Below are positions 1 through 64,000 of a stretch of 64,000 nt of DNA, piece by piece. The notes below the pieces were generated by a model. It searched no databases and had not been told where the DNA came from. It saw nothing but the letters and a program-made list of their open reading frames with translations. The translations under genes were made by a program, and so were the position numbers. Source of the DNA: Myxococcota bacterium. Lineage in GTDB: Bacteria > Myxococcota_A > SURF-8 > G963663525. The stretch is from positions 32,001-96,000 of the forward strand of contig CAXXVK010000006.1 in NCBI GenBank assembly GCA_963676915.2, given 5' to 3'. Numbering within the stretch: position 1 is the first letter of the stretch; each line of letters starts with the position of its first letter.

Positions 1-297
1 GAACACGCGAAGGAAAAAACAAGCAACCACCCAAGCGTAAACCCAGCGAGACATCGATTTCGTATCATTGTGCAGTCCATTTCTAAAGGATAATACTTCT
101 AGCAACTGCGCCATGATAATGATCTCGATAGTATTTGTTAAGCTTTTGTTAGATTTTCATCAGGAACGATCCTCACTTTTCTCATTTATATTCGAATACT
201 TGCGTAAACAGAAGCATGAAATCCACGATTTCGCTTCGCAACTACGGTAAAATCACATATAGTGCCGAACAATTTTACTTGTTACTCGGGAGCTATC

Positions 298-1842
298 ATG
301 CACGTTAAACGCAATTCATCGACTCGAAGCCTACAGTGGAACCTCTACGTTGCAACAGCGATCCTTCTGCTTCTCTCCGGTGCAGCCTTTATTGGATGTA
401 ACTCGGACGACAACTCCCAGCAAAATGACGATCTGATCGAAGGCGATACAGATTCGGATCTCGAACCTGTGGAAACAGAGCAAGAACAGGAAATCGAAAT
501 CGATCCTTGGAGTACGCTCGAACCACAAGGAGAACCGATTCGAAGGATTCTGGGCGTTTCCTCCCATATGAAACAAAGCGCAGGAGAAAGTTGGACGAGA
601 GATTTGGAGTTCGAAAAGTACGACGAACTCGGAGGGGCTTGGATTCGGGAAGACTATCGCTGGCACCAGTTCGAACCCAGTGACGACGAATGGCATTTCG
701 AAGTGGTCACCGGCCAGGTCGAAATGGCTCAGGAAATCGGAAGCAATATCTTGGCTATGCTGGGATACTCGGTGGATTGGGCGATTGAAAACGAAGAAAC
801 CAGCACCATCGACCCGGAAGAGTACGGCGAGTTCGCCGGTGCGGTAGCAGGAGAATACTGCAATGAAATCAAACACTACGAAGTCTGGAACGAACCCAAT
901 CTCTCACGTTTCTGGAATCCCGAACAAGACCCGGATCATTACGGAAAAATCCTGAAAGCCGCGTATTCGGCCATCAAAGCCGCCTGTCCCGACGCACAGG
1001 TGGTTTTCGGTGGATTGTCGGCCCTGGACGACACCGACCCCGTAAACTGGTGGGCGTTTGTGGATCGCATTTACGAAGCGCATCCCGATATCTGTCAGGC
1101 CTTCGACATTATGGCGATCCATCCTTACACCTTCAATCAGCAGTTCAGCCCGGAAAGAGATTATTGGATCAACGATGAAATCTTCCTGCCCGGACAAACC
1201 TGGATGACGGATATCGTACGGGACAAGTTGTTAAAAATGGGTTGCGGCGACGCTCCGGTCTGGTACACGGAAGCCGGTTGGACCAGCTACGATATCGACG
1301 AAGACATCCAGGGACGTTTCCTCGCCCGTAGCATTCTGATTGCTGCGAAAGACCTCATCGGCTGCTATTTCTGGTACACTTTCTGGAACGGCGAACCTCG
1401 GACCGAGGGTTGGCGCCCCCATGAAGAGTATTTCGGCCTCTTCGGTTGGCCGGGAGATGAAGAACAACCGATTCGTCCCAAACCCGCATGGGTCGCCATG
1501 AAAGGGCTGGCGGATGTCATCGGAGACTATCGTTTCGCATCGGATCTATCCCCGTATCTCGACCTGCCAAACGATGTCTATGTACTGGCTTTTTCCAATG
1601 ATTCCGGTCGTGTAGCTTTAGCACTCTGGGACGGACGCGACAACCCGGACGGCTCTTTGGCACAAGAAGGAGAAGGCGGTTGGGATACGAGTTTCGACCT
1701 GACGTTGACTTTGCCTGAATCCGCAACGGACCTGATTCAATACGGAATCGATGGTTCGGAAACCGGAAGACCGGAGGCAAGTACATCACTTCAAGTAACT
1801 CTCACCCCTGAAGTGCAATACCTGACCTTTGAAAACAAATAG
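298..1842 (+). CDS. Clan GH-A glycoside hydrolase (GH39/GH5-like) lipoprotein
   Basis: Lipobox-like AFIGC, acidic linker, acid/base motif YEVWNEPN, nucleophile motif VWYTEAGW, IHPY. ATG at 298 preferred to the GTG at 262. Confidence 0.8.
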   Translation: MHVKRNSSTRSLQWNLYVATAILLLLSGAAFIGCNSDDNSQQNDDLIEGDTDSDLEPVETEQEQEIEIDPWSTLEPQGEPIRRILGVSSHMKQSAGESWTRDLEFEKYDELGGAWIREDYRWHQFEPSDDEWHFEVVTGQVEMAQEIGSNILAMLGYSVDWAIENEETSTIDPEEYGEFAGAVAGEYCNEIKHYEVWNEPNLSRFWNPEQDPDHYGKILKAAYSAIKAACPDAQVVFGGLSALDDTDPVNWWAFVDRIYEAHPDICQAFDIMAIHPYTFNQQFSPERDYWINDEIFLPGQTWMTDIVRDKLLKMGCGDAPVWYTEAGWTSYDIDEDIQGRFLARSILIAAKDLIGCYFWYTFWNGEPRTEGWRPHEEYFGLFGWPGDEEQPIRPKPAWVAMKGLADVIGDYRFASDLSPYLDLPNDVYVLAFSNDSGRVALALWDGRDNPDGSLAQEGEGGWDTSFDLTLTLPESATDLIQYGIDGSETGRPEASTSLQVTLTPEVQYLTFENK

Positions 1843-1861
1843 CTTATGTACCAAACAATAC

Positions 1862-1905
1862 AAAAGCGTGTAAGTACGAAACCCATCGTATTTACACGCT
1901 TTTTT
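1862..1905. terminator. Probable bidirectional intrinsic terminator
   Basis: AAAAGCGTGTAAGTACGA-6 nt loop-TCGTATTTACACGCTTTT between convergent genes. Confidence 0.7.
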
Positions 1906-1932
1906 ATTTCATCGTTATTTTATGATTGCCAT

Positions 1933-2595
1933 TCATTCCCAGGAAGAGATGGGATCATTCTCATTTTTCTCGTCGAGCAGCATCAATAGCAGTTCGATCG
2001 CCGTAGCCAGACCACGAAGTAACGCAAAAGCAATCCCGCCGAACAATGCCGAAATCACACCAATACCAACCAGTTGGCCAATTGTGGCGGAATAAAGGGA
2101 AATGGCGGTTCCCCACCCCCAGAGCAAAAAGAGCATCAAAACAACATTCGAGAAAAAGCGCAACGCCATCACTTTTTTGGCATATCGCTTTACAATCTCC
2201 TCATGAGTTCCAGAAATCCCAAGATACGCAAGCGTTTTTTCCAGTTTCAATGCCCGCATTCGGGACGTATCCTTCGTCATACTTTCCAAAGTACGCGTAG
2301 GTTCCGTTTCATTTTCCGATTCCGTCCCGTCCGAATGTTCCAAGTTGTCCGTCGTTTCATCGTTTTTTTGTTCTGGATTCAATTCCTCGTCCTGAACTAC
2401 CCCTTTCCATTCGGCCTCCTGCTGCGAGTTGGATGGGTTGTCCAGTCCCAGAAATTCTCCAACGGTCCCCCATTGTCCATTCAGGTGGTTAAAAAGCATG
2501 TGATCGGCGCTCATGCGGTTTTCATCGTACCATTCCTGGATGGTGTTTTTTTCGTACGCGACGTAATCGTTTTCCCCAATGCGAACCGTAAACAT
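1933..2595 (-). CDS. Hypothetical membrane protein (GYF_2-like N-terminus, acidic linker, two C-terminal TM helices)
   Basis: GAGG RBS before ATG at 2595; N-terminal TIQEWYDENRM...GQW pattern; hydrophobic C-terminal segments. Confidence 0.55.
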   Translation of the reverse strand: MFTVRIGENDYVAYEKNTIQEWYDENRMSADHMLFNHLNGQWGTVGEFLGLDNPSNSQQEAEWKGVVQDEELNPEQKNDETTDNLEHSDGTESENETEPTRTLESMTKDTSRMRALKLEKTLAYLGISGTHEEIVKRYAKKVMALRFFSNVVLMLFLLWGWGTAISLYSATIGQLVGIGVISALFGGIAFALLRGLATAIELLLMLLDEKNENDPISSWE

Positions 2596-2697
2596 CGTTA
2601 CCTCGCTTGAAAATGGCCCCGAAAAATCAACAAATTGTACAATATCGACACGTGCTGGTTGAAAAATTATCATAAACGACATTTTTCTTTCTGTCTA

Positions 2698-3564
2698 GAC
2701 AGTGTCGACACGAGAAAACGATTTATCTGGACAAAATCCTCGGCTTCTCGATATATTTCTATTTACTAGAATATATCGAGAGGAATTACCATGGAAGCTG
2801 CCTACCATCGTCACGATATTTCCGATCACGTATGGAATCTCCTGGAACCCCATCTACCTGGACGCTCCGGCGAGTGGGGAGGCGTGGCGGAAGACAATCG
2901 ACGATTCATCAATGCTGTTTTCTGGATTCTGCGTACCGGTGCGCCGTGGCGTGACCTACCCCCGGATTACGGTGGCTGGAACAACACGAACCGTCGTTTT
3001 TGCCGATGGCGCGACAAGGGAATCTGGGAGAAATTGCTTGAGATCCTCATTGACGATCCCGACTACGAATGGTTGATGATCGACGCCAGCCACGTCAAAG
3101 TGCATCCTGACGCCGCAGGAGCGAAGGGTGGCAATCAAGCGATGGGCCGTACAAAAGGGGGCTCAACAGTAAGATACATTTGGCCGTGGATGCGCATGGT
3201 AATCCAGTCCGAGCGATTGTTACAGAGGGTACCCGAGCAGATTGCAAGGAAGCTTGCGCATTGATCGAAGGAATCGACGCCGAGTATTTATTGGCTGATC
3301 GCGGCTACGATACGAACGTGATCCTTGAAAAAGCCGAAAACGCGGAGATGGTGGCAGTCATTCCTCCGAAAAAGAATCGGAAAGTTCAACGACCATACGA
3401 TAAAGAGCTTTATCGTGTTCGACATCTGGTCGAAAACGCTTTTCTGAAACTGAAACGATGGCGAGGAATCGCTACACGATACGCAAAAAACGCGGCATCT
3501 TTCCTCGCAGCCGTTCATATCAGATGTCTCGCTCTCTGGCTTGATATCTCGTGACGACACTGCC
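2698..3564 (+). mobile_element. IS5-family (IS427-like group) insertion sequence, 867 bp
   Basis: 18-bp terminal inverted repeats 2698-2715 (GACAGTGTCGACACGAGA) and 3547-3564, 16/18 identical; TA on both flanks in a CTAG context; split transposase. Confidence 0.92.
2791..3554 (+). CDS. IS5-family transposase, orfA (2791-3264) and orfB (3180-3554) joined by a -1 frameshift
   Basis: WILRTGAPWRDLP, MIDAS, LADRGYD, RHLVENAFLKLKRWRGIATRY. AAAAGGGGG at 3153-3161; a -1 shift gives GRTKGGLNSKIHLAVD. Confidence 0.9.
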
Positions 3565-3821
3565 TAGTGTCGCAATTTTTTGCAAGTTCTGGTACACTAT
3601 CGCCGAGCGTTTCAGTTGTCGATCTTTCAGCCGCAAATACATCCAATCGACTCCATAGGAAACAAAAAAGCACCGACGTTTTTCAAGTGAAATAAAATCG
3701 GTCTATGGTGGCGATACGGGAATTTCGGTGGAAAATCGGAGCTGAAAAATAGCGTGAGATACACTGAAAGGGGGGAAATGGTTACGCACCATCTAGGGAG
3801 TTTGAAGTAAAGGAAGTTTTC

Positions 3822-5687
3822 ATGTTCACGCTGTTAGTAGAAGCCAATGGAAAGAAAGCCGAACGATACGATTTCGATAAAGAAGAAGTCCTGATTGGTC
3901 GCATCCCCTCCGGTGACATTGTTTTGCGCTCTACCAACGTTTCCAAACAACATGCTCGAATCGTTCAACGCGACGGAAAATTCTTCATTATCGACCGCAA
4001 AAGCACCAACGGCTCGTACGTCAACGGAAAACGGGTTTCGGCTCCTCAATCTTTACGCAACGGAGATCGCCTGTTTATTGGTGATTTTCACATTACATTC
4101 GTTCTAAACGCGGAAGAATTGGGGATTACACTTCCCCAACCCAAAGGTGGCGTTGCCGCCGATCGTTCGAAATCCGGTCGAATCAAGACCAGTTACGGAA
4201 GTGATCCGACGATAGGTCGAACTTCTACGGATATTCCTGGGAAATCCACTCCTCTTTCCAATAACAATCCATTTGCCTCTTCCAATGATGAGGATACCGA
4301 GCCACCGCCGATTCCGGGAATGGAAGCTCCCGAACCTCTGCGTTTACGAGTCCCCGAACCTTCTTCGGCCATCGCTCCACCTTTGCACGGAGCCAGGGAT
4401 TTCGATCCTCTGGGACCGGGCTGGACTTTGCCACCTTTAGGAATTCCGGCCAAAGCTCCCGCTCTGGACATGGAACTTTCTCAGAAAAAAGGCAAAAAAC
4501 GAACCACCAAAGAATGTCGGTTCGAACTGTTTTCCAAGGCAATCAGTCAGCCTCAATATAATGAATCGTTTTGCAATCACGTCTGGACCGACAACGAAAA
4601 AGTCGTCATGGAAACCCGTGACGAACTGTTGCATTTCTGCGAAGAACTTTTCGGCGAAACCCTCGACTCCAGCCAATCCACCGACGTTGTGGAAAAAGTC
4701 TCTAACGAACTTTTAGGGCTGGGCGTACTCGACCGTTACCTGGATGATTCGGAAATCGAAGAGATTCTCGTAAATGGTCCGAATCAGGTATTAATTGTCC
4801 GCAACGGACGCAAAGAGAACACGGGCGACGTCTTTTCCGATGAAACCGCTTTGCAACTGGCGCTTCGCAGGCTATTGGGACAAGCCAAACTCGATACAAG
4901 CTTCGCTCCGACCTTGCCATTGCTCCAAGTTCATCTTCCCAATGGGCTGTATGTGGCCGCCATTCGTCATCCGTACTGTACGACGGGTACGGCACTGCGG
5001 ATCATCAAACCCATGAAGGAACAATGTACGTTCGACACGCTGATTGAAAAAGGCATGTTGAACGCCGAGATGAGCGACGCTATCAAAACCTATCTGTCCG
5101 AAGATAAAAATCTTCTTATATGCAGCAAACGCGAAGCGGAACGCAACCAGTTCCTCGGAGCGGTCATGAATGCCATCAAAACGGAAGAACGCGTCGTTGC
5201 CATCAACAACGGACTGTGCTCCTCCTTTGAACACGATGACTATCTTGCCATCAACCTTCGTCCGATGGGACTTTCCAGCCAGGGAATGCAAACGGCTCGT
5301 CGTGAGCTGGTTTCGATCATTCCCCGAATGCGCGGCGACAGAGTTTTCATGAGGGGTGTCAAACCCACCAACATTATGGACATCCTCTCGATGCTCAATG
5401 GCGGATTATCCAAAACCGTGCTTTGCGGTTTCGGAACGGACGTTCACGACGCCCTGACCCGGATGGAATTCATGGCCTGCATGGAATCGTCTCTGGAAAC
5501 CGGAATGATCAAAAACCTGCTGGGTAAAAACATCGATGTCGTGGTTGTCATCAAGGAATTCCCGGACGGTTCCCGCAAAATTTCAGAAGTCGCGGAAATC
5601 GGCTTTTCCGAGGGAGATTACCGGCTGGAACACAAATACGTTTTCGAAATGGAAAACGAAACGGAAGGAAACTTCAAGGCACTCTGA
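3822..5687 (+). CDS. FHA domain + CpaF/TadA-like secretion ATPase-fold protein with degenerate Walker motifs
   Basis: FHA motifs IGR, VSKQHA, STNGSYVNG; Pro-rich linker; CpaF-like LGLGVLDRYLDDSEIEEILVNGP and DGSRKISEVAEI; Walker A region reads CSKREAERN. Confidence 0.8.
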   Translation: MFTLLVEANGKKAERYDFDKEEVLIGRIPSGDIVLRSTNVSKQHARIVQRDGKFFIIDRKSTNGSYVNGKRVSAPQSLRNGDRLFIGDFHITFVLNAEELGITLPQPKGGVAADRSKSGRIKTSYGSDPTIGRTSTDIPGKSTPLSNNNPFASSNDEDTEPPPIPGMEAPEPLRLRVPEPSSAIAPPLHGARDFDPLGPGWTLPPLGIPAKAPALDMELSQKKGKKRTTKECRFELFSKAISQPQYNESFCNHVWTDNEKVVMETRDELLHFCEELFGETLDSSQSTDVVEKVSNELLGLGVLDRYLDDSEIEEILVNGPNQVLIVRNGRKENTGDVFSDETALQLALRRLLGQAKLDTSFAPTLPLLQVHLPNGLYVAAIRHPYCTTGTALRIIKPMKEQCTFDTLIEKGMLNAEMSDAIKTYLSEDKNLLICSKREAERNQFLGAVMNAIKTEERVVAINNGLCSSFEHDDYLAINLRPMGLSSQGMQTARRELVSIIPRMRGDRVFMRGVKPTNIMDILSMLNGGLSKTVLCGFGTDVHDALTRMEFMACMESSLETGMIKNLLGKNIDVVVVIKEFPDGSRKISEVAEIGFSEGDYRLEHKYVFEMENETEGNFKAL

Positions 5688-5772
5688 TTCTCTCCTCTTG
5701 CATTTTCTTCAAAACAATACCCATATCTTGTTGAAACCTCCCGAAATCGGGAAGCAATAAACGGACTTCGAC

Positions 5773-6513
5773 ATGACACCAGATGAAACCACGCAAAAAC
5801 CTTCCGAATCGGACAAATTACCAACCTCCGAGGAAAATTCACGAGAAGAGCAATCCATAACAGGCGAGCAAGAAAATACCTCTGAAGTTCAGAGTGATGA
5901 AGAAATAGCCTCTAGTGGAAATTCCGCCTCGATTTCCGCCGATCTTCAGAACATGCTCGACAAATTCGAGCAACGAATGAAAGATCGTGCCGCCGAAGAA
6001 GACGAGCGGGAACAAGCGTCTCAAAAAGAAAGTCCTATCGAACGCCTCGAAAGAGAATTACGGGAAAAAGACGCCCTTTTGCGCAAATACATCGCCGGAC
6101 ACAAAGAAGCGGTCGTACAATTCGAGCAAAGCCGAAACCGCCTGCAAAAAGACGTGAAAAATCAGGTAAAGCTATACACTCGTAAATTTCTGGAAGACCT
6201 CCTCGATGTCGTTGACAACCTCGACCGGGCGCTGGAATCCTACGAAAAAGATCCCAACGCCGAAGGATTTTTCGAAGGCGTCGCCATGGTACGCACGCAG
6301 TTTCTGCAAAAACTGAAGAAAAACGATGTGGAACGTATGGAAAGTCTCCATACAAGCTTCGATCCGTTGCTCCATGAGGCGATTTCCACCGTGCCGGTTG
6401 AAGACGAAGCCTTAAACGGAACTGTCGTGGGAATCGTCAAAGAAGGTTATACGATCGGAGAGGACATCTTGCGCCCGGCAACGGTCGCCGTCGGAAAGAT
6501 CAACCGATCTTGA
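5773..6513 (+). CDS. grpE: Nucleotide exchange factor GrpE
   Basis: DLLDVVDNLDRAL, FDPLLHEA, GYTIGEDILRPATVAV. Confidence 0.93.
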   Translation: MTPDETTQKPSESDKLPTSEENSREEQSITGEQENTSEVQSDEEIASSGNSASISADLQNMLDKFEQRMKDRAAEEDEREQASQKESPIERLERELREKDALLRKYIAGHKEAVVQFEQSRNRLQKDVKNQVKLYTRKFLEDLLDVVDNLDRALESYEKDPNAEGFFEGVAMVRTQFLQKLKKNDVERMESLHTSFDPLLHEAISTVPVEDEALNGTVVGIVKEGYTIGEDILRPATVAVGKINRS

Positions 6514-6761
6514 AGAAGTAGAAGCCATCCTAAAAACCAACAAATCACCTCAAAAACAGGTGGAAAGCTTTCGTTTTCTTCCGACAAACCATTCAAATCC
6601 CGTAACAACCGGAGTCCTATAGAAAAGACCGATTGGCTTACGAATCGGCATCTTTATTACATTAGAGCGATTCGTTTACTTCGCAGGCCGCTTGGTCTAC
6701 AATCCGGTCGAGTGAAAACGAAGCGTTGGACAGACGATTCCATGACGAAGACACGGTACCG

Positions 6762-8438
6762 ATGATCGGCAAAGAACTGGGCAAATACCGAATCGTTCGC
6801 GAGATCGGTCAAGGGGGAATGGCCACGGTATACGAGGCTATAGATACCACCTTGGAACGCTCGGTAGCCGTGAAAATTCTGCATCCGCATCTCGGACGCC
6901 AAAAAGAAGCGCTTGCGCGTTTTCGACGAGAAGCCAAAGTGGTCGCCCGTTTGAAGCATCCCAACGTCATCGAAGTTTACGATATTTCCGAGCCGGAAGA
7001 CGATCAACAGTACATCGTCAGCGAACTGATCGACGGTCCTACCCTCGCGGAATTTCAGAAGGAATACGGTGCATTTCCGGGAGAATTGGCAGCCTGCGTC
7101 GTGTATGAGTTGGCCCAAGCCCTCTGCCACGCCCACGAACACGGAATCATCCACCGGGACATGAAACCGGAAAACGTGATGATCCGCTCCGATGGCCGCG
7201 TAAAACTGATGGACTTCGGTATCGCCCGAATGTCCGAGGGAACCAACCTGACGGTCACCGGATCGGTCATGGGAAGTCCGGCGTTCATGTCGCCGGAACA
7301 AATCAACGGGGCGGAAATCGATCACCGCTCGGATCTGTTTTCTCTGGGAACCATTTTTTACGAACTCGTCACCGACCAACTTCCTTTCGACGGTCCCAAC
7401 CCTCATGCAGTGATCAAGCGTATTTGCGAAGGAGAATACGACAACCCGCAGCAACTCGCCCCCGCGATTTCCAACCGGCTGTCCGAGATCATTCAAAACC
7501 TTCTCAAAGTCAACGCCAACGAACGATATCCGACTGCTCACGAATTGCTCAACGATCTCAACCGTGTGTTGCATGAAGCGTCCATAGAGAATCCCGCCGC
7601 GACGCTTAACGCGGTGTTTACAAACCCGGATCGTGCATTCGAACGATTCAACCACGATCTCGTTCCGATTCTGGAACGCCTGGTTGCTTCCCTGGAATCC
7701 AACAACCCGGTCCGGGCCATGCGGGTCTGTTCGCGTATACTGGCCATCGACCCCGAACACTCGGCAACCAATCAAAAACTGCTGAAATTGATCCATTCGA
7801 CGAAAACCGACGATGAGCCACCCCAACGAAGGCGCAGGAATTTTTTCGCCTTTCTGGCCGTTGTCACCGTTATGCTCGTTGCTGGTGTAGGTTGGGCATT
7901 TTGGCCGAATTCCGGTACATCCGAAACAAATCGTTTCGAAAAACCCGTGTTTTCACCGCTTTACAGCTATCGACCACAAACGGAGATCGATTACCAAGCC
8001 CCCTACCCTGAAAGCGATTTTCGCAAGGAAGCCATCGGCCGAGTTCATCAGAAACCTTCCATCGGCATCGCGACATTTAAAAATCACGCTTCAGGTATCC
8101 ACACGATACGAAAAAGAATTCCCGATGTGAGACGTATCCCTTTGAAAAAACAACGAAAACTCGAACCCACTCCAGCCATTAGCGGTTATCTACGTGTCAT
8201 TGCAAGACCCCAGGCAACGATTTACATCAACGGAAAAATCGTCGGGAACTCACCCCAGGACGACGCCAAAACCTTCCGACTTCCGCAACGACACAACATC
8301 GTCCAACTGCGCAGTCCTTACCATCACCCACAGAAAATCTCCGTCGATATCACCAAAATGGACGAAACCGTAACCTTGCGCAGAAAAATGGAACTGAAAG
8401 AGGAATTTCGTAGTATGATGGGCGGCACGCAACCCTGA
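6762..8438 (+). CDS. Membrane Hanks-type Ser/Thr protein kinase with C-terminal PEGA-like domain
   Basis: IGQGGMATVY, VAVK, HRDMKPEN, DFG, SPEQ; TM helix after RRRR; GYLRVIARPQATIYING. Confidence 0.92.
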   Translation: MIGKELGKYRIVREIGQGGMATVYEAIDTTLERSVAVKILHPHLGRQKEALARFRREAKVVARLKHPNVIEVYDISEPEDDQQYIVSELIDGPTLAEFQKEYGAFPGELAACVVYELAQALCHAHEHGIIHRDMKPENVMIRSDGRVKLMDFGIARMSEGTNLTVTGSVMGSPAFMSPEQINGAEIDHRSDLFSLGTIFYELVTDQLPFDGPNPHAVIKRICEGEYDNPQQLAPAISNRLSEIIQNLLKVNANERYPTAHELLNDLNRVLHEASIENPAATLNAVFTNPDRAFERFNHDLVPILERLVASLESNNPVRAMRVCSRILAIDPEHSATNQKLLKLIHSTKTDDEPPQRRRRNFFAFLAVVTVMLVAGVGWAFWPNSGTSETNRFEKPVFSPLYSYRPQTEIDYQAPYPESDFRKEAIGRVHQKPSIGIATFKNHASGIHTIRKRIPDVRRIPLKKQRKLEPTPAISGYLRVIARPQATIYINGKIVGNSPQDDAKTFRLPQRHNIVQLRSPYHHPQKISVDITKMDETVTLRRKMELKEEFRSMMGGTQP

Positions 8439-8448
8439 CGGAGATGTT

Positions 8449-9369
8449 TTGACGATGGTTTTTCGTGTTTCGTCCATCCTGTTCCTATTTTTGCTTTTCG
8501 TTTCATTCGAAGCAATGGCGCAAACGAACGCCCCGGAATCGCCGGAACCGGAAGAAACCTCCGCCGAACCATCGACCGAGGAAAATTGGCTCAGTCTACC
8601 GCCAGTCGGAGAAGGCAGCGCACAAGACGAAATCCGTCGAGCGAAAAACCTGTACGACTACGGTAGCCATCAAAAAGTGGTGGATCGACTGGAGCGAGCG
8701 TTCGAATTGCAATTGTTTGCAGACAACGAGCTGAGGCGCGAGGCTCTGGCACTGATTGGCGTCAGCGCGTTCATTCTGGGAGACGAAACCCGTGCGGGTC
8801 GGTATTTTCTCGATCGACTGAGACTTGATCCCGATTTCCGCCTCAACCCCGTGCTCTATCCGCCGGCCATCATCGATTTCGTCGAACGCATCCGGCAGGA
8901 AAATCAAGAAGAACTGGACGCCATCCAGGCTCAAACGGGAGAACCTCAACCGCCCCAGGCAACTACGGAAGTAATCGAGAAAAAACCCTATTACGTCAAT
9001 TTCATCCCCTTCGGAGCGGGGCAATTCCAAAACGATCAGGATGTCAAAGGAGCGCTTTTCCTATCCAGCGAAGTCATAACTTTAAGTATCAATGTCACGG
9101 CTTATTTCGTAGCCCGTTCCATGGAAGGACCGGACGGCAAGTACTCATCTAATAATGCCACCCAGGCGCGAGACTGGACCATCGTGCAATACAGCGCTCT
9201 CGGAGCGTGTTTTCTTATCGCCATGGGTGGCATCATCGATGCCGCGTTGAATTGGCAACCGGAAAAACGAGTGGAACTCCTACCGGAAACAAACAACAGC
9301 GTTTCGAAAACCCAAACCAATACACCGGTTTTCAGATTTGAAGGCACCGGGGCAAGTTTGCGATTTTGA
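8449..9369 (+). CDS. Secreted/membrane TPR-like protein
   Basis: Signal peptide, helical repeat ending LRLDPDFRLNP, NFIPFGAGQFQN motif and hydrophobic segments; 10 bp after the kinase. Confidence 0.6.
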   Translation: MTMVFRVSSILFLFLLFVSFEAMAQTNAPESPEPEETSAEPSTEENWLSLPPVGEGSAQDEIRRAKNLYDYGSHQKVVDRLERAFELQLFADNELRREALALIGVSAFILGDETRAGRYFLDRLRLDPDFRLNPVLYPPAIIDFVERIRQENQEELDAIQAQTGEPQPPQATTEVIEKKPYYVNFIPFGAGQFQNDQDVKGALFLSSEVITLSINVTAYFVARSMEGPDGKYSSNNATQARDWTIVQYSALGACFLIAMGGIIDAALNWQPEKRVELLPETNNSVSKTQTNTPVFRFEGTGASLRF

Positions 9370-9386
9370 TTGAAAATTTCTGAGTT

Positions 9387-10706
9387 TTACGGTTCGACCA
9401 ACACCACCGTCACATCCATTACATTCGTTCGCGTCGGTCCCGTAATGTGCAGGTCACCGATAGCTTCGAAAAACGTCGCGGAATCTTGACGAAATAGCGC
9501 ATCTTTGGCCGAGTGTCCGCACGATTTGCCCTTTTCAACCGTTTTGGCCGACGCAAACGCCCCCGCAGCGTCGGTGGGACCGTCATTGCCGTCCGTGCCT
9601 GCCGCCAAACCATGAATACGAGGCTCGTTTTCGAGTTCCAAGGCCAATGCAAGGGCAAAATGCTGGTTACGCCCTCCTCTTCCGTGACCTTCTTTTAAAA
9701 CCACCGTCGTTTCACCTCCATACAGTAGGCAGACAGGCTTTGTTTCATCCTGTTGCAGGATCTTTTTTGCGGTATCGGCTACGGTTTTCGCTGCCCGTTC
9801 GGCATCTCCAACCAGACGATCCGTAACGATTTCCGCCCGGAACCCCAATTTCTCGGCCTTTTTCGCCGCCGCATCCAAGGCTTGTCGATTGGTCGCCAAC
9901 AGGTGATGACCGACCCGTCCGAAACAACGGTCACCGGGTTTGGGTGTCTCTTCGAGTTCACCGGATAGCCCCTTGCGCAAAACCTCGGCTGCCGACTCAG
10001 GAATACGTTGTTCCAGTTCGTAACGTTCGATCAGATTCCAGGCATCGCGAAAGGTCGAACGATCCGGCGCGGTCGGTCCCGAACCGATGACATCCAGATC
10101 GTCTCCAACAACGTCGGACACAAGCAACGTTCGAACCGTCGCAGGATAAGCCATACGAGCCAGACGCCCACCCTTGATTCGCGAAAGATGTTTCCGTAAT
10201 ACGTTGATTTCGTGAATATCCGCCCCGCATCCCAGCAACAATCGCGTCGTTTCCTGCTTATCATCCAGTGTCATTCCGAGTGCGGGAGCCGCCAGCAACG
10301 AGCTTGCACCGCCCGTAATCGCAACCAGCGCGAGGTCGTTCTCGCCAAGAGTTTCGGCTTTGGCCATCATGCGTTCGGTCGCCGCCTGCCCGGCTTCGTC
10401 CGGCACCGGGTGACTTGCTTCCCATAGTTTGCAACGGGACAACTCCATGCCATGCCCCGTTTTCACCACAATTTCACCACCATCGAGATACGTACCAAGC
10501 AAGGTTTCCAACTCTGCAACCATCGGGGCAGCGGCTTTTCCCGCCCCAAGAACCGTTACCGAATCGAAACGGTCGAGGTCGAAACGTTCCTCCCCGATGT
10601 GCAAAACGTTCCCATCTCTCTCGATGTGGCGACGCACAGCCTCATCCGGGCGCACGGCCTCCAATGCCGAAGAGAAAATCATGGAAAGCGCATCTCTGGG
10701 ATTCAT
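9387..10706 (-). CDS. Glycerate kinase, MOFRL/class II (GckA/TtuD-like)
   Basis: GAGKAA, ASHPVPD, TGGASSL, RKHLSRIKGG, SDVVGDDLDVIGSGPT, GGETTV, GRGGRNQ, GTDGNDG, TGPTRTNVMD; start overlaps the larA stop. Confidence 0.92.
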   Translation of the reverse strand: MNPRDALSMIFSSALEAVRPDEAVRRHIERDGNVLHIGEERFDLDRFDSVTVLGAGKAAAPMVAELETLLGTYLDGGEIVVKTGHGMELSRCKLWEASHPVPDEAGQAATERMMAKAETLGENDLALVAITGGASSLLAAPALGMTLDDKQETTRLLLGCGADIHEINVLRKHLSRIKGGRLARMAYPATVRTLLVSDVVGDDLDVIGSGPTAPDRSTFRDAWNLIERYELEQRIPESAAEVLRKGLSGELEETPKPGDRCFGRVGHHLLATNRQALDAAAKKAEKLGFRAEIVTDRLVGDAERAAKTVADTAKKILQQDETKPVCLLYGGETTVVLKEGHGRGGRNQHFALALALELENEPRIHGLAAGTDGNDGPTDAAGAFASAKTVEKGKSCGHSAKDALFRQDSATFFEAIGDLHITGPTRTNVMDVTVVLVEP

Positions 10707-12001
10707 CGATTTTCCCCTGTAGAAACAGCAGGTTGCAACAATACATACGGACCTTCCGGGACGACGGCAACCCGCTCGTCTCCGCATTGCTCCACCCACG
10801 AAGCCACAGCAGCTTCCAGATCCTCGACGACCTCCACACCGGTCAGCCTCGCTTGTGATTCATCAAGCCCCGGAGCATATAGCACGACATCGGCTTTTTG
10901 CATGGCTTTGACCTGCTCCTGTGTCTGCCACTCGTCGATTTTGGCCCGAGGCCGTTGAAGCATTTCTCGATGAAATTTATATAATCCCTTATTTACCAAT
11001 AACTTCTGAGCCTCGATATAGTCCGCCGACCCAACCCCCTCTCCACAGGCTGACGCCACGAAAATCTTTCCACCCGGTCGAACGGCAGCCATTGCACCGA
11101 CCATAGCCTTGACCGTCTGATAATACGTTCGGTCCAGTGGGTCTCCCGCCGAGGAAGTCAGCACCGTGGAATAGGATTTTTCCACCGTAATTTCACCGTA
11201 GGAACGAAAGAATTCCACAGCACGGGCGTGCCCCTGCTCCAAGGCGCCAAAATCCGCAAAGCACAGTTGCCGTTGTTCGTTTAAAACCACACTGATTCCG
11301 TAAACATCACCGAGTTGATGAAGAATTTCCAGTTGAGCCTCGTGTAACGGATTGTTTTCGAGACAACCCAACGAAGCTCTGGGGTGATCCAGCAAGATCG
11401 GCGCATGCAGTTGACGGATGGTTTTCTCGTGACAGATGCCCGGAGCGATAACCTTTCGCCCTCCTGAATATCCCGCCATAAAATGCGGCTCGACCAGCCC
11501 GGTGACCAGCTTCAAATCCGCTTCGACGAAACGCCGATCCAGACAAACCGGTATCCCCGAACTCGTCGGTTGCAAGGGTACGTGATCTTCATCCGATCGA
11601 GCATAATGATTGGAAATTTTTACCTTTTCCGGTAGCTCTTTCGTTCCCAGCAAGGCATCGAGCCGGGAGCCTTCCACCGGACCATGCAGACCGGTGGCCA
11701 CGAGAATGTCTATCTCTTCGGCGGCTATACCGGCATCCAGCAACCGCCGAATCATCGGAGGCAACAACAATCCGTTGGGTACGGGGCGCGTATCGTCGCA
11801 GATCAGGATACAGGCCGAGCGTTTTCCCCTCGCAAGAGCTTTTAGAGGCAGACTTGCCGATGGATGATCCAATAGCTGTTCGATATGCGACTGCGGTTGC
11901 TCGATCACCGGCATCGGGTGCTTTTCGAGCACATCAACCGTCCAAGCATCCGGCAGAGAAAGCGCCAGACCGTCACAGCCGAAATTCAACGTGATGTCCA
12001 C
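10703..12001 (-). CDS. larA: Nickel-pincer-dependent 2-hydroxyacid racemase/epimerase (LarA family)
   Basis: DDTRP, ATGLH, EPHFMAGYSGGRK, LH, YQTVKAM motifs. Confidence 0.88.
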   Translation of the reverse strand: MDITLNFGCDGLALSLPDAWTVDVLEKHPMPVIEQPQSHIEQLLDHPSASLPLKALARGKRSACILICDDTRPVPNGLLLPPMIRRLLDAGIAAEEIDILVATGLHGPVEGSRLDALLGTKELPEKVKISNHYARSDEDHVPLQPTSSGIPVCLDRRFVEADLKLVTGLVEPHFMAGYSGGRKVIAPGICHEKTIRQLHAPILLDHPRASLGCLENNPLHEAQLEILHQLGDVYGISVVLNEQRQLCFADFGALEQGHARAVEFFRSYGEITVEKSYSTVLTSSAGDPLDRTYYQTVKAMVGAMAAVRPGGKIFVASACGEGVGSADYIEAQKLLVNKGLYKFHREMLQRPRAKIDEWQTQEQVKAMQKADVVLYAPGLDESQARLTGVEVVEDLEAAVASWVEQCGDERVAVVPEGPYVLLQPAVSTGENR

Positions 12002-12020
12002 CCTTTACACCCCTCGCAAC

Positions 12021-13058
12021 TTACCACTTGGCGTAATGATCTTCACAAAAACCGAAAAGTTCCAGCTCGACCGGTCCTTCATCGGTGTGGACCGTTCCTT
12101 TGTAGGTTCCGAACGGTTGGTGCAGGCGACTGGCCACCAATTTGAAATCGATATCTTCGAAACGCTCCGCCGCCGGTTCGAACACCAGATCCAAGCTGCG
12201 GTCGGCGGTATGCAGATTCCAGGGTTTTCCCAAAATGTCTTCCCGGTCGTAGTCGAATAGCACATAGCCAGGCATGAACGGCTTTCCGTCGATCCAAACG
12301 GCGTTTTGCGTGTACGATCCCAACACCAACCCACGGCTGAAATTGATCGCTGCAACGCGCCCGTCTCCCGTTTTTCCCACGGCAGCCGCCCAATTCCACG
12401 TTGTCGTTCGCGGGGGCGTCGACGCGGTCCAGTCAAGCAATCCTAAAGCATCGGGGGCAAGTTCGAGGGTTTGTCCGTCGAGCCGAATTTGCCCTTCCAC
12501 CGGCAATCCGGCGGACTTGTAGGTATAGTGGAATCCGCCATCCATCTGCGGGCAGGCCGTGCTAATACCGGGATAATTTTCCCGGTACTTCAAACGAATC
12601 GAAAACTCGTCTCCGAAAACGACATCGAGCGTCCGAAAGCCATCGATCACGCTGTTGTTCATGACGATGGAACGTTTTCCCTTAAACAGGCAGGTTTCCC
12701 CATTGGCGGGCGTTCGTGAAAATTCCGCACCCAATGCCAAAGGAGCCTTGAGGTTGTATTCCGTGAAAATTTCCGTTTTGCGGTCGTAGACATAAGCGAA
12801 TCCCGTAGCCAGATAATTGACATGCGCCACAGCCGCACCAACTACCAGGTTTTCGTCCATCGCTCCGACAAACTGCCAGCGTTTCAGCAGTTTACAGGCC
12901 AACTCGCCAAACCAGGACCACGGCGGGCGCTTGAGACGGGTGTAAGCAACGCGTTCCACCGCCAGATCGCCGGGAACTCCTGCGTAATTACCGAAAGCCA
13001 CCGTTCCATCCGAAGAAATCAACTGCTCCGGCGGGGTTGCCAGTGTCGGTCCGTTCAT
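12021..13058 (-). CDS. DUF2804-like protein
   Basis: KRWQF, FHYTYK, GLLDW, TTWNWA, QNAVWIDGK, QPFGTYKG, GFCEDHYAKW pattern. Confidence 0.75.
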   Translation of the reverse strand: MNGPTLATPPEQLISSDGTVAFGNYAGVPGDLAVERVAYTRLKRPPWSWFGELACKLLKRWQFVGAMDENLVVGAAVAHVNYLATGFAYVYDRKTEIFTEYNLKAPLALGAEFSRTPANGETCLFKGKRSIVMNNSVIDGFRTLDVVFGDEFSIRLKYRENYPGISTACPQMDGGFHYTYKSAGLPVEGQIRLDGQTLELAPDALGLLDWTASTPPRTTTWNWAAAVGKTGDGRVAAINFSRGLVLGSYTQNAVWIDGKPFMPGYVLFDYDREDILGKPWNLHTADRSLDLVFEPAAERFEDIDFKLVASRLHQPFGTYKGTVHTDEGPVELELFGFCEDHYAKW

Positions 13059-13097
13059 CGAAAAACCTCCGAGAATTCTATGGGTTACCGTTTCCGA

Positions 13098-14057
13098 TTA
13101 CGCCAGCGTCTGTGCGAACCACTGAGAAACCATCTCGACGCACGGTCCAATGCGGTCGTGGAAGATCATATGCTTGGCTTCGGGTATGACGTGCAGGCGA
13201 TTTTCCGGGAATCCGGCCCGTTTCCACCATTCTTTGCTCGTCTCCAGTGGCAACACTTTTTCTTTTTCCGAAATCAAGCCCATCACCGGGATATCCACTT
13301 CATGGTAACTTTTCTCGGGCCGATAGCCACCGAAATAAGAAACGACGGATCGCAGACTCAGGGATTCGCAATACAGCGGATCTTGATTGATCCCGAGGAA
13401 GTAGTCCACGATGAAAGGATTTTCCGAAAGTTCCCGCACTTTTTCGACATCCATCAGTTTGCGCACCGGAACGGGCGACATGGGCCGAACCATGTTGAGA
13501 AGTTTGAGAAACCGCCCCAACAAGGCTTTGGAAGGATCGGCGAGTTCCCCAGGATACAACCAATTGTGACACAGGGCGCTCCGCAAGCCTTCGAGATCGG
13601 GCAACAGGTAAAACGTGGTAATGCCTCCAAGGCTGGTTCCCATCATCCCGATGCGGTCGTTGAAGCGTTCCCGTGCGAATTCCAATACCTGCGGTAACAG
13701 GCTTTTCATATCCTCTACACGACAATCGCCCCTTACTCCTTCAGAGAACCCATGTCCGGGACGATCCACAGCGATAACGTTGAATCCCCGCTCGGACAAT
13801 TTGGCGAGAAACAGGTAATAAAAGCGTGCGTAATTGGCCATACCGCCATGGAAAATCACCACGGGATCGGTTGGCTTGGAGGAATACACTTCGAGATTCA
13901 CAGCCAGATCGTTCCAGCGGATTTCCTCGCACTGAACCGTCTTGAGCAAGTTACGAGCTTCGGACTCTCCCCCGACAAACTCGTGTAATCCCGGAACGTT
14001 TTGCGCAAAAAGCGGCAAAACCCGCTCGACAAACGCTTCGCCTGCGGCACGGTCCAT
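13098..14057 (-). CDS. Alpha/beta hydrolase (lysophospholipase/monoglyceride lipase-like)
   Basis: FHG, DRPGHGFSEG, nucleophile elbow GTSLGG, C-terminal AKH. Confidence 0.85.
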   Translation of the reverse strand: MDRAAGEAFVERVLPLFAQNVPGLHEFVGGESEARNLLKTVQCEEIRWNDLAVNLEVYSSKPTDPVVIFHGGMANYARFYYLFLAKLSERGFNVIAVDRPGHGFSEGVRGDCRVEDMKSLLPQVLEFARERFNDRIGMMGTSLGGITTFYLLPDLEGLRSALCHNWLYPGELADPSKALLGRFLKLLNMVRPMSPVPVRKLMDVEKVRELSENPFIVDYFLGINQDPLYCESLSLRSVVSYFGGYRPEKSYHEVDIPVMGLISEKEKVLPLETSKEWWKRAGFPENRLHVIPEAKHMIFHDRIGPCVEMVSQWFAQTLA

Positions 14058-14133
14058 GCAACTTCCTCCTATGTCCTCGAATCGTAACGGTTTCCGAGAT
14101 TACGGTGTTTGGACGATCCGTAACCTGTTTGCT

Positions 14134-16065
14134 CTATACTATCGAGAGCTTCAATTTCTCTCGAACGTGAAAATACTCTTCGCTGATGGCGTAGTCTTTC
14201 AAGTCACGCTCGATCTCTTCCAAATCTTTCGATTCCAACGAGCAGGGATATTTATGCAACGTCTGCAAAGCAAGGTTGAGATCGTTGACGAGTACCAACC
14301 CCGCCCGAAACGCCGACAATTTCAATCCACGGGCCCACTTTTTCAGGTCGATCGGTCCTATTTTCTGGTAGGCATAGACAAAGTTCTCCAAGGCATCCCG
14401 GTTATTTCCCTTAATTTGCCGATTCATCTTTTTGGCCAGGCTTTCGGCTTCGTCTCGATCGAAGGCCGGTTCATGTCCCGGATCAACCACCAGCCCTGCA
14501 GCGTCGATCAGGTTTTGAATGGTTGTACTTTCTTCGTGAAGAGCCAAAATCACGTCCGGTCGCGCCAAAACGCCATAAGCCGCCATAAGGAACGTCAATT
14601 CACGCCGAGGAAAATCCTCGAAAGCATCGCCACCCAGGGCTACAGCCGGAGGCTGAACCGGCAGGACTTGAACCCAACGATTGAATTCCGGTTTGAGATA
14701 GAATTCCGCCCGTGGAAGATCGAGCGTTTCACGAACGTAACGAATGGTATTGCAAAGACCGGTTTCTTCCCGCAAATCGACACGATGACGCCGCTGCACG
14801 CCCTCGGTTTTCAAAGTGCTGTCCATCAGATTCTTGCACTGGGAATAAACCAGCCAAAGGATCTGTCCCACCATCGGATAACGGCAATCCTCATGCAAAA
14901 CGGCATGAACCCAAGTTTGGCGATCGAGTTGGCCGATAGCCTGCGTTTTCAGGTCAGGCAGGTTTTCGGTATAGAAATCGACAGCTTCCGAGGTTTCTTC
15001 TCCCTCACGGGCCAGTCTTGCTCCGACACAATGTGCCGCATCGAAGCGCTCTTGCGCCATGTAGATTTTCCACAAGGCATGCAATGAAGAAATTTTATCG
15101 GGATCTTGAGCCAACAGACTACGGTGATACCCCAAAGCCACATCGGTTTTCTCGGGAACCAAAGCATATAACTCTGCGATATGCTCTTTGACGCTTTCGT
15201 CTTCGGGCGCCATGCCCAGAACAACTTTCCAGGCTTTGATGCCATCATCCCGCCGTCCGACTTTGTAAAACAGCATATCTCCGAGCTTTTTCCACAGCTC
15301 GATTTTTCGGTCTTTTTCCTGCTCGGAAAGTTTCGATATTTCAAGCGCATAAAGCTGCTCGAGTTTATCCCAGCATTCCCGCTCGATCAGTATTGTTTCC
15401 GCTCGACGCAACAGCCCGACACGCTCCGGGTCCAACGTAAACGCAGCGATGTAAAACGAGGTCGCCTCGACGGGATCGTTTAATTTTTCCTCTACGATCC
15501 TGGCCAATCGCAGGTTCAAGCCGATTTTTCGTTCCAAATCGTTTTCGAGTTTCAACGAAGCTTTCAGCAACGTGAGCGCTTCATCGTAACGCTGCGCACC
15601 CAGTAGCAATTCGGCGACTTCCGTCATCAGGGAAGCATCGGGAGAGCCCTCTTTCAAGGCTTTGTAGTAACAATCCAATGCGCCTTCGAAATCTTTGAGC
15701 TTTTCTAGGTGGTATCTTGCCAACTCCCGCCAGTTTTGTGTTGTTCCCCCTCCAGTAATTTTGGAGAGGCGCTTTTGCTTCCATTCAGCGGCTTTTTGAA
15801 TATTCCCGACGGTTTCGTAAAACGCCACGGCTTCGTCCAGGTACGTTTCGGAATCGGGAGCCAGTTCCAGCCCCTTTTCGAACATCGCCACAGCGTCGGC
15901 ACGTTCGTTAAGATTCAAATGAATCCGAGCCAGCCGAAAATACACCTGCACCAACGACGATAAATCAAGCCGATCCCCGAAGCGTTCCAGCAGCATTTTG
16001 TGCGCCCGTAGGCTACGTGCATCGTCTTTCTGCCGAAATAGCAAATGCGCCAGTCCCTGCAAAGA
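14134..16065 (-). CDS. Large TPR-repeat protein of myxobacterial type, apparently 5'-truncated
   Basis: Continuous TPR repeats with a C-terminal helical domain (RAGLVL...ISEEYFHVREKL). The frame starts mid-repeat after a TAA at 16066-16068, with no RBS. Confidence 0.75.
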   Translation of the reverse strand, partial: SLQGLAHLLFRQKDDARSLRAHKMLLERFGDRLDLSSLVQVYFRLARIHLNLNERADAVAMFEKGLELAPDSETYLDEAVAFYETVGNIQKAAEWKQKRLSKITGGGTTQNWRELARYHLEKLKDFEGALDCYYKALKEGSPDASLMTEVAELLLGAQRYDEALTLLKASLKLENDLERKIGLNLRLARIVEEKLNDPVEATSFYIAAFTLDPERVGLLRRAETILIERECWDKLEQLYALEISKLSEQEKDRKIELWKKLGDMLFYKVGRRDDGIKAWKVVLGMAPEDESVKEHIAELYALVPEKTDVALGYHRSLLAQDPDKISSLHALWKIYMAQERFDAAHCVGARLAREGEETSEAVDFYTENLPDLKTQAIGQLDRQTWVHAVLHEDCRYPMVGQILWLVYSQCKNLMDSTLKTEGVQRRHRVDLREETGLCNTIRYVRETLDLPRAEFYLKPEFNRWVQVLPVQPPAVALGGDAFEDFPRRELTFLMAAYGVLARPDVILALHEESTTIQNLIDAAGLVVDPGHEPAFDRDEAESLAKKMNRQIKGNNRDALENFVYAYQKIGPIDLKKWARGLKLSAFRAGLVLVNDLNLALQTLHKYPCSLESKDLEEIERDLKDYAISEEYFHVREKLKLSIV

Positions 16066-16312
16066 TTACGAACGCTGCTGGCGTGGCGAGTACCTGGAGT
16101 GGAGTTGCGTACCTACCTGTACAGACGACGCGGATTGCGCCGAAGGATTAGGCTGCATTCAGGCTGGCTGGGAGTATTCGGAAGGCTGGTGTCTGCCTCC
16201 GGTATGCATCGAGAACGGTTCATGGTCCTGGAGCACGGTGACCAATGGTTTCGTTTGTATTTGTGATTCCGGTTATCGTCGCGATACCGCAACCGGGCGT
16301 TGCGTTCCGTAA
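16058..16312 (+). pseudogene. 3' fragment of a Cys-rich (EGF-like) secreted protein gene
   Basis: CVPTCTDDADCAEGLGC...WCLPPVC...CICDSGYRRDTATGRCVP*; no start or signal peptide; upstream is the antisense strand of the TPR gene. Confidence 0.65.
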
Positions 16313-16369
16313 GAAGGAATTTTCAATTTGTGATGTTTTATTCCAAAAAGGGAAGAGTTTACAATCAAC

Positions 16370-16436
16370 TGTAGCGGCGGAGCGTGAGCCCGCCGAAAAA
16401 TTCATACTCACGGCGGGCTTACGCTTCGCCGCTACA
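16370..16436. repeat. GTAG-type REP doublet (REPIN-like)
   Basis: Inverted 26-bp arms 16370-16395 and 16411-16436 (24/26), each T-GTAG followed by an internal CGGCG...CGCCG palindrome. Confidence 0.72.
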
Positions 16437-16490
16437 ATGCCTTAAATAATATCGGAGTATTTGCACTCATTTCCAAAGTGAGGGTGACGT

Positions 16491-17045
16491 TCAGTTCCGG
16501 AACGTTCCGGGGGGAACTCCGGCCTGACGGCCTTTTTCCTTGGTTTCCAACAACAATGCGTTGGCTTTTTGCAGCTCTTTTTTCAGGCGTTCCAGCTCTT
16601 TTTCGGCTGTGCTCCGGCATTGAGTGGCTGCATGATTGAGTTGCGGATCGATGGCGTCGTATACCGGACAGGATTCCAGCGCTTTTTGCTGTTTGGCTAT
16701 GGCTTTTTTCAACATTGCCTTTTTCGTGCGAATTTCGACGAAAGCTTGTCGCCATAGCTTGTTTTGTTCTTTCCTTAAATGGGTACGTTGACCTGGATCG
16801 ATACCCTCGTACTTGGGACCGGAAAGGGTCGGTTCGGCGGAGTTTTTAAGAAGTTTGCGTGATTTGTCGCGGTAGGCTTCGGGCACCATGTCTTTTCGGT
16901 CCACGAAGTGCGGGACGCCTTTTTCATCTACCCACTGGTAGTAAAACTCCTGTTCTTCTTCCTGTTTTTCCAATGGCAATGGATCGGCCGACGCAACGGA
17001 GGCAATCAACCAGAGAACAATCAGCATGACGATCTTACGTGCCAT
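16491..17045 (-). CDS. DUF4124-like exported protein with coiled coil
   Basis: Signal peptide ASA-D, YQWVDEKGVPHFVD...VPEAYR, C-terminal GRQAGVPPG. Confidence 0.75.
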   Translation of the reverse strand: MARKIVMLIVLWLIASVASADPLPLEKQEEEQEFYYQWVDEKGVPHFVDRKDMVPEAYRDKSRKLLKNSAEPTLSGPKYEGIDPGQRTHLRKEQNKLWRQAFVEIRTKKAMLKKAIAKQQKALESCPVYDAIDPQLNHAATQCRSTAEKELERLKKELQKANALLLETKEKGRQAGVPPGTFRN

Positions 17046-17106
17046 GGAATACCTCGACTCCAAAGTTTTCAATCATTCAAACGACGTTCCCGGATGAAAT
17101 CGTCAA

Positions 17107-17649
17107 TTACTCTTTTTCGTCCGAAAACAAGTCGTCCCAGGGGATGGGGTCATCCAACGTGACGTTGTAGATTTTCTGCAAATCCCAGCCCTCCGACTCC
17201 AACCGTTTCTCGTATAAATATTCTCTTCGGTCCTGTTCGGCCAAGTGGCTTTCGATGGTCTTCCGATCGTGAAATTCTCCTTGTCCGAATCCTGGAGAGA
17301 GTTCGACAAGGTTGTTCCAACCCTCATCATCCACCATAAATTCGGCAAGAAACGGCGCCTTGGCACAGTGCCAGGGTTTTACCTCGTGGATGCTGCATCG
17401 GTGATTTTCGAGAAAAATGCATTGATTCCCGTTCGTTTTCACTACGAGGTAAGGAACGATCATCACCTCATGTTCGTCCTCGTAACGAACGAGGATGTGA
17501 CGGGAGTATTTTTTGATAAATGCTTCCTCGCTCATGTCGAGGTGCTTGGCAATGCGCTCTACGTCGTCGGGATACAAAGGGGCGCAGCCCTGCCAGCTAC
17601 AACAACCGCCGCAAGCGGTACATTTAAAACGGAATCCTTCACCGTACAT
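17107..17649 (-). CDS. YkgJ-family cysteine cluster (CxxCxxCC) protein
   Basis: FKCTACGGCC, CIFL...CSIHEVKPWHC...PF. Confidence 0.85.
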   Translation of the reverse strand: MYGEGFRFKCTACGGCCSWQGCAPLYPDDVERIAKHLDMSEEAFIKKYSRHILVRYEDEHEVMIVPYLVVKTNGNQCIFLENHRCSIHEVKPWHCAKAPFLAEFMVDDEGWNNLVELSPGFGQGEFHDRKTIESHLAEQDRREYLYEKRLESEGWDLQKIYNVTLDDPIPWDDLFSDEKE

Positions 17650-18313
17650 GGCTTTTTTCCCAGGTGTCGATTACTGTTTGAATCACTTCGTTCATGCTCA
17701 GGGGACTTGTGTCGATTTCGATGGCATTTGGAGCACTTTTCATAGGAGCGATACTACGGTTCGCATCTCGTTCGTCGCGCTCGATGATGTCGTGCAGAAT
17801 CTTGCTTTCTTCCACTTTCTCCCCGCGTTCGAGCAATTCCAGCGTACGTCGGCGAGCACGGATTTCCGGGCTGGCCCACAGAAAGATTTTCAATTGTGCA
17901 TCCGGGAACACGACCGTCCCCATGTCGCGACCTTCGGCCACCAGATTGCTTCTCTCGGACATGTCTCGTTGGGCCTTCATCAGCGCAGAGCGAACTTCGG
18001 GCAAAACCGCTACACGGCTGGCGCGGTCACCCGCTTCGGGACTACGGATGTCCGATTCCACGTTTCGACCGTCGAGAAACAGCGTGTTTTGTCCTTCCAC
18101 ACGGCGGAATTCAAATGCGGTTTCGGAAATTTTGCGGGCGAGGGCAGGGCCATCCTCGAAGGATATCCCGTTTTCAAAGGCCAACAGTCCAACTCCTCGA
18201 TACAATGCGCCGCTGTCCAGGAAAGAAAATCCAAGTCGTTCCGCAACCTTTTTGCCGACCGAGCTTTTTCCGGAACCGGCAGGACCATCGATACAAAGCA
18301 CTTCGCCCATCAA
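17639..18313 (-). CDS. cmk: Cytidylate kinase
   Basis: [39 protein letters not shown]. Confidence 0.96.
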
Positions 18314-19413
18314 CGTCCCTCACCGAGAAAGGTTTTGATCGAATCGTATATCGCGTCCTTGTCTGGGATATCCGAAAGCACGAGGTTTTCCGGCTCCGGG
18401 AAATGCCGTCTCAGGTCTTCCATGTATTGTCCCGAACCGAAGAAGCTTTTCACCTGTCCGTACCCGAACATGTTGACGATGGGAAGGAAATCCTTTTCAA
18501 GCATCGCCAGACATTTCGAGGTGTCGTCGCCGGACCAGTTGTCGCCATCGGAAAACTGGAAAATGTAAATATTCCAGTCGGATACAGGATAGCTGGCCTC
18601 CATGATTTCGAGCGCTTTTTCATAGGCCGAAGAAATCAGCGTTCCTCCCGATTCCTTGGTACGGAAAAACGTTTCGCGATCCACTTCGCGGGCGGTGGCG
18701 TCGTGAATGATGTAACGGGATTCGATTCCTTTGTATTGGCTTTGCAGCCAGGTGTCGATCCAGAAAGATTCCATCCGCACCATTTCTTTTTGCTCGTCGC
18801 CCATCGAGCCGGAAACGTCCATAATGTAAAGAATGACGGCGTTGGTTTGCGGCTCCGGTACGGTTTTCCAGGACCGGTAGCGTTTGTCGTCCCGTACGGG
18901 CATGACGATGGGGTCTTTTTCGTTGTAGATGCCGCTGGAAATCTGTCGCTTGAGAGCTTCTCTGTAGGTTCGCTTGAAATGTTTGAGCGATTCCGGTCCT
19001 ACCTTGCGAATGCCCCGGTAACGGTCGATGGTCGTGGTGACCTTGGCGCTTCCTTTGGGTTCGATGCGGGGGAGCTGAAGCTCTTCCCCAAGGATTTCGG
19101 CCAATTCCTCGATGGTCAGTTCCACTTCCAGACCGTGATCCCCTGGCTGGTCCCCGGCTTTTCCGGTTCCCGGACCTTCCTGCGGATCGCCTCCCAGCGA
19201 ATCTCCTACATCGCCTTCACCCTGTCCGGTTCCACCCATCTGCTTGTCACCGAACTTGAATCGAGGGGTTTCGATCTGCGGCATGGGGACGGTGATTTTG
19301 TCCTTCCCCTTTCGACCGATCATCTCCCCTTGGGTGATGTATTTTTTCAGGTCTTTTTTTACCCGACCGCGAACGATCTGTTTGAAACGGTTATGATCTT
19401 TGTGGATCGTCAT
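18310..19413 (-). CDS. YeaH/YhbH family (DUF444) vWA protein
   Basis: [11 protein letters not shown], Gly-rich segment, [36 protein letters not shown]. Confidence 0.9.
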
Positions 19414-20023
19414 AGGCTTATCCTTTGTCTTCGGAACGCTTGACGAAAAATTTTCAGAACAATCTATCAAGTGTTACACGAACGCTTCCCATACCGTCGT
19501 GCAAACTCTCCATTTTTTGATTGTACCATAAATTTCGGGGAAAGAAATGGTGCTCGATACCCAATTTCATGAGATTTTTTTCAATCGAACCAAAGAAAAT
19601 TCCGATTCTTCAATTTTATATCTTCAAAAGTGATGTGGTTGAAGAAATGCGAAATGGTTTTCGATTCTACGTGGGACTACAAAGGCAAAAATAGAAAGTA
19701 GTTATTCTTAATTATGTTAATTATGGTTTGATGTGCTTTTTTTCTTCAATACCGGCAAATTTGTTCCGAATGTTGAAAAGAAGCGGAAACGATCCAAGAA
19801 ACATTGCGATAGTGACGAAAAACCTATATAGTTAACAAGAGGTGAAAACCATCAAAAAAACGAGGGGCAGATCATCCTTTATGGATGAGAAGGTTCTAGG
19901 CGTTTGATGGGGGAGCGCATGAGCAATAATCGACAGAGGAATCCCTGTTCGGATGGGTTCCAGGTCTTGAAACGTTCTGATCGATAGGCGGCGTAGTGTT
20001 CTCATCGTTGGAAAGGCAGGAGT

Positions 20024-22348
20024 ATGAAGGGTTTCAAAAAAAACAAACAAGGGCGAAAAAGCACATGGGACTTTCTGAATACTCCCATCGATATGGAATC
20101 CATAGCGGATGTTCTAACCAAGGATGTAACCCAGGTTTTCAAAATCAGCAATCCTGGCTTGATGCCAAATTTAGACCAGAAGGCCGACAATATCCTGGAC
20201 GAGGCCGAAAATCTGGCTCGCCAGGAAGGAATACCTCTGGATGAAGCCCTGGAACGCCTAGGTATTACCCTGGATGATTCGGAAGACGAAGAGTCGAAGG
20301 AATCCAAAGGCTTGTTGAAAGATGCCATGTTGAAATCCATGGACTGGGAGGTCAGTGAGGAAGAGCAACTCACAGGAGAAACTTCGCTTTCCGACACGCA
20401 AATGGTGAAAGCATCGAAGGTGGTCAACGAGTTTTACGAATACTTGAGCGAATTGGAGGAAGATGTACTTGAAGAGCTGACGGGCAACGTTTCTCCTGAT
20501 GACGTTTTGTTGCTGAAACGTTTGAAAATGCTTGATATTATAGATGAAAGGCAATTCGAGGCAGCGGTGTCCAAAGCGGAAAAGGATTCCGTTCCATTTT
20601 GGGAAGCGTTGACCTTTCAGTGTCGGGACGATATCCCCGGTTTCGTCGATATCCTGTTGACGATGCCGTTTGCACCGATTTTCGTGCATGAAAAAGGCGT
20701 CTTTGTGGAATGGTTGCTGGATAACAACCATCTGAACTTCAAGATGTTTAAAAAAGCACGCCAGGAATCACTGGAAACGGGAATCAGCACCTGTCAACTG
20801 CTTGATTCGGACGAATATCTGGGAGAAGAAAAGTATCTGGAAGCTCTTTCCGAGTTCGTTGATCTTCCTCCGTGGAAAAATGCTTTACCGAAGCCTACTC
20901 CTTCTTTGGCTAATACCATCGATTCCGATTGGATCGAGCTTTTCAACGTTATTCCACTTAAAGCGACGAAAACCAAGATAGATCTCGGGTTGACCTGTCC
21001 CATTTCACAACGATTGGTTGAGAAACTCGGGAAAAACCTATCGAAAGAAGTAAACTTGTTTCTGATTTCCCACAAAACCGTCGAGGCATTGAAAGAACCG
21101 CTTTTAAAGAAAGTGGAAAGGGAAATGCCGAAGCCGGAGAAAAGAGTCGTCGAAGCGTCGGCCAGAATTCAGAAGATTGTTACATCCGCTTCTGCTGTCA
21201 ACATGGTGCGGCAGATACTCGAAGGAGCTTTGGACGCCCGTGCCACGGATATTCATCTGGAACCTCAAAAAGAAAACACACGGGTTCGTTTCCGTATCGA
21301 CGGAATGCTGTACGAAGTGCTTCAACTGCAAAAGAGCCTGTACAATGAGATTTCCTCTCGTATCAAAATCGTTGCGGATCTGGATGTCACCGAACGGCGA
21401 CGCCCCCAGGACGGTCATTTGAACGTCAATATCGGTGGCAACCAGTTCGATATGCGCATTGCGACGGTTCCCAACAAATACGGAGAGAAAATCAGTATTC
21501 GTCTCGTGTATGCCGGACGAATCAACAAGAATCTCAGTGAGTTGGGGCTTGAAAAAGAAGATTACCAGAAAGTGCTGGGATTCTGCTCTCGACCTCACGG
21601 CATGATTTTGGCTACAGGACCGGTCGGCTCGGGCAAAACAACGACATTGTATTCTTGTTTGAACGAAATCGATCGAAATCAGTACAATGTGATGAGTATT
21701 GAAGATCCGGTCGAATTCGAGCTTCCCGGAGCCAACCAGGTAGAGGTCAATTACAACTTGAATTTCGGATTCATCCAAGGGTTGCGTGCCCTGTTGCGTC
21801 AGGATCCAGATACCATCTTGATTGGTGAAATCCGTGACGACGAAACGGCCGGGATCGCTGTTCGGGCCAGTATGACCGGTCTGTTGGTTTTCAGTACACT
21901 CCACACCAACGATGCTCCGGGGGCTATTACAGCGCTGTACAATTTCCGATTGCCAACCCATTTAATAGCCAATTCCCTTGTTGGTGTGATTGGTCAACGA
22001 TTGTTGAGAAAAATTTGCACAGAATGCCGAACCGCCTACAAACCCAAAGCCGCCGAGAAAAAGTCGGTAGGATTCAAACCGGCTCAGGCGCAGAAAATCA
22101 AGGAATTTTATCATGGTGCCGGGTGTAGCCATTGTTTCAATTCCGGCTATTTCGACCGCACCGGCGTGTTTGAAGTTATGGAAGTCACACCGAAACTCAA
22201 GGAGATGATTCTCGCGCAGAAATCGGAAGCCGAACTGCGCGCACAGGCCATTTCCGATGGGATGCGTACGTTGTCCGAGAGTGGCCGTAGCAAAATACTC
22301 GAAGGGGAAACGACGACGGAAGAATATCTGCGATTGCTTGGGTTCTGA
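20024..22348 (+). CDS. GspE/PilB-family assembly ATPase
   Basis: ATDIHLEP, RFRIDG, ERRRPQDG, GPVGSGKTTT, EDPVE, LRQDPDTILIGEIRD, STLHTN, two CxxC pairs. Confidence 0.93.
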   Translation: MKGFKKNKQGRKSTWDFLNTPIDMESIADVLTKDVTQVFKISNPGLMPNLDQKADNILDEAENLARQEGIPLDEALERLGITLDDSEDEESKESKGLLKDAMLKSMDWEVSEEEQLTGETSLSDTQMVKASKVVNEFYEYLSELEEDVLEELTGNVSPDDVLLLKRLKMLDIIDERQFEAAVSKAEKDSVPFWEALTFQCRDDIPGFVDILLTMPFAPIFVHEKGVFVEWLLDNNHLNFKMFKKARQESLETGISTCQLLDSDEYLGEEKYLEALSEFVDLPPWKNALPKPTPSLANTIDSDWIELFNVIPLKATKTKIDLGLTCPISQRLVEKLGKNLSKEVNLFLISHKTVEALKEPLLKKVEREMPKPEKRVVEASARIQKIVTSASAVNMVRQILEGALDARATDIHLEPQKENTRVRFRIDGMLYEVLQLQKSLYNEISSRIKIVADLDVTERRRPQDGHLNVNIGGNQFDMRIATVPNKYGEKISIRLVYAGRINKNLSELGLEKEDYQKVLGFCSRPHGMILATGPVGSGKTTTLYSCLNEIDRNQYNVMSIEDPVEFELPGANQVEVNYNLNFGFIQGLRALLRQDPDTILIGEIRDDETAGIAVRASMTGLLVFSTLHTNDAPGAITALYNFRLPTHLIANSLVGVIGQRLLRKICTECRTAYKPKAAEKKSVGFKPAQAQKIKEFYHGAGCSHCFNSGYFDRTGVFEVMEVTPKLKEMILAQKSEAELRAQAISDGMRTLSESGRSKILEGETTTEEYLRLLGF

Positions 22349-22417
22349 GGATGCTCCGAACTCAAGAATGGGAGACTTTGAAGTATCTATAAAGTCACGA
22401 AGAAATGGGAGGGACAG

Positions 22418-23641
22418 ATGCCGGAAGGAAAAAAGACCGCGGGTAGCATGAGCGACGAACAAGTGCTTCGGGAGAAGGTCAAGCAGAAATTGATGGAACA
22501 GGCGTCGCAAGGAACCGGAGCCACGGAATCCGTGGAGGATTCCGAGCAGGAAACATTGGACGAGGAGATGCTACCGGTTGCGTCGAGTGGCTTTTTCGCA
22601 AGGAAAGCCAAATCACAGGATATCTCGATGTTTTTCCGGGAATTATCGATTTTGCTGGAAACAGGGTATCCGTTGCTCAGAGCGTTGAAACTGCTGGCTG
22701 GCAAGACGGTCAATCGTAGTCTTTCCAATGAATTGCAGCGAGTCGCGGCTCAGGTCGAGTCCGGGGGGACGTTGGCCAAAGCGCTTCGGTTGTCTCCGAA
22801 CTATTTTACGCCCGTAACTGTTTCGATGATCGAAGCCGCCGAAGCAAGTGGAAAACTGAAAGAAACGCTCAATATCATCGCAATGGACCTGGACAACGAT
22901 GAAGAATTGACCACGAAGGTCCGGCACGCCATGTCGTATCCGGTTCTGACGTTGATCTTCGCTTTCATTGCTTCGATGGTGATCCTACTGTTCGTCATTC
23001 CGTCGTTTGCAGAAGGGTATTCGACAAACGATATGGAACTCCCGATGACGACGGCATTGCTGGTCGGGTTCAGTTCGATTCTCAGTACGTACTGGTGGAT
23101 CTGGGTACCTGCGCTGGTGGTGATTGTTTTCGTTTTGATTCGACTGGGTAAAGCGAATGTGCAGTTTTTCGACCGGTTGTTGTTGCGAGTGCCACTTATA
23201 GGTGAAATCATCATACTGGGTACGATGATGCGTTTTTCCAACACGCTTCGCGTTCTTCTGGATAGTGATGTGCCGATTCTCGACAGCCTTAAGCTGGCGC
23301 GAGGCGCCGTTACCAATAGCGTTATCAAGCAGGTGATCAATGAAGCGCGAGCCAACGTGCAGGTTGGTAAATCGCTGTCACAACCGTTTAGCCGCTTTAA
23401 ATATTTCCCGCCAATGTTGATCGACATGATGACTGTTGGCGAGGAGTCCGGCAAATTGCCGTTCGTGCTGGAGCATATTTTCTTCGCTTTGCGCATACGG
23501 TTGAATCGGCTCATCAACAGCATGACCATTACCTTGGGACCGATTATGACCATGTTTGTCGGTATTCTCGTTCTCATCGTCGTATTGATGCTGTTCATCC
23601 CGTATTTCGACATGCTGACCGCTTTGAGCAACATTCGCTGA
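22418..23641 (+). CDS. GspF/PilC-family inner membrane platform protein
   Basis: FFRELSILLETG, AEASGKL, MSYP, VGEESGKL; three hydrophobic segments. Confidence 0.92.
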   Translation: MPEGKKTAGSMSDEQVLREKVKQKLMEQASQGTGATESVEDSEQETLDEEMLPVASSGFFARKAKSQDISMFFRELSILLETGYPLLRALKLLAGKTVNRSLSNELQRVAAQVESGGTLAKALRLSPNYFTPVTVSMIEAAEASGKLKETLNIIAMDLDNDEELTTKVRHAMSYPVLTLIFAFIASMVILLFVIPSFAEGYSTNDMELPMTTALLVGFSSILSTYWWIWVPALVVIVFVLIRLGKANVQFFDRLLLRVPLIGEIIILGTMMRFSNTLRVLLDSDVPILDSLKLARGAVTNSVIKQVINEARANVQVGKSLSQPFSRFKYFPPMLIDMMTVGEESGKLPFVLEHIFFALRIRLNRLINSMTITLGPIMTMFVGILVLIVVLMLFIPYFDMLTALSNIR

Positions 23642-23723
23642 TCGTCCACGTTCGTACAACGAATCCTATGTTTCGTGAGTCAAGACTTGTAGGTTAACGA
23701 AACCTTTTCGAAAGGGGAGTTGC

Positions 23724-24407
23724 ATGGGAATTTCACGAAAGTCAAAGATCGGTCGGGCGTTTCTCGTGCTGGCAGCATTGGTGGTTTTCGGGTGGGCTGT
23801 TTCGGCAATGGCTGGTGATCGAGATCAGTTCAAACTCAATCTCAAACTCAAATTCGAACGTCCCCAATTCAAAGCGAAAGTCAAAAAAGTCGTCGAAGGA
23901 GACTTGCTGGTTCTCGAAGAAAAAGGAAGGGAATTTGAAGTCCGTTTGTATGGTGTCGATGCTCCAGAGAAGCTTGGAAATCAGCCATACTGGGAAGAAT
24001 CCCGAAAAGCCGCCGAGGAATTATGTCTAGGAAAGACGGTGGAAGTCGGTATCGTTAAAAAGAACCTTCTCAAACAATGGATATCTGTGATTATTCTGCC
24101 AGACGGAAAAAACTTAAGCTGGGTAATGGCAGAGAATGGACATGTTTGGGACTTCAACGAGCATTTTCGACACGAAGTGACCATTCGCCGATTGGTGGGT
24201 GTTGCCATGAAAAAGAAAGTGGGTTTGTGGGCAGCCAAAGAAAAGCCTATTCCTCCCTCGATCTGGTTCAAGAAACATGTGAAAATGGAACAGAAGAAAG
24301 CAAAGTTCAAACCGAAAAACGTTTCTCCCGTATCACCGAAGGTTTCGCCCAAAGTCGATAAAGCTTCATCCAAAGCTTTGAACGTTACGCCAAATCCGCA
24401 AAAATAG
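23724..24407 (+). CDS. Thermonuclease (SNase-like) family exported protein
   Basis: Signal peptide, VVEGDLL, VRLYGVDAPE, QPYWEES, KKVGLW...PIPP. Confidence 0.82.
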   Translation: MGISRKSKIGRAFLVLAALVVFGWAVSAMAGDRDQFKLNLKLKFERPQFKAKVKKVVEGDLLVLEEKGREFEVRLYGVDAPEKLGNQPYWEESRKAAEELCLGKTVEVGIVKKNLLKQWISVIILPDGKNLSWVMAENGHVWDFNEHFRHEVTIRRLVGVAMKKKVGLWAAKEKPIPPSIWFKKHVKMEQKKAKFKPKNVSPVSPKVSPKVDKASSKALNVTPNPQK

Positions 24408-24417
24408 CGTATGTTTC

Positions 24418-24439
24418 AGCCGCCTTCGGGCGGCTTTTT
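24418..24439 (+). terminator. Intrinsic terminator with cUUCGg loop
   Basis: AGCCGCC-TTCG-GGCGGCT-TTTT. Confidence 0.85.
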
Positions 24440-24454
24440 CGTGTAAGGAATGCG

Positions 24455-26110
24455 TCAGGAACGTTGTCTCTTTTTCCTGCGGAATACTACAACGAACGTC
24501 GAAATCAATACCATAAGACCCGCCAGGATGACTCCCAGAACCAGCAGCCGATGCATGGCGTCGATGTCCTGTTCCTCTGCTGAACGAGCCGTCGTTTCGA
24601 GTGCGTCGGGCAGGCCGGAACGCAGCACCGTCCAGCCGTCCAGGATGTGATTGCCGATGATGGCTACCGGGAGGTGCGTTTTATCCTTTTCGAAAGCGGC
24701 CAAAGCGGCGCGGTCGGAGGAGGTCAAAACGGAGCGAAACGTTACGACCAGCTTTTTGTTCGTCTTTTGAGCCGTTTCCGCCAAAAACGTGAAAAGCTTT
24801 TCTTTTTGTTCCTTTTTTCCGTCGAAAAAGACGGTGAACGAAATGGTGACAGGTGGAGTATTCGAGGACAACGGCGCGAAGTCGTGGACGGTCGAAGCGT
24901 CGGAGAGTGTTCTCGTGCTGCCTTCCTTTTTGTCCAGATCGACGAGATAGAACTCGTCGCCCTGACTATCGATGGCTTTGACACGCGCTCCGAAATAGCC
25001 CACTTCCAGTTGTAGATAGTGATGAATGGCGCTGAAAAATCGGAAAATATTTTCGGGAGGCAGACGTTTTTCCAGCACGGCTCCACCGCCTCCGTTGGTA
25101 AAGTAGTGAACGCCGTTCGTTTCGATATGAGAGAAAAAATGTGCCCCGGAAAACACCGCCGTGACACCGGAGTGTTCGAACAAAGGCATGAGAAGTTCTT
25201 TGGCTACCGCCGGGGTTTGTCCATCGATATCGTATATCGGCTGGTGTAACACCACGAACAGGTATTTCGAGCCGCTTTTTCGTGCGTTTGCCAAATCGGC
25301 TCGTAGCCATTGCAGTTGCGGGCTATCGGGACCGACTTCCTCTTCAGGCTGGGAGTAATCCTGCCAGATTTTCAATACGCTGAAATGTACCAGCCCTCTA
25401 TCGAACGAATACCACGGACTTTTTTTCAGAGCGGGAAAGAGTTTTCTCATCCATTGGGCAGGTTGATCGCTGCGGCCAATGGCGGGAAAAAGGATGGTCG
25501 TGCGTAAAAGATCCGCCTCGATGTGGAAAAAATTCTCCCACAGTTCGAAACGCTCTCCTTCTTCCACGAAATCGCCGGTGTGAATTACGGCGTCCGGAAG
25601 GGTGAAAGCACGAATCGTGCGGACGATTTCCCTATGGGATACGTCGAAGCTGTCGTCACCGCTACGGGTATCACCGAAAATGACGAAGGTGTGGTTGGTA
25701 TCGGTCGAAGAAACGAAGGCGGGTTTGGGATTGTCGAATATGGGTTTGTCATTGATGAAAAGCTGGTAGGGGTATTCGATGTCCGGTGTCAGTTCTTTCA
25801 CGCGAGCACAGGCCGGTTCGTGACCCTCGAACGAAAGGTTCTGTTCCTTCTCGTCGTCTCCGATGAGAACCACACGTGCCTTGTCGGTCTTGTCGAAATG
25901 GGCGCAAATCTCTACGGTGCCGTTTTCAACCGATTGCAGATAGGGACCGAAATGTAATTTCGCCTGAGACGCTGAAGGCCAGATCCACAGCCCGATGAAC
26001 AAAGCGAACCAAATCGCGACAAAACGGCTCGGAACGGAACGTTTTCGATGGGCTCGAAAGGGTTCCCTATACTGGAAAAGGGCTGAATTGGTGCAATGTT
26101 GATCTTTCAA
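24455..26110 (-). CDS. Purple-acid-phosphatase-like metallophosphoesterase-fold protein with altered metal motifs and C-terminal TM anchor
   Basis: GPYLQ N-domain, FGDTR, HTGDFV, PAIGRSD, LHQP, FSGAH, TNGGGG; C-terminal TM then RRKKR. Confidence 0.78.
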   Translation of the reverse strand: MKDQHCTNSALFQYREPFRAHRKRSVPSRFVAIWFALFIGLWIWPSASQAKLHFGPYLQSVENGTVEICAHFDKTDKARVVLIGDDEKEQNLSFEGHEPACARVKELTPDIEYPYQLFINDKPIFDNPKPAFVSSTDTNHTFVIFGDTRSGDDSFDVSHREIVRTIRAFTLPDAVIHTGDFVEEGERFELWENFFHIEADLLRTTILFPAIGRSDQPAQWMRKLFPALKKSPWYSFDRGLVHFSVLKIWQDYSQPEEEVGPDSPQLQWLRADLANARKSGSKYLFVVLHQPIYDIDGQTPAVAKELLMPLFEHSGVTAVFSGAHFFSHIETNGVHYFTNGGGGAVLEKRLPPENIFRFFSAIHHYLQLEVGYFGARVKAIDSQGDEFYLVDLDKKEGSTRTLSDASTVHDFAPLSSNTPPVTISFTVFFDGKKEQKEKLFTFLAETAQKTNKKLVVTFRSVLTSSDRAALAAFEKDKTHLPVAIIGNHILDGWTVLRSGLPDALETTARSAEEQDIDAMHRLLVLGVILAGLMVLISTFVVVFRRKKRQRS

Positions 26111-26655
26111 TGGTTTTCAAGCGCTTTCAGAACGGTTTTTTCCAGGTATTGCACTTCCGGGTCTCCTATCGCTTTCAGTACCGACCGAATAACTCCCTGC
26201 CGATCGACAAGGAAGGTTGACGGCAACTGTTCCACACCGTAAGCGGTTTTGATGCGCTCGTTTTTATCCAGCAAAATCGGAAAGGGAAGGGACAATGCCT
26301 TGGCCAGCGTATGGTGTTCGTCCACGTTTTCAGGGTCGATGGCAACGAGCAACACTTGAAGATCTTTTGGGAATTTCCGTTGCAGCGTGGCTAAAAGAGG
26401 CAGTTCCGCTCGGCAGGGATCGCACCAGGTGGCGAAAAAAGAAATCAGTACCGGACGAGTTTTTATCTCGGCGTTGAGGTATAGGGTCTGGCCGGTGAGG
26501 GTTTCGGCCCGGAAATCTGGGGCCATTGTACCTGCTTCCAACTCCGTTTTCTTTTTCGTGCAGGAAACGGAGAGAATCAGCAATAAACCCAAAAAGACGC
26601 ACAGGCCGAGAAAAGGTGAATGGTAAGAGCGGCTTTTGCTTCTAGCTGTCGCCAT
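26107..26655 (-). CDS. TlpA/ResA-like thiol-disulfide oxidoreductase lipoprotein
   Basis: Lipobox SVSC, APDF, FFATWCDPCRAELP, YGVEQLPSTFLVD. Confidence 0.9.
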   Translation of the reverse strand: MATARSKSRSYHSPFLGLCVFLGLLLILSVSCTKKKTELEAGTMAPDFRAETLTGQTLYLNAEIKTRPVLISFFATWCDPCRAELPLLATLQRKFPKDLQVLLVAIDPENVDEHHTLAKALSLPFPILLDKNERIKTAYGVEQLPSTFLVDRQGVIRSVLKAIGDPEVQYLEKTVLKALENH

Positions 26656-26824
26656 CGGTTGAGGTTCCTCGTTGTTTTTTCCATAGGCGCAGGCCGGTAT
26701 CCACGATGTTGACGATCAATGCCACTGCTGCCGAGCCGATCAGCAAAAACGTCAGATCGGAACCCAGGGAACTTGAATTGGGATTGAATCCCGGTTTGAT
26801 ACGCAACAGTTTTCCAGGCTTCAC
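26642..26824 (-). CDS. Small single-TM hypothetical protein (60 aa)
   Basis: AAGGAG RBS before GTG at 26824; fills the gap between neighbours; one hydrophobic helix. Confidence 0.5.
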   Translation of the reverse strand: MKPGKLLRIKPGFNPNSSSLGSDLTFLLIGSAAVALIVNIVDTGLRLWKKQRGTSTDGDS

Positions 26825-26835
26825 GTCAGGACTCC

Positions 26836-28680
26836 TTACACTCCGAAAATATAGAGGTAATGGAAATGATACAGGGTCAGGTAAATGGCGGCAAGGGTCA
26901 TTGTCACGATGTGAGCCACGGCCCCGATGCTCCCGAGCTTGCCACTTCGGACGAGCGCACGATTCCACAAAAGCGCCAGCACGCTTGCCGCGAAAAGTAC
27001 CGACAACGTTTCTACCAGAATACGCGCTCGTTCGAAATCGATCAAAGCGTATCCACCACCCAAAAGCACGTACCCTGAAGCGAGAATTCCGGCGATCCAG
27101 AGATCTTTCAGGGCAGGGCGGCAGCGCCATAGAATCGTTAACAGTAACCAGAATCCAAAGAATCCCCAAAACAGATATCGGGCAGCTTCTCGCCAGACAT
27201 TGCGTTCGCTTTTACGTAATTTATCTTGGATGGCGATTCGGTATTTTTTTGTCGCGACTTTTTGTGCTTCTTTGTACGCCGCAATGGCTTTTCGGTAGGA
27301 TTTATCCCGATACGCCATGTCGCCCGTGGCAATAGCAGCCATTATCGCGTTTTCACCCTTGGGGAAGCGTTCGGTCAACTGCCGATAATACGTTTCGGCG
27401 GTTTCCGGGGCGGACTCTTCCAGCAAATGGCCGATCCAGAACAGGACTTCCTCGACGACGGCGCTGTCCGGGTAGGTTTGAAGCAGTCGGTTCACTCTTT
27501 CTATCGTCGGTTCCGGGTTTTCCCTGTCCCGCAATGCCTTGGCTTGTTCGAACAGTTGCAACGGCTTGAAATCGTTGTCGTTGTATCGCTTCAGATAGTC
27601 GATTCGATAGCGTGCCAAGGTGGCTCGGCGGCTCGACGGAGAATTTTTGAGGAACTGTTCGTATTCCTGCAAAGCTTTGGCAAACTGGAACAGTTTTTCA
27701 TCGTAAATTCGAGCAATGGTGAAGGCTGCATCTTCCACGGCATGGCGGTTTTTGTTGGTTTCGATGAAGTTTCGATACCAGTCGATGCTTTCCTCGTATC
27801 GTCCAGTTTCAAGCAGACGATCACAGTACAGGCAGGATTTCCGTGTCTCCGGCGGAGCCTCTACCAGCACCTTGCGCTGGTGGTTTTTCCCCTCTCCCTG
27901 CACCCACGAGATTTCATACGTATCGATTTCCAACCAGGCCGATTCCTTGGCATTCCAGGTGATTTCCGTGGTTCCATGTCGTGCCAGACGCGGACTGAGC
28001 CAAGTAACGTTGTTGTCGGATTCTCGATCTTTGGATACATCAGGCAGAACGACGAGCCGGTGGTGGAAGTCGTCGGGCGTTTTTTTCGCTTCGGCCAGAG
28101 CTGCGGTTGCATCGCGAGACAGAATCAAGCGCGCCGCTCCGAAATCGAGGATTCGCGCGTCGTCTTTCGGTAGTTCAGCGACAAGCAGGGAATCGGCCAA
28201 AGTGGCGAGTTTTCCCGTACAGGAGGTTTCGAGCAAGACGATGTCCGGCAAGCGTTCGGGAAGTTCGTTTGTTTGACAATACGGATCGTCTTTATGAAGC
28301 AGGAGCAGGTCGAAAGCACCTTCGGTTCCGGGGGCGCTACGAAACGATCTCGTAATTCCCGTTCCCTTGATCGTGTATCCGTAGCGGGTCGAGGGTTTGA
28401 GTCCGGTCAGTACGACCCGATGCTGTCGGGTAGCGAATTCTTCCTGAATTTTTTTGTCCAGCAGTCGGCCTTCACCGTAACTGAGCGTGTATTGTTCCTC
28501 TTCCGGGCTTTGCCATTCGAGGACCATCGAGAACGGTCCGATTTTCGATAAACGAAGGTTATGGACCTCCGAAGTCGACTCACAGCCCACCAAAAGAAGA
28601 ATCAGAAAGATCGAAAACACAAAAAATAGTGTCCAAGAACTACGTTGAAAATCTTTGAATGGAAGGCGGGGTGTTCTCAT
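26836..28680 (-). CDS. Lipoprotein with FN3-like domain, CxxC, BamD/CpoB-like TPR repeats and C-terminal TM bundle
   Basis: Lipobox LVGC, HRVVLTGLKPSTRYGY, SCLYC, repeats such as LQTYPDS and TERFPKG, about four hydrophobic helices at the end. Confidence 0.7.
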   Translation of the reverse strand: MRTPRLPFKDFQRSSWTLFFVFSIFLILLLVGCESTSEVHNLRLSKIGPFSMVLEWQSPEEEQYTLSYGEGRLLDKKIQEEFATRQHRVVLTGLKPSTRYGYTIKGTGITRSFRSAPGTEGAFDLLLLHKDDPYCQTNELPERLPDIVLLETSCTGKLATLADSLLVAELPKDDARILDFGAARLILSRDATAALAEAKKTPDDFHHRLVVLPDVSKDRESDNNVTWLSPRLARHGTTEITWNAKESAWLEIDTYEISWVQGEGKNHQRKVLVEAPPETRKSCLYCDRLLETGRYEESIDWYRNFIETNKNRHAVEDAAFTIARIYDEKLFQFAKALQEYEQFLKNSPSSRRATLARYRIDYLKRYNDNDFKPLQLFEQAKALRDRENPEPTIERVNRLLQTYPDSAVVEEVLFWIGHLLEESAPETAETYYRQLTERFPKGENAIMAAIATGDMAYRDKSYRKAIAAYKEAQKVATKKYRIAIQDKLRKSERNVWREAARYLFWGFFGFWLLLTILWRCRPALKDLWIAGILASGYVLLGGGYALIDFERARILVETLSVLFAASVLALLWNRALVRSGKLGSIGAVAHIVTMTLAAIYLTLYHFHYLYIFGV

Positions 28681-28689
28681 GATCGTAGA

Positions 28690-29640
28690 TTACAATCCCA
28701 AGGTTTTTGGGGTTACGTCTTGAATTTCGGCTTTAAAATCCTGCTTCATGATGGTTTTCACAAGTTCCAGGTCTACGTTGTCTGTGGTTTGGGATAACTG
28801 GGCCATCACAATCGAAGCGCCGTCGCTGTTTCGGCTTTTGTGTTCGTCCATGAGAGATTCAAAATACACAAGCGCTTCGGTAAGTTTTTCGCGAGCTTTG
28901 GAATCGTTTTTGCCTCGTGACGTTTCCAGTCCTGTCAGTTCGTAAAAGACTGAGAGGACAAGGGTTTTTACTGCCAATGCTTTGAAATCTCCAGCGGCTT
29001 TCTGAATGTCGCCCGAGAGCTTTTTCTCCACAGCATTCAAATAGTTTTTCATGGTCAGGTCGTAACGGTCTGCATACTCACTGCCTTTTCCTGCCCATTC
29101 GCTCCGTCTGGCTGTGGTGTTTCGGACCACGGGAGCCGCATCGAGCATCAAGGTTTGTGCTTTGATATTCATCGGTTCGGAGGCCAACTGTTCGAGGCTT
29201 TTGAAAAACGTCAGCAAAAAGGCGCGTTGCACGGTTTTTTCGGCCATTTGCGCGTCGGGATACAGGTCGGCTCCACCTTGAACTTTTTTAAGCGCCATAC
29301 GAATGCGACGATCCAATTGGGTGGCGTATCGTTCATCGGTAGCTTTGACATACGATACCAGAGAAGGAACCTGAACGTAGGAAGATACGAACGTTTCAAC
29401 GTTCAACGGTCGGTTTTTCCGGGTTTTTACCATTTCGTTGTAATGGGCAACGGGAGATGCATCCGCCTTTGCCAGAGGTGCTTTGGACGTCGTTTTTTCA
29501 ACCGTCTTGGCTGGAGCCGTCTTTTTTTGAGTCGTTTGGGGTGGAGTTGGAGCTTTTTGTTCCGTTTCGGCGGGACGTTCGCAACCCATTGCTAAAACGA
29601 TTCCCATGACGAGTAAGGTTAAACTAAAAGTACGGATCAT
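28690..29640 (-). CDS. Hypothetical helical lipoprotein
   Basis: Lipobox AMGC, Pro/Thr/Lys linker, helical composition; ATG at 29640. Confidence 0.65.
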   Translation of the reverse strand: MIRTFSLTLLVMGIVLAMGCERPAETEQKAPTPPQTTQKKTAPAKTVEKTTSKAPLAKADASPVAHYNEMVKTRKNRPLNVETFVSSYVQVPSLVSYVKATDERYATQLDRRIRMALKKVQGGADLYPDAQMAEKTVQRAFLLTFFKSLEQLASEPMNIKAQTLMLDAAPVVRNTTARRSEWAGKGSEYADRYDLTMKNYLNAVEKKLSGDIQKAAGDFKALAVKTLVLSVFYELTGLETSRGKNDSKAREKLTEALVYFESLMDEHKSRNSDGASIVMAQLSQTTDNVDLELVKTIMKQDFKAEIQDVTPKTLGL

Positions 29641-29759
29641 GATTTTTTCCTTTTCTCGAAGGGACGGAAATTGGTTCGATGAAGCTTCATCGAACGGACA
29701 GAGCCAATTCTGGCGAAATCGTTTCAAGCAAAGCCAAAAAACTTTGCTGTTTCTGTATG

Positions 29760-32700
29760 TTACGGCGTACCGGAGGAAACGGGCTCTTCCGGTAAGGAGT
29801 CCGAAGCTTGTTTTTCTCCCCACTCTCTCGGAGGAAGTCCGAACAGTTTGCGCATACGTTCGGAAAATGCATCCACTAGGGAATACAGGCTCGGAACGAC
29901 AAACAAGGTCAAAAACGTGGCGAACACAAGACCCCAGATCATGCAAATCGCCATAGGTTGCCACGTCGGCGAAACACCGCCGATTCCCAATGCCAGCGGC
30001 ATCATACCAAATACGGTAGTCACTGTTGTCAATAGAATCGGTCGTACGCGAGCCACTCCGGCTTGCACCAGGGCTTCACGCCGTTTCATACCTTGCATAC
30101 GACCGTTTTGAATGAATTCCACAAGCACAATGGCATCGTTGACGACAACTCCGGCCAGTGCCACCACGCTGATACCGGCAACGAGGCTGAAATCCAGTCC
30201 TGTGACGACCAGACCGATAATGACACCGATGACCGCAAACGGAACGGTGAACATAATGATCAACGGTTGCAGATAACTTCCGAATTGTGCTCCTAAAATC
30301 AGGTAAATCAGCAACAAAGCGACTCCGAAGGCTTCGATCAGCGAACCGAAACTTTCCGCCGTTTTCTGAGCTTCTCCACCATAATCCAACGAGTATCCGG
30401 GGAATCGCATGGAAAACGTGCGGTAGCGATCTTTGATGATTTGGTTGGCTTCGTGCGAATTGATGATTTTTTCGTTCACGTTGGCGGTTATGGTGATCGA
30501 ACGCTTTCCGTTGTAGCGCCGGATCGCAGCAGCGCCTCGTCCCATGTCGAAGTGTCCCAGTTCGCTCAAGGCGATTTTTCCACCTTGTGCCGTGACGATT
30601 TTCAGTCGTTTCAGTTCGTTGATAGAGGAGCGGTCTTCGTCACGATACTTGACGATGACCTTGATTTCGTCGCCGTCCGCTTCGCGGAATGCAGTGGCTT
30701 CGGTGCCGTCGATGGCAGTGCGGATTGTCTGCGCTACCTGACCCATCGTTGTTCCGTAAATGGCAAGTTTTTCCCGGTGAGGGATGAAGCGGATTTCTCG
30801 CTTGCCGATCTCGTAATCGCTGCGAACGTCGAAAATCCCCTCGGTTTTTTTCAATTCCTCGCTGATTTCGGTAGCGATTTCATTGAGTCGCACGATGTCG
30901 TCTCCGCGTACGCGCAATTCCACCGGCATTCCCGTGGGTGGCGCTCCGTGGCCTTCTTCTTTGAATTCGATCGTTGCGATTCCGGCGATGCGGTCAAAGC
31001 CGTCTCGCAGATCTTTTTTAACGGTTTCCAGCGGGCGGCGGCCTTCTTCGACTTCGTACAGGTCGATATCCATCATGGCCACATTCGTACGTTCGGACCA
31101 CTGGTAGTTTTCGATGATCAATCCCGTAACCGAACTGACATTTTTGATATCGGTTTTCGGAAGGGTCAAGGCGTGTTGCTCCATCTTTTGAACGATGGCG
31201 AGCGTTTCTTCCTGTCTTGTTCCAACCGGCATTCGCACGTGGATGCTCAACGTGTCAGGGTCCTCGGTGTAGAACAATTTTACTCGCAACGTCTGGAAAC
31301 CAACGGCGATGAGCACCAGGGTGAAAATCATCGTCCCGGCCACGAGCGAAATTCGCCAGTTTAAAGCCACGTTGATTTGACGAATATAGGCTTTTTTCAA
31401 CCAGTTGAATACTCGGTCTCCCATGCGTTCTCGGTTGGGATCGGGCGCTTTGCCCCAATCGGCCATATGGACCGGCAACACGACCAGTGCTTCTATCAGC
31501 GAAGCCGCCAGGGCGCAGCCCACGGCAATGGGCAGCACGGCCATGAATTTTCCGATGACGCCTGACATCATCAGCAAGGGCAAGAACGCTGCGATGGAGG
31601 TCAGCACGGCGGATACCACCGGGACAGCCACTTCCTTCGTGCCTTCGAGTGCAGCTCTGAAGGTGCTTTTTCCCATTTCCATATGTCGGTAAATATTTTC
31701 TATGACGATGATGGCATCGTCCACAAGCATTCCCAGCACCAGAATGAAGGCAAAAAGACTCAGCGTGTTGATGGTATGCCCGATGGAATTTAGCGCCCAG
31801 AACGTTGTCAAAAAGGCGAAGGGAATGCCGATCAGAGCGAAAATCGCCGTTCGGAATCCCATAAAGAACCAGATGCAAACTGCAACCATGAGCATGCCTT
31901 GCAATGCGCTGAACGAAAGCACGTTGAGGCTGCTGCGGACTTCGTCCGAGGCATCGAAAACGTACCGCATTTCCATATCTTGCAGTTTTTTTCGATAGCG
32001 GTCGGCGATTTCCCGTGTGTCATCCACAACATTGATGACCGATCCGTCGCGTTTCATGAATACGTCCAAGCGGAGTTGGTTTTTTCCGTTCAGGCGTGCA
32101 ACAATGCGATCGTCTTCGTATGTGTCGATGACTTCGGCCACATCGCCGATGGTTGCCACGCGGCCATCAGGACCGGCGAGAATCGGTAACTTGCTGATTT
32201 CTTCTGCGGTTTTGACTTCACCCATGGTACGGACGAGAAATTCCTCGCGTCCCATTTCGACTTTACCGGCGGGAATGTTGACGCTGGCCACAGACAGGCT
32301 TTGCACCAGGGCTTGTAGGCTGATGCCATAAGCTTCCATTTTGTCGCGGTCGGCTTGGACCCAGATTTCCTTTTCCAACGTTCCACGGAAACTCACCGAA
32401 CTGACGCCTTCGACCTCACGGATTTCCTCGGCCATGTCGTCTGCGATTTCTTCCAGTCCCTCAAGATCGTATTCACCACCCAGGGCGATTCCCAGAACCG
32501 GCCAGATTTCGTCCGATGCGATTTTCAAGGTAAACGGATCTTCCATATCTTCCGGTAGATCCTGCGCTTTGTCGATTTCGGTTTTGAATTCGTCAAAGGC
32601 CCGGTCGAATTCCAACTCGGTCATACCGGGTTCGTATTCGAGAAAGACGACGGTTTTTCCTTCCTCGGACGAGGAAGCGTAATGGTCCAGATCGTCCAAA

Positions 32701-32915
32701 CTTTTGACCTGGTCTTCTACCGGCAACGTGACCAGTTTTTCCATTTCCTCGGGAGCCACACCGGGATAAATGTAAACGGCCAGGGCTTCGTCCATCGAGA
32801 CGCGTGGAGAGTTTTCACGCGGCATACTCGATACGGCTAACAGACCCGCTACCGACAGTACGACGACCAGCAGGTTGGCCATTACCGGTCGTTCCAAAAA
32901 AACTTTGATCAGCAT
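29760..32915 (-). CDS. RND efflux transporter (AcrB/AcrD/AcrF family)
   Basis: YPGVAPEEMEKLVT, GMLVDDAIIVIENI, GVVVNDAIVLV, RVRPILLTT, TLFVVPSLY. Confidence 0.95.
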   Translation of the reverse strand: MLIKVFLERPVMANLLVVVLSVAGLLAVSSMPRENSPRVSMDEALAVYIYPGVAPEEMEKLVTLPVEDQVKSLDDLDHYASSSEEGKTVVFLEYEPGMTELEFDRAFDEFKTEIDKAQDLPEDMEDPFTLKIASDEIWPVLGIALGGEYDLEGLEEIADDMAEEIREVEGVSSVSFRGTLEKEIWVQADRDKMEAYGISLQALVQSLSVASVNIPAGKVEMGREEFLVRTMGEVKTAEEISKLPILAGPDGRVATIGDVAEVIDTYEDDRIVARLNGKNQLRLDVFMKRDGSVINVVDDTREIADRYRKKLQDMEMRYVFDASDEVRSSLNVLSFSALQGMLMVAVCIWFFMGFRTAIFALIGIPFAFLTTFWALNSIGHTINTLSLFAFILVLGMLVDDAIIVIENIYRHMEMGKSTFRAALEGTKEVAVPVVSAVLTSIAAFLPLLMMSGVIGKFMAVLPIAVGCALAASLIEALVVLPVHMADWGKAPDPNRERMGDRVFNWLKKAYIRQINVALNWRISLVAGTMIFTLVLIAVGFQTLRVKLFYTEDPDTLSIHVRMPVGTRQEETLAIVQKMEQHALTLPKTDIKNVSSVTGLIIENYQWSERTNVAMMDIDLYEVEEGRRPLETVKKDLRDGFDRIAGIATIEFKEEGHGAPPTGMPVELRVRGDDIVRLNEIATEISEELKKTEGIFDVRSDYEIGKREIRFIPHREKLAIYGTTMGQVAQTIRTAIDGTEATAFREADGDEIKVIVKYRDEDRSSINELKRLKIVTAQGGKIALSELGHFDMGRGAAAIRRYNGKRSITITANVNEKIINSHEANQIIKDRYRTFSMRFPGYSLDYGGEAQKTAESFGSLIEAFGVALLLIYLILGAQFGSYLQPLIIMFTVPFAVIGVIIGLVVTGLDFSLVAGISVVALAGVVVNDAIVLVEFIQNGRMQGMKRREALVQAGVARVRPILLTTVTTVFGMMPLALGIGGVSPTWQPMAICMIWGLVFATFLTLFVVPSLYSLVDAFSERMRKLFGLPPREWGEKQASDSLPEEPVSSGTP

Positions 32916-32916
32916 G

Positions 32917-34050
32917 TTATTCTCCGCCTTCTTGCGGATCGTTTTCATGAACGGTGACGCGCACTAAATCGCCGTCCTTCAGGTTTCGTTGTCCTACCAC
33001 CACCACTTTGTCCCCAACTTCAAGCCCTTGCTCGATGATGATCCTCGTTCCGACCTGTGCTCCCAACGTGACTTCTTTTTCTTTGGCTGTTGCACCGTCG
33101 CCGAGCAAATACACATAATGTCGATTGTAGCGTTCGATGACTTCGTCCTGTGCCAGAAGAATTCGAGGCTGCGGTTTTTGGGTGGAAAGCACGGTTTTGG
33201 CAACCATGCCGATTTTCAACCCGGCGGTTTGACCTTCAAGACGAATGCGCACAGGGAAATTCATGGCGGGGGAGAGGACTTTCGGGCCGATGCCCTCGAC
33301 GATTCCCTGGAACTCTTTTTTCGGTAATGCCGGAACGGAAACATGGACGGTTTGTCCAACTTCGACATGCTGAATATCGTTTTCGCTGAAGCCGACTTCC
33401 ATTTCCAGGCTATCCATATCGACCAACGTTACGACCTGCATTCCCTGAACGAGAAGTTCTCCCTCTTGTACGAATTTCTGAGCAACGACCCCGGAAAAAG
33501 GTGCTTGAACTTTTGTCAAGCGAAGATTTCGCCGAGCCTGAGCCAAGGCGGCATCCGCCTGTTTGAGGGTGGCTTCACTTCGTTGCAGGGCGAAACGGGC
33601 TTGGTCGTATGCCGCTTCGGAAATATCTTTGCTACTCCATAACTCTTCGGAACGTTTCGCGTTTTTCTCCGCTTCCCGAAGCGCGACGAGAGCATTGGTG
33701 TACGCTGCGCTGGCTTGATCGAGTGCAATACGATATGGTTCGGGATCGATACTGACGAGCAGGCCGTCTTTATCCACGGCATCACCGATATCCACCGGAG
33801 CTTCAAGGATTTTTCCGGCGATCTCGGAGGTGATCGTCGCCTCGCGATGAGCCTGAACGATGCCGCTGGACTCGATCAGGGGCGAGACTTCTTCGGTTTC
33901 CATAACCCGAATTTCGACCGTAATTTTTTTTACGACTTCCGCTTCACCCGTTTCTTCCGGTGAAGCCTTGGAAGAATCATCCTCTCCACAGTTCAGAGAC
34001 AGAAAAAAGAGGAACAAAAAGCAAACTCCGACGACTCTTTTTATATTCAT
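32917..34050 (-). CDS. RND periplasmic adaptor (membrane fusion protein)
   Basis: ITSEIAGKI, helical hairpin, VQAPFSGVV, GLEVGDKVVVVGQRNLKDG. Confidence 0.92.
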   Translation of the reverse strand: MNIKRVVGVCFLFLFFLSLNCGEDDSSKASPEETGEAEVVKKITVEIRVMETEEVSPLIESSGIVQAHREATITSEIAGKILEAPVDIGDAVDKDGLLVSIDPEPYRIALDQASAAYTNALVALREAEKNAKRSEELWSSKDISEAAYDQARFALQRSEATLKQADAALAQARRNLRLTKVQAPFSGVVAQKFVQEGELLVQGMQVVTLVDMDSLEMEVGFSENDIQHVEVGQTVHVSVPALPKKEFQGIVEGIGPKVLSPAMNFPVRIRLEGQTAGLKIGMVAKTVLSTQKPQPRILLAQDEVIERYNRHYVYLLGDGATAKEKEVTLGAQVGTRIIIEQGLEVGDKVVVVGQRNLKDGDLVRVTVHENDPQEGGE

Positions 34051-34165
34051 CGATTTACTCCTGAAACCCATCATGATCCGATCATGGTCAAGCTGCCTTA
34101 AGGAGTCAAGAAGAAGTATTGATTAACAGAAATGTAATGGAACATGGGACGTTCGGAGCTGTCAT

Positions 34166-36208
34166 TTATCTGCGAATCGAAACGAACCGAAGTACAATAT
34201 TTTCCGTAAGATAGGACTCTTTTTCGACAGGTTGAGCAGGGACGATTTTTTCTGCCAAAACCAATTGTTTTCGTCGTTCGAGGAAACGGCAGAATTCTTC
34301 CGCATCGGCGTCCGGGTGGCGAATGGAACAGATCGCCCCGGAATAGGCAATCAGGCAGCGTTCCGAGCGGTCAGGATTCGATTGGAAGTCAGCATACCGT
34401 AAAACGTTGCTCGATAGGTTTTCGAACAACAACGGATGGGGTTGTAACGGTCCTCGTGTGGAAACAGGTGGAGGTAGCAGTAGCGTGCAGGTGTTATCGA
34501 GGGTGGGGGAAGTGTCTCGGATGAATTGCAATTCCTCGTGGATGACGGTGCGTTCGCTTGGAAAATTTCGTGCGGGAATCGGCAGGATTTCGAGAACCAG
34601 CAACAAACCGAAAAGCCAGGTTACGAAGGACCGGGAAGGGGAACCTTTGGGAAACATGGAGAATAAAATTGCTGCCGCACTGGCGTAGAACAGGCATAGA
34701 ATCCAGAAATAAGGCGGGAAATAATGGTAAAAACCGAACGATGTCGAAAGGTTGAAGCCGTAGGGCATGTACGGCAGAATGGATGTTGCGCCGAGCAAAA
34801 GAATGGCGGCGAACCATCGAGGACGTTTCCAGGCTGTCAGCATCACGCAAACGGGCAACAGTAGTGGAGCAAGCGCCGGAAGGAGTTTCGTTTCGAGTCC
34901 TACGGCGGGAATGAACAGGGCGGGAAGGGCTTTCCAACTCCATTCTTGTCGTCCAAGAACGAACCACTCGTCGGCGTGGTCGGTTTGCCAGGTGCCGGAA
35001 AGCGTCCAAAGATGCGGCAGGACAAATGCAAGAAGCACGGCAAGTTCGGGCCATAAGACCCACCGGGAAGTTTTTTGTCCTTTGCGCAGGAGAACGAAAC
35101 CGATCCACGGAATAAAAAGGGCCATTTCGATTCGGATCTGATAGGCCAGACCCAGCGCGAGTGATGCAAAAATTGCCGAAAATACGGCTTTTTTTGTGAA
35201 TTGCGCGGCGAGTAGAGCTGAAAGGACCAAGGTCAGAGCCAAGGATATTGGTTCGGTCGTGTATCCGAAGCGAATCAGCAAAGGGCAGGCCAGCACGAAA
35301 ACAGCGGCGGCAAGACCGGCGGCGGAATTTTGAAAGAGTTTTTTCGTGGCGATTCGGGTAAGGGGAACCAGAAGACTTGAAACGAGCAAATTGGCCAGAC
35401 CGAGAACGGCAACGGAAGTGCCTCCCAACAGAAATACGAGATACTGCCAGGCTTCATTGCCGCATGCATGTATGTTGAACGCCTGACACGTCGCCGCAGG
35501 TTGCGCCATGGAAATCAGGCGAATGTTGTATATTCCCGGCTCAAGGTCGGTCAATGTTCCACGAACGAGCAACGCCAGCAGAAAAAGCCCACTATCAAAG
35601 AGGAATTCCTTCGGTTGATGGCGAACGTAGAAACATAAACTACCAATTCCGAAGAGTAAAAAAACGAGGAAACCGGCGAAGGAAAGAACGAAGTCGTAAG
35701 GCCATGGTGAAAGGGAAGGGGAATCCTTTTGGACTTGCAAAGGAGGGGCGCGAGTTTCCCAGGCTTCGTCGGCTTTGAGGGGAAGTTTTTGCAACTTTTG
35801 AGCGAATTGCACGAAAAAATCATCGGGGGAACGATCGCTGCATATCGAAAAGACGGCACTGTGTCCCAAGGAATGGTCAGGGCAGGTCTGGTCTGGGTGG
35901 AGCAGGCGAAGTGTCGTGACGGGTTCCTGGTTCGCACGAAAAACCAGTATGATACCGTTTTGATCCGATGAAAGATCGACATCTCCACCGGGACGTTGTT
36001 TGGCTACGTTTTCGGCTAACGGCCAAACGGCTTCAACGGCGGTTTTCGTAGGTGCGGAAGATACATTACCTGCAAAAGAGATGTTACAGCAAAACGTGCC
36101 TATTCCTACGAAAAGAATGAAGGATAGGAGAACGCAACGGTGGGTGGTCCTGTGAGTTATTCGTTTTTCGGACAAGGACGCCAAAGCCGGATACTCCATA
36201 GAAGTCAT
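34166..36208 (-). CDS. Polytopic membrane protein, probable GT-C (PMT/ArnT-like) glycosyltransferase
   Basis: About 11 hydrophobic segments; AGLAAAVF...PLLIRF...TE and QIRIE patterns. Confidence 0.55.
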   Translation of the reverse strand: MTSMEYPALASLSEKRITHRTTHRCVLLSFILFVGIGTFCCNISFAGNVSSAPTKTAVEAVWPLAENVAKQRPGGDVDLSSDQNGIILVFRANQEPVTTLRLLHPDQTCPDHSLGHSAVFSICSDRSPDDFFVQFAQKLQKLPLKADEAWETRAPPLQVQKDSPSLSPWPYDFVLSFAGFLVFLLFGIGSLCFYVRHQPKEFLFDSGLFLLALLVRGTLTDLEPGIYNIRLISMAQPAATCQAFNIHACGNEAWQYLVFLLGGTSVAVLGLANLLVSSLLVPLTRIATKKLFQNSAAGLAAAVFVLACPLLIRFGYTTEPISLALTLVLSALLAAQFTKKAVFSAIFASLALGLAYQIRIEMALFIPWIGFVLLRKGQKTSRWVLWPELAVLLAFVLPHLWTLSGTWQTDHADEWFVLGRQEWSWKALPALFIPAVGLETKLLPALAPLLLPVCVMLTAWKRPRWFAAILLLGATSILPYMPYGFNLSTSFGFYHYFPPYFWILCLFYASAAAILFSMFPKGSPSRSFVTWLFGLLLVLEILPIPARNFPSERTVIHEELQFIRDTSPTLDNTCTLLLPPPVSTRGPLQPHPLLFENLSSNVLRYADFQSNPDRSERCLIAYSGAICSIRHPDADAEEFCRFLERRKQLVLAEKIVPAQPVEKESYLTENIVLRFVSIRR

Positions 36209-36444
36209 GGTGAAAGATAACTATTGGATTACGCTACATGGAAAATCGAAAGATTGGAACGACTTTGTTGGGTAGAATGGGTTTTTTGGCCTGTGACAGC
36301 GGAATGTCACAATAATCACAAGAAAAGCTCGAAAAAAACTCGATTTTCCGATAATCTTTTTGTATAAATCTGCGTGCAAATGTTTCTTAATTAACAATTG
36401 AACCAATTAAAGCCAATTATGGCGAAACAACGAAAGGATGAACC

Positions 36445-37017
36445 ATGGAGCTTAAAGGAAGCCAGACTGAAAAGAATTTGTTGATGGCCTTTGCCGGGGA
36501 ATCTCAGGCCCGTAACCGCTATACGTATTTTGCGAAACAAGCGCAAAAAGAAGGTTTCAAGCAGATTGAGTCGGTTTTTGCGATTACCGCCGAGCAGGAA
36601 GTTCAGCACGCCAAGCGCTTTTTCCGCTTTTTGGAAGGTGGCGACGTGGAAATTACCGCTGCGTATCCGGCTGGGAAAATCGGTACGACCGCCGAGAACC
36701 TCAAGGCCGCAGCCGATGGCGAGAACCACGAGCACAGCTCGATGTATCCCGAAATGGCTCGTGTAGCCCGTGAAGAGGGATTTGAAGCCGTTGCCATCGT
36801 GTTCGAAAAAGTCTGCATCGCAGAACAATACCACGAAGAGCGTTTTCGGGATTTGCTGAAGAATGTCGAAGCCGGTACCGTGTTCAAAAAGGAAAAACCG
36901 GTTCGTTGGGCTTGCCGCAATTGCGGATATGTGCACGAAGGAACGGAAGCTCCCGAGAAGTGCCCGGCCTGCGCCCATCCGCAAGCGCATTTCGAAGTTG
37001 CCCCCGACAACTACTGA
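36445..37017 (+). CDS. rbr: Rubrerythrin
   Basis: AFAGESQARNRY, EVQH, GENHE, EQYH, C-terminal CRNCG...CPAC. Confidence 0.97.
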   Translation: MELKGSQTEKNLLMAFAGESQARNRYTYFAKQAQKEGFKQIESVFAITAEQEVQHAKRFFRFLEGGDVEITAAYPAGKIGTTAENLKAAADGENHEHSSMYPEMARVAREEGFEAVAIVFEKVCIAEQYHEERFRDLLKNVEAGTVFKKEKPVRWACRNCGYVHEGTEAPEKCPACAHPQAHFEVAPDNY

Positions 37018-37026
37018 TCCTAAAAT

Positions 37027-37061
37027 GTTGGGAGAAAATCCATCCCGGATTTTCTCCCAAC
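37027..37061. terminator. Perfect 15-bp hairpin between convergent genes
   Basis: GTTGGGAGAAAATCC-ATCCC-GGATTTTCTCCCAAC. Confidence 0.75.
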
Positions 37062-37074
37062 GGTTCGATATCTT

Positions 37075-38571
37075 TTAGCTTTCCAGATCCCATTTCCCCA
37101 GAGTTTGCCAGGGAGTCGGTAATCCGGCATCCTGCTTTTCAACGAAATCCCGGTGGGATGATGTCGAGGGTAGGAGTTGGTCCGCTACGTAGGCTGCTGC
37201 CATGACGTCGAGAGCGTCGTCCGGTTTCCAGTCGCCAAAGTGACGTTCGATGAAATCGGTTGTGGTATCTCCTTGACGAAAAGCCTCCGAGCGAAGAGCC
37301 GCCAGCAGGAAATCCACTGACGTTCGTACTCCTAAAAACGCCGTTCGTTCCAGTGCTCGGATCATTTTCGCGAGTGCGGCGGGGCGATCCTCGGCGTGGA
37401 CGATCAGTTTGCTTAAAATCGGGTCGTAATGGACGGGTACCTCGTATCCTTCGTATACCCCGCAATCGTGACGGATTCCCGGACCTGCGGGTTCGTGCAT
37501 CGCCAGGATTTTTCCCGGTGAAGGCGCGAAATTCTGCGCGGCGTCTTCGGCGTAGATCCGGCATTCGATCGCATGTCCTCGAATCTGCAAGTCCTCTTGT
37601 GCAAACGGCAATTTATATCCATTGGCAATGTCGATTTGTCTCCGTACCAGGTCGAGGCCGGTGATCATTTCCGTCACCGGATGTTCCACTTGAATTCGTG
37701 CGTTGACTTCGAGGAAATAGAACGATTCGTCCGAATCCACCAGAAATTCCACCGTGCCTGCGTTGGTATATCCGGCAGCTTTGGCGGCAGCGATGGCGGC
37801 TTGGCCCATGGCCTGTCGGGTTTTCTCGCTGATGAACGGCGAGGGCGCTTCTTCGATGATTTTCTGGTGGCGGCGCTGAATTGAACATTCGCGCTCGAAC
37901 AGGTGCACGACCTGCCCGTGTTCGTCGGCAAGAATTTGAATTTCCACATGCCGTGGACGTTCGAGGTATTTTTCAAGGTAGATGGAGCCGTCTCCGAAGG
38001 CCGTTCCCGCTTCGCTGGAGGCGTCCCGGCAGGCATCGGCGAGCAGGGACGGATCGTTCACCACGCGCATTCCTTTGCCACCGCCACCGGCACTGGCTTT
38101 GATGAGCAACGGGTACCCGATGTCCTCGGCGGCGGCTTGCAGTTTTTCGGGGTCGCTCTCCGGTTTGGTCAAGCCGGGGATAATCGGCACTCCCGATTGT
38201 TGCATCAGACGTCGGGCGCGTGTTTTATCGCCGAGTAAAGACATCGCCTCGGCTCGGGGACCGATGAACGTCAATCCGGCATCCGTAACGGCTTTGGCAA
38301 AAGCCGGACTTTCGGAAAGAAAACCATATCCCGGATGGATGGCGTCCGAATCGGTATTTTTCGCAGCCTCGATGATTTTTTCGATATTCAGGTAAGAGGC
38401 GGCGGGTTCCGGCGCACCCAGGCAGACGCTTTCATCCGCTTCGAAAACATGCAAGGCTTTCTCGTCGGCCTCCGAATATACGGCGACCGAGGCGAGGTTC
38501 ATTTCTTTCAACGTGCGAAGAATGCGGACGGCGATTTCCCCGCGATTGGCGACCAGGACTTTTTTGATCAT
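37075..38571 (-). CDS. Biotin carboxylase subunit of an acyl-CoA carboxylase (no biotinyl domain)
   Basis: ANRGEIA, HPGYGFLSE, GGGGKGMR, ERECSIQRRHQK, NARIQVEHPVTE; no AMKM motif. Confidence 0.93.
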   Translation of the reverse strand: MIKKVLVANRGEIAVRILRTLKEMNLASVAVYSEADEKALHVFEADESVCLGAPEPAASYLNIEKIIEAAKNTDSDAIHPGYGFLSESPAFAKAVTDAGLTFIGPRAEAMSLLGDKTRARRLMQQSGVPIIPGLTKPESDPEKLQAAAEDIGYPLLIKASAGGGGKGMRVVNDPSLLADACRDASSEAGTAFGDGSIYLEKYLERPRHVEIQILADEHGQVVHLFERECSIQRRHQKIIEEAPSPFISEKTRQAMGQAAIAAAKAAGYTNAGTVEFLVDSDESFYFLEVNARIQVEHPVTEMITGLDLVRRQIDIANGYKLPFAQEDLQIRGHAIECRIYAEDAAQNFAPSPGKILAMHEPAGPGIRHDCGVYEGYEVPVHYDPILSKLIVHAEDRPAALAKMIRALERTAFLGVRTSVDFLLAALRSEAFRQGDTTTDFIERHFGDWKPDDALDVMAAAYVADQLLPSTSSHRDFVEKQDAGLPTPWQTLGKWDLES

Positions 38572-38581
38572 TTTCGCCCCC

Positions 38582-40198
38582 TTACATGCGGAAGGTGCCG
38601 TGCCCCTGCTGCCGTTCGGACAGCGGAGCGTTGAGCGAAACCGAAAGCGCCAGTCCCAGCACGTCGCGGGTTTTGGCCGGGTCCAGGATACCATCGTCCC
38701 AGAGGTTCGCCGTGGAATAATATGCATTGCCCTCTTTGCGGGCGGTTTCTAAGATAGGCTGTTTGATCGCCTCGACGAATTCTTTCGGCAGTGGCGGGCT
38801 GCCTTCGCGGGAAAGCTGGTCGTTTTTCACCGAAACCAGCACGTCGGCGGCTTGTTCGCCGCCCATGACGCCGATTTCCGCGTTGGGCCACATCCAGAGG
38901 AACCGGGGACTGTATGCCCGACCGCACATGCCGTAATTTCCGGCACCGAAGCTCGCGCCGACGACCACCGTGAATTTGGGAACCGTTGCCGTCGCTACCG
39001 CATTGACCATTTTATGACCGTCTTTGGTGATCCCGCCCCGTTCGTACTCGCGGCCAATGATGTATCCGTTGATATTCTGAAGGAATACCAGCGGGATGCC
39101 TTGCCGATCGCACAGAGAAATGAACTGTGTAGCTTTCAACGAGGAATCCGAGAATAAAATACCGTTGTTTCCAAGAATTCCAACCATATAGCCGTGAATG
39201 AATGCGAAACCGCAGATCAGCGTCGGACCATACAGGGCTTTGAACTCCTGAAACTCCGAGCCGTCCACCATGCGAGCGATGACCTCGCGGATGTCGTACG
39301 GCGTCGAAAGTTTTTCGGGTACGATACCGTAGATTTCCTTCGGGTCGTACTCCGGTTCTTTGGCGGGTCGTCGCTTGATGTCGCTTTTGGGATGGGGCGG
39401 AAGCAATTCGGTGAGATCGCGTACGATGTCGATGGCGTGGGCGTCGTCCTCGGCGAAATAATCCGAAACACCGGATTCGCTGCAATGGACCATCGCGCCG
39501 CCCAGTTCTTCGGCGGTGACTTCTTCGCCGGTAGCGGCCTTGACCAGCGGAGGACCGCCAAGAAAGATCGCGCCTGTATTCTTGACATGTACGACGTGGT
39601 CGCTCATGGCGGGAACATACGCGCCACCGGCCGTGCACAATCCCATTACCGCGCAAATCTGCGGAATGTTCATTTTCGAAATGATCGCCTGGTTGTAGAA
39701 CACCCGGCCACCGTCATCGACATCCGGAAAGATTTCCGACTGCATCGGCAAAAAAGCGCCACCGGAGTCCACAAGGTGAATCATCGGCAGGTGGTTTTCC
39801 ATCACGATGGTCTGGCAGCGTAGGGTTTTCTTGACACCCATGGGGTAGATGGTGCCGCCTTTGATCATTGGGTCGTTGGCGTGAACCAGCACTTCCCGGC
39901 CATTGACGAGACCGATTCCGGCGCGTGTTCCCGCGCCGTGAACCCTCCCGCCGTACATATCCTTTGCGGCGAGCGGAGCGATTTCGAGCCAGGGAGAGTT
40001 TTTGTCGAGCAGCTTGTCCAAGCGTTCCTGAACTGTAAGTTTTCCCAACTCGGCGTTGCGGGCGCGGGCTTTGTCGCTTCGGTCTTCACGAGCCTGCTTG
40101 AGGTTTTCTTTCAATTCCTCGACAAGTTGGGTCATGTGTTCGCGGTTTTTGGTAAACTGTTCGCTTTGGGTGTCGATTTGCGTTTCAATGCGTTCCAT
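38582..40198 (-). CDS. Carboxyltransferase beta subunit, methylcrotonyl-CoA carboxylase-like (LiuB/MccB family)
   Basis: LVDSGGAFLP, GRVFYNQA, CTAGGAYVPAMSD, GGPPLVKAATGE, GAGNYGMCGRAYSPRF. Confidence 0.92.
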   Translation of the reverse strand: MERIETQIDTQSEQFTKNREHMTQLVEELKENLKQAREDRSDKARARNAELGKLTVQERLDKLLDKNSPWLEIAPLAAKDMYGGRVHGAGTRAGIGLVNGREVLVHANDPMIKGGTIYPMGVKKTLRCQTIVMENHLPMIHLVDSGGAFLPMQSEIFPDVDDGGRVFYNQAIISKMNIPQICAVMGLCTAGGAYVPAMSDHVVHVKNTGAIFLGGPPLVKAATGEEVTAEELGGAMVHCSESGVSDYFAEDDAHAIDIVRDLTELLPPHPKSDIKRRPAKEPEYDPKEIYGIVPEKLSTPYDIREVIARMVDGSEFQEFKALYGPTLICGFAFIHGYMVGILGNNGILFSDSSLKATQFISLCDRQGIPLVFLQNINGYIIGREYERGGITKDGHKMVNAVATATVPKFTVVVGASFGAGNYGMCGRAYSPRFLWMWPNAEIGVMGGEQAADVLVSVKNDQLSREGSPPLPKEFVEAIKQPILETARKEGNAYYSTANLWDDGILDPAKTRDVLGLALSVSLNAPLSERQQGHGTFRM

Positions 40199-40263
40199 GG
40201 TCGTTTTCCGGTCAGCGTTGTTTTAAGATCTTTCAAGACAAACGAAAAAGAGGGATGAAAGAA

Positions 40264-41391
40264 TCAGCTTCCGTGGCGATCAAGCAGGTGATCCGCAATG
40301 GCCATGCGTGCTCGTTCGGAAGTGGTTCCCGCCAAAGAGACGAACTTGGCGTCCCTGTAGCAACGTGAGGTTTCCGAGTCGGCCATGTATCCCTTTCCAG
40401 CCATGACCTGCAAGGCGTCCGAGGCCACGCGCTCACCTGCTTCCGCTAAAAAGACTTTCAGGGCGCAAAGCACGGCAGCGGCTTCGTATTCGCCATTTTC
40501 CAATAGCCAGGCTACGCGGCGAAGGGTTTGGCGTCCACCCTGAATCTGTGTCGCGATTTCGGCTAGTTTGAAGCTGATTTCCTGGAATTTGATCAACTTT
40601 TTGTCGTTGCGTTTCGTTGACAGAGCGTGGTTTTTCGCTGCGGCAAAGGCGCGGTCCATCGTGGCCAGAGCTGCGACGCACAGCACGAGGTCTTCCGTCT
40701 CCCTCAGTTTGGCAAGAGGTTTGTCATCGTTGAACGGTCCGGCGAGGTTCTCTTCGGATACGGCCACATTTTCGAACGTTACCGGTGCTGCGGCCATGTT
40801 TTCGTAACCGAGTGTCGCTTGGCGTTCTCCGACTTTTACTCCTTGAGCCGTCCTATCGACGAGTGCGAAGGCGGGTTTGTTCTCGATCTGAAAAGAAACG
40901 ATCAATTTGTCACAAAATGGAGCATTCGTGACGTAGGGTTTGACGCCGGTCAGGTTCCAGCCGTCGGAGGTTTTTTCGACCGTAACAGCGGGAATTTCTT
41001 CCGTTGTTTCGGCGGGGTCGGATACCGCCACGGCGGCGAGAGTTTTTCCTTGGGCAACGCTTTCGGCGACTTCTGCAAATGCCTGGGTTTTTCCATAGCT
41101 TTTACAGAATCCACCAAACAGGCGTGTTGTCACTTCGAGTCCGACGAAAACATCCGATCCCATTCGTGCCACGAATTCGGCTCCGGCGAGCCAGTCACAA
41201 AGTCCCGTTCTGTTGTTCATATCCATGGCCAAAGCGGGATAGCCGGTTTCGACGAGATCGCCAAGAAAGTTTCGGTGGTACTTTTCCAATGCTGAAAGAT
41301 CGCTGGTATGGGAAATTTCCTCATGATTCTTCAAAAAGGCTTCGAGATCGGTACGTAAGGTTTTCTGGGAATCGTTCCATTCGAAATCCAT
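40264..41391 (-). CDS. Acyl-CoA dehydrogenase-fold protein, degenerate
   Basis: GVKPYVTN, FQEISFKLA, QVMAGKGY, RCYRD; lacks TEPxxGSD and RxQFG. Confidence 0.8.
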   Translation of the reverse strand: MDFEWNDSQKTLRTDLEAFLKNHEEISHTSDLSALEKYHRNFLGDLVETGYPALAMDMNNRTGLCDWLAGAEFVARMGSDVFVGLEVTTRLFGGFCKSYGKTQAFAEVAESVAQGKTLAAVAVSDPAETTEEIPAVTVEKTSDGWNLTGVKPYVTNAPFCDKLIVSFQIENKPAFALVDRTAQGVKVGERQATLGYENMAAAPVTFENVAVSEENLAGPFNDDKPLAKLRETEDLVLCVAALATMDRAFAAAKNHALSTKRNDKKLIKFQEISFKLAEIATQIQGGRQTLRRVAWLLENGEYEAAAVLCALKVFLAEAGERVASDALQVMAGKGYMADSETSRCYRDAKFVSLAGTTSERARMAIADHLLDRHGS

Positions 41392-41401
41392 GGTTTTCTC
41401 C

Positions 41402-42544
41402 CTAAATCAGTTTGGCAATGATGGTTTTTTGGATTTCCGAGGTGCCGCCGCCGATCGCAGCAAGTCGCCCGTCTCTGAAGACCCGTTCCACGTCGTACTC
41501 GTGGCAGAAACCGTAGCCACCATGCAGGGTTACGGCATCGCTTGTCGGGCCGAGCGACCAGTCGCCGACGAACAGTTTTGCAATAGCGGCGTCCAGATGA
41601 TTCACAGGTTTTCCCTGATCTTTGCACCAGGCCATGCGGTAAACCAGTGTTCGGGCGATTTCCAGGAAGATTTTCATATTGGCGATTTTGTGCTTGACTC
41701 CCTGGAACGATCCAATGGGGCGTCCGAACTGTTGTCGTTCGCTGGCGTAACGGCAGGATTTTTCGATGAGGTACTGCATGGAGCCGATCATCGGGGCGAG
41801 CAGGGTAGAACGGTCCCACTCGACGGTTTGAAGCGCCATGAGAAAGCCCATGCCTTCGAATCCGAGCAGGTTTTCCGCCGGGACGGCGCAGTCTTCGAAA
41901 ACCAGTTCGGAGGTCGGTGAGGCGCGAACCCCTAGTTTGTGCAGGTCGCGGCTGACGGAAAATCCCGGCGTGCCTTTTTCGACGATAAACGCGGAAATTC
42001 CCGTATGGCCGCCTTCCGGTGAGGTCTTTGCATAAATTACGGCAACATCCGCATACGAACCGTTGGTGATGAAGATTTTCGAGCCGTTCAAAATCCAGCG
42101 GTCGCCGTCCTTGACGGCTCGTGTCTTGACCGACGCTGCGTCGCTGCCTGCTCCCGGTTCGGTCAATCCCATACAACCGACCCATTCACCGCTTGCCAGT
42201 TTTGGAACGTATTTGCGTTTTTGCGCGTCGTTGCCATGAGTGAAGATCGTATCGGCGCAAAGAAAGGTATGCGCACCGTAAGAGAGCGTCAAACCCCCGT
42301 CCACTCCGGCCTCGCCCAAAGCTTCACCAGCAAGCACGGAGGTCATGACGTCGGCGTTGGCTCCACCGAAATCCTCCGGGAAATGCAGACCCAACAAGCC
42401 GAATTCCCCGAGTTTTCGAAAAGATTCAAGGTCGAACTGACCTTTGAGGTCGAATTCCTGAACCCTGGGTACGATTTCTTTTTTCGCGAATTTCAGGACT
42501 TCTTCTTTAAACAGTTTTTGTTCGTCAGTGATACGGAAATCCAT
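41402..42544 (-). CDS. Acyl-CoA dehydrogenase (isovaleryl-CoA dehydrogenase-like)
   Basis: [49 protein letters not shown]. Confidence 0.92.
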
Positions 42545-42902
42545 AGAACCTCCTCGTTCGATCCTGTCTGCACAGCGTTTTGCAGCATCGGTGTCGTGTC
42601 GGAATCGGTAGCGGAATATTTTTTGATAACGGAGAATATCCAAGCACTATTCGGGAAAAAAGTAAAGAATGTTGCTCGGTGCGCATGAAGATGAACGAAT
42701 GAAACCGTTCGAGAAATCTTCTTCTATTTTCTCAAAAATCGCGTCTTTTTACGTAATGGTCCGGTTCAAGCTTCCGGGAAAGCCGGTGAATCGGTTTTCC
42801 TGCTAGAAAATTTCCGTACAAAGTCGTCAAGCCATTGCATTTAGATGGAAAATGTGGTTTAGCTGTGCTCAGGTTTGAGGATGGTCACTGGATGTGGCCG
42901 AA

Positions 42903-42988
42903 TACGGTTGGGGTGTCGGACCGAAAGGTGCGGCTGAGAACAAACCCAACGAACCTGATCCGGATCATGCCGGCGTGAGGGAACCGTA
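42903..42988 (+). ncRNA. TPP riboswitch (THI element)
   Basis: P1 TACGGTT/AACCGTA, GGGGTG...GCTGAGA, ACCC, GAACCTGATCCGGATCATGCCGGCGTGAGGGA; lies upstream of thiamine genes. Confidence 0.95.
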
Positions 42989-43009
42989 AGGAAAAGCACG
43001 AAATTCGAG

Positions 43010-43039
43010 TGCGGAATCCCACGGGTTCCGCATTTTTTT
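43010..43039 (+). terminator. Riboswitch expression-platform terminator
   Basis: TGCGGAATCCC-AC-GGGTTCCGCA then T7, between the aptamer and the thi4 RBS. Confidence 0.8.
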
Positions 43040-43052
43040 CTTGGAGGAAAGC

Positions 43053-43823
43053 ATGGAAGAGAAAATCACCCTGTCGATCGTCAACCGATTTTTCGAAAAA
43101 CTGAAAGACAACCTGATCCTGGATGCCGCTATCGTCGGTGCGGGACCGTCTGGGTTGGTAGCAGCCCAGAGTCTGGCCAAAGCCGGAAAAAAAGTGGCCG
43201 TGTTCGAACGGAAACTGGCTCCGGGCGGAGGAATCTGGGGCGGCGGTATGTTGTTCAACGAAATCGTGGTGCAGGAAGAAGTCCTGTCGATTCTCAACGA
43301 TTTCAATATCGGGTATGCAGACGCCGGTGACGGGTATTATACGGCGGATGCTGTGGAAGTCTCCTCCGGGTTGATTTTCGGAGCGATGAAGGCCGGTGCC
43401 AAAGTGTTCAACACCATCGGTGCCGAAGATATCGTGTTCAAAGACAACAAGGTTTGCGGTCTGGTGATCAACTGGACGCCTGTTACCCACCTGGGAATGC
43501 ACGTCGATCCGTTGGTGGTCACAGCCAAGGCCGTTCTCGATGGTACGGGCCATCCGAGCGAAGTGATCGAACTGGCCAGCAAAAAGGCTGGAGTCGAGTT
43601 GGCTACACCCACCGGCAAGATCATGGGAGAAAAACCGATGTGGATGGAAAGCGGCGAGGCTTCGACCGTGGTGAATACGAAGGAACTCTATCCGGGACTG
43701 TTTGCCTCCGGTATGGCGGCCAATAACGCCAGTGGCGGTTTTCGGATGGGACCGATTTTCGGCGGTATGTTGATGAGCGGCCGGAAAGTCGCCGAATTGA
43801 TGATGGAACGGATCAATGATTGA
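43053..43823 (+). CDS. thi4: Sulfide-dependent ADP-thiazole synthase (Thi4, non-Cys type)
   Basis: [40 protein letters not shown]. Confidence 0.95.
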
Positions 43824-44439
43824 GCGCTTCGGTCTGTACCTGATCCTCACCGAGCCGGACAGGGGATACGAATACTGCGCCAAAGCAGCCGTAGACGCTG
43901 AACTGCTTTATCTGCAACTCCGCATGAAAAACGCGGAGCACGACGACGTTCGGGCGATGGCCGAGAAATTGCGAGCGATTACTCAGGGGACGAAAACCCG
44001 GTTTATCGTCAACGATTTTCTCGACATCGCCATGGAAGTCGACGCCGATGGCGTACATCTGGGACAGAGCGATCTGGATATTATCGAGGCGCGCAATCGC
44101 TGGATGGCGCCGGGTAAGCGGTTCGGATTGAGCACGCACAATCCGAACCAGGAGAAAAAAGCCCGCTATCTCGCACCGGATTACATCGGTGTGGGACCGG
44201 TGTATGCGACGCCGACCAAGGCCGTTCCCGATCCAACGGTAGGGTTGGAAACGATGGAAAAGATTGTTGCTGAAACGCCTCTTACGAGCGTAGCCATTGG
44301 CGGGATCGATACCGAAAATCTTCCTCATGTTCTCGAAGCGGGAGCCATTAACTTCTCGGTCGTACGTACCGTGAACCGGACGGATGATCCCGCTGGGGCG
44401 ATTGCGAGGCTGATGCGGATCTGGCGGGAATTTCAATAA
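43816..44439 (+). CDS. thiE: Thiamine-phosphate synthase
   Basis: [42 protein letters not shown]. Confidence 0.95.
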
Positions 44440-44779
44440 AATTCTGTTGGATGAATGAATTAAAGCTATTCCCTGTAATGATTTCAATAGTATAGATGAA
44501 CTGTAAGCTTTTGTTTTGACAGGGTTTAATGCTCTTCGTGTTGTTCTGCTTGCAAGATGCTTGTCCTTTGATTTTCATTAAAAGTGCCTTGTTTTGTGCC
44601 ATTCTAGTAGGAATTGGCACAGGGGTTGGTACTCTGAAAACGAATCGTTTGGTCAAATTCCCCAATCTACTTTTTTCGATATCTGAAAAGTGCTGGAAGT
44701 TCTAAGTAACCAAGGGGGTTGACCTAGAAGCGACAAGGTTGTATGTAACAAAATTCGCTTCGACGGAAAGGAGAACGCC

Positions 44780-45238
44780 ATGTCGTTGTTGGAAGAATTC
44801 AGTAATCGTTTGAAAGAGGCCATGAAATCTCGCAATCAACAGGAATTGGGTGTGTTGCGGATGGTCAAGACCCGGTTTCAGCAGAAAAAAACGGAAAAAG
44901 GCTTTTCCGGCGAATTGACGGACGATGTGGCTCGCGAAGTCATCGGGCAGTATGTCAAGCAAATGAAACGTGCCTTGGAGGATTTCGAACGTGCCGGAGC
45001 ACAGGGTGAGGAAAAAGCTGCCCAGGCTCGTTTCGAAGTCGAATATCTCAAGGATTTTCTGCCACAGGTGATGTCCGAGGAACAGACCCTCGAATTAGTA
45101 AAATCGGTAATTGCCGAACAGGGGCTGGACCAACCCAACCACGCCGGGCGCGTTGTCGGAGCGGTGATGAAAAACCACAAGGGCAAAGTGGACCCCGCGT
45201 TGGTCAAAAAACTGGCAACCGAACTTCTTGCCGGATAA
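44780..45238 (+). CDS. GatB/YqeY domain protein
   Basis: LKEAMK...LRM, EVEYLKDFLPQ.MSEE, GRVVGAVMK...GKVD. Confidence 0.9.
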   Translation: MSLLEEFSNRLKEAMKSRNQQELGVLRMVKTRFQQKKTEKGFSGELTDDVAREVIGQYVKQMKRALEDFERAGAQGEEKAAQARFEVEYLKDFLPQVMSEEQTLELVKSVIAEQGLDQPNHAGRVVGAVMKNHKGKVDPALVKKLATELLAG

Positions 45239-45279
45239 CCGAGGATTCTCGGACTATTTTCTTTAGCATTGGTGCATCG

Positions 45280-46197
45280 ATGAATCTCTACAAGCGTTTT
45301 TCCGAGTTTCCGTCCAACGAAGGCAGGATCGTACTGACGGCGGGCAATTTCGACGGTGTTCATATGGGACACCGAGCCCTTCTCGAACATACCGTTCAGC
45401 GAGCGCGTCAACTGGCCGCCAAGGCTGTGTTCGTCACCTTCGACCCACATCCCGTGCAGCTTTTTAAACCGGGAAGTTTCACGCCCCTACAAACTTTGCG
45501 TGAGCGGGTCGATGCCATGGCGCGACTCGAACCGTATGCCATTGGGGTCGTCGAATTCAACCGTGATCTTGCCGATACTCCGGCTCGGGAGTTTTTTACG
45601 CATTTTTTGTTGAAAAAGCTCGATTTGGCGGGTGTTGTCCTTGGATGGAATTCGACGTTTGGTAAAGGTCGCGAAGGGACAGCCGAGAAAATCTCCGAAT
45701 TCGGCAAGGAAATGGGATTTGAGGTGGACATCTTCCCTGCCTACATGTGGGAAGGTAAACCCGTCAGTTCGACACGTATTCGCAACGCGATTGCTGATGG
45801 TGATTGCCGAGCCGCCGCCGCCATGCTGGGGCATCCCTACGTGCTTCGGGGACATGTCGTCAAAGGATTTCAACGGGGCCGCAAACTGGGATTTCCTACC
45901 GCCAATCTCAGCCGTCAAAGTTGTATTGTTCCTGCCAATGGGGTTTATGGCGGGTATTGTATCGTCGATGGTCAACGGCATCTTGCGGCGATCAGTGTTG
46001 GCACTAATCCCACCTTCGGAAATCTTGAGCAATCTGTGGAAGCTTTCATTCTGGATTTCGATAAAGAAATCTACGGCGAGACCATCGAAATCGAATTTGC
46101 CATGCATGTACGTAGCGGAAAGAAATTCGCCAACGTGGACGAACTGATTGCCGAAATGACCAGGGACGTGCAGCGCATCAGGGAGAGTCTCGATTAG
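45280..46197 (+). CDS. ribF: Bifunctional riboflavin kinase/FAD synthetase
   Basis: GNFDGVHMGH, TFDPHP, SSTRIR, GRKLGFPTAN, GTNPTF, EAFILDF. Confidence 0.96.
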   Translation: MNLYKRFSEFPSNEGRIVLTAGNFDGVHMGHRALLEHTVQRARQLAAKAVFVTFDPHPVQLFKPGSFTPLQTLRERVDAMARLEPYAIGVVEFNRDLADTPAREFFTHFLLKKLDLAGVVLGWNSTFGKGREGTAEKISEFGKEMGFEVDIFPAYMWEGKPVSSTRIRNAIADGDCRAAAAMLGHPYVLRGHVVKGFQRGRKLGFPTANLSRQSCIVPANGVYGGYCIVDGQRHLAAISVGTNPTFGNLEQSVEAFILDFDKEIYGETIEIEFAMHVRSGKKFANVDELIAEMTRDVQRIRESLD

Positions 46198-46237
46198 GGA
46201 TTTTTCAAAATCATCGAAGCCGGGGCGGCATACGCTG

Positions 46238-47389
46238 GTGATTACCAGTTCGTACCCTCGTCACCCCAGAGATTACGCCGGGGCTTTCGTGGAACGGTCC
46301 CTGGAGTATTACGCCGATTCCGGTGGCGTAACCGTGGTTTGTCCCGACGATCGGCGTGTTCGGAGAAAAGAATTGCCTGCCGAGGGTATCCGGGTAGTTC
46401 GTTCTGGGATGTTGTTTCGCAAATTACCCGGTCCGTTTTACGGTTCCGGCGCTCCGGTGAATCTAAAAAATCCTTTCAAAGTGGCGCTGATTCCCTATGC
46501 CGTCGGTGCTTTGGCTCGCGAAGCCTGGAGCAAAGCCGTCGATGCATCCGGTGTTGTCAGTCATTGGATCGTACCGGCAGGATTGATCGGCGCTGCGGTG
46601 CGTGAGCGCTACGAACTGCCGCATCAGCTTATTGTACACGGATCGGACTGGATGACGCTCCAGCGTGCACCGGGTGGAATCACACTGGCTCGCTGGATTT
46701 TCGAGCGTTCGGACGATATCGTGGCCGTTAATCCGCAAATCGCCGAAGAAATCCGCAGCGTAGGTCGAAATTCTTTTTCCCATCGTCTGCGCGTCGTTCC
46801 GATGGGTATCGATACCGAACCATTCCAGCGTCTGGCCATGCACGAAAAACCGGAAGGTGTGTTGCGTATCGGTTTTCTCGGGCGCTTGATTCGGGGAAAA
46901 GGGGCGCGGTTACTGGTAGATGCTTTGAAAAATGTTGAAGGCGTTCGATTGGAAATCGGTGGGGAAGGGTACTTATTTCACGAAATCGAGCGTATGGCCC
47001 GAATGCAGCGGATGCCTCTGAAAATGCTGGGACCGCTGGAAGATGAGCGAAAGCTTCAGTTTTTCAGGCGTTCACATATCGTGGCGGTCTGTTCGCGCTC
47101 TATGCCGGATTTTCGGGAAGGCTGTCCGCAGGTTCTTTTGGAAGCGATGGCTTCGGGTTGTGCGGTGGTCGGTTCGGACTCGGGTGGTATTCCCTCTGTG
47201 ATCGAGCACGAACGCAACGGACTGCTCGTTCCTCCTGGTGACGAGAGAGCGTTAAGGATGACTATCGAGCGTTTGCGCGACGATCCTGAATTACGCCTCC
47301 GTTTGGGTAAAGCGGCGGCCGAAGATGCTAAAAACTATGACTGGGAACGCATCGGTCCACGACTCGTTGAAGGATTCGAGCGGGAGTGA
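46238..47389 (+). CDS. GT4-family glycosyltransferase
   Basis: TSSYPR, HGSD, GRLIRGKG, EGCPQVLLEAMASG, NGLLVPPGD; exact start uncertain. Confidence 0.9.
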   Translation: MITSSYPRHPRDYAGAFVERSLEYYADSGGVTVVCPDDRRVRRKELPAEGIRVVRSGMLFRKLPGPFYGSGAPVNLKNPFKVALIPYAVGALAREAWSKAVDASGVVSHWIVPAGLIGAAVRERYELPHQLIVHGSDWMTLQRAPGGITLARWIFERSDDIVAVNPQIAEEIRSVGRNSFSHRLRVVPMGIDTEPFQRLAMHEKPEGVLRIGFLGRLIRGKGARLLVDALKNVEGVRLEIGGEGYLFHEIERMARMQRMPLKMLGPLEDERKLQFFRRSHIVAVCSRSMPDFREGCPQVLLEAMASGCAVVGSDSGGIPSVIEHERNGLLVPPGDERALRMTIERLRDDPELRLRLGKAAAEDAKNYDWERIGPRLVEGFERE

Positions 47390-47398
47390 ACGAGCGTT

Positions 47399-49780
47399 TT
47401 AATCAGCTTGTAACGTTTCCGGGGGAAATACGGTATCGGCACAGCAACGGAACCCGAATTTCTCCGAACGATCGAAGGTTTGCGTCTGATTCTGGCATCG
47501 GGATTGATAATCGCTGTACGTTCCTCCCATGGTAGCATGTCCCGAAACGCCTTGAATGGTTGAAGTAAACTCCGCCACATTGCCAGACAGATCATACACT
47601 CCGTTTTGACTGATGCATTGATTGAGATATCCGGTAGGCATCAGTTTCGCCGGGTCGTTGAGCGAATAACGCCCATCGTTGCAGATGTTGTCCATTTCGG
47701 TATCGCCGTATGGGAAATCCGTGGCCGGGTCACCTTCACAAGCGGCAACCCATTCTTCCAAGGTACAAAGCCGTTTTTCCGCTCGCTCGCAGGCGGCAGC
47801 GGCATCGTCGGGCGTGAGATCATACCAGGGAATTTTTCCCGGAAGGCTTTGAGCCGCTTCGTTTTCGTATTCTTCTTCTCCATCGAGGCAGGGATTTTCA
47901 CGGAACGTTGCATCGTTGCAAGAAGCTTCGTAGCGATCGATACAAACCCTGTGTCCGGGAATCGGAACCATGTTTTCCGGGCAGCGATTGGTCGGACAGT
48001 AGCCCCGTTCGACGATGGCACCGATAAAGGATTCCGAATACCCTCCAGCCGAGTCGTTGAACGCGAACTGGATGGTTCCGGGTTTGTCGTAGCTATACAC
48101 GCCTCGTTTTCCGGCATACCGGCCGGGGTAATCGATGACCGAATATCGTAGCACGAGTGAATAACGTAGCGCTGACGAAACCAGGCAGTCGGGACCGCAG
48201 GTCTCTCCAAGTTTTCCTGCCGGGGAATAGCAGATCGAGGTTGTGCCGTTATCGGGACAGCCTCCCGGATCGAGCAGGAAGGATTGTTTGGGAAGCAGAG
48301 AGATGTCGGTGACCGTCCAATCGGAAATGGCAGGGATCATCATCAATTGACGATTGCATAGATTTTCGCAGGCCAACTCACGGATTTCGTAGCTTTCCAG
48401 CGGTACGCACAGATGTTCCGCACCGGCGAGGTAAGCGAGGTCGTTTTCGTCGAGACCATTGGGTGAAAGGTACAAATTATCGAGCATTCCTTTGAAGGGA
48501 TATTGCAGGGCGTTTTCGTCATCCAAGCTACCACCGAGCACGATGGGTGCTTCGCTTTCCTGCAAGAAGGCCATGACTTCTTTGGTGTCGCCATCTTTTT
48601 CGCCATCGATATACAAGGTCAGGTTGCCGTTGTCGAAAATTATGGCTACATGCGTCCATTTGTCTCTTGCAAGTGTCTGTTCTCCCTGAATAAATTGCTG
48701 GTCACCCAGTGCGTCCCCAAGCCTGAAAACAACCTTGCCTTGTTCGATGCTCAGTTGAAAATCCGGGGCGTCGCCTTTGGTTAGCAGGATTTCTTTGCCG
48801 GAATCCGGGGCATCCCATTCCGGTTTGATGTTGACTGCCAGACTCAGAGTCCGAGAGTAGCTTCCAAAATTGTCGAGAATGTATGCACGCTGTTCGAGAC
48901 CATTGAAAGACAATCCTGTGTCGTATTTGTTATCGGTACGCAGGACAGCATTTCCGAGGTTGACGGAGGTGGAACAGTAGCGATCCGGGGCGGCAATTTC
49001 GGAATTCAACTCGAAATTGAAGGCAAGAGGCTCACGCTCTTGTTCGCAGGCGGGTACGTAACAGACGGCGTCGGCGCAGGCCCAGTTCGCAGGGCATTCT
49101 TCAATATCGTAGTCTGTGCCGTCCAGGTAACAGGTTTTTATCGCGGCTCGGTCTTCCAGGCACTCGGAGGTTCCACCCTCGCAAAGCAAAGGACCGCATT
49201 CCCCCGTTTCGGGGTGGCAGAATTCGTCGGCCTGGCAGGTCTTCTGGTCGAATCCTTCACCTGATTCACGGCAGGTGGTGGATACGAATTTGCTGTCGCA
49301 GGTGGTGCAACCAGGTTCGCATTTTCCGTCGAGATCCAAAGGACACTCGGCAACGAATCCTTCTTCCGGCTCGATATCGCCGTCATCATCGCCATCAACC
49401 GGAGCGGGTTCGGTCTGACAACGTCCCGAGACGCAGTATTCTCCCGTGTCGCAGTCATCTTCCGAGGTACAGGGTGGTTGGCAGGTGTTGGTGTCGAGAT
49501 CGCAATAACCCTCACAATGGCTGTCGTAGAGGCATTCGAGGCATTGGCGGGTGGTCCGGTCACAAATTTTATCGTCAAGGCAGTCTGCGGAAGACGTACA
49601 TGCGCTGATGCAGGTGCCGGAGGAAGGCGAGCACCATGCGCCGGAGATGCCCGAGCATTCGGTGTCGGTTGTGCAGGTTTGAGCCTCCTCGTCGCCGCCG
49701 TTTTGATTCGTTCCCGTATCTTCACAAGCCAACAAGCAGGCAATCAGAAGAAATCCGAATAGAAATTTGAAACCGTTCAT
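47399..49780 (-). CDS. Cys-rich lipoprotein with LamG and FGE-sulfatase (SUMF1) domains
   Basis: Lipobox LLAC; CxxDxDC repeats; KWTHVAI...LYIDG...FKGMLD; CIDRYE, KRLCTLEEW, GVYDLSGNVAEF, GFRCC. Confidence 0.85.
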   Translation of the reverse strand: MNGFKFLFGFLLIACLLACEDTGTNQNGGDEEAQTCTTDTECSGISGAWCSPSSGTCISACTSSADCLDDKICDRTTRQCLECLYDSHCEGYCDLDTNTCQPPCTSEDDCDTGEYCVSGRCQTEPAPVDGDDDGDIEPEEGFVAECPLDLDGKCEPGCTTCDSKFVSTTCRESGEGFDQKTCQADEFCHPETGECGPLLCEGGTSECLEDRAAIKTCYLDGTDYDIEECPANWACADAVCYVPACEQEREPLAFNFELNSEIAAPDRYCSTSVNLGNAVLRTDNKYDTGLSFNGLEQRAYILDNFGSYSRTLSLAVNIKPEWDAPDSGKEILLTKGDAPDFQLSIEQGKVVFRLGDALGDQQFIQGEQTLARDKWTHVAIIFDNGNLTLYIDGEKDGDTKEVMAFLQESEAPIVLGGSLDDENALQYPFKGMLDNLYLSPNGLDENDLAYLAGAEHLCVPLESYEIRELACENLCNRQLMMIPAISDWTVTDISLLPKQSFLLDPGGCPDNGTTSICYSPAGKLGETCGPDCLVSSALRYSLVLRYSVIDYPGRYAGKRGVYSYDKPGTIQFAFNDSAGGYSESFIGAIVERGYCPTNRCPENMVPIPGHRVCIDRYEASCNDATFRENPCLDGEEEYENEAAQSLPGKIPWYDLTPDDAAAACERAEKRLCTLEEWVAACEGDPATDFPYGDTEMDNICNDGRYSLNDPAKLMPTGYLNQCISQNGVYDLSGNVAEFTSTIQGVSGHATMGGTYSDYQSRCQNQTQTFDRSEKFGFRCCADTVFPPETLQAD

Positions 49781-49952
49781 GGGTTTTGAGCCTCCCGAAA
49801 ACGCAGAATGTATCATCCAGAGATTAGACTCTCTTTTCGGCGAAATATATCACAACTGGATGAGAATGACAGGGGAGAACGCTCAAAGCTGCGGGTTTTT
49901 GCGCAGATTGGCTCGTTTTTTTACGATTTTACGGTGAGGATTTCAGAGGTGG

Positions 49953-50009
49953 AAAAGGAAAGGCATGGAGTCTCCCGAAAAAAAATAAAGGGGTGAGAGA
50001 CTCCATACC
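49953..50009 (-). terminator. Probable terminator of the arg operon
   Basis: Minus strand GGTATGGAGTCTC...GAGACTCCATGCC followed by TTTCCTTTT, just after argH. Confidence 0.5.
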
Positions 50010-50026
50010 CGGGAAAAACCGGTTGA

Positions 50027-51421
50027 TCAATTGGCGTTGATCGTTGGTTCGGCGATCCGTTCCAACCAGTCGTCCAATTGCTTTACGAATTCCAGCACCC
50101 GGTTCGGTGCTGCACCTCCTTGCACGTCGCGATGTCGGATGGAGGCTTCGAAATCGAGCGCCAATGCTTCCGGTGAAAGCTGCGGGAAGCGTTTTTGGCG
50201 CTCTTCCAGGTCTGTATCCAGCGAGTTTCGTCCTGACTGCTCCAGTTCTGCGACCCAACGGGCGACTTCACCGTGAGCGGCACGAAACGGAACGCCTGCT
50301 TCCACAAGACGGTCGGCAAGATCGGTGGCGAGCATGTCGCCACTGAGCGTACGAGCCATGTTCTCGGGGAAAAAGGTCACGTCGACTAAGGCTTCGGTCA
50401 TAACTCTGACGACGAGCTTTGTGGTGTCCACGGCATCGAACAAAGCCTGTTTGTCTTCCTGGAGATCTTTGGCGTAAGAGAGCGGCACGCCCTTGGTGAG
50501 CGTCAATAGCGCCGTGGATTGTCCAATGACACGCGCTGCCTTGCCACGAACCAGTTCCATAGCATCGGGGTTGCGTTTTTGCGGCATCATAGACGATCCC
50601 GTGGACCAGCGATCCGAAAACCGCAGGTAACCGAAGGATGGATGACTCCAGAACACGAATTGCTCGGCATACCTGGACAGGTGCGTTACGAGAATCGCGC
50701 ATGCACTTGCTGTTTCCTGGGCAGCATCCCGGTCGGCGATGGCGTCGAGGCTGTTGGGTAGTACATTCTCGAACCCCAATGCATTTGCAAGTTTTTTGCG
50801 GTCCACCTTGAACCCGGAACCTGCCAGAGCGCCACACCCCAGAGGACATAGCGCGGCTCGGTGGCGGGCGTCGGCCAGGCGGTCGAAATCTCGAAGCAGC
50901 GCGGCGGCCAGGGAGGACAGAAAATGTCCCAGCGTGATCGGCTGGGCCGGTTGCAGATGTGTGGTGCCTGCCAACAGGGTTGCGGCGTGGGTTTCGATAG
51001 GATCGCGCAATACACGAACAAGGGCGGCGACATCGTCCATCAACCCGCTCAAAGCATCCATGACATAGAGTCGCAGATCGGTTGCCACCTGGTCGTTTCG
51101 ACTGCGGCCGGTATGGATTTTAGCCCCGGTTTCGTCAAGACGTTCGGTCAGGAAACGCTCGACCAACGTATGCACGTCTTCGTCATCCGGCAGAACGTCG
51201 AAGGCTCCGGCATGGAATTCTTTGAGAAGCGCGTCTAGTTCCCGTTCGACGTTCGCCACTTCCTCGGCGCTGAAAACACCGATACGCCCCAATTCGCTCG
51301 CCCATGCACGATTGACGGCCACATCGTAGGGCAACAGGCGAATGTCTACGGGAAGCGAACGGTTGAGCGCGTCCATCAATTCGGAAACGGGCAAGTTCAG
51401 GCGGCCTTCGTACAGCGTCAT
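50027..51421 (-). CDS. argH: Argininosuccinate lyase
   Basis: EDVH, HTGRSRNDQVATD, THLQPAQP, TGSSMMPQKRNPD, KDLQEDK. Confidence 0.97.
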   Translation of the reverse strand: MTLYEGRLNLPVSELMDALNRSLPVDIRLLPYDVAVNRAWASELGRIGVFSAEEVANVERELDALLKEFHAGAFDVLPDDEDVHTLVERFLTERLDETGAKIHTGRSRNDQVATDLRLYVMDALSGLMDDVAALVRVLRDPIETHAATLLAGTTHLQPAQPITLGHFLSSLAAALLRDFDRLADARHRAALCPLGCGALAGSGFKVDRKKLANALGFENVLPNSLDAIADRDAAQETASACAILVTHLSRYAEQFVFWSHPSFGYLRFSDRWSTGSSMMPQKRNPDAMELVRGKAARVIGQSTALLTLTKGVPLSYAKDLQEDKQALFDAVDTTKLVVRVMTEALVDVTFFPENMARTLSGDMLATDLADRLVEAGVPFRAAHGEVARWVAELEQSGRNSLDTDLEERQKRFPQLSPEALALDFEASIRHRDVQGGAAPNRVLEFVKQLDDWLERIAEPTINAN

Positions 51422-51422
51422 G

Positions 51423-52703
51423 TCAGTCTCTCTTGAAGGAATCCCGGTACTTCGAGTATTTCGGCGCGGTATATCCTTTCAGACCATCGCCGCCTTCCAT
51501 TTCGATCAGCGTGCGAACCTGGATCGGCAACCCATACAGGTTGATGAAGCCTTCCGCGTCCTTTTGGTTGTAAACGTCGTCCTCACCGAATGTGGCGAAA
51601 TCTTCGCGGTACAGACTGTAGGGAGAACGTCGACCCCGGACGATGACGTTGCCTTTGTACAGCAACAGCCGGACTTCTCCGGTGACGTTTTGTTGGGTTT
51701 CCTGGAAAAAGGCGTCGAGTGCTTCACGCAGGGGCACGAAATAGCGACCGTTATAGATCAACTCTGCATATTTTGGAGCGAGTTGTTCTTTGAAATGCAA
51801 GGTTTCGCCATCGAGCACGAGGGTTTCCAATTCATGATGGGCGGAGTAAAGAATCGTTCCGCCCGGTGTTTCATAGACACCGCGTGATTTCATTCCGACG
51901 AGGCGGTTTTCTACCAGATCCACTCGCCCGATGGCGTGGTCACGACCGATGGTGTTGAGTTGCGTCAGCAATTCGGCGGGAGAGTAGCTTTTGCCGTCGA
52001 TGGTTTTCGGGAATCCTTTTTCGAATCCGATGGTGACTTCCCGGCCTTCGTCCGGTGCGTCCCAGGGATGGCGGGTCAACTGGTAGATATGCGGTGGCGC
52101 GGCTTGCCACGGATCTTCCAGTTCTCCGCCCTCGCTGGACAGGTGCAGCAGGTTGCGGTCGTGGCTGTAGACGCCTCGCTTTTTCACTTTGAGTTCCACG
52201 TTATGTTTTTCGGCATAGGCAACGGCGTCTTCGCGGGAGCGGATATCCCAGATGCGCCACGGAGCAATGATCGGAATTTTCGGGTTGAAGGCTTTGAACG
52301 CCAACTCGAAACGTACTTGATCGTTGCCTTTTCCCGTGCATCCGTGTGCTACGGCATCGGCGCCTTCGCTTTCTACCGTGTCCATCATGTGCTTGGCGAT
52401 CAACGGACGAGCAATGCTTGTTCCCAGCAGATAGCGCCCTTCGTAAATTGCACCGGTCTGGATCATCGGGAAGATGTAGTCGGCGCAGAATTCTTCCTGT
52501 AGATCGGCGATGACGACTTTGCTTGCGCCAGTCTTGATCGCTCGTTCTTCCAGACCGTCCAACTCTTCGTCACCCTGCCCGACGTTGCCGACGAAGGCGA
52601 TGACTTCGCAGCCGTATTTTTCCTTGAGCCAGGGAATGATGATCGAGGTGTCCAGCCCTCCCGAATAGGCGAGCACGGCTTTTTTAATGGATAGGTTTTC
52701 CAT
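51423..52703 (-). CDS. argG: Argininosuccinate synthase
   Basis: [40 protein letters not shown]. Confidence 0.98.
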
Positions 52704-52756
52704 GATGTTCCTCCGTTCCGGCGTTGGGCCGGGTATTGATAGAGCGTGTTATTTGT

Positions 52757-53185
52757 TTAAAATACCTGGTCTTTCAGGTGGTTCATCCATCTGTCACGTT
52801 GTTCTTTTGAATTGAAGGCCGCAAACACCGTGTCGTCTCCCGCGATGGTTCCGGTCAGATCGTCATCTTCCGCAGCATCGAGTACGACCGCCACCGAACT
52901 GGCGTATCCCAGAGTAGTGTGAACCACTGCCATGTAGGGGCCAGCGGGTAGAAGTTTGAGAATGCGCCCTTTTAATTTTGAAATTTCACCATCCGATTGC
53001 GTCGGTACGGCGTAACGTCCTGAAACTTTGGAAAGATTCAAGGCGCGGATATCTCTCGAAACCGTTGTTTGCGTCGTTTCGAAACCCCGTTTGGAGAGCT
53101 TTTCACGAAACTCGGTTTGCGTCGCGATGTTTTCTTCTCGCACCATCTCCAAAATGGTTTCGCGTCTTCTCTGGGTTTCGGACAT
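52757..53185 (-). CDS. argR: Arginine repressor
   Basis: IATQ...TQTTVSRDI, GTIAGDDT. Confidence 0.95.
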   Translation of the reverse strand: MSETQRRRETILEMVREENIATQTEFREKLSKRGFETTQTTVSRDIRALNLSKVSGRYAVPTQSDGEISKLKGRILKLLPAGPYMAVVHTTLGYASSVAVVLDAAEDDDLTGTIAGDDTVFAAFNSKEQRDRWMNHLKDQVF

Positions 53186-53197
53186 TACGATATTCCT

Positions 53198-54274
53198 TCA
53201 ATCTTCCAGGTTGCCAAAAAACGAGAGCGCCAGTTGCGTATACCCTTCGATACCTTTCTCCAACTCTTCGATAGAAATCCATTCGTTCGGCTGATGGGAG
53301 CGCGCCGGGTCGCCGGGACCGACTTTGATGGCCGGAATCTCTCGCCGAGCCAGAGCCGCCCAGTCGCTGGCGGCATCCGAAGCGAAAAATCGCTGTTTGG
53401 CGAGCGCTTGTTTTGCCGCACGTAAAATTCGTGCGTTGTCCGGTGTCCGGCAGGGAACCCACTGATCGTCAATCACACGTAGGGTTCCTTCTATCGTTTG
53501 TTCAATAATCTCGGTAAGTTCCTGGTGAGTATAGCTCGGCGTACTGCGAAGATCCAACACGGCTGTGGCATATGGGGGCGTTACGTTATCGGCGACTCCC
53601 GCTTTCAGGCGTGTCGGTGTCAGGCGGATGTTTCCAAGTTCGTTGTGCACCCTATCGAATTGTAAGGCTTTCAGTCGCTGTAAATCACTTGATAGCCGAT
53701 AGATCGCGTTCGGACCATCGGTGCGTGCCGCATGTCCTTGAACGCCATTTGCGGAAAGTTCCAGCACCATCAAGCCTCGTTGCGAGGTGGCAACATCCAT
53801 TTTTGTGGGTTCGCCAACCACTGCGCCGTCGATCGATCCGAGATTTTTCAATAATTTCGGCAGGGAAGGGCTGTTGCCTTCTTCTCCGATGGAAAATGCA
53901 GCGATGGCGCGACCTTGTTTTAGTCCTTGCTGTTTTAATCGTATCATGGCGAACAACATCGCCGCCGCCGAACCTCTGGCATCTACTGCGCCACGACCAT
54001 ACAGCCGGTTTTCTTCGCGTACGGAACCAAATGGCGGATGCGTCCAGCCATCACCTGCCGGAACCGTATCGAGATGCGTACAGAACAATAGCACTGGACC
54101 GGGTTTGTCCGCCGAAATCTCGAAAACGATGCCGTCTTCGGAAACGTCCGGTTTGAAACCCATACGCTCGACCCATTGGGCGGATCGTTCGAGGATCGCC
54201 GTTTCCCGGCCCGTTACGCCTTCAACGCAAAGCAGGTCGGCAAGCAGTTCAATTGGTTCAGGCGAGTTCTTCAT
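53198..54274 (-). CDS. argE: Acetylornithine deacetylase (M20 family)
   Basis: HLDTVP, YGRGAVD, GEE, GEPT, GHAA, GPGD...SHQPNE; position inside the arg operon. Confidence 0.85.
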   Translation of the reverse strand: MKNSPEPIELLADLLCVEGVTGRETAILERSAQWVERMGFKPDVSEDGIVFEISADKPGPVLLFCTHLDTVPAGDGWTHPPFGSVREENRLYGRGAVDARGSAAAMLFAMIRLKQQGLKQGRAIAAFSIGEEGNSPSLPKLLKNLGSIDGAVVGEPTKMDVATSQRGLMVLELSANGVQGHAARTDGPNAIYRLSSDLQRLKALQFDRVHNELGNIRLTPTRLKAGVADNVTPPYATAVLDLRSTPSYTHQELTEIIEQTIEGTLRVIDDQWVPCRTPDNARILRAAKQALAKQRFFASDAASDWAALARREIPAIKVGPGDPARSHQPNEWISIEELEKGIEGYTQLALSFFGNLED

Positions 54275-55193
54275 CCTGGTACTTTTGCTTTTCCCTCTGG
54301 TTGACGATCATCGTGCCGCATCCTTCACCTGTGAACAGTTCTACGAGCAATGAATCGGCAGGTTCCGTGCCGATAATGTGCGTACGTTCCACTCCTTGTT
54401 CTGCAGCATGGAGACAGGCTTCCAGCTTGGGACGCATTCCTGCATCGATGGCTCCCGACTCCAGCAACTCCACGAGGTCGTCCCGGTCGGCGAAGGGTAT
54501 CAGCGTGGTGGGATCGTTTTTATCCTGCAACACGCCCGGAGCACCGGTCACGAAAATGAGTTTCTTGGCGTTCAGGGATACCGCGATGGCTTGGGCCAGA
54601 CCGTCAGCGTTGATGTTGAGCAACGAGCCTTCTTTATCGGCACAGAGACAGGCGACGGTGGGGACGAATCCGGCTTCCAGTTGCGTTTGCAACAGGCCGT
54701 TGTCGATGCCGGAAATATCTCCTACGTGGCCGAAATCGACGAGTTTTTCCACGCCGTCGTCATCGGTGATTTTCACGGGAGGACGTTTGGAGGCACCGAC
54801 CATGCGTCCATCCACGCCTGTCAGTCCCAGGGCTTTGACTCCGGCCTTGTTGAGTACGGCGCAGAAGTCGGTGTTGATCGTTCCGGCGTAGGTCATGACG
54901 GCGATGTCCAGCACTTTGTCGGAGGTCACCCGGCGCCCCGCGACGATTTCCGGTTCGATACCCAATTGACGTGAGAGACGAGTGGCCTGGGGACCACCGC
55001 CGTGCACGAGCACAATCCGGATGCCGAGGTCGCACAACAGGGCGATTTGCTCGACCAGCGAGTTTTTTTTGTTTTCATCGTCCAGAATACCGCCGCCGAT
55101 TTTCAGGACGAATGTTTCGTTTCTGTACAGTCTGAAATAGGGTTGGGCTTGTTTCAACCCTTCGATTCTTGTGTTCATTGGAAAGTTCTCCAT
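54258..55193 (-). CDS. argB: Acetylglutamate kinase (arginine-sensitive type)
   Basis: N-terminal helix with AQPYF, KIGG, VHGGGPQ, GRRVT, NINAD, GMRPK, ELFTGEGCGT. Confidence 0.95.
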   Translation of the reverse strand: MENFPMNTRIEGLKQAQPYFRLYRNETFVLKIGGGILDDENKKNSLVEQIALLCDLGIRIVLVHGGGPQATRLSRQLGIEPEIVAGRRVTSDKVLDIAVMTYAGTINTDFCAVLNKAGVKALGLTGVDGRMVGASKRPPVKITDDDGVEKLVDFGHVGDISGIDNGLLQTQLEAGFVPTVACLCADKEGSLLNINADGLAQAIAVSLNAKKLIFVTGAPGVLQDKNDPTTLIPFADRDDLVELLESGAIDAGMRPKLEACLHAAEQGVERTHIIGTEPADSLLVELFTGEGCGTMIVNQREKQKYQDEELA

Positions 55194-55211
55194 CGTGTGA
55201 AAACGGGTTGA

Positions 55212-56375
55212 TTATAGTTTGGATAAAACTTCTTTCAGTGCCGAGACAAATCGCAGCGCCTCGTCTCGAGTCAATGTCAGTGGCGGCATGACGCGCAGAA
55301 CGTGAGGATCAATGCAGCTTCCCGAAAGGATCAAGTGACGATCCCTAAGTACCGGCTGTATCGCTTTCGTTTCCGCTTCCGTTTCGATGCCGACAAGCAG
55401 TCCCAAACCCCGAACGTTCTTGACTCCCGGGATTTTTGACAGTTCCTCGTGAAGCAACTTGCCGAGTTGGTGGGCGTTGTCGATCAGTTTGTCTTTTTCG
55501 AGCGTTTCCAGGGTTGCCAGTCCCGCCGCCGAGGCTACAGGTCCGCCGCCGAAAGTCGTACCCAACATACCTGGTCCGATCTGATCGGTGATGTTCCGGT
55601 CGGCCAAAGTGGCTGCTACGGGAAATCCTCCGCCAAGACCTTTGGCGAGCGTCAGAACATGAGGGTGGACGCCCAACGCCTGCGAAGCCGTGAACGCACC
55701 GCTTCGTCCTGTGCCGCACTGCACTTCGTCGAATACCAGCAGCGAGCCGGTTTCGTCGCAGCGATCACGTAGCGCCTGCAAAAAAGCCTTGTCCGCCGTT
55801 CGCGCGCCGCCAAGTCCCTGTACCGGTTCAATCACGACCGCCGCGCAGCCGTCGCCGATAGCTTTCAGCGCTGCATCGGTGTAGTTGAACGGTACGATTT
55901 TGACGTGAGGATACAGCGGTTCACCTTCGAGGCAAGCGAGCTTACGGTACTTTTCGATACCGCCAATGGAAAGCATCAGCAGGCTGCGTCCGTGGAATCC
56001 ACCCTCGAAGGCTACGACGGTTTTTCGCTTCGTGACGATCCGGGCGAGCGTCAGCGCGTTTTCGTTGCTTTCCGCTCCGCTGTTACACAAAAAGGCGGCG
56101 TACATGTTTTCCGGGGCCATGGCCACGAGTTTTTCACAAAACTTCCGTCGGATTTTCAGGTCGACCGCATTGGAGTAAAAAGTCAGTCGTTCGGCCTGTT
56201 GCGCAATGGCTTTGGTTAGAGCCGGATGGGCGTGCCCTAGTGCTGCCACGGCGTGACCGCCGTACATGTCGAGATACTCCCTGCCTTCGGAGTCGATGAC
56301 TACGTTGCCGTGACCTGAGACGATTTCGAAGGGAAGCTGTTGATAAACAGGCATTTGAGGAGGAGCGCTTAGCAT
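55212..56375 (-). CDS. argD: Acetylornithine aminotransferase (class III)
   Basis: YLDMYGGHAV, NSGAESNE, FHGRS, EPVQG, DEVQCGTGR, LAKGLGGG, TTFGG. Confidence 0.92.
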   Translation of the reverse strand: MLSAPPQMPVYQQLPFEIVSGHGNVVIDSEGREYLDMYGGHAVAALGHAHPALTKAIAQQAERLTFYSNAVDLKIRRKFCEKLVAMAPENMYAAFLCNSGAESNENALTLARIVTKRKTVVAFEGGFHGRSLLMLSIGGIEKYRKLACLEGEPLYPHVKIVPFNYTDAALKAIGDGCAAVVIEPVQGLGGARTADKAFLQALRDRCDETGSLLVFDEVQCGTGRSGAFTASQALGVHPHVLTLAKGLGGGFPVAATLADRNITDQIGPGMLGTTFGGGPVASAAGLATLETLEKDKLIDNAHQLGKLLHEELSKIPGVKNVRGLGLLVGIETEAETKAIQPVLRDRHLILSGSCIDPHVLRVMPPLTLTRDEALRFVSALKEVLSKL

Positions 56376-57400
56376 GGAAAACCTCCCGCGATCTGCAATC
56401 CCGCCGTCTCTTCCAGTCCGAGCGACAGGTTCATGTTCTGAATGGCTTGTCCCGCTGCACCTTTGACGAGGTTGTCTAGTGCCAGCGTAATGACGAGTTC
56501 CCGTTGCGATTGCGTGACGTGCACGTGGACGTGGTTTGTTCCTGCCACTTCGGCTACTTGTGGTGGCGCTTCGGTTACCGTGACGAACGGGTGATCGCTA
56601 TAGTAATCCCGAAAGAGCGTTTCGGCATCTAAATCACTGTAAATTTCGTGTTCCAGGTAGGTCGTCGTGTGAATGCCACGCACGAACGGACCCGAGTGGG
56701 GAAGCAGGCGGATCGACGGCTTTTGTCCCGTGACGGTTTCGATAGTCTGGACGATTTCCGGCTCGTGCTGATGGGCAAGCAGTTTGTAGGCCCAGAAATT
56801 CCCGTGACGATGCGGATGATGTGTACCGGGTTTGGGATGAATACCCGATCCCGAGGAGCCGGTAACGGCATAGACGGCCGGATTTACAGGTAATATCGAT
56901 TCCTTAGCCAAAGGCAACAAGGCCAGTTGCACTGCCGTGGCAAAACAACCGGGATTCGCAATACGGCTGTGTCCTTTGAGGTCGTTTCGAAACGCTTCGG
57001 GAAGTCCGTAGCGGTACCGGGAGACGAGATCGAAACAGGTGTGCGGCATGAACGAACGTTCGAATGCTTCACGGTCATGCAAACGGAAATCGGCGGCCAG
57101 ATCGACGATGCAGGGAAGCTCGGAGTCGGTCAGATCCGCAAGAAAACTCATGCTTTTGCCATGGGGCAGAGCAGAAAACAGCACGTCGGCATCTTCGAGA
57201 ACTTTCGAAGGGGAAAACGCCTCGAAATCGAGAGCCAGCAGATGACGAAGACCGCGATGCACGGCATGAACGGGTTTGCCTTCGTGACTATGGCTGTAGG
57301 CGTGGAGTCCGGAGACGTTCGGATGTCCCGCAAGCAGGCGTAGCAATTCGCCTCCTGCCATGCCTCCAGCGCCGAGGACCGCTACTCGCAGATCGTTCAT
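56369..57400 (-). CDS. argC: N-acetyl-gamma-glutamyl-phosphate reductase
   Basis: DLAADFRL, YGLPE, IANPGCFAT, HQHEPEI, DNLVKGAAGQAIQNMN. Confidence 0.96.
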   Translation of the reverse strand: MNDLRVAVLGAGGMAGGELLRLLAGHPNVSGLHAYSHSHEGKPVHAVHRGLRHLLALDFEAFSPSKVLEDADVLFSALPHGKSMSFLADLTDSELPCIVDLAADFRLHDREAFERSFMPHTCFDLVSRYRYGLPEAFRNDLKGHSRIANPGCFATAVQLALLPLAKESILPVNPAVYAVTGSSGSGIHPKPGTHHPHRHGNFWAYKLLAHQHEPEIVQTIETVTGQKPSIRLLPHSGPFVRGIHTTTYLEHEIYSDLDAETLFRDYYSDHPFVTVTEAPPQVAEVAGTNHVHVHVTQSQRELVITLALDNLVKGAAGQAIQNMNLSLGLEETAGLQIAGGFPC

Positions 57401-58461
57401 GCCGGTTTCTCCACTTTTTCCAGTGCCTTCAGTACCACTCCGGCCAATCCTTCCAGATCGTAGCGAGCGTTGTGTGCGGCGAGTTTCAGTTGGTTTTCGA
57501 TGTATCCCCGGCCTACGCCGTTATCCGTTACCGGTCCGGCCATGGCGTCGATGGTCAAGCCGAAACGCTGGTGATAAATTTCTTTTGCTCCATAGGCCGC
57601 TACGGGATCGGGGGCGCATACGATGTGACACGAAGCCGCCTGTTGGAATTCGGGATCGGAAAGGATGTCCGATACACCGTAATCGCCCAACAGACCGTCA
57701 CCCAGTTCGGCTACGATCAGATCGGGTTTCTCGGAAGCCAGGAAGTTGATAAGTCCTTTAGAGACGGGAAGAATCCGTGCCCCTCGTGTAGAGACGACCC
57801 CGGCATCGGTGAAGTCGAGGATACGGCTGGCCCCGGCGTCTTTCATGGCGAGAACGTCGCGCATCAGACTTACACCGGTTAGTTTGCAGGCAGCGACCTG
57901 CATGCCTTGATGGGAAAGCGCTCGGACGATTTCGGTGGCGGCCACGGTTTTTCCGCTGTTCATGCTCGTGCCTGCCACAAAGACGAGAGGCGGCAGCTTG
58001 GCGAGAGTTTCGCTAGGTTCGATTCCGTTCGATTCGATGCGTGCTGGCTGGCCCACGCGGTCGCCGACACGGGGGAATTTCAGAATGGAACCCAGCACTT
58101 CGGCCTCGAAGGGGTCACCCAACTCCGGGTTGATGGCGGTGCAACGTCCCAGCACGCCTCCCAAGTTGAGCACTTGTACCGTATCTCCGGCGGCGAGCGT
58201 ATCGGGCACTACTCCTGCATACCCTTTAAGCGCCATTCGGTAGCCTAAAACACCTGCAAGAATATCGTCGCGGTGGAGTTTGATCATCCGCCCGTTGATA
58301 TCCTCGATACGGTTGTAGGTGTACTTGCTGTTGAGAATACGCACAGCCAGCAGGTGACCTTCCTCGCAGACGATTTCGTCTCCGACGAGCACGTCGGGAG
58401 AAAGCGAGGCATTGCGCGTTGAAGAGGCGATACGGTCGAGTTTGATTTTTCGGACTTGCAT
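57397..58461 (-). CDS. DUF1611/DgcN-like P-loop protein, first gene of the arg operon
   Basis: VAGTSMNSGKT, AACKLTG, DFTDAG..ST, IVAELGDGL; stop overlaps the argC start (ATGA). Confidence 0.7.
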   Translation of the reverse strand: MQVRKIKLDRIASSTRNASLSPDVLVGDEIVCEEGHLLAVRILNSKYTYNRIEDINGRMIKLHRDDILAGVLGYRMALKGYAGVVPDTLAAGDTVQVLNLGGVLGRCTAINPELGDPFEAEVLGSILKFPRVGDRVGQPARIESNGIEPSETLAKLPPLVFVAGTSMNSGKTVAATEIVRALSHQGMQVAACKLTGVSLMRDVLAMKDAGASRILDFTDAGVVSTRGARILPVSKGLINFLASEKPDLIVAELGDGLLGDYGVSDILSDPEFQQAASCHIVCAPDPVAAYGAKEIYHQRFGLTIDAMAGPVTDNGVGRGYIENQLKLAAHNARYDLEGLAGVVLKALEKVEKPA

Positions 58462-58477
58462 AGGATTCGCCTTTAAA

Positions 58478-58524
58478 ATGCATAAATATGCAACAAAATG
58501 CAGTTATAATGCATGAAAGATGCA
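58478..58524 (-). promoter_or_regulatory. ARG-box array (ArgR operator) in the arg promoter region
   Basis: TGCATAAATATGCA at 58479-58492 plus further ATGCA half-sites (five in all, 10-11 bp apart); TTGACT on the minus strand at 58528-58533. Confidence 0.8.
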
Positions 58525-59054
58525 TAAAGTCAAGTTTAAAACGGTGGAATATTCGTGTGATTTTGCAGAAACGTACCGTTTCGCTTTTTTTGAGTCAATT
58601 TTTCAGGAGGATTGTGATGGAATACCGGATTCAGCCTGTGAAGAAAATACTTATCAGGGATACTATGAATGAGATTCTCTTGGTGAATTGAAAACCAGTA
58701 TTAGGCAAATGTAGAAATTGCAATTTAATCGTGTTTTGTTGTTTCCATCCCTTTTTACACTTGTTGAGCTCTTCCAAATTATGATCCAGTAAAGAATTTT
58801 TGCAGGAAAAGAGAGGCTTTATTACGAGGAAAGGGAACTGCCAATCCAGGCCACGAGAACTGGATGTGTGTTCCTGAATGTTGGGTGCTGAAAGGTCACT
58901 TCTACGAAATCCGATGCTCTGGTTGGAACGTGGCGCACTTACAGAAAGCTCGAGTTTGCTCTGACTCTCCACCTTTTTCTGCAATTTGTATAATTCTGCC
59001 TTGTACTCTATATTAATATAAGAAATTATATAGTTTAAGGTTTGGAGGTTGCCA

Positions 59055-60208
59055 ATGACTAAGGGGCATCAGAAAACGTATTTTTTTGTTTTCTATATTA
59101 CTACGATTTTCATTTTCGTGGCATGTGGCGGGAGTGATGATGGGGACGATGATTACGAAGATAATGGAAGCAGCGAATATGGCCGATCGGAGCCTAGTTC
59201 CTGTGAATCCACGACTGGGGGCGATTGTTTCGCCTGTGACATGCCTCCGAATATCCCAGCGGTTCCCGATCACCTGGAACCTGAAAATTTACCTTGGGAA
59301 ATGGGCCGCCTTTTAGCGATCAGTCACCCATCAACACCCCTATCGGAGAAAACCCCACGATACACTCCAATTCGGAAGCGATGATCGAAAAGTTGGTTAA
59401 GGATCAGGAGGAAAACGGCTTTTTCATTACTTTGACCAAGTGGACTATGCCAATCTATCTTGCCGATGCTTCGACCAAACGTTATCGCTTGGAATTAATC
59501 AACAACTGGGGGTGTGGAACTGCTCTTTTAGACGTGCCGATCCCGGACTGGACCATGCCAGATGACAGCAACGACGGTCGTATGGTGATTATCGATACGG
59601 AAAACAATATGTCTTTCGATATCTGGCAGGGGTGTACCAACGGAGAAACCTGGAGTGCCAGTTGGGCCAACTCCATAAGTCTGGATGGAACGGGAATTTT
59701 TCCGGACGGTATGTCTTCGAGAGGCTCGGGATTCTCTCTGATGGGCGGCATGATCTGGCCCCATGAGTTGGAAGCGGGGAAAATCGATCATGCTCTAGTA
59801 TTTTCCACCACCTATGCTCGTAGCGGTGGTCCGGTAGACCCTGCAACGGAAAGCGATGGCTACAAGAAGGGTGATGACTACCTCCCCGAGGGGGCACTCG
59901 TGCAACTGGATCCGGGGTACGACACCAGCGGTCTCAACGATATCGAAAAAATCATCGCCGAGGCACTTAAAACCTACGGAATGTATCTTGTAGACATTGG
60001 CGGCGGTATTGAGCTTCAAGCGGTCCATGTGTTATCGTTCCCGGAAAATCCTTATACAAAGTTTGGTATGGAAGCGGATCAGGATGGCGTTTGGAATTTC
60101 GACAACCTGAGTATCGAGCATTTCCGGGTGATCGATTTTGGTGAACAACATCCGGACTGGACCGATGGTCGGTGTTTCGAGGATGATCCGAAATTCGACT
60201 ATCCCTAA
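59055..60208 (+). CDS. Hypothetical lipoprotein split by a -1 frameshift near 59285-59300
   Basis: ORF1 has GGAGG RBS, lipobox FVAC and an acidic linker; overlapping ORF2 (PFSDQSPINTPI...IDHAL...PEG...ALKTYGMYLVD) has no start signals of its own. Confidence 0.7.
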
Positions 60209-60259
60209 GCATTTCAGTGTATATCTGTGCACGAAGTCTGATTGCGTCCGTATTCGGTC

Positions 60260-60570
60260 CATCTGATTGGAATGCCAACGGGTGCGTTCGGAGGAGCGAA
60301 TCCTGTAGCCAAAGTTTACTGGATGGGTTCGATTTCCAAGAATGCATTTCGAAAGAAGCGTCAGACACGTTTACTGGCATGTTTGGCAGTGAGGCGAATC
60401 TGCATTGTCCATCCCAGGGCTTGCACGCCTGCTTTGGTCATGTACATGGCCTCTGCAACCACACTGGCCAGAGTTTTTTAACGAGGTCGACTACATGGTG
60501 TTCGATCCAGTACAAAATGGTGTGGGGGCTCGTCATGGGTCATCTCATTATGGAAACTTGACACTTCCAT
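60260..60570 (-). pseudogene. Degraded IS4-family-like transposase 5' remnant
   Basis: Minus strand reads AGVQALG...LTAKHASKRV*RFFRN...IRWT, resembling the KHxIKRxDRLLxN and DWT motifs of IS10/IS4 transposases; contains stops and a frameshift. Confidence 0.45.
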
Positions 60571-60694
60571 AGTTGCGTCATGGCAGGTTCTTTTTAAAAA
60601 TACTGAGGGTGAGTCCATTCGGGTGCTGAAATATCATAAAAAATGCACTGGAAACTTGACACGTTCCCATCTTCAGACTAAAAGGACACTTCCA

Positions 60695-60771
60695 CGGCGT
60701 GTAGCGCAGCCTGGTAGCGCGCTTGGTTCGGGACCAAGAAGTCGGAGGTTCAAATCCTCTCACGCCGACCA
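60695..60771 (+). tRNA. tRNA-Pro (anticodon CGG)
   Basis: Acceptor stem CGGCGTG/CACGCCG, D-arm with TGGTA, anticodon stem CTTGG/CCAAG with loop TTCGGGA, T-loop TTCAAAT, encoded CCA; 77 nt. Confidence 0.97.
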
Positions 60772-60778
60772 AAGATTC

Positions 60779-60813
60779 CGGGCACTTACGAAACCTCGTG
60801 AGTGCCCGTTTTT
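60779..60813 (+). terminator. Hairpin/terminator downstream of tRNA-Pro
   Basis: CGGGCACTTACGA-AACC-TCGTGAGTGCCCG-TTTTT. Confidence 0.75.
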
Positions 60814-60816
60814 CGT

Positions 60817-61182
60817 TTACATTGACAAATATTGACAAAGTTGCAGGAATTGACCCGCCACCTGCCGGACTTTTTCATCCTCATGGCCGTCAAGTTCCAG
60901 TGCCATTTTCTTTGTTTCCTGGATCATTTCCGAGTCAACTGACATGAGGTTCATTTGCCGGGCCAGATACGGAGCCGTAAGGTGTCCGTAGGTGTCAACG
61001 GTTGTGATAATGTCCGTATGACCCAAGACTGCCTGGGCATAGGCCGGACCAGCCTGCATCATGCAGTTCGACCCACAGACATGCCTCAGTTCGTGGAGGG
61101 TCATTTCACGAATCCCCAGTTTCCGACAGGCCGTCTTCAACCGTTTGTGTAAATCGTTTCTGAAAGTGGGATAGCAGCCATT
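60817..61182 (-). pseudogene. Tyrosine integrase C-terminal remnant
   Basis: LHELRH (HxxR), VLGH, TVDTYGH (catalytic Tyr); frame closed upstream by TGA at 61183-61185; adjacent to the tRNA. Confidence 0.85.
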
Positions 61183-61387
61183 TCAAATCGATTCGCCTCA
61201 TGATCTACCTTATCTCTTTGATTTCACACAGAATATCTCATTTTCTCAAACCAACAACCGGATAGTAGTGGTTTGGCGACACTTTTAATCATTTTTGAGA
61301 ATCGCTGATATTGGTTTTGTCGTGAGGATCAGTACTGGTTTCCACTCTTTCGGGAGAAGATCAGAGACATTGTGATTTCTATCCGGT

Positions 61388-63508
61388 TCAACGGTTCCCA
61401 ACTGTCGATGAGAGAAATTCGTCAAGGGACATTGTTGCAATATTCCCTGCATCAGAAGCCTTTATTTGAACGTGGCTTGCGTAGACATGCAGATAGAGGG
61501 ATTCGTAGACAGCGACAAGATCCGTCGAAGGTTGGTTCAAGCAAAGTTTCTGAAATTCATAGGAAAATTCGTCTGCGAGCCAGGTATCCATTCCCACGTC
61601 GTATTGGGTGCTTATGGAGTTTTCCGTTTCATTGGATGATGTAAACATCACGACGCCTGGGGTATCCACTTCTTGTCCCATCAAGCCGGAATGGCAGGAT
61701 TCCACGACCAGAAGCACTCGCCGATACCGTTCCTGTTCATACATTTTCGATAAAGTTTCCGCCAACAATTTCGGGGTCATATTCGAAACTACGCCTCCGT
61801 TCCAATCGAGGTGATCGGTTGCGCCGACTTTCAGCCCTTCGTCCGTTCCATGGCCGACGAAAAAGATGAATAGGTTGTCTCCCGGACCGCTCTCCACGAC
61901 GGTTGGAAGTACTTCCGTACTTTCTCCCGCCAGGATGTGAAGAATGTCGAAAGACGTAAGATTCTCCAGCAGGTAATCCACCTCGACGTCGTGATACAGA
62001 TTTTCTCCTCCCACCTCGTTATAGATCTCGCCCGGATGGAGATTTTTTCCCGAATCCGCGATATCGTCCGCGAGAATCAGCAGAATGTGATCGTCATCAA
62101 AACCGTTACTTTTCAGAATCTGGTAAAGCGCCAGTGCATCAGCTTGGTGTCTGTAATTGGTCCATCCCGAGGAAACGGCTGCAATCAACGCCCACGATCC
62201 CGTGTGATCACCCGGTTGATAATCACTCTCGTTATCGAGGAGCTGTTGTTTTGCATGGGATGCAAAGGACCGATCGATGGATTGATCGTACCCGGACGTA
62301 AACCATTTATCCTCAACGAATTCTCCGTTTTCAACTTTCCAATGTGCGTAAGTGGACGAAACAAGGTCGGTTTGCACCGTTTCGTCGTAATCGAGCAGTC
62401 CGGTGCTTCCCGAAATGTCTGGAAAAGAACCTTTTCGCAGTCGTTCCAGAGTTTCCGAGACACCATCCCGACCCCAGCTCGTTACCTCACCATTTCCGGC
62501 AACAACGCGGGTCATTGCCTCGGCAAGATAACCTCCTCCCAATCCTCCGGAAACCTCCAATCCGTAAGCCAACAGAAGAAGGGCGTCGTAACTGTTGGCT
62601 GCATATTCGGCAGGCCGTTCACCGAAACGTTCCAGATGAGCTTCCACGAAACCGGATTCGGGATGCGAAGCCAAACGAATGCCTTCCACGCCTTCGGCTT
62701 CGTCCCCGAGTTCATCCAGAAGCGAAGAGGTTTGAGCTGCATCGGAAAGCAGCAGGTGGATATCGGGATCGAACTGTCGCGCCTGGCGAACGATGCATGC
62801 TGCGGATTCCGGTTCGCTCACCGCAACCACAAGAGCATCCGGCTGGTTGCTTAATGCTTTTTCGACCGCTTCATCACAGCTTTCCAGGTCGGAATTGTAT
62901 CGAATCACGTTTTTCGCATCCAAATTGAGTTCGGTTGCGAAAAATCCGAACCAATCGAAAAAAGTCGCTCCATAACGGTTGTTGGAACTGATGAGAGAGA
63001 TGCTTTCGGCGTCACTCTCCTGTATGAGAAGCAACAAGGCTTTGACTTGCGCCGTATCCGATTCGACGGTACGCCAAAAATATCCTTTTCCCGCGAAAGC
63101 ACGGAAAATCTCGGCCGCCGTTGCGGAAGGCGTTACGAACACCTTTCCGGCATCGAGAAATATCGAGGCCGTTTCGAAAACGCCGTCCGAGGTATCCGGT
63201 CCGATGACGCCCAGAATTTCGGGATCGTTCACGAAATTCTGGGCGGCATCTTCGTAGCCGGTTACGAACGTGTCAGTATAGACCAATTCGAGATTTCTAC
63301 CGGCCACACCGCCGGATTCATTGACGTTTTCGAGTGCCCAATTCAAAGAGCGCTCCCACTGCATGGACTCGGGACCGGACAATGGAAGCATCACGCCGAT
63401 TTTCAATGATGGTTTCGCCTCCTCGGAGCAACCACCGGCTCCGAGGAGGCATACGAGAAGGTTCATGAGTAGAATCAAAGAGATGGTGGTGGTTTGTCGA
63501 TCGTTCAT
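61388..63508 (-). CDS. LivJ-type solute-binding domain fused to a C13 (legumain/GPI8-like) cysteine peptidase; probable lipoprotein
   Basis: Signal ending GGC; IGVMLPLSG, NESGGVAGR, SYDALLLLA; then WALI, NYRHQAD, LILADD, FVGHG, VESCHSG. Confidence 0.87.
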   Translation of the reverse strand: MNDRQTTTISLILLMNLLVCLLGAGGCSEEAKPSLKIGVMLPLSGPESMQWERSLNWALENVNESGGVAGRNLELVYTDTFVTGYEDAAQNFVNDPEILGVIGPDTSDGVFETASIFLDAGKVFVTPSATAAEIFRAFAGKGYFWRTVESDTAQVKALLLLIQESDAESISLISSNNRYGATFFDWFGFFATELNLDAKNVIRYNSDLESCDEAVEKALSNQPDALVVAVSEPESAACIVRQARQFDPDIHLLLSDAAQTSSLLDELGDEAEGVEGIRLASHPESGFVEAHLERFGERPAEYAANSYDALLLLAYGLEVSGGLGGGYLAEAMTRVVAGNGEVTSWGRDGVSETLERLRKGSFPDISGSTGLLDYDETVQTDLVSSTYAHWKVENGEFVEDKWFTSGYDQSIDRSFASHAKQQLLDNESDYQPGDHTGSWALIAAVSSGWTNYRHQADALALYQILKSNGFDDDHILLILADDIADSGKNLHPGEIYNEVGGENLYHDVEVDYLLENLTSFDILHILAGESTEVLPTVVESGPGDNLFIFFVGHGTDEGLKVGATDHLDWNGGVVSNMTPKLLAETLSKMYEQERYRRVLLVVESCHSGLMGQEVDTPGVVMFTSSNETENSISTQYDVGMDTWLADEFSYEFQKLCLNQPSTDLVAVYESLYLHVYASHVQIKASDAGNIATMSLDEFLSSTVGNR

Positions 63509-63536
63509 GAAACCTCTCGGATGGAGTATTTTTTCG

Positions 63537-64000
63537 TTACGGCGATTCACAGACTACATTGCGAAGATAGTCGCAAGAAACGTCATTCCAAGAGCGTTCG
63601 TTGTCCGTGTATGCCTCGATACAATTTTCGCTATTGTTTTTATTGTCCGGCTCATCAGTGTACCAGTTTTCGTAGCTCCAGGGCGTTCCGTCCTGCCACT
63701 CCCAACCATCTCTCTTCAGGTAGGTAACCGGATAACAAATTATAGAGACGCAGAATTGGCCTATGGTTTCGACTCTGATATCATGACCACCCAGCCAGAC
63801 TTTTTCATTGTACCCATTCAAAAGAGTGACAAGGTCAGCCTGTTTTTCTGCGCTGTCAATCGTAGCCAAGTGACCACCTTCCGTCCAGGTGGCACAAAAT
63901 TCCTGGGCTCTTTCCTGGTTGTAAGTCATGTCGAATAGCGCCAGGTTCCCTTGTGTGGCCACGGGATCGGGAAACATCTGCTCGCAAACAAAGGATTTCT
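63537..64000 (-). CDS. C-type lectin domain protein, tandem domains, 5' end outside the window
   Basis: GHLATI, VWLGG, WEWQDGT...YENW...EPDN...ENC...WNDVSC...VVCE; frame stays open to the window edge and begins KSFVCE, the end of a preceding domain. Confidence 0.87.
   Translation of the reverse strand, partial: KSFVCEQMFPDPVATQGNLALFDMTYNQERAQEFCATWTEGGHLATIDSAEKQADLVTLLNGYNEKVWLGGHDIRVETIGQFCVSIICYPVTYLKRDGWEWQDGTPWSYENWYTDEPDNKNNSENCIEAYTDNERSWNDVSCDYLRNVVCESP

Follow-up and report, generated by a model that had tools for sequence, protein, structure and literature searches.

Organization of the operon

The window, as the whole 64,000-nucleotide stretch of Myxococcota DNA analysed is called here, carries on its minus strand an eight-gene operon in the order ORF-argC-argD-argB-M20-argR-argG-argH. 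The leading gene (protein P0001; 57397..58461, minus strand, as for all genes given below) starts with ATG and encodes 354 amino acids; it is a candidate N-acyl-L-glutamate synthase gene and is hereafter called the ORF. Its stop codon overlaps the start codon of argC within an ATGA sequence (57397-57400, minus strand). The argC gene (56369..57400) scores above the cut-off of TIGR01850 with 334 bits, as does argB, encoding N-acylglutamate kinase (54258..55193), with TIGR00761 (200 bits). Between them lies argD, for an N-acylornithine aminotransferase (55212..56375), identified by Aminotran_3 and by TIGR00707 at 356 bits, which is under the cut-off of 410. The argB product, of 311 residues, consists of the kinase domain alone and has neither a GNAT nor a NAT domain. 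The next gene encodes an M20 hydrolase of the ArgE/DapE family (53198..54274), which falls under all equivalog cut-offs and is presumed to be the N-acylornithine deacylase of the operon. The remaining genes are argR, the arginine repressor (52757..53185; domain/family scan), argG for argininosuccinate synthase (51423..52703; NF001770, 602 bits) and argH for argininosuccinate lyase (50027..51421; TIGR00838, 476 bits). The same arrangement is seen in genome G023, with the ornithine transcarbamylase (OTC) gene inside the cluster.

Upstream of the ORF, the exact palindrome TGCATAAATATGCA at 58479-58492 and five ATGCAW words, spaced 10-11 nt over 58478-58525, mark a putative ArgR-type operator (58478..58525). 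It is overlapped by a sigma-70-like promoter (58506..58533, minus strand; TTGACT, a 16-nt spacer and CATTAT), which is a match to consensus only. The palindrome has a single exact copy in the 5.18-Mb assembly. With at most one mismatch it recurs in promoter regions that precede arg clusters at L011, L014 (two copies), L005, L057, L059 and L062 (two copies, 21 nt apart). Genome-wide, its frequency with one mismatch equals that of the control (7 versus 7, hence no enrichment), so that the operator reading rests on position and conservation across loci. No copy was found before the unlinked OTC gene.

The initial annotation had reported this gene order, an operon free of argA, argJ and GNAT domains, and an ORF placed first, behind ARG boxes and coupled to argC through ATGA. 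These observations were borne out by the coordinates, the palindromes and a domain scan, in which GNAT, NAT and ArgJ domains were absent from all eight operon proteins.

Domain structure of the ORF product

The AF2 model of the ORF product (pLDDT 96.5) is divided into an N-terminal beta-rich domain (residues 1-150; 58012..58461, minus strand) and a C-terminal P-loop domain resembling BioD and DUF1611 in hhalign and Foldseek comparisons (residues 159-354; 57400..57987, minus strand). For the N-domain, no Pfam match and no fold relative in the PDB was found, the best Foldseek E value being 0.52 with this domain alone as query. Seven of its residues (Y49, E53, R58, R75, P86, N99 and C107) are invariant among 23 orthologs. 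The Pfam/NCBIfam domain scan returned no GNAT, NAT or ArgJ domain anywhere in the ORF.

Within the C-domain, the Walker A loop GTSMNSGKT (residues 164-172; 57946..57972, minus strand) aligns with GTGTDVGKT of BioD, and a second motif, AACKLTG, occupies residues 190-196. Residues G170, K171, K193 and E252 do not vary across 75 sequences and align with the GK of the BioD P-loop, the invariant Lys of BioD (KPLESG) and its Glu (EGAGG), respectively. In the hhalign columns the ORF accordingly carries the BioD signature of GTxxxxGKT, a Lys after strand 2 and the Glu of E-G-x-G-G. In profile-profile comparison, too, BioD ranks first (96.2%, E 2.5e-9), ahead of DUF1611 (94.2%, E 1.1e-7, 187 columns); DUF1611 and BioD match each other at 95.4%. 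The ORF also differs from BioD. It reaches 16.9 bits with the BioD equivalog TIGR00347, for which the cut-off is 83.3, it has the additional 150-residue N-domain, and its context is arg rather than biotin; a separate BioD is encoded in the window genome. Enzymes of the BioD-like clade use ATP to activate a carboxylate or carbonyl oxygen for subsequent attack by a nitrogen, and an amide ligase needs chemistry of this kind.

The P-loop had been described as DUF1611-like in the initial annotation. Both motifs on which that description was based are present, but the label itself is sub-threshold: PF07755 (DUF1611_C) scores 19.9 bits, under its gathering score of 25, and its match is confined to residues 158-193; the genome search gave the same result. 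PF17396 (DUF1611_N, Rossmann-like) gave no match, whereas a genuine DUF1611 protein (L029) matches both models. The N-domain of DUF1611 is unrelated to the beta domain of the ORF, and DUF1611 has TGQT where the ORF has the invariant K193. The DUF1611 proteins of these genomes are encoded by separate genes outside arg clusters.

These comparisons bear on the function proposed with that label, namely that the ORF is a DgcN-like, acetyl-CoA-dependent L-glutamate N-acetyltransferase and thus a true N-acetylglutamate synthase (NAGS). DgcN, which we take to be a DUF1611 protein, is named D-glutamate N-acetyltransferase (EC 2.3.1.312); it acylates the amino group of glutamate, as is proposed for the ORF, and the C-domain is indeed a remote homolog of DUF1611_C by hhalign. 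However, the DgcN model NF041892 (cut-off 480 bits) did not match the ORF in the scan at E <= 0.01 or in the genome search at E <= 1. Nor was any DUF1611 structure present among the 50 Foldseek matches listed for the ORF model; structures of this kind are 2g0t, 2obn and 7xrj, the last matching the DUF1611 profile. The Foldseek matches include SRP54/FtsY, BioD and HypB-type metallochaperone GTPases, and the PDB profile search returned generic P-loops only (FtsY, BioD and MobB). As judged by sequence and profile comparison, the kinship of the ORF to DgcN and DUF1611 is remote, nonspecific and no closer than that to BioD, and acetyl-CoA chemistry is therefore not transferable by homology.

The HypB-type matches would suit a different role, in which the ORF is an accessory NTPase (a SIMIBI-type metallochaperone or activator of the M20 enzyme, or a regulator) and N-acetylglutamate is made by an unlinked GNAT. 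The P-loop argues otherwise, being of the BioD type with GTxxxxGKT and the second Lys.

Step 1 of arginine biosynthesis in the window genome

In the assembly of the window genome (90.8% complete), no ArgJ, full ArgA, NAT (PF04768) or LysW was found. The blank for PF04768 is informative, since the same search matched 24 of 151 relatives. The LysW-carrier route was considered and ruled out, as the genome has no LysW and both argB and argC exceed the cut-offs of their respective equivalogs. A canonical OTC is encoded elsewhere in the genome (419 bits), and no ArgF' was found there. Step 1 is the sole gap in the arginine pathway of this genome, and the presence of an M20 gene in the operon means that the ORF is not needed as a deacylase here. 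The genome has 21 GNAT-domain matches, none of them on this contig, and one of these could be a short NAGS.

Distribution of the ORF and of known step-1 enzymes

Orthologs were identified in 41 genomes, and in all 23 of these whose gene context was examined (13 relatives, 2 Acidobacteriota, 1 Fimbriimonadales and 7 gammaproteobacteria) they adjoin arg genes. In every gene order determined, argC directly follows the ortholog, with the exception of G033, in which ArgF' does. Within the phylum sample of 151 genomes, the ortholog is present in 31, ArgJ in 77 and NAT in 24; ArgJ and NAT co-occur in 11 genomes, whereas the ORF co-occurs with ArgJ in none and with NAT in none. These counts include related genomes and are hence not independent observations. 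An exact split is seen within one family of 12 genomes (f12), where 3 have the ORF and 9 have ArgJ. Overall, ArgJ is absent from all 41 ortholog-bearing genomes, full ArgA from the 23 checked, and NAT from the 31 of the phylum sample; the 10 ortholog-bearing genomes of other phyla likewise have neither ArgJ nor full ArgA. The arrangement is conserved, and the ORF and the three known solutions to step 1 are mutually exclusive.

Loss of the pathway accounts for part of this pattern: 30 of the 151 genomes have neither the ORF nor ArgJ nor NAT, and in a 41-genome subset argB is also absent from 10 of the 15 genomes that lack both the ORF and ArgJ. One ortholog-bearing genome (G045) encodes a stand-alone GNAT that resembles the GNAT domain of ArgA (E 1.4e-11).

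The linkage to arg genes and the lack of co-occurrence with ArgJ, ArgA or NAT support a step-1 role for the ORF well, as far as comparative genomics can predict one. The homolog survey thus agreed with the initial annotation both in the anti-correlation that it had anticipated and in regarding the ORF as the best candidate for the missing step.

An M20 gene is kept in the clusters of the window, G023 and L005; none was found in those of L004, L006 and L007 within the stretch examined, or in the seven gammaproteobacterial clusters within about 8 kb. This distribution weighs against the accessory role, as does the identity of the conserved tight neighbour, which is argC and not M20; nor does that role predict the exclusion with ArgJ and NAT. 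A distant paralog of the ORF does adjoin an M20 hydrolase in two genomes (G024 and G039), and this, with the 21 GNAT matches in the window genome, speaks for an accessory NTPase, which we nevertheless regard as decidedly unlikely. The paralog-family neighbourhood gave no lead on chemistry.

The family is large. A profile of the seven gammaproteobacterial orthologs retrieved more than 7500 proteins at E <= 1e-60, and a scan of genome contigs with the single ORF protein as query gave 6 loci. Homologs of the ORF number more than 2358, every one named hypothetical, and the records include Myxococcales, Acidobacteriota, Gemmatimonadota, Fimbriimonadales and Gammaproteobacteria.

Comparison with a published prediction

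The idea of an alternative step-1 enzyme, put forward as new in the initial annotation, had already been printed by Price et al. in the 2026 GapMind study (PLoS Genetics, PMC13759103). There an alternative ArgA, marked as experimentally unconfirmed, is predicted to be an N-succinylglutamate synthase, represented by ACG33_RS14135 (UniProt A0A127FCT3) of Steroidobacter denitrificans. It is described as a hypothetical protein encoded nearly always in arg clusters and never together with ArgA (PMC13759103; bioRxiv Appendix 2), with remote resemblance to DgcN and Foldseek similarity to 7XRJ, which is cited as the DgcN structure. At position 92 of the adjacent ArgF', the residue is stated to be A, P, S or V (bioRxiv Appendix 2).

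The ORF very probably belongs to the same family. A protein with a Steroidobacteraceae name, taken as a proxy for the published sequence, shares 42% identity with the ORF across 347 residues (E 2e-94, 273 bits), and the four described points, namely the clusters, the absence of ArgA, the remote similarity to DgcN and the ArgF' residue, were reproduced on orthologs of the ORF. In the accessible parts of the paper we found neither the exclusion with ArgJ and NAT nor the comparison with BioD. The window lineage differs from the published case in having no ArgF', with a canonical OTC in its place and an M20 deacylase in the operon. According to Price et al. (2026), Steroidobacter lacks both ArgA and ArgE; with the M20 deacylase present, only one step is missing in the window, which makes it the cleaner case.

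The absence of both enzymes from Steroidobacter would be accounted for if the ORF family recycled the acyl group in the manner of ArgJ, from N-acylornithine or N-acylcitrulline to glutamate, and so filled the ArgA and ArgE gaps wherever M20 is missing. Such a transfer would be in keeping with the strict exclusion with ArgJ and with the gammaproteobacterial clusters, in which M20 was not found within about 8 kb. Transacylation, however, has no need of the nucleotide chemistry to which the invariant Walker A Lys and the BioD-like Lys and Glu point, and M20 is retained in the clusters of the window, G023 and L005. Acyl recycling is in our judgement very improbable.

The acyl group and the proposed pathway

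The nature of the acyl group was addressed through the ArgF' proteins linked to the ORF. At the position that distinguishes N-succinylornithine enzymes, the succinyl-type residue is found in all 15 that were readable (A in 10, V in 3, P in 2, E in 0); the ArgF' proteins of G033 and G014 gave no match in the motif search and were left uncounted. These ArgF' proteins accompany orthologs elsewhere; in the window genome a canonical OTC but no ArgF' was found. Clades of the OTC type are nested among those of the ArgF' type. The N-acetyl product assigned in the initial annotation is consequently not established, given this residue and the N-succinylglutamate named by Price et al.

The ArgF' residue and the nesting of the OTC-type clades also tell against the DgcN-like NAGS, as does the M20 protein, whose best PDB match is 3ct9 (149 bits) and which is far from E. 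coli ArgE (7rsf, 59.8 bits). In its classical form the acetyl route pairs a canonical OTC with an ArgE-like M20, as found here, and the published Foldseek similarity to 7XRJ also speaks for an enzyme of that kind. With the sub-threshold PF07755 match, the unrelated beta domain in the place of DUF1611_N and the higher hhalign score of BioD, we nevertheless consider a DgcN-like acetyltransferase unlikely.

The ORF product is probably the N-acyl-L-glutamate synthase of the first committed step, replacing ArgA, ArgJ or NAT and feeding the pathway encoded by the operon. As a non-orthologous replacement, it would acylate L-glutamate at its amino group. In the proposed scheme, ArgR represses the operon by way of the palindromes over the promoter, and the ORF would be translated first, coupled to argC. 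The resulting N-acylglutamate would pass to ArgB, ArgC and ArgD, the M20 enzyme of the operon would strip the acyl group from N-acylornithine, and the unlinked canonical OTC, followed by ArgG and ArgH, would complete arginine.

If the step-1 role is granted, the acyl group in this lineage is on balance expected to be succinyl, with acetyl a substantial possibility. As to the donor, ATP with the free acid, by way of an acyl-phosphate as in enzymes of the BioD/CobQ type, has about an even chance; acyl-CoA, as in DgcN, is well conceivable, and any other donor would be surprising. A more specific scheme can be suggested tentatively, though as a whole it must be called doubtful. Here a BioD-type ATP-dependent ligase would join free succinate or acetate, through the acyl-phosphate, to L-glutamate, and this would be combined with a hybrid route that would have arisen at least twice from clusters of the ArgF' type. 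N-succinyl intermediates would lead to N-succinylornithine, which would be desuccinylated by M20 and passed to an ordinary OTC, and the acid released by M20 could be re-used directly without CoA. We found no description in the literature of such a hybrid succinyl/M20/OTC route to arginine.

Step 1 of arginine biosynthesis is a gap met repeatedly in genome annotation. Were the step-1 role correct, a large family would gain a function, and false calls of arginine auxotrophy would vanish for the groups that carry the ORF. The protein would also be the first N-acylglutamate synthase with a BioD-like P-loop and not a GNAT or ArgJ fold. The same slot of the pathway is filled with other folds by ArgA (kinase domain and GNAT), ArgJ, ArgB-NAT (PF04768) and ArgA2 of Bacteroidetes, the last being a GNAT enzyme of the succinyl route (PMC9026213).

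Several longer forms of the ORF were encountered. Two ORF-ArgC proteins (P0273 and P0275), an ArgG-ORF protein (P0274) and P0272 were left uncounted, since each is a single sequence from a single contig and may represent read-through of adjacent genes. In P0204 (626 amino acids), by comparison, the ORF domain is fused to an ArgB-like kinase domain, an arrangement found on 4 contigs that speaks for the step-1 role and parallels the kinase fusions of ArgA and ArgB-NAT.

Genomic context of the ORF

The 354-residue P-loop protein gene (hereafter, ORF; ATG start, 57397–58461, minus strand) opens a tightly packed operon on the minus strand that continues with argC, argD, argB, the gene of an ArgE/DapE-family M20 hydrolase, argR, argG and argH. 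The NCBIfam equivalog cut-offs are met by argC, argB, argG and argH, and argD, argR and the M20 hydrolase are family matches below the cut-off. The initial annotation was accurate on the position of the ORF, its motifs GTSMNSGKT and AACKLTG, the gene order without argA, argJ or a GNAT domain, and the sign of translational coupling, an ATGA overlap of the ORF stop and the argC start (57397–57400, minus strand). A Pfam scan found a GNAT, NAT or ArgJ domain in none of the eight operon proteins. A reading of the ORF as an ArgJ-like, acyl-recycling transferase seems very unlikely to us.

The window's own genome assembly, which is 90.8% complete, contains no ArgJ, no LysW and no ArgF', the carbamoyltransferase that acts on N-acylated ornithine. 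Of ArgA only the kinase domain was matched, by argB itself, and no full-length ArgA was found. A search for the NAT domain (PF04768) was also blank, a result validated by the matches it returned in 24 of the 151 genomes sampled from the phylum. A canonical ornithine carbamoyltransferase (OTC; 419 bits) is encoded on a different contig, and the second carbamoyltransferase match is PyrB. The genome does hold 21 GNAT-domain matches, none on the contig of the window; that one of these unlinked proteins performs step 1, with the ORF as an accessory NTPase, seems distinctly improbable to us.

Domain structure and remote homologues

All P-loop matches of the ORF in Pfam (DUF1611_C, CbiA, AAA_26) were below threshold, with DUF1611_C reaching 19.9 of the 25 bits required, over residues 158–193 only. 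NCBIfam returned weak matches to MobB, CobQ and BioD, and none to its DgcN model. A database search gave more than 2358 homologues, every one annotated as hypothetical, with named records from Myxococcales and Gemmatimonadota. A representative library holds 1401 clusters of the family at E ≤ 0.001, and more than 7500 proteins match a profile of seven gammaproteobacterial orthologs at E ≤ 1e-60.

An AlphaFold model of the ORF calculated from a 75-sequence alignment (pLDDT 96.5, pTM 0.92) predicts a beta-rich N-domain (about residues 1–150) and a P-loop C-domain (about residues 159–354). The 50 PDB matches listed by Foldseek comprise only SRP54/FtsY, BioD and HypB, with TM-scores of at most 0.40 over the C-domain; no DUF1611 structure is among them. 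The N-domain modelled alone (pLDDT 91) gave no PDB match by Foldseek (best E 0.52).

Profile–profile comparison aligned the ORF family with six true DUF1611 proteins at 94.2% (E 1.1e-7, 187 columns) and with six BioD proteins at 96.2% (E 2.5e-9, 166 columns), and DUF1611 with BioD at 95.4% (E 2e-8, 171 columns). The three families are thus about equally distant, which makes the ORF family a third branch of the BioD-like P-loop group and not a DgcN subfamily. In the BioD alignment, GTSMNSGKT of the ORF falls on GTGTDVGKT, invariant K193 (AACKLTG) on the invariant Lys of KPLESG, and invariant E252 (AELGDG) on the Glu of EGAGG. Residues G170, K171, K193 and E252 are invariant across 75 family sequences, whereas DUF1611 has TGQT at the place of K193. 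Of the kinship with DUF1611/DgcN first proposed, remote P-loop homology is retained and the specific relationship is not.

Linkage to arginine genes and exclusion of other step 1 enzymes

Orthologs of the ORF adjoin arginine genes in all 23 genomes with context examined. argB lies within about 4.5 kb of the ortholog in 12 of 13 relatives, and in the thirteenth (G033) argR and ArgF' are next to it. The linkage extends to two Acidobacteriota, one member of the Fimbriimonadales and all seven strong matches among 400 sampled gammaproteobacterial genomes.

In the phylum sample, an ortholog (called at ≥ 347 bits to the family profile) is present in 31 of 151 genomes, ArgJ in 77 and the NAT domain in 24, with none of the three in 30. 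The ORF occurs together with ArgJ in 0/151 and with NAT in 0/151, and ArgJ and NAT together in 11/151. These are given as counts, without statistics, because the genomes are related and not independent. One family of 12 genomes (f12) is cleanly split between three with the ORF and nine with ArgJ. Ten more carriers of an ortholog, from other phyla, lack both ArgJ and full-length ArgA, and full-length ArgA was found in none of the 23 ortholog-bearing genomes checked; the predicted anti-correlation with argA and argJ thus holds in these sets.

In a 41-genome set, 15 genomes have neither ORF nor ArgJ, and 10 of these lack argB as well. Family f9 is without ORF and ArgJ in this set, and in both members scanned its ArgB is a bifunctional ArgB-NAT of kinase domain and PF04768 (L097, 7906–9234, in genome G020; L098, 6582–8015, in genome G014), a third step 1 solution inside one phylum.

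Acyl group and pathway variants

Price et al. (GapMind 2026, PLoS Genet, PMC13759103) describe ACG33_RS14135, a hypothetical protein from Steroidobacter denitrificans, with homologues 'virtually always' in arginine operons and never together with ArgA homologues. In Foldseek it weakly resembles 7XRJ, the structure of DgcN. The authors predict that this protein is the missing ArgA, an N-succinylglutamate synthase, because position 92, which marks acetyl versus succinyl substrates, is A, P, S or V in 90% of 70 neighbouring ArgF' proteins; their table lists the prediction as not confirmed by experiment. The ORF family fits this description, the comparison being by description and by a protein named from a Steroidobacteraceae MAG (42% identity to the ORF over 347 residues, E 2e-94), a proxy for the ACG33_RS14135 sequence. 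The interpretation in the initial annotation was anticipated by this unconfirmed prediction. The window adds a cleaner case with a single pathway gap, and its analysis adds the exclusion with ArgJ and NAT, an OTC-type pathway variant and the finding, from sequence profiles, that BioD is at least as close to the ORF family as DgcN.

Position 92 was located with the help of a series of mutant structures of the Xanthomonas enzyme in the PDB. Among 15 readable ortholog-linked ArgF' proteins, ten have A there, three V and two P, and none has E; one more was unmatched by the motif. Genome G020, which belongs to f9 and lacks the ORF, carries an ArgF' with the Glu of the acetyl signature, and the ArgF' of G014, unmatched by the motif, was left out. 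Genome G031 has two copies (contig C22, 20164–21129, and contig C178, 4341–5315; L081 and L082), with Pro in that of the ORF cluster and Glu in the unlinked one.

In seven of the 13 ortholog-bearing relatives, namely the window's own order and genome G023, ArgF' is absent and only a carbamoyltransferase resembling OTC is present; in G023 a single cluster reads argR-ORF-argC-argD-argB-M20-OTC. The OTC type appears at least twice on a maximum-likelihood phylogeny built from 23 orthologs and five paralogs, in the window's six-member clade, whose sister group is ArgF'-type Acidobacteriota (support 89/84), and in G023, sister to an ArgF'-type genome (99/96). Should the ArgF'-type clusters use succinyl intermediates, the more parsimonious reading would be that the window's lineage uses them too, with desuccinylation at ornithine. 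An acetyl route agrees equally well with the layout of the window. The window's M20 hydrolase is much the closest to PDB 3ct9 (149 bits), with lower scores for DapE structures (56–96), Xanthomonas acetylcitrulline deacetylase (65.2) and E. coli ArgE (59.8).

Predicted function and acyl donor

Gene context, the exclusion with three known solutions and the presence here of a gene for every step but step 1 lead us to predict that the ORF probably supplies N-acyl-L-glutamate. The outline of the original interpretation stands in this respect; where it went too far was in specifying DgcN kinship and an acetyl group. An acyl-CoA donor is favoured by analogy with DgcN and all known N-acetylglutamate synthases. 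In favour of ATP and a free acid are the full conservation of the Lys, Lys and Glu of the BioD type, kept only in part by DUF1611, and the amide-forming chemistry that BioD-like enzymes carry out. We lean slightly towards the ATP route. The acetyl-CoA-dependent N-acetyltransferase originally proposed, a variant of the N-acyl-L-glutamate synthase reading and not exclusive of it, is rather unlikely.

The fused protein P0204 (626 aa, metagenomic, on four contigs) joins an ORF-family domain (residues 3–309) to an ArgB-like amino-acid kinase domain (364–595), mirroring the kinase and acyltransferase layout of ArgA. Other long forms of the family are singletons and may be read-through.

Operator and promoter

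Upstream of the ORF, the palindrome TGCATAAATATGCA (58479–58492) is the sole exact copy in the 5.18-Mb assembly, and five ATGCAW words spaced 10–11 nt apart (58478–58525) overlap a sigma-70-like promoter, in keeping with the ARG boxes first noted there. Copies of the palindrome with no more than one mismatch occur in arginine-cluster promoter regions at six other loci from three phyla, and the cluster at locus L062 has two copies 21 nt apart. No copy precedes the unlinked OTC gene. We read these palindromes as putative ArgR operators from position and conservation and not from enrichment, because one-mismatch copies across the genome are no more frequent than in the control. Two ORFs farther upstream (304 aa, 59294–60208, plus strand; 117 aa, 58631–58984, minus strand) have no Pfam match, and a terminator-like hairpin (58568–58582, plus strand) lies between them and the promoter.

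Paralogs and other genes in the window

A full-length paralog family (about 30% identity to the ORF, 218–252 bits to the family profile) occurs outside arginine clusters in at least 16 of the 400 sampled gammaproteobacteria (L008, 8833–10020; L063–L073 in genomes G041, G182, G186, G324, G453 and others). Recurrent downstream genes encode an MsbA-like ABC exporter, which also matches a cyanophycin-associated ABC transporter model, a PHB-depolymerase-like alpha/beta hydrolase and an uncharacterised protein of 390–410 aa. In genomes G024 (L024/L074) and G039 (L075), the gene immediately downstream of an M20 hydrolase similar to glutamate carboxypeptidase encodes a more remote paralog, with 35% identity and a long branch on the tree; both genomes have ArgJ and full-length ArgA.

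Elsewhere on the minus strand of the window, a 720-aa protein (61388–63550) has an unusual pairing of a periplasmic amino-acid-binding domain (Peripla_BP_6) with a C13 legumain-like peptidase, a Cys-rich, secreted-looking protein of 805 aa (47399–49816) has Laminin_G_3 and FGE-sulfatase domains, and at the window edge a protein of 146 aa (63537–63977) carries a C-type lectin domain.
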